In this document: positions 1 to 64,000 of the stretch, one piece after another
How positions within the stretch are numbered: position 1 is the stretch's first letter
Layout of the letters: each line of letters starts with the position of its first letter
Source: Ignavibacteriota bacterium
GTDB lineage: Bacteria > Bacteroidota > Ignavibacteria > UBA10030 > SZUA-254
Assembly: GCA_025358305.1 (NCBI GenBank)
Contig: JANYJZ010000032.1
Span: forward strand, 26,904 to 90,903
Reading direction: 5' to 3'
Length of the DNA stretch: 64,000 nt
Made by a program: the position numbers and the translations under genes
Notes under the pieces: generated by a model
Seen by the model: only the letters and a program-made list of their open reading frames with translations
Databases searched by the model: none
Told to the model about the DNA's origin: nothing

Positions 1-62
1 GGGTTGCCGGTATATGGCGTCAGCGTAAAGGCGTCGACTTGCTTGATCTTGATCCTGTTCAT
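1..62 (-). CDS. PhzF family (phenazine biosynthesis/DAP epimerase-like) protein, N-terminus only (runs off window edge)
   Basis: Read by hand from ATG at 62: MNRIKIKQVDAFTLTPYTGNP, the QVDAFT...GNP N-terminal signature of PhzF proteins; GGAG upstream. Confidence 0.8.
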   Translation of the reverse strand, partial: MNRIKIKQVDAFTLTPYTGN

Positions 63-72
63 GCCGCTCCGA

Positions 73-921
73 TCACTTCAGGTGCACCGCACACAATGTG
101 CGTTTCTCTTTGATGTAATAGGCGAACGAGCCTTTGCAAAAGAACATATCCGGGATAGGCATCGAAAGTTTGGCGTTCATCTCATCCTCGAATTCGACCC
201 GGCGCCGGGTCCGGTCATAGACCCCGATCCGCTGCCGGAAGGATCGTTCGGGTGCCGCGGGCGGCGACGCGGAACACCAAGCCGCCACGATGGACGATCC
301 GGTCTCGATATATTCCGTCAGCGTCTCTTCTGCGTCGTTCTTCCTCAGCGCCGAGAGCGCCTCGCTCAGGCCGGGGTCCACCGACTCGCCCGGGCGCACG
401 ATCGAGGGAAACACGACCCGTCCGGCCGGCTCTCGTCCGAGCGACCGTTGCAACTCGTGGAGCTCCGGGGCGCCGATCTCCCTCACTGCCACGCCGTCGA
501 CCAGCCGAATCTCCGTAAAGATACGCTCCTCGAACGTTTCACGCGCAGCGTATATGTGCTCGCCATGGGCGAAGAGGAACTTGGCCTCGTCATTCGACCA
601 AAGCGCCGCGCCGGTACTCACGTCCACAGCGTAGAGCTTCTTGTGGTCCGGCATATCGGGGGCGGCATACTCGTGGAGGATGAGCACGTTCCGGTGAAGG
701 ACCTCCATGCTGATCCACCACTTTTCGGGGAATGCGAGCCCCTTCCACCGGAAGCTGCCGGTCGTGTCGTCGAGGCAGAAGAAGGAAACGGTCTTCTGTT
801 CCAGGTCCCGGTCCTCGCCGAGGAGGAAGCCTTCGGCGGCCGGAAGAAGCCTCCACAACACGCCGTCAACCGCATACTCCCATGCCGTGGAACGTCTTTT
901 CCGAAGCAACCCGCCGAACAA
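73..921 (-). CDS. DUF4905 domain-containing protein
   Basis: ORF 73..942; motifs GEDRD...VSFFCLD...WW...LHEY..PDMPDHK resemble DUF4905. Start placed at TTG 921, behind an AAGGAG Shine-Dalgarno. Confidence 0.7.
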   Translation of the reverse strand: MFGGLLRKRRSTAWEYAVDGVLWRLLPAAEGFLLGEDRDLEQKTVSFFCLDDTTGSFRWKGLAFPEKWWISMEVLHRNVLILHEYAAPDMPDHKKLYAVDVSTGAALWSNDEAKFLFAHGEHIYAARETFEERIFTEIRLVDGVAVREIGAPELHELQRSLGREPAGRVVFPSIVRPGESVDPGLSEALSALRKNDAEETLTEYIETGSSIVAAWCSASPPAAPERSFRQRIGVYDRTRRRVEFEDEMNAKLSMPIPDMFFCKGSFAYYIKEKRTLCAVHLK

Positions 922-953
922 AAGGACTCCTTCCTTCGCCAAAATTCTCGGAT

Positions 954-982
954 AAGATAACTATAACGCATATGAATATCAA
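954..982 (-). promoter_or_regulatory. Housekeeping sigma promoter for DUF4905-phzF
   Basis: Minus strand TTGATA-N17-TATCTT in an AT-rich intergenic patch. Confidence 0.6.
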
Positions 983-1032
983 GACACTTCGGCCTTTTGA
1001 CCGTCGAAGACCTCAGCGGAGCGCGGGTACCT

Positions 1033-1632
1033 TCAGAAATGAAGCCGGGAAAGAACCTTGCGCATCTCCCGGAACGCTTTGGCGCGATGGCTGATCTCGT
1101 TCTTCACCTCCGACGGCAGCTCGGCAAAGGTCTCCTTGTACCCGTCCGGAACAAAAAGCGGATCATAGCCGAATCCTCCCTCCCCGCGCGGAGCATCGAT
1201 GATCATCCCGTGGCAGTTGCCGCTGGTCATGATCTCCGTTTCGGGGCCCACGAGCGCAGCGATGCAGCGGAAGCGCGCCTTGCGCCGCGTCGGTTCGAAC
1301 CCGACGAGTTCCGAGAGAAGCTTCCTATTGTTGTCCGCATACGAGACATGTTCGCCCGCGTACCGAGCGGACAAGACGCCGGGTCGAAGATCGAGCGAGA
1401 ATACCTCGAGACCGGTGTCGTCCGACAGGGCGGTGATGCCCGTCGCCTGGTAGATCTCTCTCGCCTTCTTCAGCGCGTTCTCCTCCAGGGAGAGCCCGTC
1501 CTCCACCACGTCAGCCAAGCCCGGGTGATCGAGGACGCTTGCCACATCGAAGGGAAGCCCCTTCAGGATCGAGCGGATTTCCTCGATCTTTCCTGTGTTG
1601 CGCGTCGCGAGTATGATCTTCTGCATAGGCAT
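1033..1632 (-). CDS. rdgB: XTP/dITP diphosphatase (Ham1 family)
   Basis: ATRNTGKIEE, SDDTGL, PGVLSARY, GFGYDPLF, KNEISHR motifs; start may be ATG 1626. Confidence 0.95.
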   Translation of the reverse strand: MPMQKIILATRNTGKIEEIRSILKGLPFDVASVLDHPGLADVVEDGLSLEENALKKAREIYQATGITALSDDTGLEVFSLDLRPGVLSARYAGEHVSYADNNRKLLSELVGFEPTRRKARFRCIAALVGPETEIMTSGNCHGMIIDAPRGEGGFGYDPLFVPDGYKETFAELPSEVKNEISHRAKAFREMRKVLSRLHF

Positions 1633-1667
1633 GGCTCAGAGGAATTCGTACGTGGCAAGAAAGGGGT

Positions 1668-3026
1668 TCAGCCGAACAACGCTTCCATGACCTCTTCGAT
1701 GCGGTCGACGCCGACGAGCGTGATCCCGTCGGTGCGCGCGAGGCCCTTGAGATTGTTCGCGGGAAGGATGCATTTCCGAAAACCGAGTTTCTTCGCTTCT
1801 TGGACGCGGCGGTCCGCCTGGCTCACTGTCCGAACCTCTCCGCTGAGGCCGATCTCCCCCACGACGACTGTCTGGGCGTCGATCGCGGTGTCGCGCAGGC
1901 TCGACAGGATCGACGTCGCGATCCCGAGGTCGACCGCGGGTTCGTCGATCCTGACGCCGCCGGCGATGTTGACGAAGACATCGTGTTGGCCAAGCTTCAC
2001 ACCGGCGCGCTTTTCCAGCACGGCGAGGAGGAGGTTGAGCCGCCGGTAATCGAACCCGGTCGTATTGCGTTGGGGGGCGCTGTAGTTCGCGGGCGTGACG
2101 AGCGCTTGGACCTCGATGAGGATCGGGCGCGAGCCTTCGATGCTCGCGACCACCGCGGACCCGGAAGCGCCGAGGGATCGCTCGGAGAGGAAGACCTCGG
2201 ACGGGTTCTTCACCTCTTCCAGACCGCTGTCGCGCATCTCGAACACGCCGATCTCGTTCGTCGATCCGTATCGGTTCTTCATCGCCCGGAGAATGCGGTA
2301 GGCGTAATGACTGTCGCCTTCAAATTGGAGCACCGTGTCGACCATATGTTCGATCACCTTCGGGCCCGCGATGACCCCCTCCTTCGTCACATGGCCGATG
2401 AGGAAGACCGGGATGGCCTTCTCCTTTGCGAGCCTCGTGAAGAGAGCCGTCGATTCGCGCACCTGGCCGACGCTTCCAGGCGAGCTCTCGAACGTGCTTC
2501 GGTACATCGTCTGAATCGAGTCGACGATGATGACGTCCGGAGGCGTACGATCGACGAGCTCGGCGATGATCTCGACATTCGTTTCAGCGAGCAGGAGGAG
2601 CTTGTCGCTCGGTGCGCACGAGAGGCGGTCGGCCCGGAGCTTGATCTGTCGAGTTGATTCCTCGCCGGAGACGTAGAGCACGATCTTCTCCGGCATGCGT
2701 GCTGCAATCTGGAGCATGAGGGTCGATTTGCCGACCCCCGGATCGCCTCCGAGAAGGATGACCGACCCCCGAACGATGCCGCCTCCGAGGACGCGGTCGC
2801 ATTCCGCCATGTGCGTCGTGAGCCGCTCTTCGTGCGTCAGGTCGATCCCGGAGAGCGCGACAGCAGCCGACGCCGCCGGACGGGCGCGCGCCTTGTGCGC
2901 TGAGGTCTTTTTACTCAGTTCCTCGACGAACGTATTCCACTCCGCGCAATTGGGACACTTCCCGACCCACCGAGGGGATTCGTAGGCGCAGCTCTGGCAA
3001 ACGTACCGTGTCTGGATCTTCGACAT
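1668..3026 (-). CDS. radA: DNA repair protein RadA/Sms
   Basis: N-terminal CQSC...CPNC zinc finger, GDPGVGKST Walker A, KNRYG motif, Lon-like C-terminus. Confidence 0.97.
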   Translation of the reverse strand: MSKIQTRYVCQSCAYESPRWVGKCPNCAEWNTFVEELSKKTSAHKARARPAASAAVALSGIDLTHEERLTTHMAECDRVLGGGIVRGSVILLGGDPGVGKSTLMLQIAARMPEKIVLYVSGEESTRQIKLRADRLSCAPSDKLLLLAETNVEIIAELVDRTPPDVIIVDSIQTMYRSTFESSPGSVGQVRESTALFTRLAKEKAIPVFLIGHVTKEGVIAGPKVIEHMVDTVLQFEGDSHYAYRILRAMKNRYGSTNEIGVFEMRDSGLEEVKNPSEVFLSERSLGASGSAVVASIEGSRPILIEVQALVTPANYSAPQRNTTGFDYRRLNLLLAVLEKRAGVKLGQHDVFVNIAGGVRIDEPAVDLGIATSILSSLRDTAIDAQTVVVGEIGLSGEVRTVSQADRRVQEAKKLGFRKCILPANNLKGLARTDGITLVGVDRIEEVMEALFG

Positions 3027-3027
3027 G

Positions 3028-3918
3028 TTACAACTTTATCCCGAGACGGACATCCCTGCCCCACATGAGCTTCGCCCGGAGGAGGTCGTAGTACGTGTGC
3101 CTCCCGCGCTTCACGAGCTTCACCGGATGGGCCGACTTCCGGACCATGAACTCAACGGGGGCTTCCGTCATGCCTTCCGACTGGCCGTCCGCGGTGTAAT
3201 GGACCGACTTCGTTCCTCCTTTGACGACGATGCGGATCGCGCTGTCGTCCGGAACGATGACCGGCCGAGCAGCGAGCGTATGGGGAGAGATAGGATTGAT
3301 CGTCAGGACGCTGCATTTTGGGGCGACGATCGGCCCGCCGCTGGCGAGCGAATACGCCGTGGAACCGGTCGGGGTCGTCACGATGATGCCGTCCGCCGAG
3401 TATGTGACGAGGTAGTCGTTGTTCACGAACGTCTCGAGTTGAATGACGCGGGCCGAGGACCCTTTGTCGATGACGATCTCATTCAGGGCGTAGAGGTCCT
3501 TCGAAAAGGCGGCGCTGGAGATCGTGAGCGCCATCCGCTCATCGATGACGTAGCGCCCTTCGCACACATCCTGGATCGCCGACGTCACATCGCCAATGGA
3601 GACCTCGGCCAGGAACCCCAGCTTACCAAGGTTGACGCCGAGGATGGGGATGCCGGAGCGTCCGACGAGTCTCGCCGCCATGAGGATCGTACCGTCTCCC
3701 CCGAGCGCGATGAGCATGTCGCAGCGCCGCGGGAGATCCTCCGCCGAGCAGACCGAACCCGCAGCGATCTCCTCCCCCACCCCGCTTGCGACGGCCCACG
3801 CGGCGAGGTCGTCCAAGACGACGAACGGCAGCTGCCGTGTCCGCAGGTGCGCGAGGAGGTCGTGAATGACGTCCTTGAGCGCGGGTTTGCCGATGTTGCC
3901 GAGAATGCCGAAGGTCAT
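3028..3918 (-). CDS. nadK: NAD(+) kinase
   Basis: GGDGT, NLGKLGFL, NE, ADG..TPTGSTAYSLASGG motifs. Confidence 0.95.
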   Translation of the reverse strand: MTFGILGNIGKPALKDVIHDLLAHLRTRQLPFVVLDDLAAWAVASGVGEEIAAGSVCSAEDLPRRCDMLIALGGDGTILMAARLVGRSGIPILGVNLGKLGFLAEVSIGDVTSAIQDVCEGRYVIDERMALTISSAAFSKDLYALNEIVIDKGSSARVIQLETFVNNDYLVTYSADGIIVTTPTGSTAYSLASGGPIVAPKCSVLTINPISPHTLAARPVIVPDDSAIRIVVKGGTKSVHYTADGQSEGMTEAPVEFMVRKSAHPVKLVKRGRHTYYDLLRAKLMWGRDVRLGIKL

Positions 3919-4238
3919 GGCTTCGCTGCCGATTCTGCCGGCGGTGTTGCCGGCTTTGCCGCGTCATTCTCGGCGGGCTTCGACGCTTCGTCGACGTAGT
4001 TAAGCCGGAGCTCCTGCAGGACGCCGGAAAACATCTTCTCCTCGCCGGGCGTGAGGTTCCCCTTCATCTTCGCGTGCATCATCGCCAGAATGTCGATCGA
4101 CATCTGCGCCTGCAGGAGGTCTCGGTCGATCTTGTCCGTCATGGGATTTTTGAGCTTGCCCATATGCTGCAACGATGCGGTCTGAAACATGAAGATGAGT
4201 TGGGCAAGGAGAAGTTCATTCTTGTCAGCAGCGTTCAT
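3915..4238 (-). CDS. DUF1844 domain-containing protein
   Basis: MNAADKNELL...GKLKNP...AQMSIDIL...KMKGNL...ELRLNYV; true start ATG 4238 (ORF-track start 4400 overlaps the upstream gene); ATGA overlap with nadK. Confidence 0.8.
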   Translation of the reverse strand: MNAADKNELLLAQLIFMFQTASLQHMGKLKNPMTDKIDRDLLQAQMSIDILAMMHAKMKGNLTPGEEKMFSGVLQELRLNYVDEASKPAENDAAKPATPPAESAAKP

Positions 4239-4288
4239 ACATTGTCCTTTCCAGATGACAGATGAGGATACATGCAAAACCTCGCACG

Positions 4289-4825
4289 CTAGTACATATA
4301 CTTGTCCACGAGCGCATTGTGGCCGGCATCGGGCTTGAGAACCTCGAGCCAGACCTCGATGTAGAACGCCGGAAAGATGAACCCCAGGTACTTCTCCCAC
4401 CGGCGGGGAAACCAGTTCGCCAGGAGGCTGATCCCCAGCACCTTGTAGACGTCGGTGAAGTGCAGCTTATGCCGGCGGATGACGAAGAGCCCGGTGTTCT
4501 GCAGCGTCGAGAACGTAATATAACCTAAATGATGAAAATGCTCAAGGTCGCCGTACGACAACTGAGAGGTGTAGTGCGGCGTGATGATCCTGACAGTCGC
4601 CCCGGGCTTCGAGATCCGGTGCACCTCGTTCATAAGGTGGAGAGGTCGGTCAACGTGTTCGATGATGTGTGACATGTCCACCCAGTCGAACGTATCGTCG
4701 GGGAACGGGTAGGGATAGTTGTTCAGGTCGTGGACGACGTCCACGTGCGGTGCTGGACGTTTGTCGAGGCCTATCGAGCCTTCTTTCTTCGAGTGGGGAC
4801 CGCAGCCGATATCCAGTATCTTCAT
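4289..4825 (-). CDS. SAM-dependent methyltransferase (type 11, glycan-cluster associated)
   Basis: ILDIGCG motif I, PYPFPDDTFD, SHIIEH, EVHRISKPG. Confidence 0.85.
   Translation of the reverse strand: MKILDIGCGPHSKKEGSIGLDKRPAPHVDVVHDLNNYPYPFPDDTFDWVDMSHIIEHVDRPLHLMNEVHRISKPGATVRIITPHYTSQLSYGDLEHFHHLGYITFSTLQNTGLFVIRRHKLHFTDVYKVLGISLLANWFPRRWEKYLGFIFPAFYIEVWLEVLKPDAGHNALVDKYMY
4517..4545 (-). promoter_or_regulatory. Internal promoter inside the methyltransferase CDS (likely for DUF1844-nadK-radA-rdgB)
   Basis: Minus strand TTGAGC-N17-TATATT, built from AT-rich codons (CAT TTT CAT CAT TTA GGT TAT ATT) atypical of the window. Confidence 0.5.
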
Positions 4826-4843
4826 GAGTTCCTCTGCTTCTGG

Positions 4844-6019
4844 TCAGTGATTGGGATGAAATGTCGTCCGCGCGTCGGCGGGAGGCTCCTTGCGGCTGCT
4901 CTTCTCCTCAAGGAGGCCCTGGACCGCACGGACGACGTCCTCGACCTCGATGGAAGAGACGCCGTGAGCGCCGCTGAGTCCGCGGACATGTTCTCCGACC
5001 GGCTTCCATTCGGCCTGGTCCGCCGGTCCGTACAACCCGACCGTCGGCGTGCCGACGGCAGCGGAGAGATGGAGTACACCGGTGTCGTTGCAGACCACCG
5101 CGTCGCACGCCTGAAAGTACGCTGCAAGCCGTTCGAGGGTCGGATGGCCGATGAGCGGGGTCCCGGCGCTTGCGCTTGAAACAAAGGCTTCTTTCAGATC
5201 CTCCTCTGCCGGTCCCCAGAACAGGAGGATCCTCGCCTCGACCCGTTCCCTGAGGGTGTTCGCAAGCTCCGCGAACCGTTCGACCGGCCAGCGATTGGCA
5301 GGCTTGCCGGCGCCGATGTGGAGCCCGATGAGAGGGCCATGAGCCGATTGTCCGAGTGATTCGATTTCTCCGCGGACGGCGGTTCGAACGGCGTCGGACA
5401 CACGAAGTTCCTCCCGCATGTCATCGGTCGAACAGCCGATGTAGCGCAAGATGTCGACATTGCGCTCGCTTTGGTGCCGGATACCCGAAGCCATTGGCGC
5501 ATTGAGATCATAGAAGAAGTTACGCGTCGAACCCGGAAAGACGCGTTCGGCCGAACCAAGAACGACCCGGGCGCGGGCGAACCGGGCCAGGAGATCCGAT
5601 GTGAGCGAGTGGCTGACCGTGTTGAGGACAACGGCGAGGTCCCAGCCGCTCCGGAGCGAGCGCCAGAACCTTCGGAGCGATCCCCAAGTCCAGCGAGACG
5701 CATCCTCGCGGAAAACGAGGATCTCGTCGACGAACGGCACGAGCGACGCCGCGTCCGCAAAATATTCCCGCACGACGAGGGCGATGCGCGCCTCGGGGAA
5801 GCAATGCCGCAACGACCGCAACGCCGGGAGGGAAAGAAGGAAATCCCCGAGCTGGTCGTGCTGGCGTATGACGAGGATGCGCTTCGTGCGCATCTCGCGC
5901 ACGATACCGGCGTGCAGTTCGTTCCGCCCGAACAGAGGCTCGCACCAGCCGATGAGCCTGCGTTTGATCGCGAGCTCAAGCGGGGAGAAGATCGATCGTC
6001 GCTGCGGCTGAATTCCCAT
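4844..6019 (-). CDS. Glycosyltransferase family 9 (LPS heptosyltransferase-like)
   Basis: ILVIR..QLGDFLLSLP, RWPVERF, CNDTGVLHLSAAVGTPTVGLYGP. Confidence 0.9.
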   Translation of the reverse strand: MGIQPQRRSIFSPLELAIKRRLIGWCEPLFGRNELHAGIVREMRTKRILVIRQHDQLGDFLLSLPALRSLRHCFPEARIALVVREYFADAASLVPFVDEILVFREDASRWTWGSLRRFWRSLRSGWDLAVVLNTVSHSLTSDLLARFARARVVLGSAERVFPGSTRNFFYDLNAPMASGIRHQSERNVDILRYIGCSTDDMREELRVSDAVRTAVRGEIESLGQSAHGPLIGLHIGAGKPANRWPVERFAELANTLRERVEARILLFWGPAEEDLKEAFVSSASAGTPLIGHPTLERLAAYFQACDAVVCNDTGVLHLSAAVGTPTVGLYGPADQAEWKPVGEHVRGLSGAHGVSSIEVEDVVRAVQGLLEEKSSRKEPPADARTTFHPNH

Positions 6020-6094
6020 GAGAACCTCTCTAGCGCCGGAGGTGCGGATGACGCACCATTGCCGGCGCGAACATTGTCCTGATCGGCACGCGGC

Positions 6095-6883
6095 TCACGA
6101 ATTCCCTCCGCCGCCCGCCGTGCCTAGGCTCGTCGCCTCGTAGAGCTTCGCATACTTCGTAAAGACATACGCAGACGACGCCACCGAGAGGATGAAGCCC
6201 GGCATGCCGTCGAGGAAGCCGCCCTGGAGAATGTACATCTTGAAGAACATGAACGGGGGCCGGACAAGGAGGTCCGAGATCCGGCCCCGTCTTCCCCTCT
6301 CGCGAAGGTCCACCGTCGAAAGCGACGTGTACCGGTTGAGTTTCGAAAAGTAGTGGTAGAGGGTCTCGTCCGTGTAGTGGAGCAGATCGGTGGCGAGCTC
6401 TCCCGTTCTTCCGTTCACCTCGAGCCGTTCATGGACCTGCGTGGGAACGAACGATGCGCGGCTCTTCCGAAACAAGCGCACGACGCGTCCGGGATACCAT
6501 CCGCAGTGACGGATCCACGATCCAAGAAAATACGCCCTGCGGGCAACGCTATAGGCGACATACTCCTGACCGTTCGCGCCGACGATACGGCCGACTTCCT
6601 CCTCCATTCCGGGCATCGCGCGTTCATCCGCGTCGAGCCACAGGACCCAGTCGTGCGCCGCCTGGCGCAGCGCGAGATTTTTTGCCTCGACGTACCCTTT
6701 CCATGATGCCACGACGACGTTCTTCGTGAACCGTCGCGCAACCTCGACCGTCCGGTCGGAGCTCTGCGCGTCGACGACGACGATGTCCGCAGCCCAGCGC
6801 ACACTTTCGAGGCATGCGGCGAGGTTCCGCTCCTCGTTCCTCGTGATGACGATGACGGAAATGCCGGCCCGCTCAGTGCTCAT
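6095..6883 (-). CDS. Glycosyltransferase family 2 (WaaE/KdtX-like)
   Basis: ISVIVITRNEERN, LDADER, GWYP, VHE, GFLDG; start ATG 6883 overlaps the upstream stop. Confidence 0.9.
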   Translation of the reverse strand: MSTERAGISVIVITRNEERNLAACLESVRWAADIVVVDAQSSDRTVEVARRFTKNVVVASWKGYVEAKNLALRQAAHDWVLWLDADERAMPGMEEEVGRIVGANGQEYVAYSVARRAYFLGSWIRHCGWYPGRVVRLFRKSRASFVPTQVHERLEVNGRTGELATDLLHYTDETLYHYFSKLNRYTSLSTVDLRERGRRGRISDLLVRPPFMFFKMYILQGGFLDGMPGFILSVASSAYVFTKYAKLYEATSLGTAGGGGNS

Positions 6884-8094
6884 GGCGCCGCGCTCTCCCC
6901 GGCCGAACGGTAGAGCGCACGCGATGCGAGCGCGAGCCCGACCGTGAACCACAGAAGTACCGCGATCTCGTGGTCGCCAAAGTTCCACTCGAAGAGACCG
7001 TTGACATGGAAGGCGACGTAGGAGGCGAACGCGCCAAGACTGATGCTGCCAAAGAACCAGTTCCGCGAGGTTTCGCGGACGGAGCGGAGCTCTTCGATGA
7101 AGATCCTGACGAACAGCGCGATCGTGGCGAGGAGTCCGACGCCGCCGAGCGTGACAAGGAGGGTCATGATATTGTTATGGAGATGCCCTCCTTCGGCTGG
7201 ATCGATGGGGACGATGTACGTGACGTAGTAGACCTTCAGGTCGATGTCCCCGAGGCCGAAGAGCGGGTGATCGAGGAACATCCTCCAGCCGGTGGTGATC
7301 ATATGGATGCGTGTCAGGTTCGAGGTCATCGATGGGTCGACGATGCTCGCCGCGCGCTCGCGGAATCCCGTGGGGGCAAAGAGGAAGAACAGGAGCGCCA
7401 CGACGACAAGCGCCAGAAGGAGCTTTTTATTCTTCACCACGGCGATGACGACCGCCCCCGCGATGAAACCGAGCCATGCGCTACGGGTTTGCGTGAGGAT
7501 GAGGACGAGGAACAGCGGCGTGGCGCAGACCGCCGCCCATATGCGCCACGGCCTTGGCGTCCCAGGATGCACGAGGAACGGCAGCACGAGGAGAAGGCTG
7601 AGCATCTTGATGCCGCCTTCGGTGAGGACGTGCTGGAACATGGAGACCCGAGCAAAGGTCTCGCCCACCTTGGTAAGCGAGAAGGTCTCAATCAGTGCCA
7701 CGGACGCGGCGATCACGATGAGCGTGACGATGAGCTTCCTCATCTTCGCCTCGGTGTCGATCGAAACGAGCGTGAGGTAGAAGATCGAGATCTGAAAGAA
7801 CCGCTTCATGTTGAAGAGTGACGCCGGAGGATTCGCCGAGAAGATCGTCGCGAGGACCTCCGCCAGGAGATAGCAAAGGAAGAACAGGTCGAGCGGCGTC
7901 GGCCGGAACGCTTTTCCGCGCGAGGCGGCGATGAGCCAGGCGAACAGGATGATCCCCGAACCCATGGCGATGGACGACACCGCGACCGACACGTTTACTG
8001 ATACGACGGCAATGCCAAGGAGGATGCCGAGCGTCGTGAGCATTCTCGCGGGGATCGGCGGCACGTCCGTATCTGCAGAGGTCGTCATCGCCAT
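6880..8094 (-). CDS. O-antigen ligase family membrane protein
   Basis: Multi-TM; TQTRSAWLG, R..M...GW.MF.DHPLFGLG and HLHNN Wzy_C-type motifs. Confidence 0.85.
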   Translation of the reverse strand: MAMTTSADTDVPPIPARMLTTLGILLGIAVVSVNVSVAVSSIAMGSGIILFAWLIAASRGKAFRPTPLDLFFLCYLLAEVLATIFSANPPASLFNMKRFFQISIFYLTLVSIDTEAKMRKLIVTLIVIAASVALIETFSLTKVGETFARVSMFQHVLTEGGIKMLSLLLVLPFLVHPGTPRPWRIWAAVCATPLFLVLILTQTRSAWLGFIAGAVVIAVVKNKKLLLALVVVALLFFLFAPTGFRERAASIVDPSMTSNLTRIHMITTGWRMFLDHPLFGLGDIDLKVYYVTYIVPIDPAEGGHLHNNIMTLLVTLGGVGLLATIALFVRIFIEELRSVRETSRNWFFGSISLGAFASYVAFHVNGLFEWNFGDHEIAVLLWFTVGLALASRALYRSAGESAAP

Positions 8095-9950
8095 CAGGCC
8101 CTGAACTGAAGGTCGTAGAGCTTCTTGTACAGCCCCTTTGAATCGCCGATGAGCGTCTGGTGGGTCCCCGTCTCCACGATGGCGCCCCGCTCCAGCACGA
8201 TGATCATGTCCGCGTGCTGCACCGTCGAGAGCCGATGCGCGATGACGATGGACGTCCGTCCCGTCATGAGATGATCGATCGCCTCCTGAACGAGGATCTC
8301 CGAACCGGTGTCGAGCGACGAGGTGGCTTCGTCGAGGATGAGGATCGGCGGGTTCTTCAATATCGCGCGGGCAAGGGAGAGCCTCTGCCGTTCGCCGCCG
8401 GAGAGTTTGACGCCCCGCTCTCCGATGACGCTTTCGTATTGGAGCGGCATCGCCATGATGAACTCGTGCGCGTTCGCCGCCTTCGCGGCGGCCATGATGG
8501 CGTCAAGGGGGCACGCGTCGAGCCCGTAGGCGATGTTATTTCGGACCGTATCGTTGAACAGGACCGTCTCCTGCGTGACGATGCCGATCTTTTCGCGCAA
8601 GGACCGTACGTCGAGGTCCCGGACGTCATGCCCGTCGATATAGACGCCGCCGGAACTGGGGTCGTAGAATCGCGGGAGGAGATCGACGAGCGTCGTCTTC
8701 CCGCTTCCGCTGGGGCCCACGATGGCGACGACGCTCCCTTTCTTGATCCGTATGGTGATGCCGGTCAGGACGGACTCATGACCGGTATAGGAGAAGCCGA
8801 CGTTCCGATATTCGACCGATTGCGTGAACTCCGGGAGGATGGTTGCCCCGACGCGGTTCCGGATGCTCGGCTCGGTGTCAAGAATGTCAAAGATCCTTCT
8901 CCCGGCGGCGCTTGCCTCCTGGATCCGGTTGTTGACGTTCGTGAGTTCCTTGATCGGCGGCATGATCTGGAAGATGATAAAGAGGAACCCGAGGAACTCG
9001 CTCGCCTTGAGTGATTTGTCGATGAGGACCTGCTGCCCGCCATACCAGATGATGACCGCCCCGGCAGCGACGCTCAGGATTTCAGTCGTCGGGGAGGCGA
9101 GGTCGCGGATGCGCGTAATCTTGATCACCGACGAGAAGTACCGCTTCGTGAAGGCCATGAACTTCTTGTTCTCGAACTCCTCCATCCCGAACGCCTTCAC
9201 GACCTTGACGCCGGAGACGGTCTCCTGGATCACCGACGTGATGTCGGCCAGCCGCTCCTGGGACACGCCGCGCTCCCGGTGGAGCTTGATGGCAATCCAG
9301 CTGATGATCGAGAGCGAGAACGGAAAGACGAGGACCGAGATGAGCGTCAGCTTCCAGCTCAGCGTGAGCGCGATGCCCAGAAAAACGATGATCAGGAGCG
9401 GTTCCTTCACGAGCGTGACGAACGAGGCGCTGATCCCCCCGTTGATGACGGCGACGTCGTTCACGATCCGCGAGATGAGTCCGCCGGTCCGCTCATTGCT
9501 GAAATATGCCAGGGGAAGTTCGTGGAGGTGCCGGTAGAGCGAGTCCCGGATGTCCTTGACGACCCCCTCTTCGGCGTAGTTCATCAGGTACGATTGTACG
9601 TACCCGAAGAGGTTCTTCAGGAAAAAGGCCACAAGAATGACCACGCAGATCCGAAAAAGCGAATCGAGCTGCGAGCCTGAAAAGACGAGGGCGAGGAACC
9701 ACTGTTTCAACGATGTTGCCGCATCGGTCAGGCCGGCAGGCAATGCTCCGCCCTGACCTGCTCCCTGCGCTGCTCCCTGCTCCGAGATCTTCTCGGGATG
9801 GAACAGGACATCAAGGAGCGGGATGAAAAGATAGATCGACGCGCCGCTGAAGACCGAGTAGAGGATGGTGCACCCTACCGAAGTCGTTATATGCTTCCAA
9901 TACGGCCGTGAAAAGCGCAGGATCCTGAAATATGTCTGTAGTACGGTCAT
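8094..9950 (-). CDS. msbA: MsbA-like ABC transporter (fused TMD+NBD; lipid A/glycolipid exporter)
   Basis: GPSGSGKT, LSGGERQR, ILDEATSSLD; fused permease; LPS cluster context. Confidence 0.8.
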   Translation of the reverse strand: MTVLQTYFRILRFSRPYWKHITTSVGCTILYSVFSGASIYLFIPLLDVLFHPEKISEQGAAQGAGQGGALPAGLTDAATSLKQWFLALVFSGSQLDSLFRICVVILVAFFLKNLFGYVQSYLMNYAEEGVVKDIRDSLYRHLHELPLAYFSNERTGGLISRIVNDVAVINGGISASFVTLVKEPLLIIVFLGIALTLSWKLTLISVLVFPFSLSIISWIAIKLHRERGVSQERLADITSVIQETVSGVKVVKAFGMEEFENKKFMAFTKRYFSSVIKITRIRDLASPTTEILSVAAGAVIIWYGGQQVLIDKSLKASEFLGFLFIIFQIMPPIKELTNVNNRIQEASAAGRRIFDILDTEPSIRNRVGATILPEFTQSVEYRNVGFSYTGHESVLTGITIRIKKGSVVAIVGPSGSGKTTLVDLLPRFYDPSSGGVYIDGHDVRDLDVRSLREKIGIVTQETVLFNDTVRNNIAYGLDACPLDAIMAAAKAANAHEFIMAMPLQYESVIGERGVKLSGGERQRLSLARAILKNPPILILDEATSSLDTGSEILVQEAIDHLMTGRTSIVIAHRLSTVQHADMIIVLERGAIVETGTHQTLIGDSKGLYKKLYDLQFRA

Positions 9951-9962
9951 TATCCTCTTATT

Positions 9963-10808
9963 TCAACGTTTGGAAGGAGCTGAAGCTTGCGAAGCCGGCT
10001 TGAGTAGCCCGTTCTGGCAATACGGCTCTTGCTTCGCAATGGTCGCTTCGTAGAGGCGCTTATTCGCATCCCCGACCTTGGTAATTGGATGATACAGATG
10101 AAACAATATCGCCAAGTATCTTAACGTAAAGAGGTTAACCCCAGTTAATTGAAGCCTAAATGCCAAGTCAGAATCTTCGCCAAGACCAGGAGATGTGTAA
10201 TCCTCATTGAACCCATTGACTCGTTCAAGGAGCCCCTTCTCAACCGAAAAATTGCATCCCAGGATCCTCGGCCGGTTGCTCTGAAGCAATTTCCTGAGGA
10301 ACGCGCTTTTGATCCTGATGCCCTCTTCCAAGTTGGCGCTTCTCGCCCTAAACCCGTCTACGAGCAGTGGCAGGCTCAACTTCTCGAACTCTCCGGACTC
10401 GATACGCTCCAACGTGAGAGTCTCGGTGATCTCCCGGCTCCAATTCACTCGGCGGCCGGAAAGCAATGCTCCCGAAACCCTGCTCCCGACATGATCCGAC
10501 AAAAAATCTCGGTGGGGGACGCAATCTCCGTCGATGAAGACGAGATAGTCCGTTTCCGCCGCCATAATGGCCTGGTTGAGCATCCTGTTCTTCCGAAAAC
10601 CCAGGTCTTCCTGCCAGAGATGCCGGACAGGAAAGGGCGCTGAACGAATGGCGCGTTCCACGCTCTCGCGCATTGCAGGCCCCGAGCCGTCATCTGCGAC
10701 GACCACCTCGAATGCGGTGAAGGACTGGCGCCGGAGGGCCGCAAAGATGAACTCGAGGTACGCAACGGCATTATAGACAGCAATGACGAGTGTGAGCGAC
10801 CGTTTCAT
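9963..10808 (-). CDS. Glycosyltransferase family 2
   Basis: VADDGS, FIDGDC, GCNFS, NGFNEDY..PG.GEDSDL. Confidence 0.88.
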   Translation of the reverse strand: MKRSLTLVIAVYNAVAYLEFIFAALRRQSFTAFEVVVADDGSGPAMRESVERAIRSAPFPVRHLWQEDLGFRKNRMLNQAIMAAETDYLVFIDGDCVPHRDFLSDHVGSRVSGALLSGRRVNWSREITETLTLERIESGEFEKLSLPLLVDGFRARSANLEEGIRIKSAFLRKLLQSNRPRILGCNFSVEKGLLERVNGFNEDYTSPGLGEDSDLAFRLQLTGVNLFTLRYLAILFHLYHPITKVGDANKRLYEATIAKQEPYCQNGLLKPASQASAPSKR

Positions 10809-10832
10809 GCTACGCCCGGCTCCATGGCCCGA

Positions 10833-11660
10833 TCACAGCTGCTTGTAGGGATGGAGCGACAGGTTCGTGATCGGCGGAAGGATCCCCTTCCCTTCTTGTT
10901 CCCGCATTCGGTACTCCCAGAGCTTCGCGTAGAGGGAGAACGTATAGACCGATCCAAGAACCGCCAGCAGGAACCCGTGGACGCCGTCCTTGTATCCCTT
11001 CCGAGAGAAGAACGCTCTGAGAAAATGCGACGTGGGGCTCAGGATGAGTTTCCACCAGTGGACGCGGATCCCGGGATCGTTCGAAAGCTTGTTCGAGACC
11101 TGGAGCGAGGTGTAATCGTTCATCTTCGCTACGTACTGCTCGATCGTATCGTAGGTATAATGGAACAACTCCCCGCCAAGACTTCCCTTGCGGCCCGGCA
11201 CCGTAAACCCTCCATGAACCTCCGCCTGCTCCGCGCGGTACGCCCCTTTGCGGAAGAGCCGGAATGTCGCATCGGGGTACCAGCCTCCGTGGTAGATCCA
11301 TTTGCCGAACACCCTGACCTTCCGCGGCACAAAGTACCCGTCGGCAGCGGACGGGTCCGCGATCGTCCCGAGGATCTCCTGGCGAAGCTCCGGCGAAACC
11401 TCCTCGTCGGCGTCAATGTAAAAGAGCCAATCGCCGGTCGCCAGGGCGAACCCCCGTTCTCGCTGTCGGATGTCGCCGTCATACGCGTGCTGGATGACGA
11501 TGTTCGTATACGCGCGGGCGCATTCGACCGTCCTGTCGGAACTGAACGAGTCCACGACGATGATCTCATCCGCCCACCGGACGCTCCCGAGACAGCGGTC
11601 GATGTTCTTCTCCTCGTTGAGCGTGATCAGGACGACGGAGATGCGGCCGGGCCCGTTCAC
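10833..11660 (-). CDS. Glycosyltransferase family 2 (WaaE/KdtX-like)
   Basis: [30 protein letters not shown]; GTG start overlaps the leuS stop (GTGA). Confidence 0.9.
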
Positions 11661-14170
11661 TTCACCACCAGGTTGACGAGCTTTCCCTTCACGACGACGG
11701 TCTTGACGATCTCTTTCCCTTCGATATGCTTTCGGACTAGCTCGTCCGAAAGGGCTAACTGCTTGATCTGTTCCTCTCCGGCCCCCGGCTCCACGTTGAA
11801 CTTCGAGCGCACCTTCCCGTTCACCTGAACGACGATCTCGACGACGCTCACCTTTGTCTTTTCCTCGTCGAACACGGGCCAGGGTTCGCGGACGAGCGAT
11901 CCGGCGTGTCCGAGGAGCTGCCAGAGTTCTTCCGCGACGTGCGGAGCGAACGGAGATAGGAGGAGCACGAACCGCTCCATCGCGGAGCGGGGCTTCACCT
12001 CGAGATTGAGGTACTCGTTGACGAAGATCATCATCTGCGAGATGGCCGTATTGAAGCTCAGGGACTCGACGTCTGCGGTGACCTTCTTGATGGTCTGATG
12101 CAGCGTTCGATCCTGTTCCGGCGTGAGCGGGGCCTCACGCACGGATGCATGAAGGCGGCCCTCCTCGTCGACGAGCATGCGCCAGACGCGGTTGAGGAAG
12201 CGGTGGACCCCTTCGACACCGTTCGTCGACCACGGTTTGGAATCGACGAGCGGGCCCATGAACATCTCGAAAAGACGGAGCGAATCCGCGCCGTACTCCC
12301 GGATCACCTCGTCCGGATTGATGACGTTGCCGCGCGACTTGGACATCTTTTGGCCGTCCTCACCGAGGATGAGCCCCTGGTTCACGAGCCTCCGGAACGG
12401 CTCGTTGGAGGAGACGTGGCCGAGATCGAAGAGCACCTTGTGCCAGAACCGCGCATAGAGGAGATGGAGGACGGCATGTTCCGCACCGCCGACGTAGAGG
12501 TCGACGGGCATCCAGTACTTCTCTCGGTCGCGCGACACGAATTCCCTGTCGTTTGTTGGATCGATATACCGGAGATAATACCAGCATGAACCGGCCCACT
12601 GCGGCATCGTGTGCGTCTCCCGGCGGGCGGGTTTCCCCGTCTCCGGGTCTGTCACGGTGAGCCATGCGCCGGCGGTAGCAAGGGCGGATTCACCCGACCC
12701 GGACGGCTTGTAGGATTCGATGTTCGGCAGGACCACGGGCAAGTGGTCCTCCGGAAGCGCTTTCACGGTCCCGTCCTCGAGATAGATGAGCGGGAATGGT
12801 TCTCCCCAGTACCGCTGGCGCGAGAAGAGCCAGTCGCGGAGCTTGTATGTGACGGCGCGGGTCCCGTGCGATCCCTGTTCGAGCCATGCGATCATCTTGC
12901 TCTTCGCGTCTGCGACGGAGAGGCCGTTGAGAAATCCGCTGTTGATCGCAGGCCCTTCCCCGGTGTACGGCTTCTCGGCGAACTCCGGCGGAGGCTGGAC
13001 GGTCCGTACGATGGGGAGACCGAACGTCTGTGCAAAGTCCCAGTCTCGTTCATCTTGGCCCGGCACGGCCATGATGGCCCCTGTACCGTAGGTGAGGATG
13101 ACGTAATCACCGATCCAGATCGGGATCTCCTTCCCCGTGGCAGGGTTGAGCGCGGATGCACCCGTCGCGACGCCGGTCTTCGCCTTGTCGGCGGAGGTGC
13201 GTTCCATCTCGCTTTTACGCTTGGTTTGGTCGCGGTAGGTATCGACCGCGGAACGCTGCCCCGGTGACGTCAAACGGTCAACAAGGGGGTGCTCTGGGGC
13301 CAGGACGAGATACGTCGCCCCGAAGAGCGTATCGGGCCTCGTCGTGAAGACCCGAATCCGCTCGGCGGCGGTCGTGCCGAGGACCTCGAACGCCACCTCG
13401 GCGCCTTCCGAACGGCCGATCCAGTTCCTCTGCATCTCAAGGATGCCGGCGGGCCAGTCGAGTTCCGCGAGATCATGTTCGAGCCGGTCGCCGTAGGCCG
13501 TGATACGCATCATCCATTGACGCATCATTCGGCGTTCGACGGTGTAGCCCTTCCCTACCCATTCATCCACTTCCTCGTTCGCGAGAACGGTCTCGAGCTC
13601 CTTGCACCAGTTCACCGGCATGTCGGCCATATACGCCAGGCGTTTGCTCTGAATGAAGTCATATCGGTCGCGTCCGGTGAGACCCGCCGGAATCGGGAGT
13701 TCACTGATGGGGCGCGCCTGGGCCCCATCGTACCAGGCGTTGTAGATCTGGAGGAAGATCCATTGCGTCCAGCGGTAGTACGAGGGATCGGTCGTGTTGA
13801 CCTCCCTCGTCCAGTCGTAGGAAAGCCCGATCGACCGGATCTGCCGCTTGAAGTTCGAGATGTTCTGCGCTGTGGTCTTGCTCGGATGGACCCCCGTCTG
13901 CATCGCATAGCGCTCTGCGGGGAGGCCAAAGGCGTCCCAGCCCATCGGATGGAGCACGTTGAACCCCCGCATCCTCTTGTACCGGCAGAGGATGTCGGTC
14001 GCCGTGTACCCTTCGGGATGTCCGACGTGGAGGCCGGCGCCGGACGGGTACGGAAACATGTCGAGGACGTAGAGCTTCGGCTTCGCGCTCGTCTCCTCCA
14101 CCGCAAAGGACGCATGAGCGTCCCAGTACGACTGCCACTTCGGTTCTATTTCGATGAACGGATATCCCAT
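11657..14170 (-). CDS. leuS: Leucine--tRNA ligase
   Basis: [14 protein letters not shown] (HIGH), FTTRPDT editing domain, [17 protein letters not shown]. Confidence 0.98.
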
Positions 14171-14233
14171 GAACGCTCTGTTCTCTTTGCTCCAAATGCG
14201 ACGATGACGGAAGACATACGAAAAGGACAGGAC

Positions 14234-14262
14234 AAAATACGGATTTTAGAGGGCATAATCAA
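14234..14262 (-). promoter_or_regulatory. Promoter for leuS-glycan cluster
   Basis: Minus strand TTGATT-N17-TATTTT, just downstream of the rplQ terminator. Confidence 0.55.
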
Positions 14263-14296
14263 AGACCGGAGCGGCCGGATCCGGGCCCGTCAGGGC

Positions 14297-14332
14297 AAAA
14301 AAAAAGGGTCTCTGACTGCTCAGTGACCCTTT
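14297..14332 (-). terminator. Rho-independent terminator ending the alpha operon/supercluster
   Basis: Minus strand AAAGGGTCACTGA-GCAG-TCAGAGACCC followed by a T9 run. Confidence 0.9.
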
Positions 14333-14355
14333 GATCAATACTCTGACCGGTGCGC

Positions 14356-14847
14356 TTACTTCGCGTCTGGCTTCGCCTCCGTGGCCTTCTTCGCCGAGGC
14401 TCTTCGGACGGGTGGGGCCTTCTTCGCTTTGGTCTGTTTCACGGCGGACTTCACTGCTTGACCCGTGTTGTAGTCGACGAGTTCGAGGATCGCGACTTCC
14501 GCCCCATCTCCGAAGCGCTGTCCGAGCTTCACGACGCGCGTGTATCCCCCGGGTCGGGATGCGACCTTCGGTGCGATCTCGCCGAAGAGTTCGGTCACGA
14601 CGGTCCGGTCCCGAATCGTACGAGCCACTTCGCGCCGGGCGTGGACGTTCTTCTTCGCCCCTTCGGTTGCGACCGCGTTCTTCGCTCGGGTGATGATCTT
14701 TTCTACGACCATGCGGGTTTCCTTTGCTTTCGCAAGGGTCGTCTTGATCTTCTTGTGGCGGATAAGCGCCGTGCAAAGCGCGCTGAGCATCGCCTTTCGG
14801 TGACTCGCGGTGACACCAAGTTTCCTGCCTGATTTTCTATGACGCAT
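14356..14847 (-). CDS. rplQ: 50S ribosomal protein L17
   Basis: MRHRKSGRKLG, TTLAKAKE, RPGGYTRV; K/A-rich C-terminal tail. Confidence 0.98.
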   Translation of the reverse strand: MRHRKSGRKLGVTASHRKAMLSALCTALIRHKKIKTTLAKAKETRMVVEKIITRAKNAVATEGAKKNVHARREVARTIRDRTVVTELFGEIAPKVASRPGGYTRVVKLGQRFGDGAEVAILELVDYNTGQAVKSAVKQTKAKKAPPVRRASAKKATEAKPDAK

Positions 14848-14869
14848 GTTCTACCTTCTCTGGGGAAAA

Positions 14870-15859
14870 TTATTCGTTAACGTCGTGTAGGTACTTTTCG
14901 ACATCCATGCCGAACGTGAGCCCGAACTGCTCGATGATCTCCGAGAGCTCCGCGAGCGACTTGCGGCCGAAGTTCCTGAACTTCAGAAGCTCCGGCTCGT
15001 CGCGGCGGACGAGGTCGGCGATCGTCTTGATGTTGGCCGCGCGGAGGCAGTTATGCGACCGAACGGAGAGTTCGAGTTCGTCGACGCTCATCTGAAGGAT
15101 CTTCCGTATGCGCGCGAACTCGGAGTCCTTTTCGAGCATCTCTTCAGCGGCTTCCGTTTCGATGTCGAAACTCAGGAAGAGCTGGATGTGATCGCGGAGA
15201 ATGCTCGCAGCCTGCGCGAGCGCGTCATCCGGCGCCACCGACCCGTCCGTCTCGACCTCGAGGACGAGCTTCTCATAGTCGGTCTGCTGGCCGACGCGTG
15301 TCGGCTCGACGAAGTAGCGGACATTCTTGATCGGCGTGAAGATCGAATCGACCGCGATGAGACCGGAAGTCTGCTCGGGGGATTTGTTCTCTTCCGCCGG
15401 GACGTAGCCTTTGCCGCGTCCGATGCGGAGCTCCATTTCGAATTCCGAGCCGGCATTGAGCGTCGCGATGTGCTGCTGCGGATTCAGGATCTCGATCTCG
15501 GGGTTGGCCTTCTGGAGGTCCGCCGCCGTGATGTCCCTCGGTCCCTTCAGCTCGACTACGATGCGGTTGAGCTTCTTGTTGATGAGCTTCAGCCTGACCG
15601 ACTTGAGGTTCAGGATGATCTCCGACACGTCCTCGACGACGCCGGGGATCGTGGAAAATTCGTGGAGCACTCCTTCGATCCGCAGGGCGGTGAATGCCGT
15701 CCCGGGAAGCGAAGAGAGAAGCACACGGCGGAACGCGTTACCGAGCGTTACGCCAAAACCTTTTTCGAGCGGCTGGAGGGTGAACCGGCCTGACGTATTC
15801 GAATAATTCGTTTCGTCAAGCTGAACCTTCTCCGGCATTTGAAAATTTATTCCTACCAT
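14870..15859 (-). CDS. rpoA: RNA polymerase alpha subunit
   Basis: PLEKGFGVTLGNAFRR, HEFSTIPGVVED, LELSVRSHNCL, RNFGRKS. Confidence 0.99.
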   Translation of the reverse strand: MVGINFQMPEKVQLDETNYSNTSGRFTLQPLEKGFGVTLGNAFRRVLLSSLPGTAFTALRIEGVLHEFSTIPGVVEDVSEIILNLKSVRLKLINKKLNRIVVELKGPRDITAADLQKANPEIEILNPQQHIATLNAGSEFEMELRIGRGKGYVPAEENKSPEQTSGLIAVDSIFTPIKNVRYFVEPTRVGQQTDYEKLVLEVETDGSVAPDDALAQAASILRDHIQLFLSFDIETEAAEEMLEKDSEFARIRKILQMSVDELELSVRSHNCLRAANIKTIADLVRRDEPELLKFRNFGRKSLAELSEIIEQFGLTFGMDVEKYLHDVNE

Positions 15860-15923
15860 AGTCTGTCACTCCCGCAATTCATATGATCAATCGTTGGCAT
15901 ACTCTCCAGGGACTCCCGCACGT

Positions 15924-16553
15924 TTACTTCGAGTACAATTCCACCACAAGCTGTTCGTTCGCATTGAGGGGGATGTCCGCTCGTTCCGGGATGTTGAGGA
16001 ACGTGCCGGTCATCGCCGCCTTATCGAGGCTCAGCCAGGGCAGCATCGCGCTGTCCTTCATCCGCTTCATGGACGAATGGATCATCTCCATCTTCTTGCT
16101 CTTGTCGCGGATCTGGATGACGTCTCCGGCGTTCAGGAGGAACGACGGGATGTTCACGACCTTGCTGTTCACCATGAGATGGCCGTGGGTGATGAGCTGG
16201 CGTCCTGCCGCGCGCGACGGAGCAAAACCCATCCGGTAGACGGTATTGTCAAGCCGGCGTTCGAGCATCTTCACGAGCGTCTCACCGGTGCGGCCGGACT
16301 GCCGAAGGGCCTTTTCGAAGTAATTCCGAAACTGCTCTTCCATGAGTCCGTACATCCGGCGGATCTTCTGCTTCTCGCGGAGCTGGACTCCGTACTCGGA
16401 GACCTTCTGGCGGCGGCCCTGGCCGTGCTGCCCAGGCGGATACGCGCGCCGTTCGACCGGGCACTTCTCCGTGAAGCATTTCGTTCCTTTGAGGAACAAT
16501 TTCTGACGCTCTCTCCGACAGAGTCGGCAGACTGAATCGATATATCTTCCCAT
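15924..16553 (-). CDS. rpsD: 30S ribosomal protein S4
   Basis: CRLCRRE, PPGQHG, QLREKQK, LERRLDN, VVELYSK. Confidence 0.99.
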   Translation of the reverse strand: MGRYIDSVCRLCRRERQKLFLKGTKCFTEKCPVERRAYPPGQHGQGRRQKVSEYGVQLREKQKIRRMYGLMEEQFRNYFEKALRQSGRTGETLVKMLERRLDNTVYRMGFAPSRAAGRQLITHGHLMVNSKVVNIPSFLLNAGDVIQIRDKSKKMEMIHSSMKRMKDSAMLPWLSLDKAAMTGTFLNIPERADIPLNANEQLVVELYSK

Positions 16554-16578
16554 ACGTTCCTTTACAAGATTATATGAT

Positions 16579-16992
16579 TTACACGCGACGACGTTTCGGC
16601 GGACGGCAGCCGTTGTGAGGGATCGGGGTGATGTCCCTGATGCTCATGACTTCCATCCCGACGGTCTGCAAGGACCGGATGCCCGCTTCACGGCCGGATC
16701 CCGGGCCCTTGACGAAGACATCGACCTTGCGGAGGCCGAGATCGTGGGCTTCCTTTGCGGCTGCTTCGGTCGTCACCTGGGCTGCGAACGGCGTGTTCTT
16801 CCGCGACCCCTTGAACCCGTTCCTCCCTGCGGAGGACCAGCTGATGACGTTGCCGTACACGTCAGTGATCGTGACGATGACGTTGTTGAACGTTGCCTTG
16901 ATGAAGACCTTCCCGGTCACATCGACCTGGATCTTCTTCTTCTTTTTCGCCGCGCCTGCCTGAGGCGTGCCGCCTGTTGTCTGCTTTGCCAT
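16579..16992 (-). CDS. rpsK: 30S ribosomal protein S11
   Basis: [31 protein letters not shown]. Confidence 0.99.
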
Positions 16993-17016
16993 GAGGGTTC
17001 CGAGTTGGTCTAAAGG

Positions 17017-17400
17017 TTACTTCTTAGCTGCTACTTTTTTCTTGCCTGCAACGGTCTTGCGCTTGCCCTTGCGGGTCCGAGAGTTCGTCCTGGTGCGCTG
17101 GCCCCGGACCGGGAGCCCCTTGCGGTGGCGCAGTCCGCGGTATGAATTGATGTCCATGAGGCGTTTGATGTTCATCTGCGTTTCACTGCGCAGAGCACCC
17201 TCGACCTTGAAATCGGAGGTGATGATCGCGCGGATCTTCGCGACCTCGTCGTCGTTCAACTCGCCGATCTTCTTGTTCCAGTCGATCCCCGCGCGGTCCA
17301 GGATTCGCTTCGCGCTGGTCCGGCCGATGCCGTACAGGTAGGTCAAGCCGATTTCAGACCGTTTGTTCTTTGGCAAATCAATGCCTGCGATACGAGCCAC
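17017..17400 (-). CDS. rpsM: 30S ribosomal protein S13
   Basis: [26 protein letters not shown]; GTG start. Confidence 0.99.
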
Positions 17401-17439
17401 TCGTCGTTATCCTTTCCTCTGTGTCATGGTAAACAGCGC

Positions 17440-17553
17440 TCAGCCCTGCCGCTGCTTGTGCTTGGGGTTCTTGCAGATCACCCGAACGACGCCTTTGCGC
17501 CGGATGATCTTGCAGTTGTCACACAATCGTTTCACTGATGATCGAACTTTCAT
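17440..17553 (-). CDS. rpmJ: 50S ribosomal protein L36 (zinc-binding type)
   Basis: Not in ORF track; read by hand as [37 protein letters not shown]. Confidence 0.97.
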
Positions 17554-17564
17554 AGCGTTCCCTC

Positions 17565-17783
17565 TTACTTGTAGCGATAGGTGATGCGTCCCTTGGACAG
17601 GTCGTACGGTGAAAGTTCCACCGTCACTTTGTCCCCGACGAGGATCTTGATATAGTGCATCCGCATCTTACCTGAAATGACCGCAAGGATATCATGCTTA
17701 TTATCGAGTTTCACCCTGAACATCGCATTGGGGAGAGTGTCGGTAATAACACCATCCATGACAATAGGTCCTTGCTTAGCCAT
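17565..17783 (-). CDS. infA: Translation initiation factor IF-1
   Basis: [28 protein letters not shown]. Confidence 0.99.
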
Positions 17784-17791
17784 TCACCGCT

Positions 17792-18556
17792 TTATCTTGT
17801 GAGTATTTCCGGTGTATCGTCCGTTATTGCAATCGTGTGCTCGAAGTGCGCTGACGGAGAGCCGTCGGATGTTCGGATCGTCCAGCCGTCCGCGTCGAGC
17901 GTTACCTTGAATTTTCCAAAATTCACCATCGGTTCTATCGCGATGGTCATTCCCTTCTGCAGCACCATCCCGGTCCCCGCCTGACCGTAGTTCGGGACCG
18001 CGGGATCTTCGTGGAGCGCGCGTCCGACACCGTGTCCGACGAGATCACGGACGACGGAAAAACCTTCGCGCTCGACGCATGACTGGACCGCACTCGAGAT
18101 GTCATGCACCCTGTTGCCTGCTCTCGCCTGCTCGATGCCCCGGTAGAGCGACTCTTCCGTGGCCTTCATGAGGCGCGCCTTGTCGCCGGAAACCCGGCCG
18201 ACGGGGAACGTCCAGGCACCATCCCCGTAGAACTCGTTCTTCTTGACGCCGACGTCGATGGAGACGAGCTCCCCTTCCACCAACTTCCGGTTTCCCGGGA
18301 TCCCATGCACGACCTGGTCGTCGATCGAGATGCAGAGGCTCGCCGGGAACAGATTATGCTTGTTCGAACCATATCCTTTGAACGCCGGTTCTCCGCCCTG
18401 CGAGCGGATGAACTCTTCTGCGACGTCATCAAGTTCCTTCGTCGTCACGCCGGGCTTGATGAGGCCCTTCACCACCTGAATCACTTGCGCAACGATCCGG
18501 CAACTATCCCTCATAAGGGAGATCTCTTCCGGCGTCTTAAGAGTCACTCGCGCCAT
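17792..18556 (-). CDS. map: Methionine aminopeptidase type I
   Basis: VHGIP, SIDVG, GD, GHGVG..LHEDP, AIEPM, SAHFEHT. Confidence 0.97.
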   Translation of the reverse strand: MARVTLKTPEEISLMRDSCRIVAQVIQVVKGLIKPGVTTKELDDVAEEFIRSQGGEPAFKGYGSNKHNLFPASLCISIDDQVVHGIPGNRKLVEGELVSIDVGVKKNEFYGDGAWTFPVGRVSGDKARLMKATEESLYRGIEQARAGNRVHDISSAVQSCVEREGFSVVRDLVGHGVGRALHEDPAVPNYGQAGTGMVLQKGMTIAIEPMVNFGKFKVTLDADGWTIRTSDGSPSAHFEHTIAITDDTPEILTR

Positions 18557-18600
18557 GTCCGCCCTCGACGTTCTTTCCCGTGCGCACGCTGCCGGCCCAC

Positions 18601-19938
18601 TTACATCCGCCGGCCTTTCATCTTGCCGCTCTTCATGAATCCGTCGTAATGGCGCATGAGCAGGTGCGACTCGATCTGCTGCAGCGTGTCGAGACCGACG
18701 CCGACGACGATAAGAAGGCTCGTCCCGCCGAAGAAGCTCGCGAAGTTCGACGTGACGCCCATGCGAATCATGAACGCCGGAAGGATAGCGATGAGGGCAA
18801 GGAAGATCGAGCCCGGAAGCGTGATCTTCGTCAGGATGTTGTCGATAAAGTCCGATGTATGCTTCCCCGGACGGATGCCCGGAATGAAGCCGCCCTGCTT
18901 CTGCATCGTTTCCGCGACGTCCTTCGGATTGAACGCCACTGCGGTGTAGAAGTAGGTGAAGAAGATGATCATCATCGCGTAGATGAACGAGTACGTGTAC
19001 GACGTGTAGCTGAAGTACTGCGCCGTGCCCTGCAGAAAGTCGTTGTCCGGGAAGAACGTCAGGATCGTGTTCGGTATGAACATGATCGCCTGCGCAAAGA
19101 TGATCGGCATGACGCCTGCCGTGTTGATGCGCATCGGAATGTACTGCGTCACGCCGCCGTAGATCTTGCGGCCGACGACCCGTTTCGCATACTGGACCGG
19201 GATCCGGCGCGTGGCTTGGGTGATCAGGACGATCGCCGCGACGACGACGACCATGAGCGCAATGATGATGAGCTCGAGGATGAAGTTCCTGGCCCCGGAA
19301 CTCACGAGCTGATACTCATCGAGGATCGCATGGGGAAAGCGCGCGATGATGCCGATGAAGATGATCAAGGAAATGCCGTTGCCGATGCCGCGCTCAGTGA
19401 TCTGCTCGCCGAGCCACATCATGAACATCGTGCCGGCGCACAGAACGATCATCGTCGAGAGCTGGAAGCCGTAGCCGATGACCTCCGCCGGTATGATCGG
19501 CGTTCCTGCGGGCGACATGTGCATCAACTGGACGCTGACGCCCCAGGCTTGGAGGAGCGAGATGGCGACCGTGCCGTAGCGCGTGAGCTGAGTGATCTTC
19601 TTCCTGCCCTCTTCCCCTTCCTTCGTCAGCTTCTGGAAGTACGGGATGACCGCACCGAGGAGCTGGATGATGATCGAGGCGCTGATGTACGGCATGATGC
19701 CGAGGGCGAAGATCGCAGCGTTGCTGAACGCGCCGCCGACGAACAAGTCGTAGAGCCCGAAGAGCGTGTTTGATGCCTGACTCCGCATGACCTCAGAAAG
19801 GACGCGGGCGTCGACGCCAGGAAGCGTAACGTGCGATCCGAAGCGAACGACGATCAGGATCCCAGCGGTGAAGAGGATCCGCTGGCGCAGCTCCTGGATC
19901 TTGAAGATATTGCGAAAGCTTTCGCTGACTTTTCCCAT
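18601..19938 (-). CDS. secY: Preprotein translocase SecY
   Basis: FALGIMPYISASII, WLGEQITERGIGNG, GGTSLLI. Confidence 0.99.
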   Translation of the reverse strand: MGKVSESFRNIFKIQELRQRILFTAGILIVVRFGSHVTLPGVDARVLSEVMRSQASNTLFGLYDLFVGGAFSNAAIFALGIMPYISASIIIQLLGAVIPYFQKLTKEGEEGRKKITQLTRYGTVAISLLQAWGVSVQLMHMSPAGTPIIPAEVIGYGFQLSTMIVLCAGTMFMMWLGEQITERGIGNGISLIIFIGIIARFPHAILDEYQLVSSGARNFILELIIIALMVVVVAAIVLITQATRRIPVQYAKRVVGRKIYGGVTQYIPMRINTAGVMPIIFAQAIMFIPNTILTFFPDNDFLQGTAQYFSYTSYTYSFIYAMMIIFFTYFYTAVAFNPKDVAETMQKQGGFIPGIRPGKHTSDFIDNILTKITLPGSIFLALIAILPAFMIRMGVTSNFASFFGGTSLLIVVGVGLDTLQQIESHLLMRHYDGFMKSGKMKGRRM

Positions 19939-19941
19939 TGT

Positions 19942-20424
19942 TTACTTTTTCGGAGGAGTCGAGATGATGATCGCCTTGCCGCCTGCCTTTTCGATCTTCT
20001 CGGCGGCGGATTTGCTGAATGCGTGTGCGGTGACTTCCAATTTCGCCTTCATCTCCCCTACGCCAAGGATCTTGACGGGCACGGAGCGCTTCGCGACCGC
20101 GCCGACCGTATGGAGTACTTCCGGCGAGACCTTTCCGGTGCCCAATTTGCCGTCGACGGCGAGCTTCTCAAGGGTGACGATGTTCACGACCTGGAACTCG
20201 ACGCGGAAGGGCGAGTGGAACCCGAACTTCGGCGTGCGCCGAACCAACGGCATCTGGCCGCCTTCGAACCATGGGCGGTAATGCGTACCGGAACGGGCGC
20301 CTTCGCCCTTGTGACCGCGCGTGGCGGTGCCGCCGTGTCCGGAGCCCTGCCCGCGGGCGATACGCTTGACCCGCTTGCGGGAACCTTCGCTATACTTGAG
20401 ATTGGAGAGCGTTGTCTTTGCCAT
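19942..20424 (-). CDS. rplO: 50S ribosomal protein L15
   Basis: RGQGSGHG, FEGGQMPL.RR.PKFGF. Confidence 0.98.
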   Translation of the reverse strand: MAKTTLSNLKYSEGSRKRVKRIARGQGSGHGGTATRGHKGEGARSGTHYRPWFEGGQMPLVRRTPKFGFHSPFRVEFQVVNIVTLEKLAVDGKLGTGKVSPEVLHTVGAVAKRSVPVKILGVGEMKAKLEVTAHAFSKSAAEKIEKAGGKAIIISTPPKK

Positions 20425-20429
20425 AAGGA

Positions 20430-20615
20430 TTATTTGGATTCTTCAACTTTGACGAGGTGCTTGACCCGGTTGATCATGCCCCGGATCTGCGGCGTGTCAT
20501 TCTTCACGACGGAATAGTTCGGCCGTCCAAGCCCGAGCGCAAGGATCGTGCGCTTCTGAACCTCGAGGCAGTGAATCTGACTGACCACCTGCGTTATTTT
20601 GATTTGCTTTGCCAT
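20430..20615 (-). CDS. rpmD: 50S ribosomal protein L30
   Basis: IKITQ.VS.I, LGL, RGMINRVKHLV; position between rpsE and rplO. Confidence 0.96.
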   Translation of the reverse strand: MAKQIKITQVVSQIHCLEVQKRTILALGLGRPNYSVVKNDTPQIRGMINRVKHLVKVEESK

Positions 20616-20626
20616 GTTCTGATCCC

Positions 20627-21151
20627 TTAATTCGCTGAGGGTGATGCAGGAACCGCGAAGAGCTCCTGGAGCGTGATCCCGCGGCGCGAAGCCACAGTCC
20701 GAGCGTCGCTCAAGGTGAGGAGCGCCTGGAGGGTCGCCTTCACCACGTTGTGCGGGTTCGAGGACCCGATGGATTTCGTAAGCACGTCCTTGACCCCGGC
20801 CGATTCGAGGATCGCCCGGATGCCGCCGCCGGCGATGAGGCCGGTTCCCGGCGAGGCCGGCTTCAAGAGGACCTTGGACGCGCCGTATTTCGCAAGGATC
20901 GCGTGCGGTATCGTCCCGTTGAGGACCGTTACCTTCACGACGTTCTTCTTGGCGTCGTCGACGCCCTTGGAGATAGCGTCCTGGACCTCGTTTGCTTTTC
21001 CAAGTCCGATGCCGACGTGGCCGTTGCCGTCGCCGACAACGACGATCGCGCTGAAGCTGAACCGCCGGCCGCCCTTGACGACCTTCGCCACACGGTTGAT
21101 GTGGACCAGCCGGTCCTTCAGATCTAATTCACCTGTTCGTATGCGTGCCAC
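20627..21151 (-). CDS. rpsE: 30S ribosomal protein S5
   Basis: [23 protein letters not shown]; GTG start with GGAG SD. Confidence 0.99.
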
Positions 21152-21187
21152 GGTTTTTTACTCCAAAAAAAAGTTGTATGAATTTTG

Positions 21188-21258
21188 CTGCCGGGGAAGG
21201 ATTCGAACCTTCACTGACGGCTCCAAAGGCCGCTGTCCTGCCATTAGACGACCCGGCA
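21188..21258 (-). tRNA. tRNA-Gln(UUG), embedded between rplR and rpsE
   Basis: Minus strand TGCCGGG TC GTCTAATGGCAGGAC A GCGGC CT-TTG-GA GCCGT CAGT GAAGG TTCGAAT CCTTC CCCGGCA G; full cloverleaf, U1-A72, G73, no encoded CCA. Confidence 0.93.
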
Positions 21259-21305
21259 ACAACACCTGTGGAATCGGCCGGGTCGTTCTGGGCCCCTTCG
21301 AGGGA

Positions 21306-21674
21306 CTAGAATTCGAGTCCAGCCTCACGAGCGCCGTCTGCGAGCGATTTCACGACCCCGTGGTACAAATATCCGTTGCGATCGAACACGACCTTCTTGA
21401 TGTTCTGCTGTACGGCCTTCTTCGCGACCGCCAAGCCGATGCGCTTGGCCACTTCCTTCTGGCCTTTCGCGCCCTTGAGCTCTTCCTTGAGGGTCTTTTC
21501 GAGCGACGAAGCGGCGACGAGCGTCTTCGCCTGCGAATCGTCGATGACCTGCGCGTACATGTGGTGAAGGCTCCGGTAGACCACGAGGCGCGGCCGTTCG
21601 GTCGTCCCCCGGATCTTCTTCGCGACCCGGCTCTTCACAAACATTCGTTGCTTCACTCTTGACTTATTGATCAT
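21306..21674 (-). CDS. rplR: 50S ribosomal protein L18
   Basis: [29 protein letters not shown]. Confidence 0.98.
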
Positions 21675-21677
21675 CGC

Positions 21678-22235
21678 TTATGCTCCTTTTGCGCCGGCCG
21701 TCGCTGCTGCCTTGCCAGCCTTCCGACGGATATATTCACCTTCATACTTCACGCCTTTGCCCTTGTAGGGTTCGGGCGGGCGGAAGGAACGCAGCTTCGC
21801 GGCAACCTGGCCGACGAGCTGTTTGTCGATGCCGCTCACGAGGATGTTCGTCGGGATGGGCGTTTCAAGTTTGATGCCGACGGGCGGCTCGAATACGATC
21901 GGGTGGGAATATCCGAGCGCGAGCTGGATCTTCTTCCCCTTCAGTTCGGCCTTGTAACCGACGCCGACGATCTCGAGTTTCCGCTGAAAGCCCTCGGAGA
22001 CCCCCTTGATCATGTTGTTGAGGAGCGCCCGCCACGTCCCGTGCAGGGCCCGGTCGGTCTTCAGATCGGAGGCCCGGGAGACCAAAAAGGTGTCCGCCTT
22101 CGATTCGAAGCTGATGCTCGCAGGCATTCTCGCTGAAAGTTCGCCCTTCGGGCCGACAACCTTCAGCATGCCATCCTTCTTTTCCACTTTTACCCCCTTG
22201 ACAGCGGGGATCGGTTTTCTTCCAATACGTGACAC
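21678..22235 (-). CDS. rplF: 50S ribosomal protein L6
   Basis: SRIGRKPI, LGYSHP, RPPEPYKGKG; GTG start. Confidence 0.99.
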   Translation of the reverse strand: MSRIGRKPIPAVKGVKVEKKDGMLKVVGPKGELSARMPASISFESKADTFLVSRASDLKTDRALHGTWRALLNNMIKGVSEGFQRKLEIVGVGYKAELKGKKIQLALGYSHPIVFEPPVGIKLETPIPTNILVSGIDKQLVGQVAAKLRSFRPPEPYKGKGVKYEGEYIRRKAGKAAATAGAKGA

Positions 22236-22259
22236 GGTATTCTCCTTCGAGCCTTTAAA

Positions 22260-22655
22260 TTACCAGATGTGGCAGAGTACTTCGCCGCCGACTTTTTGCG
22301 CCTTGGCCTGCTTGTCCGTCATGACCCCCCTCGACGTCGAGATCACCGCGACCCCGAGACCGTTCAGGACACGGGGCATCTCTTCGACCGGTACATAGAC
22401 CCGGAGACCCGGCGAACTGATGCGTTTGAGTCCGCTGATGGCGCTGACGCCGTCAGTGTACCGGAGCACGACGCGGATGACGCCTTGCTTGTTATCCGTG
22501 ATCTCCGAATAACTGTTGATGAACTTGTTCTCCACCAGAAGCTTCGAGAGCGACCGCTTCATGTTCGAGGCGGGGATGTCGACGCGCTTATGGCGGGACT
22601 GGATTGCGTTCCGCAATCTCGTCAGATAATCTGCTATGGGATCAGTCGTTTGCAT
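22260..22655 (-). CDS. rpsH: 30S ribosomal protein S8
   Basis: TDPIADYLTRLRN, SSPGLRVY, STSRG, GGEV. Confidence 0.99.
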   Translation of the reverse strand: MQTTDPIADYLTRLRNAIQSRHKRVDIPASNMKRSLSKLLVENKFINSYSEITDNKQGVIRVVLRYTDGVSAISGLKRISSPGLRVYVPVEEMPRVLNGLGVAVISTSRGVMTDKQAKAQKVGGEVLCHIW

Positions 22656-22673
22656 ACGTTCTCGCTTTTCTCC

Positions 22674-22859
22674 TTACCAGCTTGCCTTGATTACGCCAGG
22701 AATTTTTCCTTCAAGCGCCATTTTTCGGAAACAGATCCTGCACATGCCGAACTTCCGCAGGAAGCCGCGCGGACGACCGCAGTTGGCGCAGCGATTATGT
22801 TTACGAACGCCATACTTCGGCGTCCTCTTTGCCTTCACCACCATTGCTAAGCGTGCCAA
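22674..22859 (-). CDS. rpsN: 30S ribosomal protein S14, short zinc-binding type Z
   Basis: 61 aa, RCANCGR...[14 protein letters not shown]; TTG start. Confidence 0.98.
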
Positions 22860-22884
22860 TCAAGTTCTCCTATCGCGAAATATA

Positions 22885-23529
22885 TTAGGCTTTGTTGGTT
22901 TCGATGGTTTCCTTCTTCACGAACGGCATGCCGAGCCGCCTGAGAAGCTCGTAGGATTCCTGGTCATTCGCGGCCGTCGTAACGAACGTGACGTCCATGC
23001 CGAATACCTTTGACACCTTGTCGACGTCGATCTCAGGGAAAATGATGTGCTCCTTGATCCCGATCGTATAGTTGCCGCGCCCGTCGAACGACTTGTCGGA
23101 AAAGCCGCGGAAGTCGCGGATGCGGGGGACGGCGACGTTGACGAAGCGGTCGAGGAACTCGTACATGTGCCGTGCGCGCAGGGTCACCCGCGCTCCGATC
23201 GGGAGGCCTTCACGGAGCTTGAAGTTCGAGATCGCCTTCTTCGCCTTCGTGACGACGACCTTCTGGCCGACGATGATCTCAAGGTCCTTCACGACGGCGT
23301 CGAGGAGCTTCGCGTCTTGGGTCGCCTGGCCCACCCCTACGTTGATCGAGATCTTCTCGAGGTGCGGGACCTGCATGATGTTCTTGTATCCAAAATGCTT
23401 CATCATATCGGCGACGACCGTCTTGCGGTACATCTCGTGGAGACGAGGCGTGACGCCCTTTTCCTGTTCATGACTGACAGGAGCCTTCGGCGCGTCCTTG
23501 GCGACTTTCTGTGATTTTTCTTTTCCCAT
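22885..23529 (-). CDS. rplE: 50S ribosomal protein L5
   Basis: [20 protein letters not shown]; N-terminal extension. Confidence 0.99.
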
Positions 23530-23543
23530 GGATGATTCTTTCG

Positions 23544-23867
23544 TTAAAACATTTCTTCACATTTACGGCAGACGCGCATCATGTGCTTCCTGCCGGTTGC
23601 CGCATCGGTGACCTGCTTGTGGCCGACCCGCGAGGGCTTGCTGCACTTCGGGCAGATGACGGTGACATTCGCCGCGTGGATGGGGGCTTCCTTCTGCATG
23701 ATGCCGCCCTGGGGATTTCTCTGGGTCGCGCGGGAATGCCGCTTGATGATGTTGACGCCCTCAACGATCACGCGCATGTTTTCGCGGAACACCTTGAGGA
23801 CCTTGCCGGTCTTCCCGCGGGAGTTCCCGGCGATCACTGTGACGTTATCATTCTTATGGATTTTCAT
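23544..23867 (-). CDS. rplX: 50S ribosomal protein L24
   Basis: VIAG..RGKTGKV, VEGVN, EAPIH; C-terminal CPKC...CRKC. Confidence 0.97.
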
Positions 23868-23888
23868 GTCGTCTCGTTCTTGATAGAG

Positions 23889-24257
23889 TTACAATACTTC
23901 CGGTGCAAGAGATATGATCTTCATATAGTTGCGGTCACGCAATTCACGCGCGACAGGTCCGAAAATGCGCGTTCCGCGGGGCTCGCCCTGCGCGGAAAGG
24001 AGCACGGCGGCGTTCTCGTCGAACCGGATGAACGATCCATCCTTCCGGCGCGTTTCCTTGCGGGTCCGGACAATGACCGCGCGGGAGACCTCTCCCTTCT
24101 TCACGCCTGCACCCGGGATGGCGCTCTTGACGGAAACGACGATGATGTCCCCGATGCCGGCATAGCGCCGGTCGTGGCCGCCCAAGACGCGGATGCAGCG
24201 GACTTTCTTGGCGCCGGAGTTATCGGCGACGACGAGATTCGTTTCTTCCTGGATCAT
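23889..24257 (-). CDS. rplN: 50S ribosomal protein L14
   Basis: [27 protein letters not shown]. Confidence 0.99.
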
Positions 24258-24270
24258 AGGTCAGCGCAGA

Positions 24271-24531
24271 TTATTTTGCTTTTTGAACGACTTCAATGAG
24301 GCGCCACCGCTTATTCTTGCTCAAGGGGCGGGTCTCCATGATCTTGACGACATCACCGATGCCGGCTTCTTGCTTTTCGTCGTGCGCCATCAGCGTCGTG
24401 GTCCGGGTGAAGTATTTCCGGTACAACTTGTGCGGCACGCGCCGTTCGATCGCAACGACAATGCTCTTCTGCATCTTGTTGCTCACGACCGTACCTTGTC
24501 GCGTCTTCCGTAATGTTTTCCGTTCTACCAT
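24271..24531 (-). CDS. rpsQ: 30S ribosomal protein S17
   Basis: [26 protein letters not shown]. Confidence 0.98.
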
Positions 24532-24547
24532 TCAGGTGTCCTTGTGA

Positions 24548-24766
24548 TTACTTTCCCGCAGCCGGAGCTTTGGCGTTCTTCAATTCGATCTGGCGGAGCG
24601 CGGTCTTCATCTTCGCGATGTCGCGCCGGACCATTCTGATCCTGATCGGGCTCTCCAATTGGCTCGTGGCCTTCTGGAATTTCAGATGGACGAGATTCTC
24701 TTCCTCATCCTTGATCCGCTTCCGGAGTTCCGTCTCGGGAATTTCCCGTATTTCCGTGATCTTCAT
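24548..24766 (-). CDS. rpmC: 50S ribosomal protein L29
   Basis: LKFQ.ATSQLE, IR.VRRDIA..KT; position after rplP. Confidence 0.96.
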   Translation of the reverse strand: MKITEIREIPETELRKRIKDEEENLVHLKFQKATSQLESPIRIRMVRRDIAKMKTALRQIELKNAKAPAAGK

Positions 24767-24776
24767 CTTCTACCCC

Positions 24777-25202
24777 TTATTCTTTTGCTTCGTACGTCGG
24801 ACGAGTGACCATCCGGACCTTGATCGGGAGCTTGTGCGATGCGAGTTTCATCGCTTCGGCGGCGACCGGTTTGCTGATCCCGCCGAGCTCGAACATGATG
24901 GTTCCGGGCTTCACCACCGCCACCCAGAATTCCGGAACGCCCTTACCGCTTCCCATACGGGTTTCCGCGGGCTTCTTCGTCACCGGCTTCGACGGGAAGA
25001 TCCGGATCCATACCTTGCCTTCGCGCTTCATGAGGCGGGTGAGTGCGACGCGCGACGCTTCGATCTGTCGCTGCGTGATCCATCCCGGCTCCAGGGCCTT
25101 CAGGCCGAAATCGCCGAAGGCGACGGTTGCGCCGCGGGTGGCCTTGCCCTTCATGCGCCCGCGCTGGGCCTTACGATATTTTACGCGTTTTGGTACTAAC
25201 AT
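24777..25202 (-). CDS. rplP: 50S ribosomal protein L16
   Basis: [23 protein letters not shown]. Confidence 0.99.
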
Positions 25203-25225
25203 GGTCGTTCAATGGTTCAAGTGTG

Positions 25226-25867
25226 TCAGGCTTTGGTTTGGCGTTCGAGTACTTCACCCTTGCAGATCCACACCTTGACGCCGATCGTGCCGTAGATCGT
25301 CATCGCGGTCGCCTGGGCGTAATCGATATCGGCCCGGAGCGTGTGAAGCGGTATGCGGCCTTCTTTGTACTGTTCGGAGCGCGCGATTTCCGCGCCGCCC
25401 AGCCGTCCGCCGCACATGACGCGGACCCCTTCTGCGCCCATGCGCATCGCGGAGGTGATGCCCATCTTCATGGCCCGGCGGAAGGACATGCGTCCTTCGA
25501 GCTGACCTGCGATATTCTCTGCAAGGAGGAATGCGTCAAGTTCCGGACGCTTGATCTCGTGGATGAGGATCTTCACTTCTTTGTTCGTGACCTGCTTCAG
25601 CTCCTCTTCGAGCTGCGTGATCTCTTTGCCCGAACGGCCGATGACGATGCCGGGACGGGACGTATGGATCGTGATGACGGCCCGCTTCGGCGTCCGCTCA
25701 ATGAGGATCCGGGAGATACCGGCTTTCTTCAGGCGGTTCTGCACGTACGTACGGATCTTCGAATCTTCCTGAAGCTTCTCTGCAAACGTTTTTTCGTCGT
25801 ACCAGTTGGAGTCCCATGAACGCAGGATCCCTAAACGAAAACCGACCGGATGTACTTTTTGTCCCAA
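25226..25867 (-). CDS. rpsC: 30S ribosomal protein S3
   Basis: [36 protein letters not shown]; TTG start. Confidence 0.99.
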
Positions 25868-25880
25868 AGATCCTCCTGCG

Positions 25881-26312
25881 TTAAGCTGGTTTCTTTGCTG
25901 CAGCAGCCGGCTTCTTTGCTGCCGCTGCTTGTTTAGGTTTCGCGGGCGAAACCTTCTTCACTTTTACGGCCTTCTGCGCGACGATAATGGTCACGTGGTT
26001 CGAACGCTTCAAGATCGGGTACGCGCGGCCCATCGGTGCGGGGAGCATGCGCTTCAAACTCGGCCCGCCGTTGACGAACGCCTCCTTGATGAAGAGCGTC
26101 TCGAGTTCGAGGCGTCCCGACTCGTCCTTGTTCTGGATGTTGGAGACGGCGCTGCGCAGGACCTTTTCAGCGACCTTCGAAGCGTGCTTCGGGGAGAAAT
26201 GAAGGATCCCCAGGGCGTCCGGAACCGACTTGCCGCGGATGAGGTCAATGATGAGGCGCATCTTGCGCGGCGAAGAATTGACATAACGATTGATGGCACG
26301 GGCTTCGAGCAT
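25881..26312 (-). CDS. rplV: 50S ribosomal protein L22
   Basis: True start MLEARAIN at 26312 behind AGGAGG; [14 protein letters not shown]; K/A/P-rich tail. Confidence 0.97.
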
Positions 26313-26316
26313 GGCC

Positions 26317-26607
26317 TTATCCTCCTGCCGACGTTGTGGACTCGGCCTTGAGACCCGGATGGGTCCGGAAGTTCCGCGTCGGTGCGAATTCGCCGAGCTT
26401 GTGGCCCACCATGCCTTCGTGCACGTAGACGGGGATGAACTTGTTCCCGTTGTGGACGGCGAAGGTGTGTCCGACAAAATCCGGCGTAATGGTGGAGGTC
26501 CGGCTCCAGGTCTTGACGACCTTCTTCTGCCCGGACTTGATCATCGCCTCAATCTTCGCGAGAAGTTTCGCGTCGACATACGGCCCTTTTTTTAATGAAC
26601 GACTCAT
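26317..26607 (-). CDS. rpsS: 30S ribosomal protein S19
   Basis: [24 protein letters not shown]. Confidence 0.99.
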
Positions 26608-26631
26608 ACGATCAGACTCAGATTAATGGGT

Positions 26632-27459
26632 TTACTTGCGTCGCTTGACAATGAACTTGCTGGACTGCAGCTTTGCATGCCGCGTCTTCTTCCCCTTGGT
26701 ATGCCAGCCCCACGGTGACACCGGGTGCGGATTGCCCTGGGGTGATTTTCCTTCGCCGCCGCCGTGCGGGTGATCGACCGGGTTCATGACGACGCCGCGG
26801 GACTGCGGCCGGATGCCGAGCCAGCGCGACCGACCGGCCTTGCCGAGGCTGATGTTCTCGTGGTCGCCGTTGCCAACGATGCCGATGGTGGCATAGCACT
26901 CAAGAGGGATGTTCCGGATCTCGCCGGAGGGCAGCTTGAGTTGCGCGTACTTGCCTTCCTTTGCCATGAGCTGGATGGACGTTCCGGCGCTTCGGGCGAT
27001 CTGTGCGCCCTTGCCGGGGCGCATTTCGACGTTGTGGATGAACGTGCTCACCGGGATGTTCGCCAATGGCATCGCATTGCCCGACTTGATCTCCGACTGC
27101 GGACCCGACATGAGGAGCTCTCCGACCTTGACGCCGTCCGGGGCGATGATGTAGCGTTTTTCGCCGTCGGGATACTGCAGGAGCGCGATGCGCGAGGATC
27201 GGTTCGGATCGTATTCGATCGACATCACCTTCGCCGCCATGTTGAGCTTGTTCCGCTTGAAGTCGATGATGCGGTAGAAGCGCTTGTGTCCGCCGCCGCG
27301 GTGCCGCGACGTGATATGCCCGTTCGTGTTGCGCCCGCCGGTCTTGCGCAGGGCCTCGATGAGCGAGCGTTCCGGCTTCGACTTCGTGATCTCCTCGAAT
27401 GTCGGGATCGACATCCATCGGGTGCCGGGCGTATTCGGTTTTAATTTTCGGAGTGCCAT
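26632..27459 (-). CDS. rplB: 50S ribosomal protein L2
   Basis: [28 protein letters not shown]. Confidence 0.99.
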
Positions 27460-27480
27460 AGTGGTCTCTGCTCTTGCGTC

Positions 27481-27771
27481 TTAAACGTTTTCAAAAAGAT
27501 TGATCTTGTCGCCCTCTTTGAGCATGACGATCGCCTTCTTGAAGTGCGACCGCTTGCCGGCGAACTTGCCCTTCTTCGTCATCTGGGACTTCGTCTTGCC
27601 CTTGTAGTTCATCGTTCGCACGGAGGTGACGGTGACATTGAACTTCTTCGTGATCGCGCGCGCGATCTCGATCTTGTTCGAGTTGAGGGCCACCTCGAAG
27701 GCGTAGAGGCCCTTCTCCTGCTGTGCGGTCATCTTCTCGGTGACGATCGGACGAAATATGATTCCAGTCAT
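27481..27771 (-). CDS. rplW: 50S ribosomal protein L23
   Basis: RPIVTEK, NKIEI, KKAIV. Confidence 0.97.
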   Translation of the reverse strand: MTGIIFRPIVTEKMTAQQEKGLYAFEVALNSNKIEIARAITKKFNVTVTSVRTMNYKGKTKSQMTKKGKFAGKRSHFKKAIVMLKEGDKINLFENV

Positions 27772-27777
27772 ACGCTC

Positions 27778-28410
27778 TTACTCTTTATGGAAAGTGTTTT
27801 CGAGCGCTTCGATCGCGCTCTTCTGTATCAGGAGGATCTGGCTGTCCAGGATCTCATAGGTGGACGCCTTCGCCGCCTCGATCACGTGGAGCGAGGGGAC
27901 ATTGCGGCCCGACTTGTACACGTTCAGGTCGACCTTCGGCACCAGGAGCAGGATCTTCTTCCCGCTGAGGTCAAGAGCCTTCATGACGGCGACCATTTCC
28001 TTCGTCGTCGGCTTGTCGAACGTAAAATCCTCGACGATACGGATCGCTGCGTCCTTCGCCTTGTGGCTCAGAGCGGACTTCCTGGCGAGCTCCTTCATCT
28101 GCTTCGGCAGCTTCCGCGAGTAGTCGCGGGGCTGAGGTCCGAAGATCGTGCCGCCGCCCTTCCAGAGGGGCGAACGGACGGCGCCGACACGGGCGCGACC
28201 GGTGTGCTTCTGCTTCCAGAGCTTCTTGCCGCTTCCCGCAACCTCGCCGTAGGTCTTCGTCTTGCTCGTCCCCTGGCGGCGGTTCGCCATATGGGTCACG
28301 ACGGCCTGGTAGATCGCGTGGTCGTTCGGTTCAATGCCGAAGATCGAGGCGGAAAGCTTCGCTTTCTGCCCGGTCGGTTTGCCGCTCTTTGAATAGATAT
28401 CGAGTTCCAT
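27778..28410 (-). CDS. rplD: 50S ribosomal protein L4
   Basis: RQGT..TK, KQKHTGRAR, GGG.IFGP.PR. Confidence 0.98.
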   Translation of the reverse strand: MELDIYSKSGKPTGQKAKLSASIFGIEPNDHAIYQAVVTHMANRRQGTSKTKTYGEVAGSGKKLWKQKHTGRARVGAVRSPLWKGGGTIFGPQPRDYSRKLPKQMKELARKSALSHKAKDAAIRIVEDFTFDKPTTKEMVAVMKALDLSGKKILLLVPKVDLNVYKSGRNVPSLHVIEAAKASTYEILDSQILLIQKSAIEALENTFHKE

Positions 28411-28437
28411 GACGTTCCGCTTCAGAGAAAAGGAAAA

Positions 28438-29064
28438 TTACTGCTCTTTGTGAATCTCAACGTAGCTGTTGTTGTAGCCCGGGACCGATCCAAGGATCAG
28501 GATGAGGTTGGACTCGGGAATGATCTGAACGACGCGCAAATTCTTCACCGTGACGTTCTCCCCGCCCATGCGTCCCGCCATGCGCATGCCCTTGAAGACA
28601 CGCGACGGATAGGAGCTCGAACCGATGGATCCGGGAGCGCGCTGACGGTCGGACTGACCGTGCGTCCGGACGCCGCCGCCGAAGTGATGGCGCTTCACGA
28701 CGCCCTGGAAGCCCTTGCCCTTCGACTGGCCCTGCACCGAGACGATATCGCCCTTGGCGAAGATCGAATCGACGCGCACTTCCGCGCCGACCTGGTACTT
28801 GCTGACGTCGAAGCCGCGGAACTCCCTCAGGAGCTTCTTGGCGGCAATGCCGGCTTTCTTGAAATGGCCCGCAAGCGGCTTGTTCACGAGGCGTTCTTTC
28901 TTCTCCTCGAAGCCGAGCTGGAGCGCTTCATAGCCGTCCTTCTCCTTTGTCTTGATCTGTGCGACAAAGCAGGGGCCGGCCTCAATGACGGTGCAGGGCA
29001 GAGATTCACCCTTCTCATCAAAGACACTCGTCATGCCTAATTTCTTACCGAGAATAGCAGTCAT
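28438..29064 (-). CDS. rplC: 50S ribosomal protein L3
   Basis: Start [12 protein letters not shown] at 29064; [21 protein letters not shown]. Confidence 0.98.
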
Positions 29065-29155
29065 TGGATCATTTCTGAAAAATATGTTCATGTAGCCTGA
29101 GAACGTCAGAGCGCTTCAGGGCACGTTAGTAAAGACGAAAGGAAACCCTAGGTCG

Positions 29156-29464
29156 TCAGACCTTTATCTCCACATCGACGCCAGCGGGGAGCTCAAGCTT
29201 CATCAACGAGTCAACCGTCTTGTTCGACGAGTTGAGGATATCGATGAGGCGCTTATGGGAACGCATTTCGAACTGTTCACGCGACTTCTTATCCACGTTG
29301 GGAGAACGCAACACGGTATAGAGCGTACGCTTCGTGGGCAGCGGGATCGGCCCTGATACGACAGCCCCCGTCGACTTGACGGTCTTGATGATCTTCTCCG
29401 CCGATTTGTCGATCAGCGCGTGATCATACGACTTCAGCTTTATGCGTATCTTCTGTCCGGCCAC
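29156..29464 (-). CDS. rpsJ: 30S ribosomal protein S10
   Basis: [29 protein letters not shown]; GTG start. Confidence 0.99.
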
Positions 29465-29492
29465 GGTGTACGTTCCTTAGGTTATGCTGTTC

Positions 29493-30704
29493 TTATTCGA
29501 TGATCTTCGTAACGACGCCCGCGCCGACGGTGTGGCCGCCTTCACGGATGGCGAACTTCAGACCGTCTTCCATCGCGATGTTCGTGATGAGTTCGACGAC
29601 GATATTGTCGACGTTGTCGCCCGGCATGACCATTTCCGTGCCGGTAGGAAGCGTTGCAACACCCGTCACGTCCGTCGTGCGGAAATAGAACTGCGGACGG
29701 TAGCCGGTGAAGAACGGCGTATGACGGCCGCCTTCTTCCTTCTTCAGGATGTAGACCTGGGCGTTGAATTTCTTGTGCGGGGTGATCGAACCCGGCTTGG
29801 CGATGACCATGCCGCGCTCGAGATCGTTCTTTTCCACGCCGCGCAAGAGCACGCCGGCGTTGTCGCCCGCCTGGACCTCTTCGAGTTCCTTGCGGAACAT
29901 CTCTGCGCCGGTGATGACGGTCTTCTTGTGCGCGCCGAGACCGATGACCTCGACTTCGTCACCGACCTTCGCACGGCCGCGTTCAACGCGACCCGTACCG
30001 ACGGTGCCGCGTCCCGTGATCGAGAAGACGTCCTCGATCGGCATGAGGAACGGCTTTTCAATGTCGCGCTTCGGCAGGGGGATGTAGCTGTCCACTGCGT
30101 CCATAAGATCGAAGATCGGCTTGAACGCCGGATCGTCGGCCTTGGAATCGGGCGCAAGCGCGCGTTCCATGGCCTTCAAGGCGCTGCCGCGGACGATGGG
30201 GATCTCGTCGCCGGGATACTCGTACTTCTTCAGGAGGTCGCGCATTTCCATCTCGACGAGTTCGATGAGCTCGGGATCGTCGACCATGTCGATCTTGTTC
30301 ATGAACACCACGATCCGGGGTACGCCGACCTGGCGAGCAAGCAAGATGTGTTCGCGCGTTTGGGGCATCGGACCGTCGTTCGCCGCGACGACGAGGATCG
30401 CTCCGTCCATCTGGGCGGCGCCGGTGATCATGTTCTTGATATAGTCAGCATGGCCCGGACAGTCGACGTGCGCATAGTGGCGCTTGTCGGTCTCGTATTC
30501 CACGTGAGCGACGGCGATGGTGATGCCGCGCTCGCGCTCCTCGGGAGCGTTGTCAATACTGTCGAAGGTACGCACGGTGGATAGTCCCTTCTTCCCGAGC
30601 ACCATGGTGATGGCGGCGGTGAGGGTCGTCTTCCCGTGATCGATGTGACCGATCGTCCCGACGTTGACGTGGGGTTTGTCTCTTTTGAATTTTTCTTTTG
30701 CCAT
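29493..30704 (-). CDS. tuf: Elongation factor Tu
   Basis: [37 protein letters not shown]. Confidence 0.99.
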
Positions 30705-30760
30705 ACTATGATCTCCTTATCGCTGAATCAGAACTGAAATGATTGTCGTAAATATTAAAT

Positions 30761-32863
<2,103 letters not shown>

Positions 32864-32896
32864 AGGTATCGGTTCGTTACAGTCGGTTCGTCGTTA

Positions 32897-33364
32897 TCAG
32901 AACTTGAAATGCGCGAATGCCTTGTTGGCTTCAGCCATCTTATGCGTGTCTTCTTTCTTCTTCACCGCGCTGCCCTCGTTGTTCGAGGCGGCGAGGAACT
33001 CTGCGGCGAGCTTTGCGGACATCGACTTGTCCTTGCGCTCGCTCGCATACGAAATGAGCCATCGGATCGCCAGGGCGATGCTCCGATCCGAACGGACCTC
33101 CGTCGGGATCTGGTAGGTCGCTCCGCCGACGCGCCGGGCCCGGATCTCAAGGACCGGCTTGACGTTACTCACCGCTTTCTTGAAGATCTCGAGTCCGGTG
33201 TGTTTCCCCCGGGACTCGGCCATGGTGAACGCGTCGTACACGATCTTGCGGGCAAGATGCTTTTTGCCGCTCTTGAGAACGCTGTTGATGAACTTCGCGA
33301 CCAGAACGTCGTTGAACTTCGGGTCGGGAGTGATGATTCGTCGGGCTGCTGTTTTCTTTCTCAT
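32897..33364 (-). CDS. rpsG: 30S ribosomal protein S7
   Basis: RRVGGATYQIP, HKMAEANKAFAH. Confidence 0.99.
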   Translation of the reverse strand: MRKKTAARRIITPDPKFNDVLVAKFINSVLKSGKKHLARKIVYDAFTMAESRGKHTGLEIFKKAVSNVKPVLEIRARRVGGATYQIPTEVRSDRSIALAIRWLISYASERKDKSMSAKLAAEFLAASNNEGSAVKKKEDTHKMAEANKAFAHFKF

Positions 33365-33367
33365 ATG

Positions 33368-33739
33368 CTATTTCGGCTTCTTTGCACCGTATTTCGACCT
33401 GCCCTGCTTCCGGTCCGTCACACCCGCTGTATCGAGGGTGCCGCGGACGATGTGGTAACGGACGCCGGGAAGATCCTTCACTCTGCCGCCCCGGATAAGG
33501 ACGATCGAGTGTTCCTGAAGGTTATGGCCTTCACCAGGGATGTACGCCGTCACCTCAAGGCTGTTCGTAAGCCTCACCCTGGCGACCTTGCGGAGCGCAG
33601 AGTTAGGTTTCTTAGGCGTGGTCGTGTAAACCCGAGTGCAAACGCCCCGTTTTTGGGGTGACCGTTGCAACGCAGGGGCTTTACTCTTCCAAGTGACTTT
33701 TTCGCGGCTAAAGCGAACGAGCTGATTGATCGTGGGCAA
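33368..33739 (-). CDS. rpsL: 30S ribosomal protein S12
   Basis: [27 protein letters not shown]; TTG start with AGGAG. Confidence 0.99.
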
Positions 33740-33772
33740 AACGTCTACTCCTAGTTTTCAATGAAGCCTACA

Positions 33773-33801
33773 AATATATGAATTATTTACTGATTTGTCA
33801 A
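33773..33801 (-). promoter_or_regulatory. str operon promoter
   Basis: Minus strand TTGACA-N17-TATATT(TG) with an A-tract upstream. Confidence 0.8.
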
Positions 33802-33843
33802 CTATTTTTTGACCAAAATCCGGATATTTGTTCGATCCGTAAA

Positions 33844-38130
<4,287 letters not shown>

Positions 38131-38145
38131 GCATTCGCTCCATTC

Positions 38146-41100
38146 TTATTCAATCTTGATGTCGAGGCCGAGGCCCATGAGTTCGCGGACGAGCACGTTG
38201 AACGATTCGGGGACGTTCGGTTCCGGCAAATTATCTCCCTTCACGATGGCTTCATAGAGCTTCGCGCGTCCGTAGACGTCGTCGCTCTTCACCGTGAGGA
38301 TCTCCTGAAGGATGTTCGCGGCGCCGTACGCCTCGAGCGCCCATACCTCCATCTCTCCGAAGCGCTGGCCGCCGAACTGGGCCTTGCCTCCGAGGGGCTG
38401 CTGCGTGATGAGGGAGTACGGTCCGATAGAACGCGCGTGGATCTTGTCGTCGACGAGGTGCGAGAGCTTCATCATATAGATCTGGCCCACCGTCACCTCC
38501 TGGTCGAAGCGTTCGCCGGAGCGGCCGTCGATGAGGATGGTCTTCGAGTTCGTGGCAAGACCCGCCTTCACCATCTCCTGCTGCACCTCCTCCCAGCTTG
38601 CGCCGTCGAAGATGGGGGTCGCGTACTTCACACCGAGCCGTTTGCCGGCCCAGCCGAGCGCCGTTTCAAAGAGCTGGCCGAGGTTCATGCGCGACGGCAC
38701 GCCCAACGGGTTGAGGACCATGTCGACCGGCGTCCCGTCGGGAAGGAACGGCATGTCCTCCTGCGGAACGATCTTCGCGACAACGCCCTTGTTGCCGTGA
38801 CGGCCGGCCATCTTGTCGCCGACGGAGAGCTTGCGCTTCTTGGCGACGTAGACCTTGGCGAGTTGCACGATCCCCGAGGGGAGTTCGTCCCCGAGGACGA
38901 TCTTCGTCTTCTCGTGCTTGTAGAACTCCTCGATGTCGTTCTGCTTCTGGAAGAAGTTCTCGAAGATGCGCATGATGAGAACGTTCTTCTTCTTGTCTTC
39001 GACCCAGTCCTGCTTGTAGTTGAGCGATTCGATGTCCGCAAGGCCGGAGAACGTCTCCTCCTTGAGCATCGTCCCGCCGCGGATGACGAGATCGCCGTCC
39101 GTGCTCCGGATGCCGGCGGACTTCTCGCCGTCGAGAAGGATGCCGAGTTTCTTCCAGAGCTTCTCGGTGTTCTCCTTCACCGACTTCTTGTGGGCGCGGT
39201 CGAGCTGCTCGGTGAGGCGCTTGTCCTCCTTCTTCGATTCCGAATCCTTCTTCTTGCGGCTGAAGAGCTTCGTGGCAATGACGATGCCCTTCATGCCCGG
39301 CGGAGCCTTGAGCGAGGCATCCTTGACGTCGCCGGCCTTTTCGCCGAAGATCGCCTTGAGGAGCTTCTCTTCGGGGGTCGACTCGGTCTCGCCCTTCGGG
39401 GTGATCTTGCCGATGAGGATGTCCCCTTCGACGACCTCTGCTCCGACGCGGATGACGCCGTTCTCGTCGAGGTCCTTCACGGCGTCCTCGCTCACGTTCG
39501 GGATCTCGCGCGTGAGCTCCTCTTCGCCGCGCTTGGTATCGCGGACCTGAAGTTCGAACTCCTCGATGTGGAGGGAGGTGAAGACGTCCTCCGCCACGGA
39601 GCGCTCGTTCACGACGATGGCGTCCTCAAAGTTGTATCCTCTCCAGGGCATGAACGCCACCAGGATGTTGCGGCCGAGGGCGAGCTCGCCCTTCTCGGTC
39701 GCGCAGCCGTCGGCGAGGATCTCGCCTTTCTTGACGCGCTGGCCCGGCTTCACGATGGCCCGCTGGTTGATGGCGGTGTCCTGGTTCGTGCGGAAGAACT
39801 TCACCAGGTGGTACTCGACGCGCTTCTTGTCCTCGAATGAGACGAGCGCCTCGGTGTTCGACTCGTCGATGTCGTAATTGACGACGATGGTGTTCGAATC
39901 GACGTAATCCACGACGCCATTGCGTTCGGCAACGATCATCGTGCGCGCGTCGCGGGCGATCTTCTCTTCGAGCCCTGTCCCCACGATGGGGGCCTGGGGC
40001 CGCAGAAGCGGCACGGCCTGGCGCTGCATGTTCGAGCCCATGAGGGCGCGGTTCGCGTCATCATGCTCGAGGAACGGGATGAGGGCCGCGGCGGCGCTGA
40101 CGATCTGCGACGGGGCGACGTCGATGTACTGCGCGTCCTCCGGCTTCACCAGCGCGTAATCGCTCTGGATGCGCGCCTTGATCTTCTCCTCGGAGAACCT
40201 TCCCTTGTCGTCGACGGCGGCGTTCGCCTGCGCGATCGTGTAAATGTCCTCTTTCTCGGCCGTCATGTACTCCAGTTCGTCGGTGACGCGGCCGTTCTTC
40301 ATCTTGCGGTACGGGGTCTCGATGAACCCGAACTCGTTGACGTGGGCATGGATGCAGAGCGACGAGATAAGGCCGATGTTCGGGCCTTCGGGGGTCTCGA
40401 TCGGGCAGAGCCGTCCGTAGTGCGTGTAGTGCACGTCGCGCACCTCGAAGCCAGCGCGTTCGCGCGTCAACCCGCCCGGTCCGAGCGCGGACATACGGCG
40501 CTTGTGGGTGATCTCCGCCAGAGGGTTGGTCTGGTCCATGAATTGCGACAGCTGGTTCGTGCCGAAGAACGCGTTGATGACGCTCGTGATCGTCCGGGCG
40601 TTGACGAGGTCCTGGGGCGTGACCTTTTCCTGGTCCCGCAAGCTCAAGCGCTCGCGGATCGTGCGGGCCATCCGAGCCAGGCCGATATTGAACTGCTGGC
40701 CGATCTGCTCGCCCACGGTTCGGACGCGCCGGTTCCCGAGGTGATCGATGTCGTCGACCGTCTTCTTCCCCTGCTGGAGGTCGATGAGATAGTTGATGAT
40801 CGCGATGATGTCTTCCTTCGTGAGCGTCGTGGTCGTCACCGGGATCGTCAAGGTGAGCTTCGCGTTCATGCGGTACCGGCCGACGTCGCCGAGGTCGTAG
40901 CGTTTCTCGTTGAAGAAGAGGCGCTCGAGGAGGTTCTTCGCCGTCTCCAGATCGGGCGCTTCCCCGGACCGGAGCTGCTGGTAGATCGCGTTGAGGGCCT
41001 CTTCGTTCGAACGCGCGGTGTCCTTCTGGATGGTGTTCGCAATGACGGAGCTCTCGCCGACGCCCTCATACTTCAGGAACCGTATCTTCTTGATCTCGGA

Positions 41101-41922
41101 CTTCTTCACCTTCTTCATGAGCTCTTCGGTGAACTCGGCATCCTTGTTGACGAACACCTCGCCCGTCTTCTTGTCGAAGACGTCCGAGCAGACGATGCGG
41201 CCGATGTAGTCCTTCATCGTCACCTTGTGCGGATCGACCTCCTCGACAAGGTTGAAGAGCTGGAGGATCTCGTCATCCGAGGAGTATCCCAGAGCTCGGA
41301 GGAGCGTCGTAACGGGGAATTTCTTCTTCCGGTCGATGTAGACGTACATGACGTTGCTGATATCGGTGGTGAACTCCACCCACGACCCCCGAAACGGTAT
41401 GACGCGCGCGGAATAGATCGACATCCCGTTGGGATGGACCGACTCGTCGAAGAAGACGCCGGGCGAGCGGTGGAGCTGGCTCACGACGACGCGCTCGGCG
41501 CCGTTGATGATGTACGTGCCGCGGTGCGTCATCATCGGGAGGTTGCCGAGGTAGACTTCCTGCTCGACCGTGTCGACGTAGCTCTTGCCGTCGTCGCTCT
41601 TCGTCGAGAGCCGGAGCTTCGCCTTCAAAGGAACGGCGTACGTCAGGCCGCGCTCCTGGCACTCGATGACGGAGTACTTCGGCTTTTCCACGTAGTACTC
41701 GACGAACTCGAGGATGTAGTTCTCACGGGCGTCCGTGATCGGGAAGTTCATCTTGAAGATCTGCTGGAGGCCGCGGTTCTCGCGCTTCTCCGGCGCGGTC
41801 GTGGCTTGGAGGAAGCTGTCCCACGATTCGATCTGGACGTTCAACAGGTCAGGATACTCAACGACCGCGGGAATGTTGCCGAAGGAGATGCGGCCGTTGG
41901 AATGATTGTTTTGCGTTTTCAA
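38146..41922 (-). CDS. rpoB: RNA polymerase beta subunit
   Basis: SQFMDQTNPL, ETPEGPNIGL, GDKMAGRHGNKG, GGQRFGEME; start placed at TTG 41922 behind AAGGGTG. Confidence 0.98.
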   Translation of the reverse strand: MKTQNNHSNGRISFGNIPAVVEYPDLLNVQIESWDSFLQATTAPEKRENRGLQQIFKMNFPITDARENYILEFVEYYVEKPKYSVIECQERGLTYAVPLKAKLRLSTKSDDGKSYVDTVEQEVYLGNLPMMTHRGTYIINGAERVVVSQLHRSPGVFFDESVHPNGMSIYSARVIPFRGSWVEFTTDISNVMYVYIDRKKKFPVTTLLRALGYSSDDEILQLFNLVEEVDPHKVTMKDYIGRIVCSDVFDKKTGEVFVNKDAEFTEELMKKVKKSEIKKIRFLKYEGVGESSVIANTIQKDTARSNEEALNAIYQQLRSGEAPDLETAKNLLERLFFNEKRYDLGDVGRYRMNAKLTLTIPVTTTTLTKEDIIAIINYLIDLQQGKKTVDDIDHLGNRRVRTVGEQIGQQFNIGLARMARTIRERLSLRDQEKVTPQDLVNARTITSVINAFFGTNQLSQFMDQTNPLAEITHKRRMSALGPGGLTRERAGFEVRDVHYTHYGRLCPIETPEGPNIGLISSLCIHAHVNEFGFIETPYRKMKNGRVTDELEYMTAEKEDIYTIAQANAAVDDKGRFSEEKIKARIQSDYALVKPEDAQYIDVAPSQIVSAAAALIPFLEHDDANRALMGSNMQRQAVPLLRPQAPIVGTGLEEKIARDARTMIVAERNGVVDYVDSNTIVVNYDIDESNTEALVSFEDKKRVEYHLVKFFRTNQDTAINQRAIVKPGQRVKKGEILADGCATEKGELALGRNILVAFMPWRGYNFEDAIVVNERSVAEDVFTSLHIEEFELQVRDTKRGEEELTREIPNVSEDAVKDLDENGVIRVGAEVVEGDILIGKITPKGETESTPEEKLLKAIFGEKAGDVKDASLKAPPGMKGIVIATKLFSRKKKDSESKKEDKRLTEQLDRAHKKSVKENTEKLWKKLGILLDGEKSAGIRSTDGDLVIRGGTMLKEETFSGLADIESLNYKQDWVEDKKKNVLIMRIFENFFQKQNDIEEFYKHEKTKIVLGDELPSGIVQLAKVYVAKKRKLSVGDKMAGRHGNKGVVAKIVPQEDMPFLPDGTPVDMVLNPLGVPSRMNLGQLFETALGWAGKRLGVKYATPIFDGASWEEVQQEMVKAGLATNSKTILIDGRSGERFDQEVTVGQIYMMKLSHLVDDKIHARSIGPYSLITQQPLGGKAQFGGQRFGEMEVWALEAYGAANILQEILTVKSDDVYGRAKLYEAIVKGDNLPEPNVPESFNVLVRELMGLGLDIKIE

Positions 41923-42046
41923 CGATATCACCCTTTTAATATTGAACACGGACCCGGGCCCGTTCGCGCGTGAGCGCTGTGCGGAAGCGGGCAACGAAAA
42001 GCGACGTTCTTGAGCTCGAACCTGAGGTGGAGTGAAGCATCCCCGA

Positions 42047-42095
42047 AGAAAACAGCAAACCGATAATCAGTGTTACCACTGATTATCGGCGCTGT
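42047..42095 (-). terminator. Attenuator/terminator hairpin between rplL and rpoB
   Basis: Perfect 13-bp stem CCGATAATCAGTG/CACTGATTATCGG (42060-42089) with a 4-nt loop and an ACAGC/GCTGT extension, followed on the minus strand by TTTGCTGTTTTCTT. Confidence 0.7.
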
Positions 42096-42207
42096 CGCTA
42101 TGGGTGTACCGTACGGAACCTCGTCATGCGCTATCGGATTACTGAAGAAATCGAGTAACGAACGCACCGGAGGCCGTCCGGTGATGAAGACGTCAGACGT
42201 CGTGAAC

Positions 42208-42591
<384 letters not shown>

Positions 42592-42642
42592 GGGTGTTCT
42601 CCTTTTGTTCTATACGTTGATGGACCGTGTGTGAAAGAGCCG

Positions 42643-43164
42643 TTAGGCTGCTTTTTGTTTTTCGATCGCGTCGATGACGCTCACCAGATCGCGCATGACC
42701 GCGTTGATCGCCCCGACGATGCCCTGAGCAGGCGCCTGGATCGTTCCCAGGATGCCGGCGATGATCTCGGACCGGGACGGAAGCTTCGCGATCTCGTCGA
42801 GACGCGAGCCGTCGAACACCTCGTGCTCGATGACGCAGACCTTCAAGGTCAGCTTCTCGTTCTTTTCGCGGAACTTCTTGATGATGCGCGCCGGGGCGAC
42901 GGGATCGTCGTACCCGAAAGCGATCGCGGTCGGTCGTTCCAGCCGGTCGAGCACTGAATCGTACCCCGTGACGCTTTCGAGGGCCTTGCGCGCGAGCGTG
43001 TTCTTGACGACCTGATAGCCGACGTTGGACTTCCGGAATTCCCGGCGGAGCTCGTTGATCTGCTCAACCGTGATGCCGGTGAAGTCCGCAAAGTACAAGC
43101 CCTTCGCGCGAGCGACCTTCTCTTTCACCTCTGCGATGATCTGTTCTTTTTCAGAACGTTTCAT
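42643..43164 (-). CDS. rplJ: 50S ribosomal protein L10
   Basis: VVKNTL, KLPSR; position between rplA and rplL. Confidence 0.96.
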   Translation of the reverse strand: MKRSEKEQIIAEVKEKVARAKGLYFADFTGITVEQINELRREFRKSNVGYQVVKNTLARKALESVTGYDSVLDRLERPTAIAFGYDDPVAPARIIKKFREKNEKLTLKVCVIEHEVFDGSRLDEIAKLPSRSEIIAGILGTIQAPAQGIVGAINAVMRDLVSVIDAIEKQKAA

Positions 43165-43266
43165 GTATTCCTCGTGATTTAGATGTGCCCTCTGAGAAGC
43201 CCCCGGACGAGCGTGCCGCCGAGGCAGAGAACGGTAATGGTTCGTGCGTGCGTAATAATCGTGTGT

Positions 43267-43962
43267 TTAGTGCGCGCCGGCCGCCGTGCGGTCGACGTGC
43301 ACGCCGGGTCCCATCGTGCTCGAAAGGCAGATGCTCTTCACGTACTGCCCTTTCGACGATGCCGGCTTGATCCTCATGACGGTGCCGAGGAACGCGTTGA
43401 TGTTGTCGACGAGCTTCGCAGCGTCGAAGTCCGCCTTGCCGACCTGGGCGTGGACGATGCCCGCTTTGTCGACCCGAAATTCGATCTTGCCCGCCTTCAC
43501 TTCTTTGACGGCCTTCGCGACGTCCGCGGTGACCGTGCCGCTCTTCGGGTTCGGCATGAGCCCGCGAGGTCCGAGGACCTTGCCGAGCTTGCCGAGTTCA
43601 CCCATGACGTCCGGCGTGGCGATGATGACGTCGATGTCCGCCCAGCCCTGCTGGATCTTCGTGAGGTAGTCCTGGAATCCGGCGTGGTCCGCTCCGGCGG
43701 CCTTCGCCTCTTCGTCCTTCGGCGGCTTCGCGATGACGAGGACCCGGACGGCCTTGCCGATGCCGTGAGGGAGCGCGACGGTGCCGCGGACGGCCTGGTC
43801 GGCCTTCTTCGGATCGACGCCCAAACGGATCGCGATGTCGACCGATTCGTTGAACTTCGCCGACGCCCCGTCCTTCACCCGGGCGACGGCTTCTTCAAGA
43901 GTGTAGAGCTTCTTCTCGTCGACCTTCTTCGAGGCCGCGGTGTATCGTTTGCTACGTGCCAT
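43267..43962 (-). CDS. rplA: 50S ribosomal protein L1
   Basis: RGTVALPHG.GK, LGPRGLMPNPK.GTV, STMGPG. Confidence 0.99.
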   Translation of the reverse strand: MARSKRYTAASKKVDEKKLYTLEEAVARVKDGASAKFNESVDIAIRLGVDPKKADQAVRGTVALPHGIGKAVRVLVIAKPPKDEEAKAAGADHAGFQDYLTKIQQGWADIDVIIATPDVMGELGKLGKVLGPRGLMPNPKSGTVTADVAKAVKEVKAGKIEFRVDKAGIVHAQVGKADFDAAKLVDNINAFLGTVMRIKPASSKGQYVKSICLSSTMGPGVHVDRTAAGAH

Positions 43963-43982
43963 GGTTCGAGTTCCTTATGAAT

Positions 43983-44037
43983 GTGGTGCAAGCGCCGGTT
44001 TTGCGAAAGGACACGCTGTCCCTCACGCGGCTCCCAC
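43983..44037 (-). promoter_or_regulatory. L1-binding autoregulatory mRNA element upstream of rplA
   Basis: Minus strand GTGG-GAG-CCG...CGG-CGC-TTGCA-CCAC, the same arrangement as the E. coli rplK L1 operator (GGG-GAG-CC...GG-CG...CCC); capped by an inner hairpin. Confidence 0.7.
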
Positions 44038-44052
44038 GGGGTTTAAAAAAAA

Positions 44053-44475
44053 TCAGTCTTCGACAGTGATGCCCATGCTGCGGGCGGTGCCGGCGATCAT
44101 CGCCATCGCCGAATCGATGTTCGCGGCGTTGAGATCAGGCATCTTCAGTTCGGCGATCTCCCGAACCTGCTGACGTGTGACCTTGCCGACCTTCGTCCGG
44201 TTCGGTTCGCCGGATCCCTTCTCGACCTTCGCGGCCTTCGCCAGAAGGACGGCCGCGGGAGGCGTCTTCGTGATGAAGGTGAACGACTTGTCCGAGAAGA
44301 CCGTGATGACGACCGGGATGATGAGGCCCTGCTTGTCCTGGGTGCGCGCGTTGAACTGCTTGCAGAACTCCATGATGTTCACGCCCTTCTGGCCCAACGC
44401 GGGGCCGATCGGAGGGGCGGGGTTCGCCTGACCCGCGGGGATCTGCAGCTTGATGAATCCGGTTACTTTCTTCAT
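44053..44475 (-). CDS. rplK: 50S ribosomal protein L11
   Basis: [29 protein letters not shown]. Confidence 0.99.
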
Positions 44476-44501
44476 GTCTAGTCTGCCTTACGATTAAAGT
44501 G

Positions 44502-45065
44502 TTATTTTTCGAGTTCGACCTGGTTGAAGTCCAGTTCGACCGGCGTCTTGCGGCCGAAGATGCTCACCATGACTTTCAGCTTCATCTTTTCTTCGTTGAC
44601 GTCCTGGACGAAGCCGGTAAAATTGTTGAACGGGCCGTCGATGACCTTCACCGGTTCGCCGACGTGGAACGGGACCTCCATGACCTCGACGTCCTTGCGT
44701 TCCTCCATCCGGCCGATGAGGCGGCGTACTTCGTCGAACTGGAGGGGCACCGGCTCGCCGCGCGGGCCCACGAAGCTGATGACGCTCGGCGTATTGAGGA
44801 TCATGTGCTTCGTCTCCTTGTCGAGCGTCGCCTCGACGAGGATGTAGCCGGGGAAGAACGTCTTCGTGCGGCTCTTCTTCTTCCCTTCTTTCACTTCGAT
44901 GATCTTCTCGGACGGCACCATGACCGATGCGATCCGCTCTTCCCATCCGACGAGCTTCACCTCGTTCTCGAGGTGCGCCTTCACCTTGTTCTCATGACCG
45001 GAGTAGGTCCGGACGGCGTACCATCTGCGCGTTGTCGTCGGCACGGCCACAGAAGCGTTCCTCAT
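44502..45065 (-). CDS. nusG: Transcription factor NusG
   Basis: WYAVRTYSGHE, FFPGYILV, KOW GPFNNF.G, IFGRKTPVEL; ATG 45065 overlaps the secE stop. Confidence 0.97.
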   Translation of the reverse strand: MRNASVAVPTTTRRWYAVRTYSGHENKVKAHLENEVKLVGWEERIASVMVPSEKIIEVKEGKKKSRTKTFFPGYILVEATLDKETKHMILNTPSVISFVGPRGEPVPLQFDEVRRLIGRMEERKDVEVMEVPFHVGEPVKVIDGPFNNFTGFVQDVNEEKMKLKVMVSIFGRKTPVELDFNQVELEK

Positions 45066-45244
45066 TGAATGATCTTCAGGAGGTTGCTCACGACCCAGTC
45101 GGCGCCGAAGACGAACACGGCAATGACGCCGCAGACGACCAAGACGACGACCGTCGACTCGCGGAGCTCTTCCGGGCGCGGCCACGTGACCTTCTTCATC
45201 TCCTTCACCACATCGGTGAAGAAGCCAATGATCTTTTCTTTCAT
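45062..45244 (-). CDS. secE: Preprotein translocase SecE
   Basis: MKEKIIGFF...EMKKVTWP plus one TM helix. Confidence 0.96.
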   Translation of the reverse strand: MKEKIIGFFTDVVKEMKKVTWPRPEELRESTVVVLVVCGVIAVFVFGADWVVSNLLKIIQ

Positions 45245-45280
45245 TTCATGTCCTTTGAGATCTGCGATCCTACAATCCTG

Positions 45281-45354
45281 CACGTCAGGAGGGACTTGAA
45301 CCCCCAACCTGCGGTTTTGGAGACCGCTGCTCTAGCCAATTGAGCTACTGACGT
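45281..45354 (-). tRNA. tRNA-Trp(CCA)
   Basis: ACGTCAG...GCGGT CT-CCA-AA ACCGC...GGGGG TTCAAGT CCCTC CTGACGT G. Confidence 0.95.
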
Positions 45355-45362
45355 ATGCGTGA

Positions 45363-45512
45363 TTACTTCGTTTCTTTATGCGTGGTGTGCTTCGTGCACC
45401 AGGCGCAGAATTTCTTGTACTCGACCCTGCCGGTCTGCTTCTTCTTGTTCTTCGTGGTGGTGTAGTTCCGCCGTTTGCAGTCGGTGCATTCTAACGTGAT
45501 GATGTCGCGCAT
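45363..45512 (-). CDS. rpmG: 50S ribosomal protein L33 (zinc-binding type)
   Basis: Not in ORF track; read by hand as [49 protein letters not shown]; AAGGAG SD. Confidence 0.97.
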
Positions 45513-45551
45513 ATGTTCTTCTCCTTGACAAAATTTCCATGATCACAGCAG

Positions 45552-45624
45552 AGCTTGCGATCGGGATTGAACCGATGACCTCATCCTTACCAAGGATGTG
45601 CTCTACCAACTGAGCTACGCAAGC
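45552..45624 (-). tRNA. tRNA-Thr(GGU)
   Basis: GCTTGCG...CATCC TT-GGT-AA GGATG...TTCAAT...CGCAAGC T. Confidence 0.95.
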
Positions 45625-45649
45625 ATTGGACCCAGCACTTTCTCGAGAG

Positions 45650-45722
45650 AGCGGGAGACGGGACTCGAACCCGCGACCAACAGCTTGGAAGGCTGTGACT
45701 CTACCAACTGAGTTACTCCCGC
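45650..45722 (-). tRNA. tRNA-Gly(UCC)
   Basis: GCGGGAG...ACAGC CT-TCC-AA GCTGT...TTCGAGT...CTCCCGC T. Confidence 0.95.
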
Positions 45723-45824
45723 ATGAACTCCGGCCGAAGGAACGGAGGGCGGAACTTCACGCGCAGACAATACCGCCGACCCACCCTACGAACGCCGCAC
45801 GCGGGCGCACTTTCAAACTCTATG

Positions 45825-45907
45825 TGGGCAGGGGAGGATTTGAACCTCCGAAGGCCGAAGCCGACAGATTTACAGTCTGTTGCGTTTGACCACTTCGCTA
45901 CCTGCCC
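45825..45907 (-). tRNA. tRNA-Tyr(GUA)
   Basis: GGGCAGG...ACAGA CT-GTA-AA TCTGT, long variable arm GGCTTCGGCC, CCTGCCC A. Confidence 0.95.
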
Positions 45908-46017
45908 GCAACATGTGTAGTCTCGCTACCCCGTCACGTCTGACAAGAGCGACACCGTTTCTGCTTCGATCGTCGTCTCATCACTTGCGTCTGGCGATAG
46001 TCCTGCCAATGCCGCAG

Positions 46018-46089
46018 AGCCGATGAGAGGATTTGAACCTCCAACCAGCTGATTACAAATCAGCTGCTCTACCGTTGAGCTACATCGGC
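46018..46089 (-). tRNA. tRNA-Thr(UGU)
   Basis: GCCGATG...GCTGA TT-TGT-AA TCAGC...TTCAAAT...CATCGGC T. Confidence 0.95.
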
Positions 46090-46239
46090 GAACATACTGC
46101 AAAGACCTTCATGGCGGGCCGAAGCGCACAAAATGGCCACGTCAACGGCTAGCGCTCACCCATGGAAAGTCTTTGAAATTTCTTCAAATTCTGGGTTTTC
46201 CGTCGAATTGAGGCAGGCCTTCAATGTTTTAAGGCACAT

Positions 46240-46267
46240 AATATAACATTTTTTCGCTTAATGTCAA
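46240..46267 (-). promoter_or_regulatory. Promoter of the tRNA-rpmG-secE-nusG operon
   Basis: Minus strand TTGACA-N16-TATATT with TGn extension and an A-tract upstream. Confidence 0.8.
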
Positions 46268-46338
46268 ACAATTTTTGTGCCATGAAGCCTGTTCGGGCCT
46301 TCCAATGGGCCCCCGTTCGTTCGACCGAGGTGTCTTGG

Positions 46339-48258
46339 CTAACGCTGCAACGCGTCGTTGAGCCGGAGCGCCTCGGGGTTTGCGGGGTCGAGCGCGAGCG
46401 ATTGCGCAACGAAGGCGCGGGCGCGCTCGCGCTGTCCGAGGGAGAAGGCGTAGAGCGCGGCCCGGAGGTACGCTCCTGAGTAGAGACCGAGGACGCCGTC
46501 GACATAGGCGTCACGGCGAGCCGGGACGTGCACGTGAAAGTCAGGCGTCACCATCGCCGGCCAGGCGGCCGAGTCGGCGGCCTCCGGGACGAGACGATCG
46601 GCGAGTCCCGCGGGGATCCTCCGGAACCCGGGAGTGTACTGCGGCTCGACCTCGGGTGTCGCATAGACCGGCTTCGTTGCCATGTTCCGTTCGATGAAGC
46701 TCCGGATGACGGCGGCGTACCGGAACTCGATGAGCTGGGAACTGTACGGAAGGCTGTTCTCGAATTTCCGGAGCTCGACGAGGAAGGCATCCACCTCGGG
46801 CCGGGACTGGGCGATGAGCCAGGGATGTTCGCGTTCGAGCTGCGGGTAGTACCAGGAGCGCCTGAGGAGTTCCTTGTCGATCACCACCACATCCGTGCGC
46901 GACCTGTCGACATGCTGGGCGTAATAGGAAGCGGAGACGAAGTAATCCCACTGGTACGTCAGAACGACCGCGTTCGGCCCGACGGATTGGAACACGTCTC
47001 GGGTATAGTCCTCGACGAGAGTCATGTCGTGGAGGGTCACCTTGGGCGCATTGACGACCCCCTCCCCCACGATCGTCACAAGCGCCGCCCCGACTAGTAC
47101 GGTCCGGGCCTCTTGCGACGTCACCACGGCGATGAGCTGACGAAATCCGAAGGACGCCCAGAGCGCGATCGTGAGGTACGCCACGAGGAAATACGAGTCG
47201 ATGTCGTGGATATCGTAATTGATGGCGTAGAGGACGCAGCCGAGGAAAAGGAGCACGGTGAAGACGAAGAGCGTTCGGTGCCGCCGGAAGAGGCTCCAGG
47301 CGCCGAGCACGGCCAGAGCGACCCCGATATAGAAGAACTCCGGACCCAGGCACCCGAGGAAATACGCGAGCTGGCGCTGGGCAGTGTCCATCGAGGAAAA
47401 GAGCCAAACGCTATACTGCTTCGCGCTTGTATGGCGGAAAAAGGCCTCCCAGGTGACGGGATTACCCCAATTCATAAGGGGATGCCCCGCCGCACGCAAC
47501 GGAAGATAGAGGTAGACCGAGAGCCCGGCCAGGAACGGCAGCGCCATCGCCCCGATGAGGCGCCACGCCTCTTTGCGGAACCCGAAGGCGGCGAAGTACA
47601 GATAGAGGAACGCCGGCGCGAGGAAGATCGTCGTCATGTGGTTGGTGAACGAGAGCCCCAGGACGAACGCGAAGGCGGCAAGGAGAAGGGTATTGCCTTC
47701 TTTTGGTTCCCCCTTCCCCTTGATGGGACCGAGCGCTGGAACGACCCCTCGGACGAATACGTAGAGAACGAGACTCAGGAGCAGGACGTGCAGCGAGTAG
47801 ACTTCGACGGCGAGAGCCTGGGACCAATAGGTCTCGGAGAAGGCGAGGAGGAGCGTGCCGAAGAGCGTCGGCAGCGTCCTCTCGTAGAACCGTGTCCGGG
47901 CTGAAGTCCCGCCGGATTGGTCGTGCTTTTCCCACACTACTGCAAGGATATAGGAGAGGAACTTAGAGTAAAAGATTAGGCCGACGGAACAGAGGATCGC
48001 GGCCATGAGATTGAGCCGGTAGATGACGCTCCCTCCGAGCGGAAGGTGCGTGAAGAGCCAGCCGATGAGTGTGAACAGCGGGTACCCTGTCGGATGGGCG
48101 ACGCCCAAGGTGTAGGCGACGGTTGCAAGCTCCCCGCTGTCGATGAAGTTGAGCGTGGGACAGAGCGTCATGGCGTAGACGATGAAAGCCGCAAAGGCGC
48201 CGGCCGCGAACACGGCGGTTTCCACGAGCTGTCGGGACCTCAGGTCTTGCAATTTCAC
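46339..48258 (-). CDS. DUF2723 / TMEM260-like membrane glycosyltransferase (GT117-like)
   Basis: DSGEL...LGVAHPTGYPLF, WSQA..VEVY, NH, YLPLR..P.MNWG; many TMs, C-terminal TPR-like helix; GTG 48258 behind GGAG. Confidence 0.85.
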   Translation of the reverse strand: MKLQDLRSRQLVETAVFAAGAFAAFIVYAMTLCPTLNFIDSGELATVAYTLGVAHPTGYPLFTLIGWLFTHLPLGGSVIYRLNLMAAILCSVGLIFYSKFLSYILAVVWEKHDQSGGTSARTRFYERTLPTLFGTLLLAFSETYWSQALAVEVYSLHVLLLSLVLYVFVRGVVPALGPIKGKGEPKEGNTLLLAAFAFVLGLSFTNHMTTIFLAPAFLYLYFAAFGFRKEAWRLIGAMALPFLAGLSVYLYLPLRAAGHPLMNWGNPVTWEAFFRHTSAKQYSVWLFSSMDTAQRQLAYFLGCLGPEFFYIGVALAVLGAWSLFRRHRTLFVFTVLLFLGCVLYAINYDIHDIDSYFLVAYLTIALWASFGFRQLIAVVTSQEARTVLVGAALVTIVGEGVVNAPKVTLHDMTLVEDYTRDVFQSVGPNAVVLTYQWDYFVSASYYAQHVDRSRTDVVVIDKELLRRSWYYPQLEREHPWLIAQSRPEVDAFLVELRKFENSLPYSSQLIEFRYAAVIRSFIERNMATKPVYATPEVEPQYTPGFRRIPAGLADRLVPEAADSAAWPAMVTPDFHVHVPARRDAYVDGVLGLYSGAYLRAALYAFSLGQRERARAFVAQSLALDPANPEALRLNDALQR

Positions 48259-48351
48259 GCGTCTGCTCCGTACGATAGTCAAAGGGTACAAATGTAGCAA
48301 TCCCGCGCTACAAAAGCCAGAATGTCTGGCCGCTCAACCTTGGGTTTACCC

Positions 48352-48380
48352 TTGATTCTTTAGGTCCGGACAGGTATATT
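48352..48380 (+). promoter_or_regulatory. Promoter for the ethD-crotonase-cytochrome run
   Basis: TTGATT-N17-TATATT(G). Confidence 0.65.
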
Positions 48381-48424
48381 GCTCTCAATTACTTTCCTTC
48401 CACCATTTCTCTCACGTAACCTCC

Positions 48425-48727
48425 ATGGTCAAATTGATCGCGCTCTACCGCAAACCGGCGGATGCCGCCGCCTTCGACAAGTATTACTACGACGTTCATA
48501 TCCCGCTCGTGAGAAAGGTCCCGGGACTCCGGAAAATCGAGATCACCTCCATTACCGGTGCGCCGATGGGCGAGGCCAAGTACCATGTCATGGCGGAAAT
48601 GTATTACGATTCCATGGACGCGATGAACGCCGCGAACGCCTCCCCGGAGGGGAAGGCCGTCTTCCAGGACGTGATGAAGTTCGCCGCGGACGTCATCATT
48701 CCCTTCTTCGGCGAGGTCCGCGCTTGA
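48425..48727 (+). CDS. EthD family protein
   Basis: MVKLIALYRKP.D..AFDKYY...HIPLV.K.PGL...AEMYYDS...SPEGK. Confidence 0.85.
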   Translation: MVKLIALYRKPADAAAFDKYYYDVHIPLVRKVPGLRKIEITSITGAPMGEAKYHVMAEMYYDSMDAMNAANASPEGKAVFQDVMKFAADVIIPFFGEVRA

Positions 48728-49578
48728 GCCGCTACCGCGGAAAGTCGTCGCGGGAGCTCCGGTTCAAGAACCTCCTCTATGAGAAGAAGAACTGGCGCGC
48801 CACGATCACGATCAACCGCCCGAAGGTTCATAACGCGCTCGATTTCGACACGCTCGTCGAATTGAAGGCAGCCTTTGAGGACGCGAGCTGGGACGACACG
48901 GTCGCCGTCGTCATTCTCACCGGCGCCGGGTCGAAGGCATTTTGCACCGGCGCAGACATGAAGGAGTGGAGCAAGGAGTTCCTCGTTCAGCCCTCCGATT
49001 TCTATAAATGGATGGGCGTGTTCATTGAAACTTTCGACCGCTTGCGCAATATCGGCAAGCCGACCATCGCGCGCTTGAACGGCATGGTCGTCGGCGGAGG
49101 CAACGAGCTGCAGATGTCGTGCGACCTGGCGATCGCCGCCGACGACGTCACCATCCGGCACGTCGGCGTCGCCAGAGGGAGCGTCCCGGCGGCCGGTGCC
49201 ACGCAGTGGCTCCCCCTCATCGTGGGCGACCGGCGCGCACGGGAGATCATCCTTCTCTGCGAACCGATCACGGCCGCCAAGGCGCTCGACTGGGGCCTCG
49301 TCACCCGGGTCGTCCCCCGCAAGGGGCTCGACGCCGCCGTCGACGCGATGGCCGAACAGCTCGTCAACAAGCTCCCCGAATCAACGCGCTACGCGAAGCA
49401 GCAGCTGAACTTCTGGCGCGACTTCTCCTGGAGCCTCACGATCGGACACCTGCGCGACTGGCTCACCGTCCATACGGGCTCGGAGGAAGTGGCCGAAGGC
49501 GTCCGCGCGTTCGTCGAGAAGCGTCCCATCGATTACAAGAAGGTCCGCCGCAGAAGCACCGCTCGGCGGAAGAAGTAG
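48724..49578 (+). CDS. Crotonase-superfamily enzyme, Oah/BadI-like (ring-opening acyl-CoA hydrolase-like)
   Basis: AFCTGAD, NGMVVGGGNE, GSVPAAGATQWLPLIVG, LCEPITA; TTG start overlaps the ethD stop (TTGA). Confidence 0.75.
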   Translation: MSRYRGKSSRELRFKNLLYEKKNWRATITINRPKVHNALDFDTLVELKAAFEDASWDDTVAVVILTGAGSKAFCTGADMKEWSKEFLVQPSDFYKWMGVFIETFDRLRNIGKPTIARLNGMVVGGGNELQMSCDLAIAADDVTIRHVGVARGSVPAAGATQWLPLIVGDRRAREIILLCEPITAAKALDWGLVTRVVPRKGLDAAVDAMAEQLVNKLPESTRYAKQQLNFWRDFSWSLTIGHLRDWLTVHTGSEEVAEGVRAFVEKRPIDYKKVRRRSTARRKK

Positions 49579-49637
49579 CGCGCCCCGACGGCACCGCCAC
49601 CCTCAACGTGCAACGCCCCCTGGCATACCGAACACCG

Positions 49638-51560
49638 ATGCGGTCGTTCTTCCGGGAACGGCGGCTCCTCCTCGCCCTTGCCGCCGCAGTGGCCGCCGTC
49701 GCCGCGTTCGCAGCGACGGCCGATCCGGAGCGGACCCTCACGTTCCTCCCCGGATCGCAGCCCGGCACGGTCGACACCGTCGGCTCGGGCGGATCGCTCC
49801 TGTGCAAGCAGTGCCACTACTCCCCCTCCCTGAGCCGCCCGGTCACCATCTCCACTGACTGGTCGGGAAGCATGATGGCGCAGTCGGCGCGCGACCCCGT
49901 CTTTTACGCCGCGATGGCCGTGGCGAACAAGTACGCCTCCAAGGCCGGGAACAACGCCGGCGAATTCTGCATCCGGTGCCACTCCCCGACGGGATGGCTC
50001 GCGGGACACTCCGAGGACATCTCCGGCCAATCCCTGCGCGGCACCGACCTCGACGGCATACAGTGCGAATACTGCCACCGGAGCGTCGACCCCCTTGACC
50101 CCGACACGAGCGTCGCGCCGCTGACGTTCGCCGTGCCGGGATACGGCAACGGCATGCACGTCGTCCAGCGCATGAGTGAACCGAAGCGCGGCCCGTTCGA
50201 CAGCACGTCGGCGCCGCACACGACGCGCTACGACCCGTTCCAATCGCGCTCCGAGCTCTGCGCGGTCTGCCACGAGGTGAGCAATCCGTTCAACACGACA
50301 GGCCAGGACCGGATCTTTCTCTCCCCGCACCTTTACGCGCCGATCGAACGAACGTATAGCGAATGGCTCATGAGCGCGTACAGCGCGAAGGGGGATTCCG
50401 GGACGTGCCAGAGCTGCCACATGCCGTCGGCCGCGGGGTACATGTGCGTCTACACCACCTCCCCCTTGCGCCCCGACATCGCGAGCCACGACCTGACCGG
50501 CGGCAACACGTTCGTGCCGTCGATCCTCCCCGATTTCTGGCCCGGCCTCGATACAAATGCGCTCGCGGCCGGCAGCGCCAGGGCGTCCGCGGCCCTGGGC
50601 CGCGCAGCGGAACTCACGCTCGACGCCTACCGCCTCGGCGACACGGTCGTCGCGTCGATCCGCGTCACGAACCTGACCGGGCACAAGCTCCCGACGGGCT
50701 ATCCCGATGGCCGGCGGATCTGGATCGGCGTCGTCGGCCGGAACGCCGCAGGAGACACCCTGTTCCGGTCCGGATCCTACGACACGGACTCCGCCCGGCT
50801 CCTTCCGGACGCGCAGATACGGATCTACGAGGCGGTCTTCGGTCTGACGGACTCCGCCGCGCTACGCTACGGCCTCGCCGCCGGCGCATCCTTCCACTTC
50901 GCCCTCAACGACACGATCCTGAAAGACAACCGCATCCCGCCGATGGGGTTCACGAACGCAGGGTTCGCCACGAGGCTCGCCTCGCCCGTCGGCGCCACGT
51001 ATGCCGACGGACAATACTGGGACAGGGCGCTCTACCGGCTCCCGGCGGCGATCACGCAGGTGAGCGCCACGCTCAGCTACCAGACCATCAGCCGCGAATA
51101 CATCGAATTCCTTGCCGCGGAGAACGCCGGCAACTTCTATGATTGGAATGACTGGGGCGCGCGCCTCCAGACCTCGTGGAAAAACCGCGGACGCTCCTCG
51201 CCGGTCCTGATGACGTCCGCTTCCGCCGCGGTCCGCGATTCAACGACTGCGGTCGGTGAGATTGCGTCGCTCCCGTTCCTGTTCGAGCTCCGGCAGAACT
51301 ACCCGAACCCGTTCAACCCCTCGACGGTCATCCGGTTCTCTCTCCCGCCCGACGGGATTCAAGGTGACGCGGACGCGCTCACGAGCGTGCGGATCTACGA
51401 CGTGCTGGGGCGCGAGGTCGCCTTGGTCCTCGACGAGCGGCTCGCCCCGGGGTCCTACGCCCGAACCTGGAACGCCGCCGGAGAGCCGAGTGGGATCTAC
51501 TTTTGCCGACTCGTACGCGGGACACTCTCCCGCACCGAAAAGATGCTCTTGATCCGGTAG
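49638..51560 (+). CDS. Secreted pentaheme c-type cytochrome with T9SS type A C-terminal sorting domain
   Basis: Signal peptide MRSFFRERRLLLALAAAVAAVAAFAATA; five CxxCH motifs (49803, 49968, 50064, 50259, 50406); C-terminal QNYPNPFNPST...IYDVLGREV...SGIYFCRL...KMLLIR. Confidence 0.88.
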   Translation: MRSFFRERRLLLALAAAVAAVAAFAATADPERTLTFLPGSQPGTVDTVGSGGSLLCKQCHYSPSLSRPVTISTDWSGSMMAQSARDPVFYAAMAVANKYASKAGNNAGEFCIRCHSPTGWLAGHSEDISGQSLRGTDLDGIQCEYCHRSVDPLDPDTSVAPLTFAVPGYGNGMHVVQRMSEPKRGPFDSTSAPHTTRYDPFQSRSELCAVCHEVSNPFNTTGQDRIFLSPHLYAPIERTYSEWLMSAYSAKGDSGTCQSCHMPSAAGYMCVYTTSPLRPDIASHDLTGGNTFVPSILPDFWPGLDTNALAAGSARASAALGRAAELTLDAYRLGDTVVASIRVTNLTGHKLPTGYPDGRRIWIGVVGRNAAGDTLFRSGSYDTDSARLLPDAQIRIYEAVFGLTDSAALRYGLAAGASFHFALNDTILKDNRIPPMGFTNAGFATRLASPVGATYADGQYWDRALYRLPAAITQVSATLSYQTISREYIEFLAAENAGNFYDWNDWGARLQTSWKNRGRSSPVLMTSASAAVRDSTTAVGEIASLPFLFELRQNYPNPFNPSTVIRFSLPPDGIQGDADALTSVRIYDVLGREVALVLDERLAPGSYARTWNAAGEPSGIYFCRLVRGTLSRTEKMLLIR

Positions 51561-51633
51561 GGAGCGAACGCCGAAGGCTCTCCGAAAAAAAACGACAACA
51601 CCACCCAACGCCACACCAACAAGGGAACCCATC

Positions 51634-52407
51634 ATGCCATACACATCGATCATCGTCACCCGAGAAGAGGGCTACGCCGTCGTCCAATTGAACCGGCCCG
51701 AGGTCCTCAACGCGATCAGCATGCAGCTCATGCAGGAGCTCGTCGACGCGCTCGAAGCCCTCGACCGGGAGGACGCCGTCCGCGCGATCATCCTCACCGG
51801 CAACGAGAAGGCGTTCGCCGCCGGGGCCGACATCACCGAAATGGCGGGCGCGGGAGCCGTCGAGATGCTCGTGCGCGATCAGTTCGCCCGGTGGGACCGC
51901 ATTCGGAAGATCAAAAAGCCGATCATCGCCGCCGTAAGCGGATTCGCGCTCGGGGGAGGATGCGAGATCACGATGTCGTGCGACATCATCATCGCCTCGG
52001 AGACCGCGAAGTTCGGCCAGCCGGAGATCTCCATCGGCGTCATGCCCGGGGCGGGGGGAACCCAGCGCCTCACGCGCGCCGTGGGCAAGGCGAAGGCGAT
52101 GGAGATGGTCCTTACCGGCAGGATGATCACGGCCGACGAGGCCCTGCGCTGGGGACTCATCAACAAGGTGGTGCCGGTCGAGTACTACCTCGAAGAGGCG
52201 CGCGCGATGGCCCGGGAGATCGCCGCCAAACCGCCCTTGGCCGTCCGGCTCGCGAAGGAGGCCGTCTTGAAGTCGTTCGACACGACGATCGAGGGGGGCC
52301 TGGAGTTCGAACGGAAGAACTTTTACCTCCTGTTCGCCTCCGAGGATCAGAAGGAAGGCATGGCCGCCTTCACCGGAAAGCGCAAACCCGACTGGAAAGG
52401 AAAATAG
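51634..52407 (+). CDS. Enoyl-CoA hydratase (PaaF-like)
   Basis: LNRPEVLNA, AFAAGADI, GGGCE, FGQPEI..GVMPGAGGTQRL, EDQKEGM.AF. Confidence 0.9.
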   Translation: MPYTSIIVTREEGYAVVQLNRPEVLNAISMQLMQELVDALEALDREDAVRAIILTGNEKAFAAGADITEMAGAGAVEMLVRDQFARWDRIRKIKKPIIAAVSGFALGGGCEITMSCDIIIASETAKFGQPEISIGVMPGAGGTQRLTRAVGKAKAMEMVLTGRMITADEALRWGLINKVVPVEYYLEEARAMAREIAAKPPLAVRLAKEAVLKSFDTTIEGGLEFERKNFYLLFASEDQKEGMAAFTGKRKPDWKGK

Positions 52408-52430
52408 GACCACCCGGTCCCCGCCTCATC

Positions 52431-52465
52431 CCGCACGGATGGCCGCACGGATGGCCGCGCGGATG
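52431..52465. repeat. 12-bp tandem repeat x3
   Basis: CCGCACGGATGG CCGCACGGATGG CCGCGCGGATG. Confidence 0.8.
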
Positions 52466-52482
52466 AATTCTGCTCGTCTGAC

Positions 52483-52510
52483 GGACAACTATTTCCCCGC
52501 TTTTACGTAT
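52483..52510 (+). promoter_or_regulatory. ECF-type promoter candidate upstream of the Asp-box protein
   Basis: GGACAAC-N16-CGTAT. Confidence 0.4.
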
Positions 52511-52563
52511 CACCCTCCAGGAATGTCGTTCTCATCCAACTGGCATCTATTGGGGGTTTCCAC

Positions 52564-55062
52564 ATGAACCGATTCAGCTTATCCGTGTTGTTTCTCTGCC
52601 TCTTTCCCGTGCTTGTATCCGCGCAGGTCAAAGAAGTGCCACGGACGACGTTCGCCGCACCGTGGGAGTTCATGGGACCGACGAACGTCCAGGGCCGCGT
52701 TCTTTCCATCGCCATCAACCCTCACAACTCCTCGACGATCTACGCCGGATCAGCCGGAGGCGGACTCTGGCGGTCGCGCACGGCGGGCCTCGGAGGCGAC
52801 TGGCAGCGGATCAACACCGGGTTCCCCATCGCGAGCATCTCCGCGATCGCGATCGACTCCACCGACTCCAACACCATTTACATCGGCACGGGCGAGGTCT
52901 ACCGCTACCACGCGGCCTTCGGCCCTTCCCTCGACCGGACGACGCAGGGGAGCTACGGCTATGGCATTCTCAAGACGACGAACGGCGGCGCCACCTGGAC
53001 GCAGCTGCTCCCCTGGTCCCCGAGCGACCAGCGCGGCGTCGAGGTCATCCGGCTCAACCCGTTCAACCCCAAGACCATCCTGGCCGGCACGACCGAAGGT
53101 CTCTACCGTTCGACCGACGGGGGCGGCTCGTGGACGCGCCCGCTCGACGCGCTCATGGTCCAGGACATCGTCTTCGACCATAACGACACGACGCTTGTCA
53201 TGGCGACCTGCGGCAACTTCCAGAGCACCGGTTGGGGCGGGTATCTCTCGCTCGACGGCGGCGCGGGATGGTTTCGGATGGATAATTTCCCCACGTTCAG
53301 AGGGAAGGCGCGGCTCGAGTCGTTCGCCGCGGACCCGAACGTCGTGTTCGCCACCGTCGGAAGCGACACGGGCATGCGCGGTACCATCTGGAAGACGACC
53401 GACTTCGGCGCGACGTGGGACACGCTCTTGAGCGGCCGCACCTATGAGGCGGGCTGGTACGGCCACTTCGTCGTCGTCCATCCCGAGGATGCGCAGTCGC
53501 TCATTCTGGGATCGAGCCTCATGTACGCGACGAGCAATGGCGGCGCGACGCTCCTCGACGCGTCGGGAAGCGGCGTACGCAACCACAACTATGTGCACGA
53601 TCCCGCGGATCCGAACAAGGTTTACGTCGTGGGAGACAACGGAGTGTTCGTCACGAACGATTTCGGATACGGCTATACGAATATCAGCACCGGCATGGTG
53701 ACCGCGCAGCTGCAGAACGGATTCTCGAACTCGGCCACCAGCCCGAACCTCGCCCTCGGGCAGATGGTCGGGACGCCCGGCGTCACCTTCACCGGCTCCA
53801 CCACGTGGACAATCGGCAACGGCGACGAGGCGGGGTGGACGGCGATCTCCCAGGTGAACGACAGCCTCCTCTACCGCAACCTGAGTTACGGGACGTTCGT
53901 CGTGCGGTCCACCGACCGGGGCACTTCCTACAACACGTTCAACTTCGGCGGTGGTGGTGGCGGCGGGGTCTTCACCTTTTACCCGTCGAGCTGGAGCTCG
54001 CCCATGCTCGCCTCCCCTTCGAACCCGAACATCCTCTACGTCGGCCACGACCGCGTGTCGAAGTCGGTCGACAGCTCCTCGAGCTGGACCCAGACCAGCG
54101 GCGCCCTCGACGGCAATTTCGCGATCTCCATGGCGATGTCCGCCAAGAGCCCTGACACGGTCTTCGTCGGTATGGCGCCGGTCAACGTGCCCGCGCATAT
54201 CTTCCGGACGACGAACGGCGGCACCTCATGGCAGAACGTCACCGGGACGCTTCCGAATAAGTTCCCGCTCGACCTCGCGGTCGATCCGTCGAACGCCGTC
54301 AACGTCTACGCGGCTTTCGGCGGATACGGCACCGGACATCTCTACAAGAGCACGAACACCGGTTCGACCTGGTCCGACGTCTCCGCATCGCTTCCCGACG
54401 CGCCGATCTCGGCCGTCGTCGTCGATCCGCTGAGCTCGGCGATGGTCTACGCCGGAGGCGACGCCGGCGTCTACGTTTCGACCGACGCGGGCGCGACGTG
54501 GTCGGCGTTCAACGAGGCGCTGCCCGAAGGCTGCATGGTCTCCGAATTCACCATCAGCCCCTCGAACAGAAAGCTCCGGCTCGCGACGCACGGAAGCGGC
54601 ATGTTCCAGCACGACCTCTTCTCTCCGACGGCCACGACGGTGGACGTCGCCCTCTCCGGGAACTGGAACCTCATCTCTTTGCCGCTCAATCCGATCAACA
54701 CGACGCCGGCGGCGCATTTTCCGACACTTCTGGCCGGGACGCTCTACAGCTACGACGGGCAGTACCTCGCCGCGACGAGCCTCGTCCCCGGGAAGGCGTA
54801 CTGGGCAAAATTCCCCGTCGGCACGACGACGCAGCAGGTGAGCGGGCCCGCCCTCTCGGTCGTCGACGTCACGCTCAAGAAAGGCTGGAACCTCGTCGGC
54901 TCGATCGACCACGACGTGGCCGCCCCCTCGGGCGGGATCATCGCGAGCAGCTGGTACGAGTTCACCCCCACGGGGTATGCCGTGGCCGCGACCTTGAAGC
55001 CGGGCCACGGGTACTGGCTCAAGGCGAGCGACGCCGGCTCGATCACCATCGGGACCCATTGA
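52564..55062 (+). CDS. Secreted BNR/Asp-box beta-propeller protein (VPS10/GH74-like)
   Basis: Signal peptide; about 12 S/T-x-D/N-x-G-x-T/S-W repeats; C-terminal duplicated WNL...G..YW.K module. Confidence 0.8.
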   Translation: MNRFSLSVLFLCLFPVLVSAQVKEVPRTTFAAPWEFMGPTNVQGRVLSIAINPHNSSTIYAGSAGGGLWRSRTAGLGGDWQRINTGFPIASISAIAIDSTDSNTIYIGTGEVYRYHAAFGPSLDRTTQGSYGYGILKTTNGGATWTQLLPWSPSDQRGVEVIRLNPFNPKTILAGTTEGLYRSTDGGGSWTRPLDALMVQDIVFDHNDTTLVMATCGNFQSTGWGGYLSLDGGAGWFRMDNFPTFRGKARLESFAADPNVVFATVGSDTGMRGTIWKTTDFGATWDTLLSGRTYEAGWYGHFVVVHPEDAQSLILGSSLMYATSNGGATLLDASGSGVRNHNYVHDPADPNKVYVVGDNGVFVTNDFGYGYTNISTGMVTAQLQNGFSNSATSPNLALGQMVGTPGVTFTGSTTWTIGNGDEAGWTAISQVNDSLLYRNLSYGTFVVRSTDRGTSYNTFNFGGGGGGGVFTFYPSSWSSPMLASPSNPNILYVGHDRVSKSVDSSSSWTQTSGALDGNFAISMAMSAKSPDTVFVGMAPVNVPAHIFRTTNGGTSWQNVTGTLPNKFPLDLAVDPSNAVNVYAAFGGYGTGHLYKSTNTGSTWSDVSASLPDAPISAVVVDPLSSAMVYAGGDAGVYVSTDAGATWSAFNEALPEGCMVSEFTISPSNRKLRLATHGSGMFQHDLFSPTATTVDVALSGNWNLISLPLNPINTTPAAHFPTLLAGTLYSYDGQYLAATSLVPGKAYWAKFPVGTTTQQVSGPALSVVDVTLKKGWNLVGSIDHDVAAPSGGIIASSWYEFTPTGYAVAATLKPGHGYWLKASDAGSITIGTH

Positions 55063-55103
55063 CCATTCATCACCAACGAACCGTATCGTAAGGAGACCAA
55101 ACC

Positions 55104-55205
55104 ATGTATTCCACCGTCACGCGGCTTGAAAAGGATGTCCGTATACTGAAGATCGCCTGCGCCCTCCTCGGCGTGGCGCTCATGATCATACTCTACGTCC
55201 GGTAG
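55104..55205 (+). CDS. 33-aa single-TM small protein
   Basis: TAAGGAG SD then ATG; MYSTVTRLEKDVRILKIACALLGVALMIILYVR; GC3-rich codons. Confidence 0.6.
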   Translation: MYSTVTRLEKDVRILKIACALLGVALMIILYVR

Positions 55206-55460
55206 CACCGCCCACCCCCGCCCTTTTTTCGTTCGCCCGTCCCACGCGCGGGCCGCTTGAGTACGTTGCTTGAGCACGTCCAAGATGGCGTGCAACTTTC
55301 CTTCCCTTTTCCTACATTTGCGTCCATGACGCAACCCCCGAGAGTACGCATCCCGGCAGCGCGCGGCCGAAGATCCGCGGCAACCATGGCGGGAGCGACC
55401 ATTCGGTCGCACACACCCCCGCCCCTCGTCTATCAAGCGCGTAAGAAAGGACGAACATCG

Positions 55461-56669
55461 ATGAAAACTCTCTCTCTCCTTCTCATGCTTTTTGTCCTGG
55501 CCTGCCCGGGGATCTCGCAAAGCCCTGTGCATGGATCGATCGAACTCGTTGAAAGCATACCGGTCGAGACCGTGCTCGACAACCCGGAGATAGCGAACAC
55601 GCCGGAGGTCTGGCACGGCATGATCGCCTCGGCGAAGACCTCGCTCGACATCGAGGAGTTCTACATTTCGGACAAACCGGGCGAACCCTTGGAGGCGATC
55701 CTCGCGGAGATCGTCAAGGCGGGCGAGCGCGGCGTGAGCGTCCGGATCCTCGCCGACTCGAGGATGTTCAAGACCTACCCTGAGAGCGTCACGCGCCTCG
55801 GAACGTTGAAGAACATCGAGTCGCGCACCATCGATTACGGCAAGCTCGCCGGCGGCATCCAGCATGCAAAGTACTTCATCGTGGACGGCAAGGAGATTTT
55901 CCTCGGGAGCCAGAATTTCGACTGGCGCTCCCTGAAGCATATCCACGAGCTCGGGCTCCGCATACGGAGCGAGGAGCTCGTCGGCCCGTACCGCGACATC
56001 TTCAACCTCGACTGGACGCTCGCCTCGGACCCGAAGGCGCCCGTACCGGCGCGAGTCTACGGCGGGCCCGTGCGCGTTGCGCTTCCCTCGGGCGATACCG
56101 TCTCCTTCCGTCCGACGGCGAGCCCACGGTCGCTTCTGGCCGATTCGACGATGTGGGACGAGACGAACATCGTGGCGCTGATCGACGGCGCGCGAGCTGA
56201 GGTCTCCTGCCAGTTCCTCACCTACTCCCCCGCCGGCCGCGACAAGAGCTCCTACGCGGTCCTCGAGGACGCGCTCAAGCGCGCAGCCTCACGCGGCGTC
56301 AAGGTCTCGATGATCGTCGCCGACTGGGGAAAGAACCATCCGACGGTCGACTACCTCGAGACCCTCGCGACAGTCCCGAACATCCAGGTGAAGTTCAGCG
56401 AGATCCCGGAGTGGAGCGGCGGATATATCTCCTTCGCTCGGGTCGAGCACTTGAAGTACGTCATCGCGGACGCGGATGCGTTCTGGCTTGGCACGGCGAA
56501 CGCCGAGAAGAGCTATTTCTACAACACCCGGAACGTCGGCGCGGTCATCCGGGGTTCGGCCCTCACGGCGCAGATGCGGAAGATCTTCCTCAAGAGTTGG
56601 GACGGGCCGTATACGGCCCTCATCACGCCCGCGACGCAGTACAAACCCCGTGATCACGGCGAACATTGA
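55461..56669 (+). CDS. Phospholipase D superfamily protein (PLD3/PLD4/vaccinia K4-like), exported
   Basis: Signal peptide MKTLSLLL..; LVESIP, HAKYFIVD...GSQNFDWRSL..ELG, HLKYVIAD...GTAN; SD AAAGGA. Confidence 0.85.
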   Translation: MKTLSLLLMLFVLACPGISQSPVHGSIELVESIPVETVLDNPEIANTPEVWHGMIASAKTSLDIEEFYISDKPGEPLEAILAEIVKAGERGVSVRILADSRMFKTYPESVTRLGTLKNIESRTIDYGKLAGGIQHAKYFIVDGKEIFLGSQNFDWRSLKHIHELGLRIRSEELVGPYRDIFNLDWTLASDPKAPVPARVYGGPVRVALPSGDTVSFRPTASPRSLLADSTMWDETNIVALIDGARAEVSCQFLTYSPAGRDKSSYAVLEDALKRAASRGVKVSMIVADWGKNHPTVDYLETLATVPNIQVKFSEIPEWSGGYISFARVEHLKYVIADADAFWLGTANAEKSYFYNTRNVGAVIRGSALTAQMRKIFLKSWDGPYTALITPATQYKPRDHGEH

Positions 56670-56729
56670 CGAAGTGCCACAAGGGCCGTCATCTGACGGC
56701 TCCACCCTCATCACAAAGGAGCAGCAGCG

Positions 56730-57434
56730 ATGGATGCAAAGGAGATACTCAGGCAGATCGAATCGTTCGGAGACCCACGGATCAAAAAGGTCCTACTGGA
56801 GCACGGCGCGAAAGAGCCGCTCGCCGGCGTGAAGGTCGGCGACCTCAAAAAGATCCAACAACGCGTCAAGGTCAACCACGATATCGCCCTGAAGCTCTTC
56901 GAGACCGGCCATTACGACGCGATGTATCTTGCAGGTCTCATCGCCGATGACATGCTCATGACGAAGAAGGACCTCGAGCGCTGGTCCCAGACCGCGTACG
57001 CAGGTATCGCCGAGTACACGCTCCCCTGGGTCGCCGCCCAGGGACGCTTCGGGTGGGAAATGGGCCTCGCCTGGACCCTATCGAAGAAGGAGACGGTCGC
57101 CTCCGCCGGCTGGATGACCCTCTCGTCGGTCGTCGCGATGACGCCCGACGACGCGCTCGACATGAAAGCGCTCACCGCGCTCCTCGCCCGCGCCAAGAAG
57201 GAGATCCACAAGGCGCCGAACCGCATTCGGTCGGCGATGAACGCGTTCCTCATCGCCGTGGGGTGCTATGTCGTGCCGCTCTCAAAGAATGCCGTCGCCG
57301 CCGCCCAAGCGATCGGCGAGGTCTCCGTCGACGTCGGCGGGACGGCGTGCAAGGTCCCTTTTGCGCCCGACTACATCAAGAAGGTCGCCGCCCGCGGATC
57401 CCTCGGCAAGAAGCGCAAGAGCGTCAAGTGCTGA
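56730..57434 (+). CDS. DNA alkylation repair protein (AlkD-like)
   Basis: GVKVGDLK, TGHYDAMYLAGLIAD, AMN.F.IAVG, G.V.VD.G.T.CKVP. Confidence 0.8.
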   Translation: MDAKEILRQIESFGDPRIKKVLLEHGAKEPLAGVKVGDLKKIQQRVKVNHDIALKLFETGHYDAMYLAGLIADDMLMTKKDLERWSQTAYAGIAEYTLPWVAAQGRFGWEMGLAWTLSKKETVASAGWMTLSSVVAMTPDDALDMKALTALLARAKKEIHKAPNRIRSAMNAFLIAVGCYVVPLSKNAVAAAQAIGEVSVDVGGTACKVPFAPDYIKKVAARGSLGKKRKSVKC

Positions 57435-57450
57435 CTCGGCGCGCCAAGGC

Positions 57451-58230
57451 ATGAAGGACAACTTCTCGAAACAATCCGGGCTCTACGCGCAGTTTCGGCC
57501 GCAATACCCTCGGGAGCTTGTCGCGTTCCTCTTGTCGCACGTCCCGGGACGCTCTCTGGCGTGGGACTCGGGCACGGGGAACGGCCAGTTCGCCCGCGAA
57601 CTCGCCCGTGTGTTCGAGACCGTCTGCGCCACCGACGTGAGCCCGGAACAGATCTCGCACGCTCGGCCTGGGCCCAACATCCGCTACAGCGTCGGTGCGG
57701 CCGAAGCGTCGTCGTTCCCGGACGGCAGCTTCGATCTCGTCTGCGCGGCCCAAGCCGTCCGCTGGTTCGACTTCGGGCGGCTCTACCAGGAGGTCTACCG
57801 CGTCCTGAAGCCCTCAGGGGTCTTCGCGGTGGCGGGCTATTCCCTCTGCACGGTCGGCCAGGAGCTCGATCCAGCGCTCCGTACGTTCTACACAGACGTC
57901 GTCGGGCCGTACTGGGACGCCGAGCGCCATCTCGTCGATGCGCACTACCGCACGATCCCCTTTCCCCTGCGCGAGATACCCTGCCCGGAGTTCGCCGAGC
58001 ACTTCCAATGGACCGTCGACGAGTTCATCGGATACGTCCGGACCTGGTCGGCGGTCCAGCACTATGTCGACGCGATGTCCGCCGACCCGACCGAGTCCCT
58101 GCGGACGGAACTCGTACGCACATGGCACCGGAGCGTGAAGCGCGATGTCGCATTCCCGTTCTTCCTCAGGATGGGGACACCCGATGAGCGGCTCCTGGAC
58201 CGGCATCACGCCGGGGGAGCGCAGAGTTAA
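57451..58230 (+). CDS. Class I SAM-dependent methyltransferase
   Basis: MKDNFS.QS..YA.FRP.YP, AWDSGTGNGQ, AQAV.WFD, GY.RTWSA. Confidence 0.88.
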   Translation: MKDNFSKQSGLYAQFRPQYPRELVAFLLSHVPGRSLAWDSGTGNGQFARELARVFETVCATDVSPEQISHARPGPNIRYSVGAAEASSFPDGSFDLVCAAQAVRWFDFGRLYQEVYRVLKPSGVFAVAGYSLCTVGQELDPALRTFYTDVVGPYWDAERHLVDAHYRTIPFPLREIPCPEFAEHFQWTVDEFIGYVRTWSAVQHYVDAMSADPTESLRTELVRTWHRSVKRDVAFPFFLRMGTPDERLLDRHHAGGAQS

Positions 58231-58232
58231 TT

Positions 58233-58901
58233 ATGGACCCGACGGACCGACCGCGCGTCAAGATCTGCTGCATCAGTTCGGCCGCCGAAGCTCAGGTGGC
58301 GATCCGCCACGGCGCTTCTGCCGTCGGCCTGGTGTCGAGTATGCCGAGCGGCCCGGGGGTCATCGACGACGAACGCATACGGACGATCGCCTCGGGCATG
58401 CCGAGCGGGATCTCCTCCTTCCTCCTGACGAGCCGCCGCACGACGGACTCGATCATCGATCAGATGCGGCTCACCGGGGCGACGACGGTCCAGATTTGCG
58501 ACACGCTCGACCGAGGCACCTACGCCGATCTCGCCTTAGCCTTGCCGGGGGTGACGATCGTGCAGGTCGTCCACGTCACCGGCCCAGACTCGGTGGACGA
58601 GGCCCTGGCCGTCGCGGAGCACGTCGACGCGCTTCTCTTGGATTCCGGGAACCCGTCGCTCCCGGTGAAGGAACTCGGCGGTACGGGACGGACGCACGAC
58701 TGGAGCGTGAGCGCCGAGATCCGCCGGCGCGCGGCCGTCCCAGTGTACCTCGCCGGGGGCCTCCATTCGGGCAATGTCGGTGAGGCCATCCGGAGAGTCG
58801 GGCCGTACGGCCTCGACGTCTGCAGCGGGGTCCGCACCCGAGGAGCGCTCGATCCGGCGAAACTTGCCTCCTTTTTCCATGAGATCCGTCTCGCGCGCTA
58901 A
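58233..58901 (+). CDS. trpF: Phosphoribosylanthranilate isomerase (stand-alone TrpF-like)
   Basis: VKICC, LLLDS, GGTGRTHDW, LAGGL, DVCSGV. Confidence 0.8.
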   Translation: MDPTDRPRVKICCISSAAEAQVAIRHGASAVGLVSSMPSGPGVIDDERIRTIASGMPSGISSFLLTSRRTTDSIIDQMRLTGATTVQICDTLDRGTYADLALALPGVTIVQVVHVTGPDSVDEALAVAEHVDALLLDSGNPSLPVKELGGTGRTHDWSVSAEIRRRAAVPVYLAGGLHSGNVGEAIRRVGPYGLDVCSGVRTRGALDPAKLASFFHEIRLAR

Positions 58902-58971
58902 ACCCGTGCCGAGACACAGAGCGCACCGCTCGCCTCCTCCCGTCAATATCCGCGTTTCTTCCCCCAGGCCG

Positions 58972-59000
58972 TGTCAACCTTTTCACCCCTGCCTCCGTCT
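58972..59000 (+). promoter_or_regulatory. ECF-type (probably autoregulatory) promoter
   Basis: TGTCAAC-N17-CGTCT directly upstream of the ECF sigma gene. Confidence 0.55.
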
Positions 59001-59024
59001 TATATGACAGATTCAGGAGATCTC

Positions 59025-59609
59025 GTGACAGATGAGAAAGAATTGATCCACCGAGCGCAGTCCGGCGATACCGCAGCGTTCCGCGCACTCGTGGAGCGCT
59101 CGAGACTCCACGTCTTCCGCCTCGCCTACGACATGACGGGGAACCGTCACGACGCGGAGGATCTGTCACAGGATGTCTTTGTCAAAGCCTACCGGTCCCT
59201 CCACGCCTTCCGCGGCGATGCGAAATGGAGCACGTGGCTCTACCGGATCACGATGAACGCCTGCCTCGACCACCGCGGGGCGGCATCCCGAAAACCCATG
59301 AACACACACGAACCCTTGAACGACGAGATCTTGCCGAGCCAGGCGCATGCGGGAGAGGTGACCCCCGACCGGGCCGCGGAGTCGCGGATCCTCGGCCGTC
59401 ACATCGACGCCGCTCTCGGCCGGCTTTCCAACCGCGAGCGCGCCGTCTTCACCTTGCGGCACTATCACGACCTCCCCCTGAAGGAGATCGCCTCCGCCCT
59501 CGAGATCACGGAGGGGAGCGTCAAGTCGTACCTCTTTCGGGCGTTGGCGCACCTCCAAGAGGACCTCTCGTTCTATCGGAACGATCCCGGAATGGAGCAC
59601 GCATCATGA
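59025..59609 (+). CDS. ECF RNA polymerase sigma factor
   Basis: GD..AF..LV, DAEDLSQDVF, WLYRI..N, EIA..L....GSVKS.L.RA; GTG 59025 behind AGGAG (alternative ATG 59004). Confidence 0.93.
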   Translation: MTDEKELIHRAQSGDTAAFRALVERSRLHVFRLAYDMTGNRHDAEDLSQDVFVKAYRSLHAFRGDAKWSTWLYRITMNACLDHRGAASRKPMNTHEPLNDEILPSQAHAGEVTPDRAAESRILGRHIDAALGRLSNRERAVFTLRHYHDLPLKEIASALEITEGSVKSYLFRALAHLQEDLSFYRNDPGMEHAS

Positions 59610-60421
59610 CACACGAAGAATGCCAGGACAGATTCGCGGAACTCCTCTACGGCGGGCTCGAACCAGACGACGCCGCCGTGTGCCGGGAACACTTGCGGGG
59701 CTGCGACGGGTGCGCGAAGGCCTTCGCGGCACTCGAGTCGACGCGCTCCCTGATGGACCGGCGCGTCCGAGACGAGCCCGGCGAGGCGTACTGGGCGTCG
59801 TACTGGTCCCGGATCGAATCCCGGATCGGGTCGACCGCACCGAAGAGCGAAGCCGCCTCGCGGAGGCCGACGCCGATCTTCCGCTTGCCCAGCGCGTGGC
59901 TGGCCGGCGCGGCGGCGATCCTCCTCGTCGGGTTCGGGATCTACCTCGGACGGAACATCCTAGGGACCGCACCCTCCCCGGCCGAGGTCGCGCTGCAACC
60001 CCCGACCGCATTGCATACGAGCGGCGAGGACTCCCTCGCCGCGCGGACCGCGTCGTACCTCGAGCGTTCCAAGGTCCTTCTGCAGGGGATCGTCAATCAG
60101 GACGACCTCCAAGGGACCTTCGGCTCCGTCGAGCGCCAGCGGCGGATCTCGCGCCAGCTCATCGGCGAGGCGCACGTCCTTTCGGCTGCGCTGAAACAGC
60201 CGGACCAGCAGCAGGTCCGGGAGCTCATCGCCGACTTGCAGATCATCCTCCTCCAGCTGGCGAACATCGAGGTGGAGCCCGGCACGCCGGCGATCGAGCT
60301 CGTGAAGCAGGGCGTGGACCATAAGTCCATTCTTCTCAAGATCCGCGTGGAGGAACTCCGGGCGCTCTCGCGCCGGACCTCCACCCAAGCGGCGGCCGAC
60401 ACCGCCAGAACACATCTCTAA
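59606..60421 (+). CDS. Anti-sigma factor, zf-HC2 (ZAS) domain plus TM helix
   Basis: MTHEEC...HLRGCDGC, one TM (WLAGAAAILLVGFGIYLG), helical extracytoplasmic domain; ATGA overlap with the sigma gene. Confidence 0.88.
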   Translation: MTHEECQDRFAELLYGGLEPDDAAVCREHLRGCDGCAKAFAALESTRSLMDRRVRDEPGEAYWASYWSRIESRIGSTAPKSEAASRRPTPIFRLPSAWLAGAAAILLVGFGIYLGRNILGTAPSPAEVALQPPTALHTSGEDSLAARTASYLERSKVLLQGIVNQDDLQGTFGSVERQRRISRQLIGEAHVLSAALKQPDQQQVRELIADLQIILLQLANIEVEPGTPAIELVKQGVDHKSILLKIRVEELRALSRRTSTQAAADTARTHL

Positions 60422-60436
60422 CCCTAAGGAGCGACC

Positions 60437-62020
60437 ATGCAACGACACGCAATGAGATCAGCCGTCATCACCGCCGGAGCCATCCTTCTGCTCTTCGCCG
60501 GCGCACTTCGCTCCCCCCTCGGCGCCCAGGAGAAGGCCTCCGCTGCGTACGAGAAAGCCTACGGATACATCCTCGACGAGCGGTGGACGGACGCCCAAAA
60601 GGCGCTCGGCGAGTTTCTTCGGTCGTACCCGAAGAGCACGTATGCCGATGCCGCACAGTACTGGCACTGCTATACCCGAGAGAAGCTCGGCGAGAGCGCC
60701 GAGGAGGTTTACCGCTGCTTTAAGGAGTTCATCTCCGCCTATCCAAAGAGCAAGTGGGCAGATGACGCAAAGAACAACCTCATCACCCTCGGCACGAAGC
60801 TCGCCAAAGAAGGTAAGCCCGAGTACGCGGCGAGCATCAAGGGGAGCGACAGCGACGAGGATGACGACGTGAAGCTCGCGGCGCTCAACGCTCTCGGCAA
60901 CATGGGAAGCACCGAGGCGACCTCGACCCTCGTCCGACTCTACGACCAGACCTCCGACGACCGGATGCGCGAGAAGATCGTCTATATCCTCGCGAACAAC
61001 GAGTCGGATGATGCGCTCAAGAAGCTCGCCGAGATCGCCGGAAAGGACCGCGCCCTCCCCGTCCGCAAGGCGGCTATCAACGCCCTGAGCAATCATGGCG
61101 GCAAGGAGGCAGAATCGGTCCTCATCGATATCCTGAAGAACGGGAAGGACACCGAGATGCGCTCTACGGCGCTCTACGCGCTCGCCAACACGGGCTCCGC
61201 ATCGAGCATCCCTCTCCTCGGCGAGATCGCCCGGACGGAGACCGACAAGGGGCTCGCTCAAGCGGCCGCCTACGCGCTCGGCAACATGGAGAACACCCAG
61301 TCGACGGATGAACTCCGGCGCACGCTCAAGGAGGGCCGTCTGAAGGAAGCTCGGGTCGCGGCGATGTACGCGCTCGGTAACCGTGGCGATGCAGCAGCCG
61401 TGAGCATCCTGAAGGAAGCCGCCCTCACTGATGCCTCGGAAGATCTCGGGACGGCCGCCGCGTACTCCCTCGGGAATCTCCACGACGCTCAAGCGATCGA
61501 GGCGTTGAAGGAGATCGTCGCCAAGAGCGCGTTCCCGAAGACACAGGAAGCCGCGATCTACAGTCTCGGGAACACCGGAGATGCGTCTGCGCGGGAATTC
61601 CTGCTCCATACCGCACTGACGAGCACCGATGATCGTATCGGCAAAACAGCGCTCTATGCGCTCTGTAACTCTGAAGGGCACGACCGCGCCAAGAACATGC
61701 TTGAGATCGTGAAGAATGCCCGATCGCGGGATGTCCGAAAACAGGCACTCTTTCAGATCGGCAACGGCGAGGACGCGGAAGGGATCCCCATCCTTGGGAA
61801 GATCATTCGCGAGGAGAAGGACCCCGAGATGCTCGTCGGCGCGATCTACGCGCTCGGCGGGACCCAGAATGACGATGCGGTGCCCTTCCTCGTCGAGGCC
61901 GCGGGGAAGGACCGGGACAAGAAGGTCCGGAGCGCCGCGGTGAACGCCCTCGGTCAGATCGGCACGGCAAAGGCCCGCGCGGCCCTCCTGGACATCCTCC
62001 AGGGGAAAGGAAAGGAGTAG
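60437..62020 (+). CDS. Exported TPR/BamD-like plus HEAT-repeat protein
   Basis: Signal peptide; YPKS..ADAA..W segments; 12 repeats of about 32 aa with A.YALGN. Confidence 0.85.
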   Translation: MQRHAMRSAVITAGAILLLFAGALRSPLGAQEKASAAYEKAYGYILDERWTDAQKALGEFLRSYPKSTYADAAQYWHCYTREKLGESAEEVYRCFKEFISAYPKSKWADDAKNNLITLGTKLAKEGKPEYAASIKGSDSDEDDDVKLAALNALGNMGSTEATSTLVRLYDQTSDDRMREKIVYILANNESDDALKKLAEIAGKDRALPVRKAAINALSNHGGKEAESVLIDILKNGKDTEMRSTALYALANTGSASSIPLLGEIARTETDKGLAQAAAYALGNMENTQSTDELRRTLKEGRLKEARVAAMYALGNRGDAAAVSILKEAALTDASEDLGTAAAYSLGNLHDAQAIEALKEIVAKSAFPKTQEAAIYSLGNTGDASAREFLLHTALTSTDDRIGKTALYALCNSEGHDRAKNMLEIVKNARSRDVRKQALFQIGNGEDAEGIPILGKIIREEKDPEMLVGAIYALGGTQNDDAVPFLVEAAGKDRDKKVRSAAVNALGQIGTAKARAALLDILQGKGKE

Positions 62021-62024
62021 CGCC

Positions 62025-63107
62025 ATGACCCCGAGAACTCTCTTCACCTGGAGCATCCTGATGCTGGTCACGGCCGGATCGGCCTTGGGCGGCCAGGAGG
62101 TCATCCGGCAGCCGCAGAGCGCGGGGGATCTCGCGCACAGGTGGGCGTGGGCCCAGCAAGAGGCCGCGCACCGAGGCGAGAAGCGCTACTGGATCGGTTA
62201 TTCGATCGTAAAAATGATGCCGGAAGGATCGTTCACCGGAACGTTCTACAGCGATGAACGGCGGAACCGCCCCGCGCTGCGCGAGGTCCTCGCCGGCACG
62301 AAGGTCGAGGAGATCGCCGCCGGCGCCCATGGCTCGCGCCTGGTCCCGAAGGAGGTCGCGTTCCTCTTTTCCATCGAACCTTCGGACGCCGGTGCCGGTA
62401 GGGTCCGGGAGGTGCGCATTTCAAATCTGACGCTTCATGTCGAGCTGGACAGGAAGCCGCTCTTCTGGCTCGAAGGGGCTCCCGACGGCGAGAGCACGGC
62501 GCTCCTGTCGAAGGAATTTGCGGAATCGGACCTGGAGGCGGTGAAGGAAGATATCGTGCAGGGGATCGGAATGCATGAAGAGTCGGCGCTCGCCCTCCCG
62601 TTCTTGCGTAGCGTCATCGCCGGGAACGAACCGAAGGACCTCAGAAGCCGCGCAGCGATGGCGCTCGGCCAGATCCGGAGTGCGGAGTCCCTCGCGCTCC
62701 TCGGCGAGGCGGTCGAACACGACCCTTCCGAGGAGGTCCGGGCACAGGCGGTCGAGGCGATCGGCCAGATGGACAGCGCCTTCGGATTGGAAACGGTGAT
62801 CCGGTTCGCCCGGGACCGCCGGCTTGACGCGGAGACCCGCCGAAAGGCGATCTCTGCGCTCAGCCAGATCGCTTCGGCCAAAGCGGTACGCACGCTCTCG
62901 GAGATCACGGAAAAGGACGAGGACGCGGAGGTCCAGCGCCAAGCGCTCTACGCGCTCGCCCAAACCGAAGGCGGCGGCATCGATGCGATCATCGCGATCG
63001 CGAAGACGAATCCGAACAGGAAGCTCCGGCGCGACGCGATCTACATGCTGGGGGAATCGGACGATCCCCGGGCCTTTGAGACGCTCCTGGCGATCATCCG
63101 GGAATAG
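62025..63107 (+). CDS. Exported HEAT-repeat protein
   Basis: Signal peptide; N-terminal YWIGYSI domain; about 6 HEAT repeats (R..A..ALGQ). Confidence 0.8.
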   Translation: MTPRTLFTWSILMLVTAGSALGGQEVIRQPQSAGDLAHRWAWAQQEAAHRGEKRYWIGYSIVKMMPEGSFTGTFYSDERRNRPALREVLAGTKVEEIAAGAHGSRLVPKEVAFLFSIEPSDAGAGRVREVRISNLTLHVELDRKPLFWLEGAPDGESTALLSKEFAESDLEAVKEDIVQGIGMHEESALALPFLRSVIAGNEPKDLRSRAAMALGQIRSAESLALLGEAVEHDPSEEVRAQAVEAIGQMDSAFGLETVIRFARDRRLDAETRRKAISALSQIASAKAVRTLSEITEKDEDAEVQRQALYALAQTEGGGIDAIIAIAKTNPNRKLRRDAIYMLGESDDPRAFETLLAIIRE

Positions 63108-63120
63108 GACCCTTGGAGGG

Positions 63121-63426
63121 CTACGCTTCTTCCGGGCCGCCGGCGAGGCTCTTGCGGCCGCGGATCATCTGCGTGTAGAAGAACGGCCCCTCGACGAGCG
63201 TCAGGAGCATCAGGGAAGCGGTGTCGCGGTCGAACCAGGTCCCGAACCCCTTTTCATCCATGAAGAGCTTTACGATGACCGTCGAGATCGACCAGCCGAC
63301 GGAAAAGACAAGGAGGAGGAACGCGACTGCGAGGAGGCCTTCCTTGATATCCGACTCCTGCCAGCGCTTCGTGTAGAGCGCGGTCGCGGCGATGACATGA
63401 AGATAGAAGATGCCGAGTGTGATCAT
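63121..63426 (-). CDS. Hypothetical membrane protein
   Basis: 101 aa with 2-3 hydrophobic segments; GGAG SD; follows the sugar transferase gene. Confidence 0.65.
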   Translation of the reverse strand: MITLGIFYLHVIAATALYTKRWQESDIKEGLLAVAFLLLVFSVGWSISTVIVKLFMDEKGFGTWFDRDTASLMLLTLVEGPFFYTQMIRGRKSLAGGPEEA

Positions 63427-63457
63427 ACGTCTCCGATCGTGGTGATGGTCGCGCCCG

Positions 63458-64000
63458 TCATGCGTGCCGGAAGAGTGCTCCCGCGGTCTTGAGCAGGATC
63501 TTGATGTCGAACCGGAGCGACCAGTTCTCGATATAGTAGATGTCGTACTTGATCCGCTCCTCGAGCGACGAGTTGCCCCGAAGGCCGTTCACCTGCGCCC
63601 ACCCCGTCATCCCCGTCTTCACCCTGTGCCGGTCGAGATACTTCGGGATCCGGTCCTTGAACTGGTCGACGAAGTAGGTCCGTTCAGGACGCGGACCAAC
63701 GAGGCTCATGTCCCCCCGGAGGACGTTGAAGAGCTGCGGCAGCTCGTCGATGCTCGTCCGGCGCAGGACCTTTCCGACGCGCGTCTGCCGCGGGTCGTCC
63801 ACAATGCCGAGGCCGGCCTCCCGGTCCCCCTTCTCCGCCCCCGCCACCATTGTACGGAACTTGATCATCTCGAAGCGCTTCCCGTCGAGGCCGAGCCGCT
63901 CTTGCCGAAAGAAGACCGGCCCCGAGGAGCCGAGCCGGACCGCGACTGCGGCCGCGAGAAGGAACGGCGAGAGAACGACCAGGAGCGAGCCCGCCAAGAC
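63458..64000 (-). CDS. Polyprenyl-phosphate sugar phosphotransferase (WcaJ/WbaP family), C-terminal part
   Basis: [53 protein letters not shown]; truncated by the window edge. Confidence 0.92.

Follow-up and report, generated by a model that had tools for sequence, protein, structure and literature searches.

An operon-internal tRNA-Gln gene between rplR and rpsE

The window, which is the whole 64,000-nt stretch of Ignavibacteriota DNA analyzed here, carries on its minus strand an spc-type ribosomal protein operon that encodes L6, L18, S5, L30, L15 and SecY (open reading frame list and Pfam). A canonical tRNA-Gln(UUG) gene lies between rplR and rpsE on the same strand, that is, inside the operon (Table 1). 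ARAGORN places this gene at 21187-21258, with one base beyond the discriminator included. CCA is not encoded in the gene, so maturation of the tRNA 3´ end depends on an endonuclease and on CCA addition. ARAGORN called 49 tRNAs on the 42 contigs of the genome, and this is the sole UUG glutamine tRNA among them; the remaining glutamine calls are one CUG tRNA and one doubtful 98-nt call. A cluster of five tRNAs (Thr(UGU), Tyr, Gly(UCC), Thr(GGU) and Trp in gene order), with leader complements of at most 5 nt, is located at 45280-46089 on the minus strand. An L24-like open reading frame of 107 aa (23544-23867, minus strand) ends in a CxxC...CxxC tail that resembles a zinc ribbon.

Table 1. Features of the rplR-tRNA-rpsE region, with positions in the window.
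Feature	Position	Strand	Description
rplR (ribosomal protein L18)	21306..21674	-	Stop TAG 21308-21306; listed open reading frame; Pfam Ribosomal_L18p, E 5.1e-42
Small 4-bp hairpin CCCU-CGA-AGGG	21294..21304	-	Directly after the rplR stop; predicted folds
Anti-acceptor segment AG-A-ACGACCCGGC	21277..21289	-	10-mer pairs with tRNA nt 2-11; family block CGAnnCCGGC aligns here
Proximal leader	21259..21276	-	Hairpin top in the alternative fold (CGAU/GUUG, CC/GG, ACA loop); variable spacer in relatives
tRNA-Gln(UUG)	21188..21258	-	71 nt to discriminator G; Rfam tRNA, 63 bits, E 2.8e-12
Leader target, tRNA nt 2-13	21246..21257	-	Covers 5´ acceptor strand, U8, C9 and 5´ D-stem strand
Trailer from tRNA to rpsE	21152..21187	-	A/U-rich; U8 run directly before the GGAG Shine-Dalgarno sequence (21164-21161), followed by the rpsE GTG
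rpsE (ribosomal protein S5)	20627..21151	-	GTG start at 21151; Pfam Ribosomal_S5 / S5_C, E 1e-29 / 2e-30

A scan for sigma-70-like promoters and for terminators found neither on the minus strand between 20600 and 22300. At E ≤ 1, the tRNA was the sole Rfam family matched over 19500-26000, with no T-box, no ribosomal protein leader and no aptamer. Two contigs of relatives, obtained from RNA libraries at 80% likeness, span parts of the locus (window region 21062-21347). One (X12 record 8) joins the trailer, the tRNA, the leader and the end of rplR; the other (X14 record 15) comprises the 5´ part of rpsE, the trailer and the tRNA and ends at 21260, which is 2 nt before the tRNA 5´ end. Such contigs can neither prove a transcript or RNA ends nor exclude library DNA, and they say nothing on RNA ends, processing or expression in the organism of the window. 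Three RNA sequencing runs contain a fraction of 0.05-0.06 of the sampled words and yielded contigs of relatives only, whereas four DNA runs contain the stretch and may be its source.

The leader is complementary to the 5´ strand of the tRNA

Upstream of the tRNA, ACGACCCGGC (21286-21277, minus strand) is the exact reverse complement of GCCGGGTCGT (21257-21248), which constitutes nt 2-11 of the tRNA. This helix is extended outward by the pairing of AG (21289-21288) with CU (tRNA nt 12-13) past one bulged A, and inward by CGAU/GUUG and then CC/GG. The original prediction had described this 10-nt complement and its extensions in the same way, and both the sequence and the computed folds agree with it. 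The 10-mer begins at leader nt 20, and the extended helix begins at about nt 13-17 after the rplR stop. The small hairpin that had been proposed between the stop codon and the helix also appears in the predicted folds, as the 4-bp element listed in Table 1. It is not conserved in relatives; the leader of G001, a genome of the same genus, lacks it.

The complementarity exceeds what is expected by chance. A perfect complement of at least 10 nt to tRNA nt 1-15 occurs in 8 of 20,000 shuffled leaders, and one to any part of the tRNA occurs in 55 of 20,000. Within the genome, the tRNA-Gln(UUG) leader is the top outlier among the 49 ARAGORN tRNAs for matching between leader and 5´ strand, with 10 perfectly paired nucleotides versus at most 7 elsewhere and a duplex energy of -22.6 kcal/mol (z -4.2). 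The window's other five tRNAs have leader complements of 0-5 nt, which bears out the earlier statement that no such element lies beside them.

The leader hairpin is predicted to form before the cloverleaf

The leader together with the 5´ part of the tRNA (71 nt) folds at -33.7 kcal/mol (z -3.48), and none of 200 shuffles is as stable. The fold of the entire 171-nt stretch is unremarkable overall (z -1.69; 10 of 200 shuffles equally good), and its minimum-energy form contains the leader hairpin and not the acceptor stem. The leader hairpin is incompatible with both the acceptor stem and the D stem, as had been claimed, and the two folds exclude each other. At full length, the energy is -48.8 kcal/mol with the hairpin versus -45.6 kcal/mol with the acceptor stem enforced; this advantage of 3.2 kcal/mol falls inside the model error, and the tertiary structure of the tRNA is ignored.

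The order of folding in silico favors the hairpin. According to nearest-neighbor calculations, transcription of tRNA nt 8-12 suffices for it to form (-20.6 to -27.9 kcal/mol), and it is the best fold from tRNA nt 8 on at every transcript length tested, in line with the suggestion that it can form co-transcriptionally before the 3´ half of the tRNA exists. The direct-path barrier between the hairpin and the cloverleaf is estimated at approximately 28 kcal/mol, which is among the highest in the family. The strong 10-bp helix of the predicted fold masks tRNA nt 2-11 and not leader positions -1 to about -4; positions -1 and -2 lie in an interior loop, followed by positions that make up the hairpin's weak top. 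For 5 of the genome's 48 ordinary tRNAs, the best fold likewise has at least 6 of nt 1-12 paired to the leader, as it does for 23 of 55 leaders of family f7, which have no excess complementarity.

Conservation of the complement in the family of the window

Spacers between rplR and rpsE were collected across the order to which the window belongs, and 134 genomes carry a tRNA-Gln in this slot. The window's own family (f1) accounts for 40 of them. Its leaders are 19-57 nt long and comprise 39 distinct sequences from 21 genera, in which related genomes are non-independent samples. The only block conserved in a structure-blind MAFFT alignment of the 39 leaders is CGAnnCCGGC, complementary to tRNA GCCGG(G)UCG (nt 2-10). 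This block survives in most f1 genera. No column outside it reaches 50% identity, the remaining leader sequence being too divergent to align. CCGGC is present in the leaders of 11 of the 21 genera, whereas the best k-mer in 300 shuffled sets reaches a mean of 6.1 genera and a maximum of 9. When the named 9-pair helix is placed on the f1 alignment, 79.2% of 327 cells pair, compared with 29-47% when the partner is slid by 1-3 columns.

The excess is also observed when each leader is compared with its own shuffles. For the duplex energy against tRNA nt 1-12, z averaged over the genera of the family is -1.5 relative to mononucleotide shuffles, and 10 of 21 genera have z < -1.64. Relative to dinucleotide shuffles, p ≤ 0.05 is reached by 13 of 40 leaders and z < -1.64 by 8 of 21 genera (Wilcoxon p = 0.004). 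The target is specific. Among 38 target windows placed across the end of rplR, the tRNA and the trailer, tRNA nt 1-12 alone stands out (mean z -1.55, 11 of 21 genera), and the remaining windows have mean z values between -0.54 and +0.31. In 23 of the 40 f1 leaders, 14-20 nt separate the end of the complement from the tRNA. Counted from the rplR stop, the pairing region begins after 6-16 nt in most members and after 3 to 40 nt across the family.

Other results set bounds on this conservation. Approximately half of the f1 genera have no significant complement to tRNA nt 1-12 relative to shuffles. RNAalifold returned 0 consensus pairs for the 39 f1 leaders, from an alignment that contains bulges and shifts and in which about half of the rows lack the helix. 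In the f1 helix, only 1 pair has changes on both sides. With so little variation on the tRNA side, the shuffle control is uninformative (the observed pairing is attained by 119 of 500 shuffles), and there is no true covariation. The C2 acceptor variant of genus g20 presents a mixed picture. The leader of G020 has GGG opposite CCC, which is compensating; G033 has U opposite C2 and the metagenome locus L320 keeps C, which are not clearly so. A metagenome scan for the C2 acceptor type found 4 embedded loci among 59, three of them identical to G020. Among f1 cells that face G and lack C, 35 have U and 34 have a purine (A or G), which shows no clear wobble preference. The leader element is partly conserved within the window's family.

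Other families keep the tRNA without the complement

A tRNA occupies the rplR-rpsE slot in five other families, namely f7 (56 genomes), f6 (23), f2 (8), f4 (3) and f5 (3). In the fetched stretches upstream of rpsE from f3, f8 and f9 (9 genomes), no tRNA was present; two of these stretches end at contig ends. One 3.3-kb contig binned in f8 (L264, G151:C27) resembles f1, with an rplR-tRNA-rpsE region 77% identical to the window, and looks mis-binned; it is the remaining one of the 134 genomes. With dinucleotide shuffles, 1 of 55 f7 leaders has a complement beyond chance (p ≤ 0.05), and f2, f4, f5 and f6 have 0. The expectation that relatives with a tRNA at this position would keep the complement thus holds for approximately half of the f1 genera and fails in f2, f4, f5, f6 and f7, where no significant complement was found. 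Leaders shorter than 15 nt occur in 9 of 94 genomes sampled outside f1 (8 in f6 and 1 in f2), and several are 3-9 nt long. As other families keep the tRNA with very short or non-complementary leaders, an embedded tRNA works without the leader element, which is an optional and lineage-specific addition that is dispensable for the embedded tRNA.

Loci from other sources were also compared. In a D-arm pattern scan across phyla, 8 of 113 tRNAs were embedded among the matches listed; the named loci with the same rplR-tRNA-rpsE arrangement, among those matches, are mostly Ignavibacteria MAGs, and two named embedded loci among them have 7-nt leaders. Controls gave no signal: 105 non-embedded tRNA-Gln genes of other phyla, among the matches listed, have a mean z of +0.28, with 5 below -1.64, and 44 non-embedded tRNA genes of the C2 type have a mean z of 0.06, with 4 below -1.64.

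Several peculiarities of single lineages were encountered in this comparison. A CCCGA motif in f7 was considered as covariation with U3 and rejected, given that 1 of 55 leaders has p ≤ 0.05 and no k-mer rises above shuffles. The f7 locus L032 (G058) has a glutamine-tRNA body with anticodon GUG, whereas G205-G208 of the same genus have UUG; ARAGORN consequently calls it tRNA-His, and the anticodon reflects either a sequencing error or an anticodon switch. Four f7 loci of genus g88 (L232, L227, L243 and L239 from G193, G196, G198 and G200, respectively) have rplR-tRNA spacers of 76-102 nt with short tandem repeats, compared with about 30-45 nt elsewhere. Genus g40 of f6 (e.g., L270, L271 and L282) has leaders of 21-23 nt with a sense copy, GUCGUGC, of tRNA nt 2-8 within a local hairpin ACGGC...GCCGU, which is the opposite of an anti-acceptor segment.

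A putative brake on tRNA excision and its alternatives

RNase P requires a folded acceptor/T-arm. The explanation that we favor, with reserve, is a lineage-specific anti-acceptor leader that would delay excision of the tRNA by RNase P and hence the severing of the spc mRNA. The anti-acceptor segment would be transcribed about 20 nt before the tRNA and would pair with tRNA nt 2-11(13) as they emerge, about 55 nt before the 3´ acceptor strand of the tRNA exists. As long as the hairpin persisted, the acceptor stem and the D stem would both be unable to form, and RNase P would find no acceptor/T-arm helix. Excision would be delayed, and the cut of the spc mRNA between rplR and rpsE would be delayed as well, because tRNA excision itself makes that cut. 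We infer that the hairpin forms in the cell, slows RNase P and prolongs the life of the mRNA. It may thereby act as a passive kinetic brake in f1 that balances intact polycistronic mRNA against released tRNA-Gln and yields a longer-lived spc mRNA. We read the leader as such a brake and not as a switch operated by a ligand or a protein. A strong trap would be costly, since a single UUG glutamine tRNA was found in the genome.

It is unlikely, in our judgment, that the match reflects chance and shared descent, with a GC-rich leader matching a GC-rich acceptor strand as a functionless inherited relic, such as the degenerate remains of a copied tRNA 3´ end. The motif core CCGGC does equal the 3´ acceptor strand of the tRNA itself and contains the palindrome CCGG, relatedness makes the genomes non-independent as samples, no consensus structure emerges from RNAalifold, and 23 of 55 f7 leaders pair with the acceptor strand in the best fold, yet only 1 of 55 has p ≤ 0.05. 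Against such an origin, the block survives in most f1 genera where no other leader column reaches 50% identity, the window 10-mer arises in just 8 of 20,000 shuffles, the CCGGC excess lies above all 300 shuffled sets, and the signal is confined to one of 38 target windows. The conserved GA/CGA part moreover pairs with U8, C9 and G10, none of which belongs to the acceptor stem or has a counterpart preceding the 3´ strand of the tRNA; the block is therefore not a copy of a tRNA 3´ end. It is improbable that CGAnnCCGGC serves another purpose, as a protein or nuclease site or in pairing with GCCGG of the last rplR codons, with the tRNA match as a side effect. The rplR window 20 nt before the stop does give a weak signal (6 of 21 genera with z < -1.64, mean -0.46), GCCGG occurs in the codons for ...EAGL in many relatives, and the 35 U versus 34 A/G at positions facing G display no clear preference for wobble. 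The signal at tRNA nt 1-12 (mean z -1.55, 11 of 21 genera) is nonetheless about three times stronger than that of any other target window; the rplR end of the window DNA offers approximately 6 pairs, including one G-U, compared with 10 perfect pairs plus extensions for the tRNA, and the spacer matches no Rfam family.

The original prediction had envisaged a switch in which a ribosome terminating at rplR, L18 or S5 opens or locks the hairpin and so decides between release of the tRNA and an intact mRNA. We consider this quite improbable, and hold just as doubtful the broader version, in which ribosomes finishing rplR, an RNA helicase or a ribosomal protein would open the anti-acceptor helix. 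The two folds are mutually exclusive, and the pairing region starts 6-16 nt after the stop in most f1 members, where by footprint size a terminating ribosome could open the outer pairs; from these spacings, an influence of translation on the helix is possible. The helix had been placed at the edge of the footprint of a terminating ribosome, but the window's 10-mer begins 20 nt downstream of the stop, out of reach by the usual footprint sizes, and a separate small hairpin lies between, so that the helix core would stay closed. The distance from stop to helix also varies from 3 to 40 nt across f1, and the leader bears no likeness to r-protein binding RNAs in Rfam. We know of no autoregulatory role of L18 or S5. 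Control by the ribosome, L18 or S5 thus gained no specific support, with nothing but the tRNA recognized in Rfam. If a true switch did operate, it would couple both release of the sole tRNA-Gln(UUG) and cleavage of the spc mRNA to the translational activity of the r-protein operon, and it would constitute a natural 'mRNA or tRNA' decision device.

Relation to known systems

Transcription attenuators such as the trp leader and the T-box employ mutually exclusive helices that compete in order of transcription, with 2:3 versus 3:4 logic and a translated reading frame that ends just upstream. The locus shares the exclusive helices in transcription order and the reading frame ending just upstream. 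Unlike attenuators, it has no terminator or U-run after the helix and no T-box match, and the outcome would be RNA processing and not termination. An attenuator-like 1:2 / 2:3 / 3:4 scheme, in which the rplR end would serve as region 1, was set aside, the pairing between rplR and the leader being weak. In the tRNA punctuation of mitochondria and plastids, tRNAs between protein genes are mRNA processing sites whose cleavage is intended. Here as well, a tRNA between protein genes would be a cutting site; the leader element, unlike punctuation, would oppose cleavage.

The separate pieces of the proposed brake are known, namely tRNAs in mRNA operons, inhibition of RNase P by neighboring structure, and alternative hairpins in transcription order. 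Excising a tRNA from an mRNA is likewise known to condemn the message upstream of it. In the full-text literature searched, outside which subscription journals mostly lie, we found no description of the leader element or of a tRNA between rplR and rpsE, nor a published case of a natural leader pairing with the 5´ strand of its tRNA where that tRNA is embedded in an r-protein operon.

The closest natural parallel is found in secG-leuU and other tRNA-containing mRNA operons of E. coli. For secG-leuU, Mohanty and Kushner (2008, PMC2241853) describe a flanking hairpin, the terminator, that inhibits RNase P and an upstream secG mRNA with a half-life of <30 s once RNase P has cut. Co-transcription of the tRNA with a protein gene, their separation by RNase P, the inhibitory neighboring hairpin and the fast decay of the upstream mRNA are described there and are predictions here. 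The tRNA comes last in secG-leuU, and the hairpin is a 3´ terminator that is removed by RNase E (PMC2241853). In the locus studied here, the tRNA is in the middle of a long r-protein operon and the hairpin joins the 5´ leader to the 5´ strand of the tRNA itself, which would prevent the tRNA fold.

In the work of Ender et al. (2021, PMC7897497), a designed sequestor hairpin placed beside a tRNA prevents RNase P action both in vitro and in E. coli cells. In that synthetic riboswitch, as is predicted here, structure next to the cleavage site decides the processing of the pre-tRNA. The device is designed and theophylline-operated and masks leader positions -1 to about -4 while the tRNA is folded (PMC7897497). 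In contrast to that device, the proximal leader is a loop in our predicted fold, tRNA nt 2-13 are masked, no aptamer is detectable and the part of the leader outside the complement is unconserved. The element itself is real, conserved and testable, is limited to one family, and has a putative function. A natural leader that hides the 5´ strand of a tRNA and is conserved within an essential r-protein operon would give the cell a novel means of balancing tRNA supply against mRNA integrity, and it would provide a compact, testable natural counterpart to designed RNase P riboswitches.

Follow-up and report, generated by a model that had tools for sequence, protein, structure and literature searches.

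A pentaheme c-type cytochrome carrying a type IX secretion sorting domain in an Ignavibacteria genome, a candidate extracellular oxidoreductase

The window analyzed here is a stretch of 64,000 nucleotides from the Ignavibacteriota assembly GCA_025358305.1 (contig JANYJZ010000032.1). It contains a row of four genes on one strand, in the order EthD, crotonase, cytochrome, crotonase; 59 and 73 bp separate the cytochrome gene from the crotonases on either side. Its features, in window positions, are the following.

48425..48727, + strand: EthD-family gene, first of the four-gene row (PF07110, 59.9 bits; TIGR02118, 106.4 bits)
48724..49578, + strand: upstream crotonase, enoyl-CoA hydratase family (ECH_1, 184.9 bits; no NCBIfam model at cut-off)
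49638..51560, + strand: whole gene of the T9SS-tailed pentaheme cytochrome precursor, 640 aa (ORF translation; stop codon 51558-51560)
49638..49718, + strand: Sec-type signal peptide, about residues 1-27, without lipoprotein box (inspection of the translation)
49767..50507, + strand: heme-binding cap with five CxxCH, about residues 44-290 (alignment with the 5ZE8 cap)
49803..49817, + strand: heme motif 1, CKQCH, residues 56-60 (motif scan; kept in 73/73 ungapped relatives)
49860..49880, + strand: WSGSMMA, residues 75-81, holding Met80 (profile alignment to 5ZE8)
49968..49982, + strand: heme motif 2, CIRCH, residues 111-115 (motif scan)
50064..50078, + strand: heme motif 3, CEYCH, residues 143-147 (motif scan, alignment of relatives)
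50259..50273, + strand: heme motif 4, CAVCH, residues 208-212 (motif scan, alignment of relatives)
50406..50420, + strand: heme motif 5, CQSCH, residues 257-261 (motif scan, alignment of relatives)
50508..51242, + strand: Ig-like beta-sandwich region with inserts, about residues 291-535 (model pLDDT mostly 80-98; 5ZE8 alignment to residue 532)
50679..50705, + strand: loop GHKLPTGYP, residues 348-356, with GHKLPTG at 348-354 (alignments)
51243..51299, + strand: flexible linker, about residues 536-554 (pLDDT 34-48)
51300..51557, + strand: T9SS type A C-terminal sorting domain, residues 555-640 (TIGR04183, genome scan, family CTD profile)
51634..52407, + strand: downstream crotonase, enoyl-CoA hydratase family (ECH_1, 283.6 bits; best NCBIfam model 352 bits, cut-off 396)

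A sequence-only reading of this DNA had described a pentaheme cytochrome between two crotonases, and the ECH_1 matches bear out both flanking genes. The upstream crotonase probably starts with the TTG at 48724, overlapping the EthD stop (TTGA). MenB was considered for this gene and rejected (153.6 bits versus a cut-off of 342.7). As that reading had also remarked, no terminator is visible: a simple consensus scan, not tuned to this phylum, gave no terminator-like site on the + strand between 48200 and 52700.

Full-length homologs of the cytochrome share 49-78% identity with it. The five CxxCH motifs, all of which had been picked out from the letters, take up 10 of the 12 cysteines of the protein, leaving C270 and C623 only. 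When the protein sequence was shuffled 20,000 times, one CxxCH appeared in 74 shuffles and more than one in none. The Pfam model PF13435 matched with 21.9 bits, over its cut-off of 20.8. On these sequence grounds we have hardly any doubt that the gene encodes a real pentaheme c-type cytochrome. By inspection, its N-terminus reads as a Sec signal peptide, in agreement with the sequence-only reading, with three arginines, a 17-residue hydrophobic run, an AFA/AT site and no cysteine. Homologs begin at the same start in the alignment, and residues 2-25 form one helix in the structure model. The WSGSMMA stretch, the beta-rich domain and the GHKLPTG motif noted earlier are likewise present, at residues 75-81, 291-535 and 348-354.

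The best structural match of the cytochrome model was the Thermochromatium tepidum cytochrome c552 (5ZE8), with a Z score of 21.8 and an rmsd of 3.0 Å over 334 residues at 23% identity, covering model residues 44-532. Foldseek gave an E value of 1.3e-12 for the same pair, and the entries ranked under 5ZE8 in the structure searches (VIA-align, Foldseek) matched Ig-like or tail domains only. When the family profile was compared with PDB sequences, 5ZE8 was again the best among solved structures (E 6.3e-10), and MccSep (9WT8) was found at E 2.2e-5. The heme cap is poorly modeled (pLDDT 30-60), as expected of a model lacking hemes. Taken together, model and profiles make it very probable that the core adopts the PHC fold (c552/ExtKL), a five-heme helical cap joined to an Ig-like beta domain.

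In c552, as in the window protein, five CxxCH lie in the helical cap and are followed by the Ig-like domain, whose PTG loop and its histidine are common to both proteins. However, c552 is soluble, has 435 residues and carries no T9SS tail, whereas the window protein has about 90 more residues in the beta region, plus linker and tail. Moreover, a histidine of c552 stands in place of Met80, and alanine occupies the positions of Tyr355 and Lys350. The accessible part of one study states that the function of c552 is unknown and proposes, from predicted structures, that the PHC family is kin of archaeal cytochrome nanowires (PMC11976967).

The second point of comparison is MccSep/ExtKL of Geobacter sulfurreducens, a newly described enzyme of sulfur respiration. 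It is a periplasmic polysulfide reductase, a homotetramer, which receives electrons from other cytochromes; its catalytic selenocysteine sits next to heme 2, on a loop of the Ig domain (PMC13510729). The window protein is distantly related to it, with weak sequence similarity. Both have the same architecture of five hemes and an Ig-like domain, and the Ig-domain loop TN..GH..P.G. aligns. The two proteins differ in that selenocysteine 325 is replaced by Tyr355 and that the heme-2-ligating cysteine of MccSep, located between motifs 4 and 5, has no counterpart here; the CC of MccSep aligns onto Ser229-Pro230 in a low-confidence stretch of the profile alignment. Furthermore, MccSep is periplasmic whereas the window protein bears an export tail. 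Membership in the MccSep selenoprotein family was rejected (NF040886, 26.1 bits versus a cut-off of 250, with neither Sec nor Cys at the loop site). For the region of MccSep Arg83, a phmmer search of residues 49-151 against PDB sequences returned chance matches only (ribosomal protein S11, antibodies). By homology with MccSep, heme 2 (CIRCH) is a candidate active-site heme.

Ligand assignments, including that of an open heme, were made from conservation counts and distant alignments. In the profile alignment to 5ZE8, Met80 faces the histidine of the c552 motif GSMH, and it is kept in 72 of the 73 ungapped relatives. The earlier idea that a methionine here replaces a histidine ligand thus gains support, and one heme is probably His/Met-ligated via Met80. 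Among 77 sequences, the conserved candidate sixth ligands for the five hemes were only Met80, His194, His284 and His349, Met173 being kept in just 52 of 77. Probably, then, one heme has neither His nor Met as sixth ligand. Four conserved distal ligands for five hemes may point to an enzyme rather than to a plain wire. His349, Lys350, Arg359 and Arg432 are invariant (77/77), Arg238 is nearly so (76/77), and Arg113 occurs in 95% or more of the rows. Position 355, aligned with Sec325 of MccSep, is a tyrosine in 72 relatives and a phenylalanine in 5 of the 77, showing that the tyrosine hydroxyl is not essential everywhere. Many non-heme residues, among them GHKLPTG, NRIPP, ERT-SEW and several arginines, are invariant between phyla whose proteins share 36-64% identity overall. 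Such conserved non-heme residues, together with an enzyme as relative, would favor an extracellular enzyme at least as much as a plain conduit.

The C-terminal part was compared with models of sorting domains. The sequence-only reading had placed a type A CTD from about 51294, and the NCBI model TIGR04183 indeed matched residues 555-637 with 26.8 bits, above its cut-off of 23. PF18962 (Por_Secre_tail) gave 24.3 bits, under its cut-off of 27. A genome-wide CTD scan detected the same tail at window positions 51300-51548 (29.8 bits), and a family CTD profile matched it with an E value of 1.9e-30. Many other proteins from the class have tails that are 44-56% identical to this one. In the genome itself, at least 112 CTD matches were counted, some on large proteins of 1000-4000 residues, and the family CTD profile retrieved 123 frames. 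A second T9SS-tailed cytochrome of the genome was rejected as a paralog, the tail alone being the common part (37% over 108 residues).

For the translocon and tail-processing parts of the T9SS, profile searches of the genome identified SprA (1037 bits, cut-off 200), PorV (273.4 bits, cut-off 250) and PorU (967.4 bits, cut-off 420). PorU was found in all 41 genomes of the class that were compared, above cut-off in 39 of them. CcmA, CcmB, CcmC, CcmE and CcmF form a colinear operon, in which every match lies under the curated cut-off, and the Pfam model of ResB had no match in the genome. Heme maturation therefore appears to proceed via Ccm (system I). The T9SS and heme-maturation genes that were located are all on contigs other than that of the window, which agrees with their reported absence from the window. 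A genome without a T9SS and a tail failing the HMM had been named as the computable outcomes that would speak against T9SS export; the genome carries T9SS genes and the tail passes the model.

In the T9SS described from Bacteroidota, GldK, GldL and GldM are core parts (motor and ring). None of them was matched in this 100%-complete genome by TIGR03525, TIGR03513, TIGR03517 or PF12081, though divergent forms are possible, and the GldM model matched 0 of 20 genomes of the class, against 20 of 61 genomes from elsewhere in the phylum. Therefore, the T9SS machinery appears here not to be of the textbook form. Nevertheless, a genome that keeps more than 110 tails has a system with so many clients that it is very likely functional. 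Compared with type A T9SS cargo, the cytochrome has the N-terminal signal peptide, the linker and, at its C-terminus, the beta-sandwich sorting domain (some 85 residues), and its host has SprA, PorV and PorU; the difference is that its class has no recognizable GldM. From these sequence features, we consider it likely that the cytochrome is T9SS cargo leaving the periplasm. The T9SS is known to export hydrolases, adhesins and motility proteins, and our literature searches found no paper describing a c-type cytochrome as such cargo. The cytochrome is probably a redox protein placed on or outside the surface by a route undescribed in the papers found. On another contig, a 27-kb cluster encodes a 13-heme/cytochrome b fusion, a Rieske protein with cytochrome b, DmsE-like multiheme cytochromes and NHL-repeat proteins. 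This cluster is a possible electron supply for the cytochrome.

A whole-protein search of 101 class genomes matched 56 of them, mostly by the tail alone, so that this tally is uninformative on the core family. Core-length matches were present in at least 15 class genomes, that of the window included, among the matches listed (94 weaker matches lay beyond). The core family as a whole comprises 3048 clusters at 50% identity (E up to 0.001), has matches in at least 590 stretches from species-level genomes and is common in Planctomycetota and Verrucomicrobiota. Literature searches found no characterized member, the studied distant relative being MccSep. Matching DNA was also found in four sequencing runs, all from one study and all possibly the source sample; no RNA run was among the matches listed.

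When 76 relatives were placed in a tree built from the core alone, the type of tail tracked the host phylum. Every complete row of the Ignavibacteria/Bacteroidota clade carries the T9SS tail, as do 17 of 17 rows of an Eisenbacteria-dominated clade, 2 of which are labeled as other phyla. Among the rows from Planctomycetota and Verrucomicrobiota, some end in dockerin-like or other tails and some have no tail. In one Planctomycetota-dominated clade of 9 rows there is mostly no recognized tail, 8 rows stopping directly after the core; the proteins of this clade may be periplasmic. A domain scan, which covered 69 of 150 listed representatives, detected Por_Secre_tail on 9, a C-terminal FlgD_ig without Por_Secre_tail on 6, Dockerin_1 on 7 and the MopE copper motif on 6. 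PKD, fn3, cadherin-like, TSP3 and lectin modules were also observed, and one relative has an N-terminal match of plastocyanin/azurin type. That tails follow the host phylum argues for a job outside the cell.

Gene order was compared at 79 related loci by tblastn of the window's own neighbor proteins. Crotonases lie directly on both sides of the cytochrome in 11 of the 79 loci, and the upstream crotonase is upstream on the same strand in 20. The four-gene order with EthD and both crotonases is shared by relatives that all belong to one clade, and four loci carry an insert of about 2.5 kb that separates the upstream crotonase from the cytochrome. Within that clade the crotonases are 72-84% identical and the cytochromes 51-64%. 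Since the order is confined to one clade in which the crotonases are the better conserved, it may be simply inherited. At the 79 loci, crotonase neighbors were absent from the paralogous clade and from all other phyla. No outer-membrane conduit gene was found beside the cytochrome, and no neighbor is kept across phyla.

These observations can be assembled into a mechanism. The precursor would cross the inner membrane by Sec, the Ccm system I would attach the five hemes in the periplasm, and the SprA/PorV/PorU machinery would take up the folded protein via its type A CTD, so that the cytochrome would end anchored on the surface or released. Outside the cell, it would act as a terminal oxidoreductase, at which an electron path ends. 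Electrons would enter via exposed hemes and reach the conserved pocket between heme 2 (CIRCH) and the GHKLPTGYP loop of the Ig domain, where they would go to, or come from, an extracellular substrate. A T9SS-exported PHC cytochrome acting as an extracellular terminal oxidoreductase is, as a whole, our best explanation of sequence and model, and one that we believe and doubt in equal measure. On its catalytic part, a terminal oxidoreductase with a special heme-2 pocket in place of a plain wire, the homology leaves us just on the doubtful side of an even judgment.

An exported protein could also do its work with no catalytic site. With five six-coordinate hemes, it would only relay electrons, on the surface or as a released shuttle, and so link an outer-membrane conduit with minerals, humics or partner cells, like OmcA/MtrC-type or shuttle cytochromes. 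A multiheme protein with an export tag would suit this role, as would a genome with large multiheme clusters typical of outward electron transfer, and the fifth ligand in this lineage could be Met173 or another residue. In the accessible parts of two studies, Ignavibacteria-assigned bioanode genomes are rich in multiheme cytochromes and porin-cytochrome clusters (PMC7399161), and the nanowire kinship proposed for the PHC family points the same way (PMC11976967). The MtrC/MtrF Pfam domain, however, stays under its cut-off (24.3 bits versus 30). Residues of the GHKLPTG, NRIPP, ERT-SEW and arginine kind, invariant across phyla, form a pattern that surface relay cytochromes are not known to show. 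The family is, besides, common in Planctomycetota and Verrucomicrobiota, which are not known for mineral respiration. We therefore regard plain electron carriage as rather unlikely. An extracellular enzyme that draws no electrons from the cell would fit the lack, in any phylum, of a conserved conduit or partner gene beside the cytochrome. It would use two extracellular substrates, for instance in a peroxidase-type reaction in which peroxide oxidizes organic matter, Fe(II) or Mn(II), or in the detoxification of an oxidant. The fusions of relatives to dockerin, PKD, lectin and MopE copper motifs, and in one case to a plastocyanin/azurin-like domain, would suit secreted enzymes of organic-matter degraders. 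A His/Met heme (through Met80) beside one that lacks a conserved sixth ligand would resemble the arrangement in bacterial diheme peroxidases. This idea is nonetheless built on domain company and on the absence of partners; profile (Pfam, NCBIfam) and sequence searches gave no likeness to any peroxidase family, and the sole characterized relative is a reductase supplied by other cytochromes. Such a self-sufficient enzyme seems improbable to us.

Two further readings concern the location of the protein and its neighbors. The cytochrome might stay in the periplasm like c552 and MccSep, its tail being vestigial or serving another purpose, and the unrecognized GldK, GldL and GldM of the genome, the likewise unrecognized GldM of the class and the score of PF18962 under its cut-off would all be in keeping with this. 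What makes it quite improbable is that the tail is retained in all complete rows of two clades and closely resembles many other tails of the class, that PorU is universal in the class, and that the genome has more than 110 such tails, including on proteins of 1000-4000 residues. The sequence-only reading had further proposed a functional unit with the two crotonases, in which the cytochrome would be co-expressed with CoA-dependent catabolism and dispose of its electrons. Four genes on one strand with short gaps, the probable overlap of the EthD stop with the crotonase start, the untuned scan without terminator-like site on the + strand and the 11 and 20 loci of 79 that share crotonase neighbors are compatible with it. 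Yet the order occurs within one clade alone, where it may be simply inherited, and is interrupted by the 2.5 kb insert in four loci. The crotonases are missing in the paralogous clade and in all other phyla and match no specific NCBIfam enzyme model. Crotonases are, moreover, cytoplasmic enzymes that transfer no electrons. A functional link to these neighbors appears highly improbable.

Beyond the window, the terminal oxidoreductase reading can be extended to the family. The core may define a very large family of extracellular five-heme enzymes, not wires, whose pocket re-uses the heme-2/Ig-loop arrangement of MccSep with an invariant lysine, and with tyrosine in place of selenocysteine. Several phyla would export the same core by a tag of their own (T9SS tail, dockerin, others), and in Ignavibacteria a type IX system without recognizable GldM, and in this genome without recognizable GldK or GldL, would export folded, heme-bound cytochromes. 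We put this extended proposal forward tentatively, doubting that it holds in full.

MtrC and OmcA of Shewanella, outer-membrane decaheme lipoproteins exported by the type II system, resemble the window protein in the position and role proposed for it, being multiheme cytochromes exposed at the outside of a Gram-negative cell. In contrast, the window protein has five hemes instead of ten, no lipoprotein signal, another fold and another export route, and membership in the MtrC/OmcA family was rejected (PF22113, 24.3 bits versus 30; TIGR03507, 15.8 versus 209.3). [quoted passage not shown] The likeness is thus that of a c552-type pentaheme protein; unlike the window gene, PtdA is adjoined by a porin and further cytochromes, and that part of the description reports no T9SS tail.

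Overall, cytochromes are known to come to lie outside Gram-negative cells in porin-cytochrome conduits, as lipoproteins secreted by the type II system or as cytochrome filaments. If true, a type IX route would be a fourth, and would apply to the group of Ignavibacteria, Bacteroidota and Eisenbacteria. According to the accessible parts of two studies, members of this group occur on electrodes and in iron-dosed sludge (PMC7399161, PMC11495043), without a known mechanism. T9SS cargo would then widen from hydrolases and adhesins to redox proteins loaded with cofactors. Since the family is large and no characterized member was found, an activity screen of one purified member could assign a function to thousands of genes. 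If true, export by the type IX system would constitute a new route for respiratory or redox chemistry at the cell surface.

The frame at 49638-51560 (+) was translated into 640 residues. It can be extended upstream to 49119; the extension runs into the preceding crotonase and is absent from homologs, and the Met at 49638 is where the alignment of full-length relatives starts. Ten of the 12 Cys sit in five CxxCH motifs (residues 56, 111, 143, 208 and 257). When the residues of the protein were shuffled 20,000 times, one such motif arose in 74 shuffles and two in none. By inspection, the N-terminus is a Sec signal peptide with three Arg, a 17-residue hydrophobic run and an AFA/AT site, and it carries no lipobox Cys. 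Pfam cytochrome matches were weak: Cytochrome_C554 scored 21.9 bits, marginally over its cut-off of 20.8, and the MtrC/MtrF domain 24.3 bits, under its cut-off of 30. Residues 555-637 matched the NCBIfam model TIGR04183, proposed beforehand as a check on the tail, with 26.8 bits (cut-off 23). With the five heme motifs, the signal peptide and this tail, the sequence-only reading of the frame as a pentaheme cytochrome carrying a T9SS type A sorting signal was therefore correct wherever it could be checked.

The Pfam tail model Por_Secre_tail stayed under its cut-off (24.3 against 27 bits). About seven additional residues lie between the first two strands of the tail (window ~51360-51400, residues ~576-590) and are common to the window protein and three of its closest relatives in the alignment displayed. 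This insert probably lowers the model scores, which would explain the Pfam result. The tail is 44-56% identical to many other protein tails of the host genome and of the class. In the host genome (3.2 Mb, 42 contigs, 100% complete), TIGR04183 matched at least 112 proteins, including the window protein, a lower bound since a T9SS-tailed cytochrome of contig 3 is missing from that list. A profile made from the family's own tails retrieved 123 frames. On contig 25, a 1022-residue frame (C25:160999-164067) combines one CxxCH with a T9SS tail that the family tail profile matches strongly (E 2.4e-28); the lone motif could reflect a monoheme protein or chance.

The sequence-only reading had called for a search of the genome for sprA, porV, porU and ccm or ccs genes. 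SprA (1037 bits), PorV (273.4 bits) and PorU (967.4 bits) were all present over their cut-offs. PorU was found in 41 of 41 class genomes sampled, in 39 of them over the cut-off. The GldK, GldL and GldM models had no match in the host genome, and the GldM model matched none of 20 class genomes, the host included. The GldM model itself works, because it matched 20 of 61 genomes from the remainder of the phylum. These searches indicate that the motor of the tail-dependent system of the class is very divergent or that the system is otherwise built. With more than 110 clients, the system of the host is very likely functional, yet it would not be a textbook T9SS; tail-dependent secretion in the class may operate with no motor that can be recognised. 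Regarding heme maturation, CcmA, B, C, E and F form a colinear row on a contig other than that of the window. Each frame is the best match of its model, with a score under the curated cut-off, and ResB was not found by model search. Heme maturation is predicted to be covered by this row.

To the fold of the core, an AlphaFold2 model was built from 45 homologs and without hemes (mean pLDDT 72). The model was good in the beta region (290-535) and tail and poor in the heme cap, as expected without hemes; the linker (~536-555) was disordered. By far the best solved-structure match was c552, the pentaheme cytochrome of Thermochromatium tepidum (PDB 5ZE8; Foldseek E 1.3e-12). VIA-align superposed model residues 44-532 on residues 35-435 of the chain (Z 21.8, rmsd 3.0 A, 334 residues), the runners-up having Z below 10 and being restricted to Ig-like domains. 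The family profile matched 5ZE8 with E 6.3e-10 and MccSep, the ExtKL protein of Geobacter sulfurreducens (PDB 9WT8), with E 2.2e-5. The available text on MccSep describes a periplasmic homotetrameric polysulfide reductase with a five-heme cap and an Ig-like stem, in which heme 2 has His/Cys ligation and the essential selenocysteine 325 enters the heme-2 pocket from an Ig-domain loop (PMC13510729, 2026). The accessible part of another study groups c552, ExtKL and cable-bacteria proteins in a "PHC" family, with a possible kinship to archaeal cytochrome nanowires (PMC11976967). The window gene adds a new member, with a T9SS tail, to this c552/ExtKL fold family.

The selenocysteine loop of MccSep aligns with the window-protein loop TNLTGHKLPTGYP. 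His349 is common to the window protein, c552 and MccSep, whereas Sec325 aligns to Tyr355, and the stretch separating heme motifs 4 and 5 contains no Cys to substitute for the MccSep heme ligand Cys239. Judged from this alignment, the window protein lacks the features that define MccSep. The GSMH that follows heme 1 in c552 reads GSMM in the window protein, which supports the earlier suggestion of a Met ligand. Conservation was assessed on an alignment of 77 family members from several phyla.

Conservation of window-protein residues in the family alignment
Five heme motifs: kept in every ungapped row
Met80: kept in 72 of 73 ungapped rows
His194: kept in 72 of 75 ungapped rows
His284: kept in 77 of 77
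His349: kept in 77 of 77
Met173: kept in 52 of 77
Lys350, Arg359, Arg432: each kept in 77 of 77
Arg238: kept in 76 of 77
Tyr355: kept in 72 of 77, Phe in 5

The conservation of Met80, His194, His284 and His349 points to four candidate sixth ligands for five hemes. This may leave one heme, heme 2 by homology, either open or with unusual ligation, beside a conserved basic pocket.

The gene order around the window gene is as follows.

Upstream: rpoC, rpoB, rplJ, nusG; a TMEM260-like glycosyltransferase on the opposite strand; then EthD and a crotonase
48724-48727: TTGA, in which the TGA stop of EthD overlaps the TTG that probably starts the upstream crotonase
49638-51560 (+): the cytochrome
Downstream: a second crotonase, a sortilin/BNR-repeat protein (52564-55062) and a PLD-family protein

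EthD, crotonase, cytochrome and crotonase lie on one strand, with gaps of 59 and 73 bp between the cytochrome and the crotonases, and the TTGA overlap suggests translational coupling. A generic promoter/terminator scan found a sole sigma-70-like site, ahead of EthD, and no + strand terminator-like site around the four-gene row. No specific NCBIfam enzyme matched the flanking crotonases; an identity as MenB was rejected by this comparison. Of 79 related loci, 11 have the gene directly between both crotonases, and in 20 the upstream crotonase precedes it on the same strand; all loci with the arrangement belong to the window protein's own clade. Among the 79 loci, these crotonases are absent from the paralogous Bacteroidota subclade and from all other phyla, barring one weak match (32% identity) at an Eisenbacteria locus. 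Thus, of the proposed tie to CoA catabolism, the recurring gene order stood, but it is kept in one lineage only and is the sole basis of the tie. Common descent, rather than function, may account for the four-gene order. The sortilin/BNR-repeat protein (832 residues, with a signal peptide) directly follows the downstream crotonase, and some related loci also have it on their downstream side; stretches close to several paralogous cytochrome loci match its last ~150 residues.

The host genome has 19 frames with at least two CxxCH. Two carry a T9SS tail, the window protein and a six-motif protein of 904 residues (C3:7791-10523, L001:2810-5524; TIGR04183 30.9 bits) whose likeness to the window protein is confined to the tail. 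A large respiratory cluster lies at ~189000-216000 of contig 33 (L002, L003).

Contents of the contig 33 cluster
A 13-motif (CxxCH) cytochrome fused to a cytochrome b561 domain
Cytochromes with 19, 11, 10, 8 and 6 CxxCH
Rieske protein and cytochrome b
Two NHL-repeat proteins
A CcmF-like frame
A 562-residue protein without a family match, which might be a porin

This cluster could feed electrons outward; nothing links it to the window gene. Elsewhere on the contig (C33:270529-274511), neighbouring frames, one with 31 CxxCH motifs and the other with 20, resemble very large multiheme cytochromes.

The family is large. In a 90%-clustered collection, 2924 of 8000 scored candidates had E <=0.001. 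Where given, the names of top matches were "T9SS type A sorting domain-containing protein", "multiheme c-type cytochrome", "cytochrome c554/c'-like protein", "mono/diheme cytochrome c family protein" and "hypothetical protein". The core (residues 37-536) retrieved 3048 representatives of 50% clusters at E <=0.001, 1637 at 1e-10 and 432 at 1e-30. In species-level genomes, at least 590 of 599 pattern-matched stretches encoded a relative, among the matches listed. A FastTree tree with local support values was calculated from the core columns of 76 rows, one of the 77 aligned rows having under 350 filled core residues. An Ignavibacteria/Bacteroidota clade of 26 rows (support 100) contains the window protein. 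A T9SS tail is present in 24 of these rows; a contig end truncates one of the remaining rows, and the last stops early, with the rest of it matched to a separate stretch. A mostly Eisenbacteria clade has the tail in 17 of 17 rows. Planctomycetota and Verrucomicrobiota rows have dockerin-like tails, other tails or none, and a Latescibacteria row with a T9SS tail is placed inside the Planctomycetota rows. The family members at L051, L061, L073 and L082, from records labelled Hyphomicrobiales, Terriglobia or Bifidobacteriaceae, fall inside clades of Eisenbacteria, Verrucomicrobiota or Planctomycetota; errors of binning or labelling seem to account for this better than gene transfer does. Five Verrucomicrobiota-type relatives (L040, L054, L061, L070, L079) have C-terminal extensions of 260-420 residues that end in short beta-strand-like motifs and were recognised by none of the models searched; they may be another sorting signal. 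A Pfam scan of 69 of the 150 listed representatives found Por_Secre_tail in 9, C-terminal FlgD_ig without Por_Secre_tail in 6, Dockerin_1 in 7 and a MopE copper-binding motif in 6, as well as PKD, fn3, cadherin-like, TSP3 and lectin modules. The tree and the scan therefore show the same core joined to the surface or export module customary in the host phylum.

Our literature searches, with subscription journals mostly outside their coverage, found no account of T9SS-exported c-type cytochromes. A bioanode study (PMC7399161) and an activated-sludge study (PMC11495043) report, in their available text, many predicted extracellular multiheme cytochromes in genomes of Ignavibacteria and Bacteroidota; "T9SS" is absent from that text in both, and "type IX" from that of PMC7399161. 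From its tail and the machinery of the host, the window protein is probably exported by a type IX-like system, and retention as a periplasmic protein, the location described for MccSep, appears very improbable. None of the related loci shows a conserved conduit, porin or cytochrome partner next to the gene. A self-contained enzyme is improbable, and a plain electron relay, passing electrons through its five hemes, is unlikely though worth keeping in mind. We tentatively favor, at a little under even chances, a terminal oxidoreductase that would act outside the cell with a special heme-2 pocket. Overall, the best indirect case for a family function outside the outer membrane comes from the joining of one core to phylum-specific surface and export modules.
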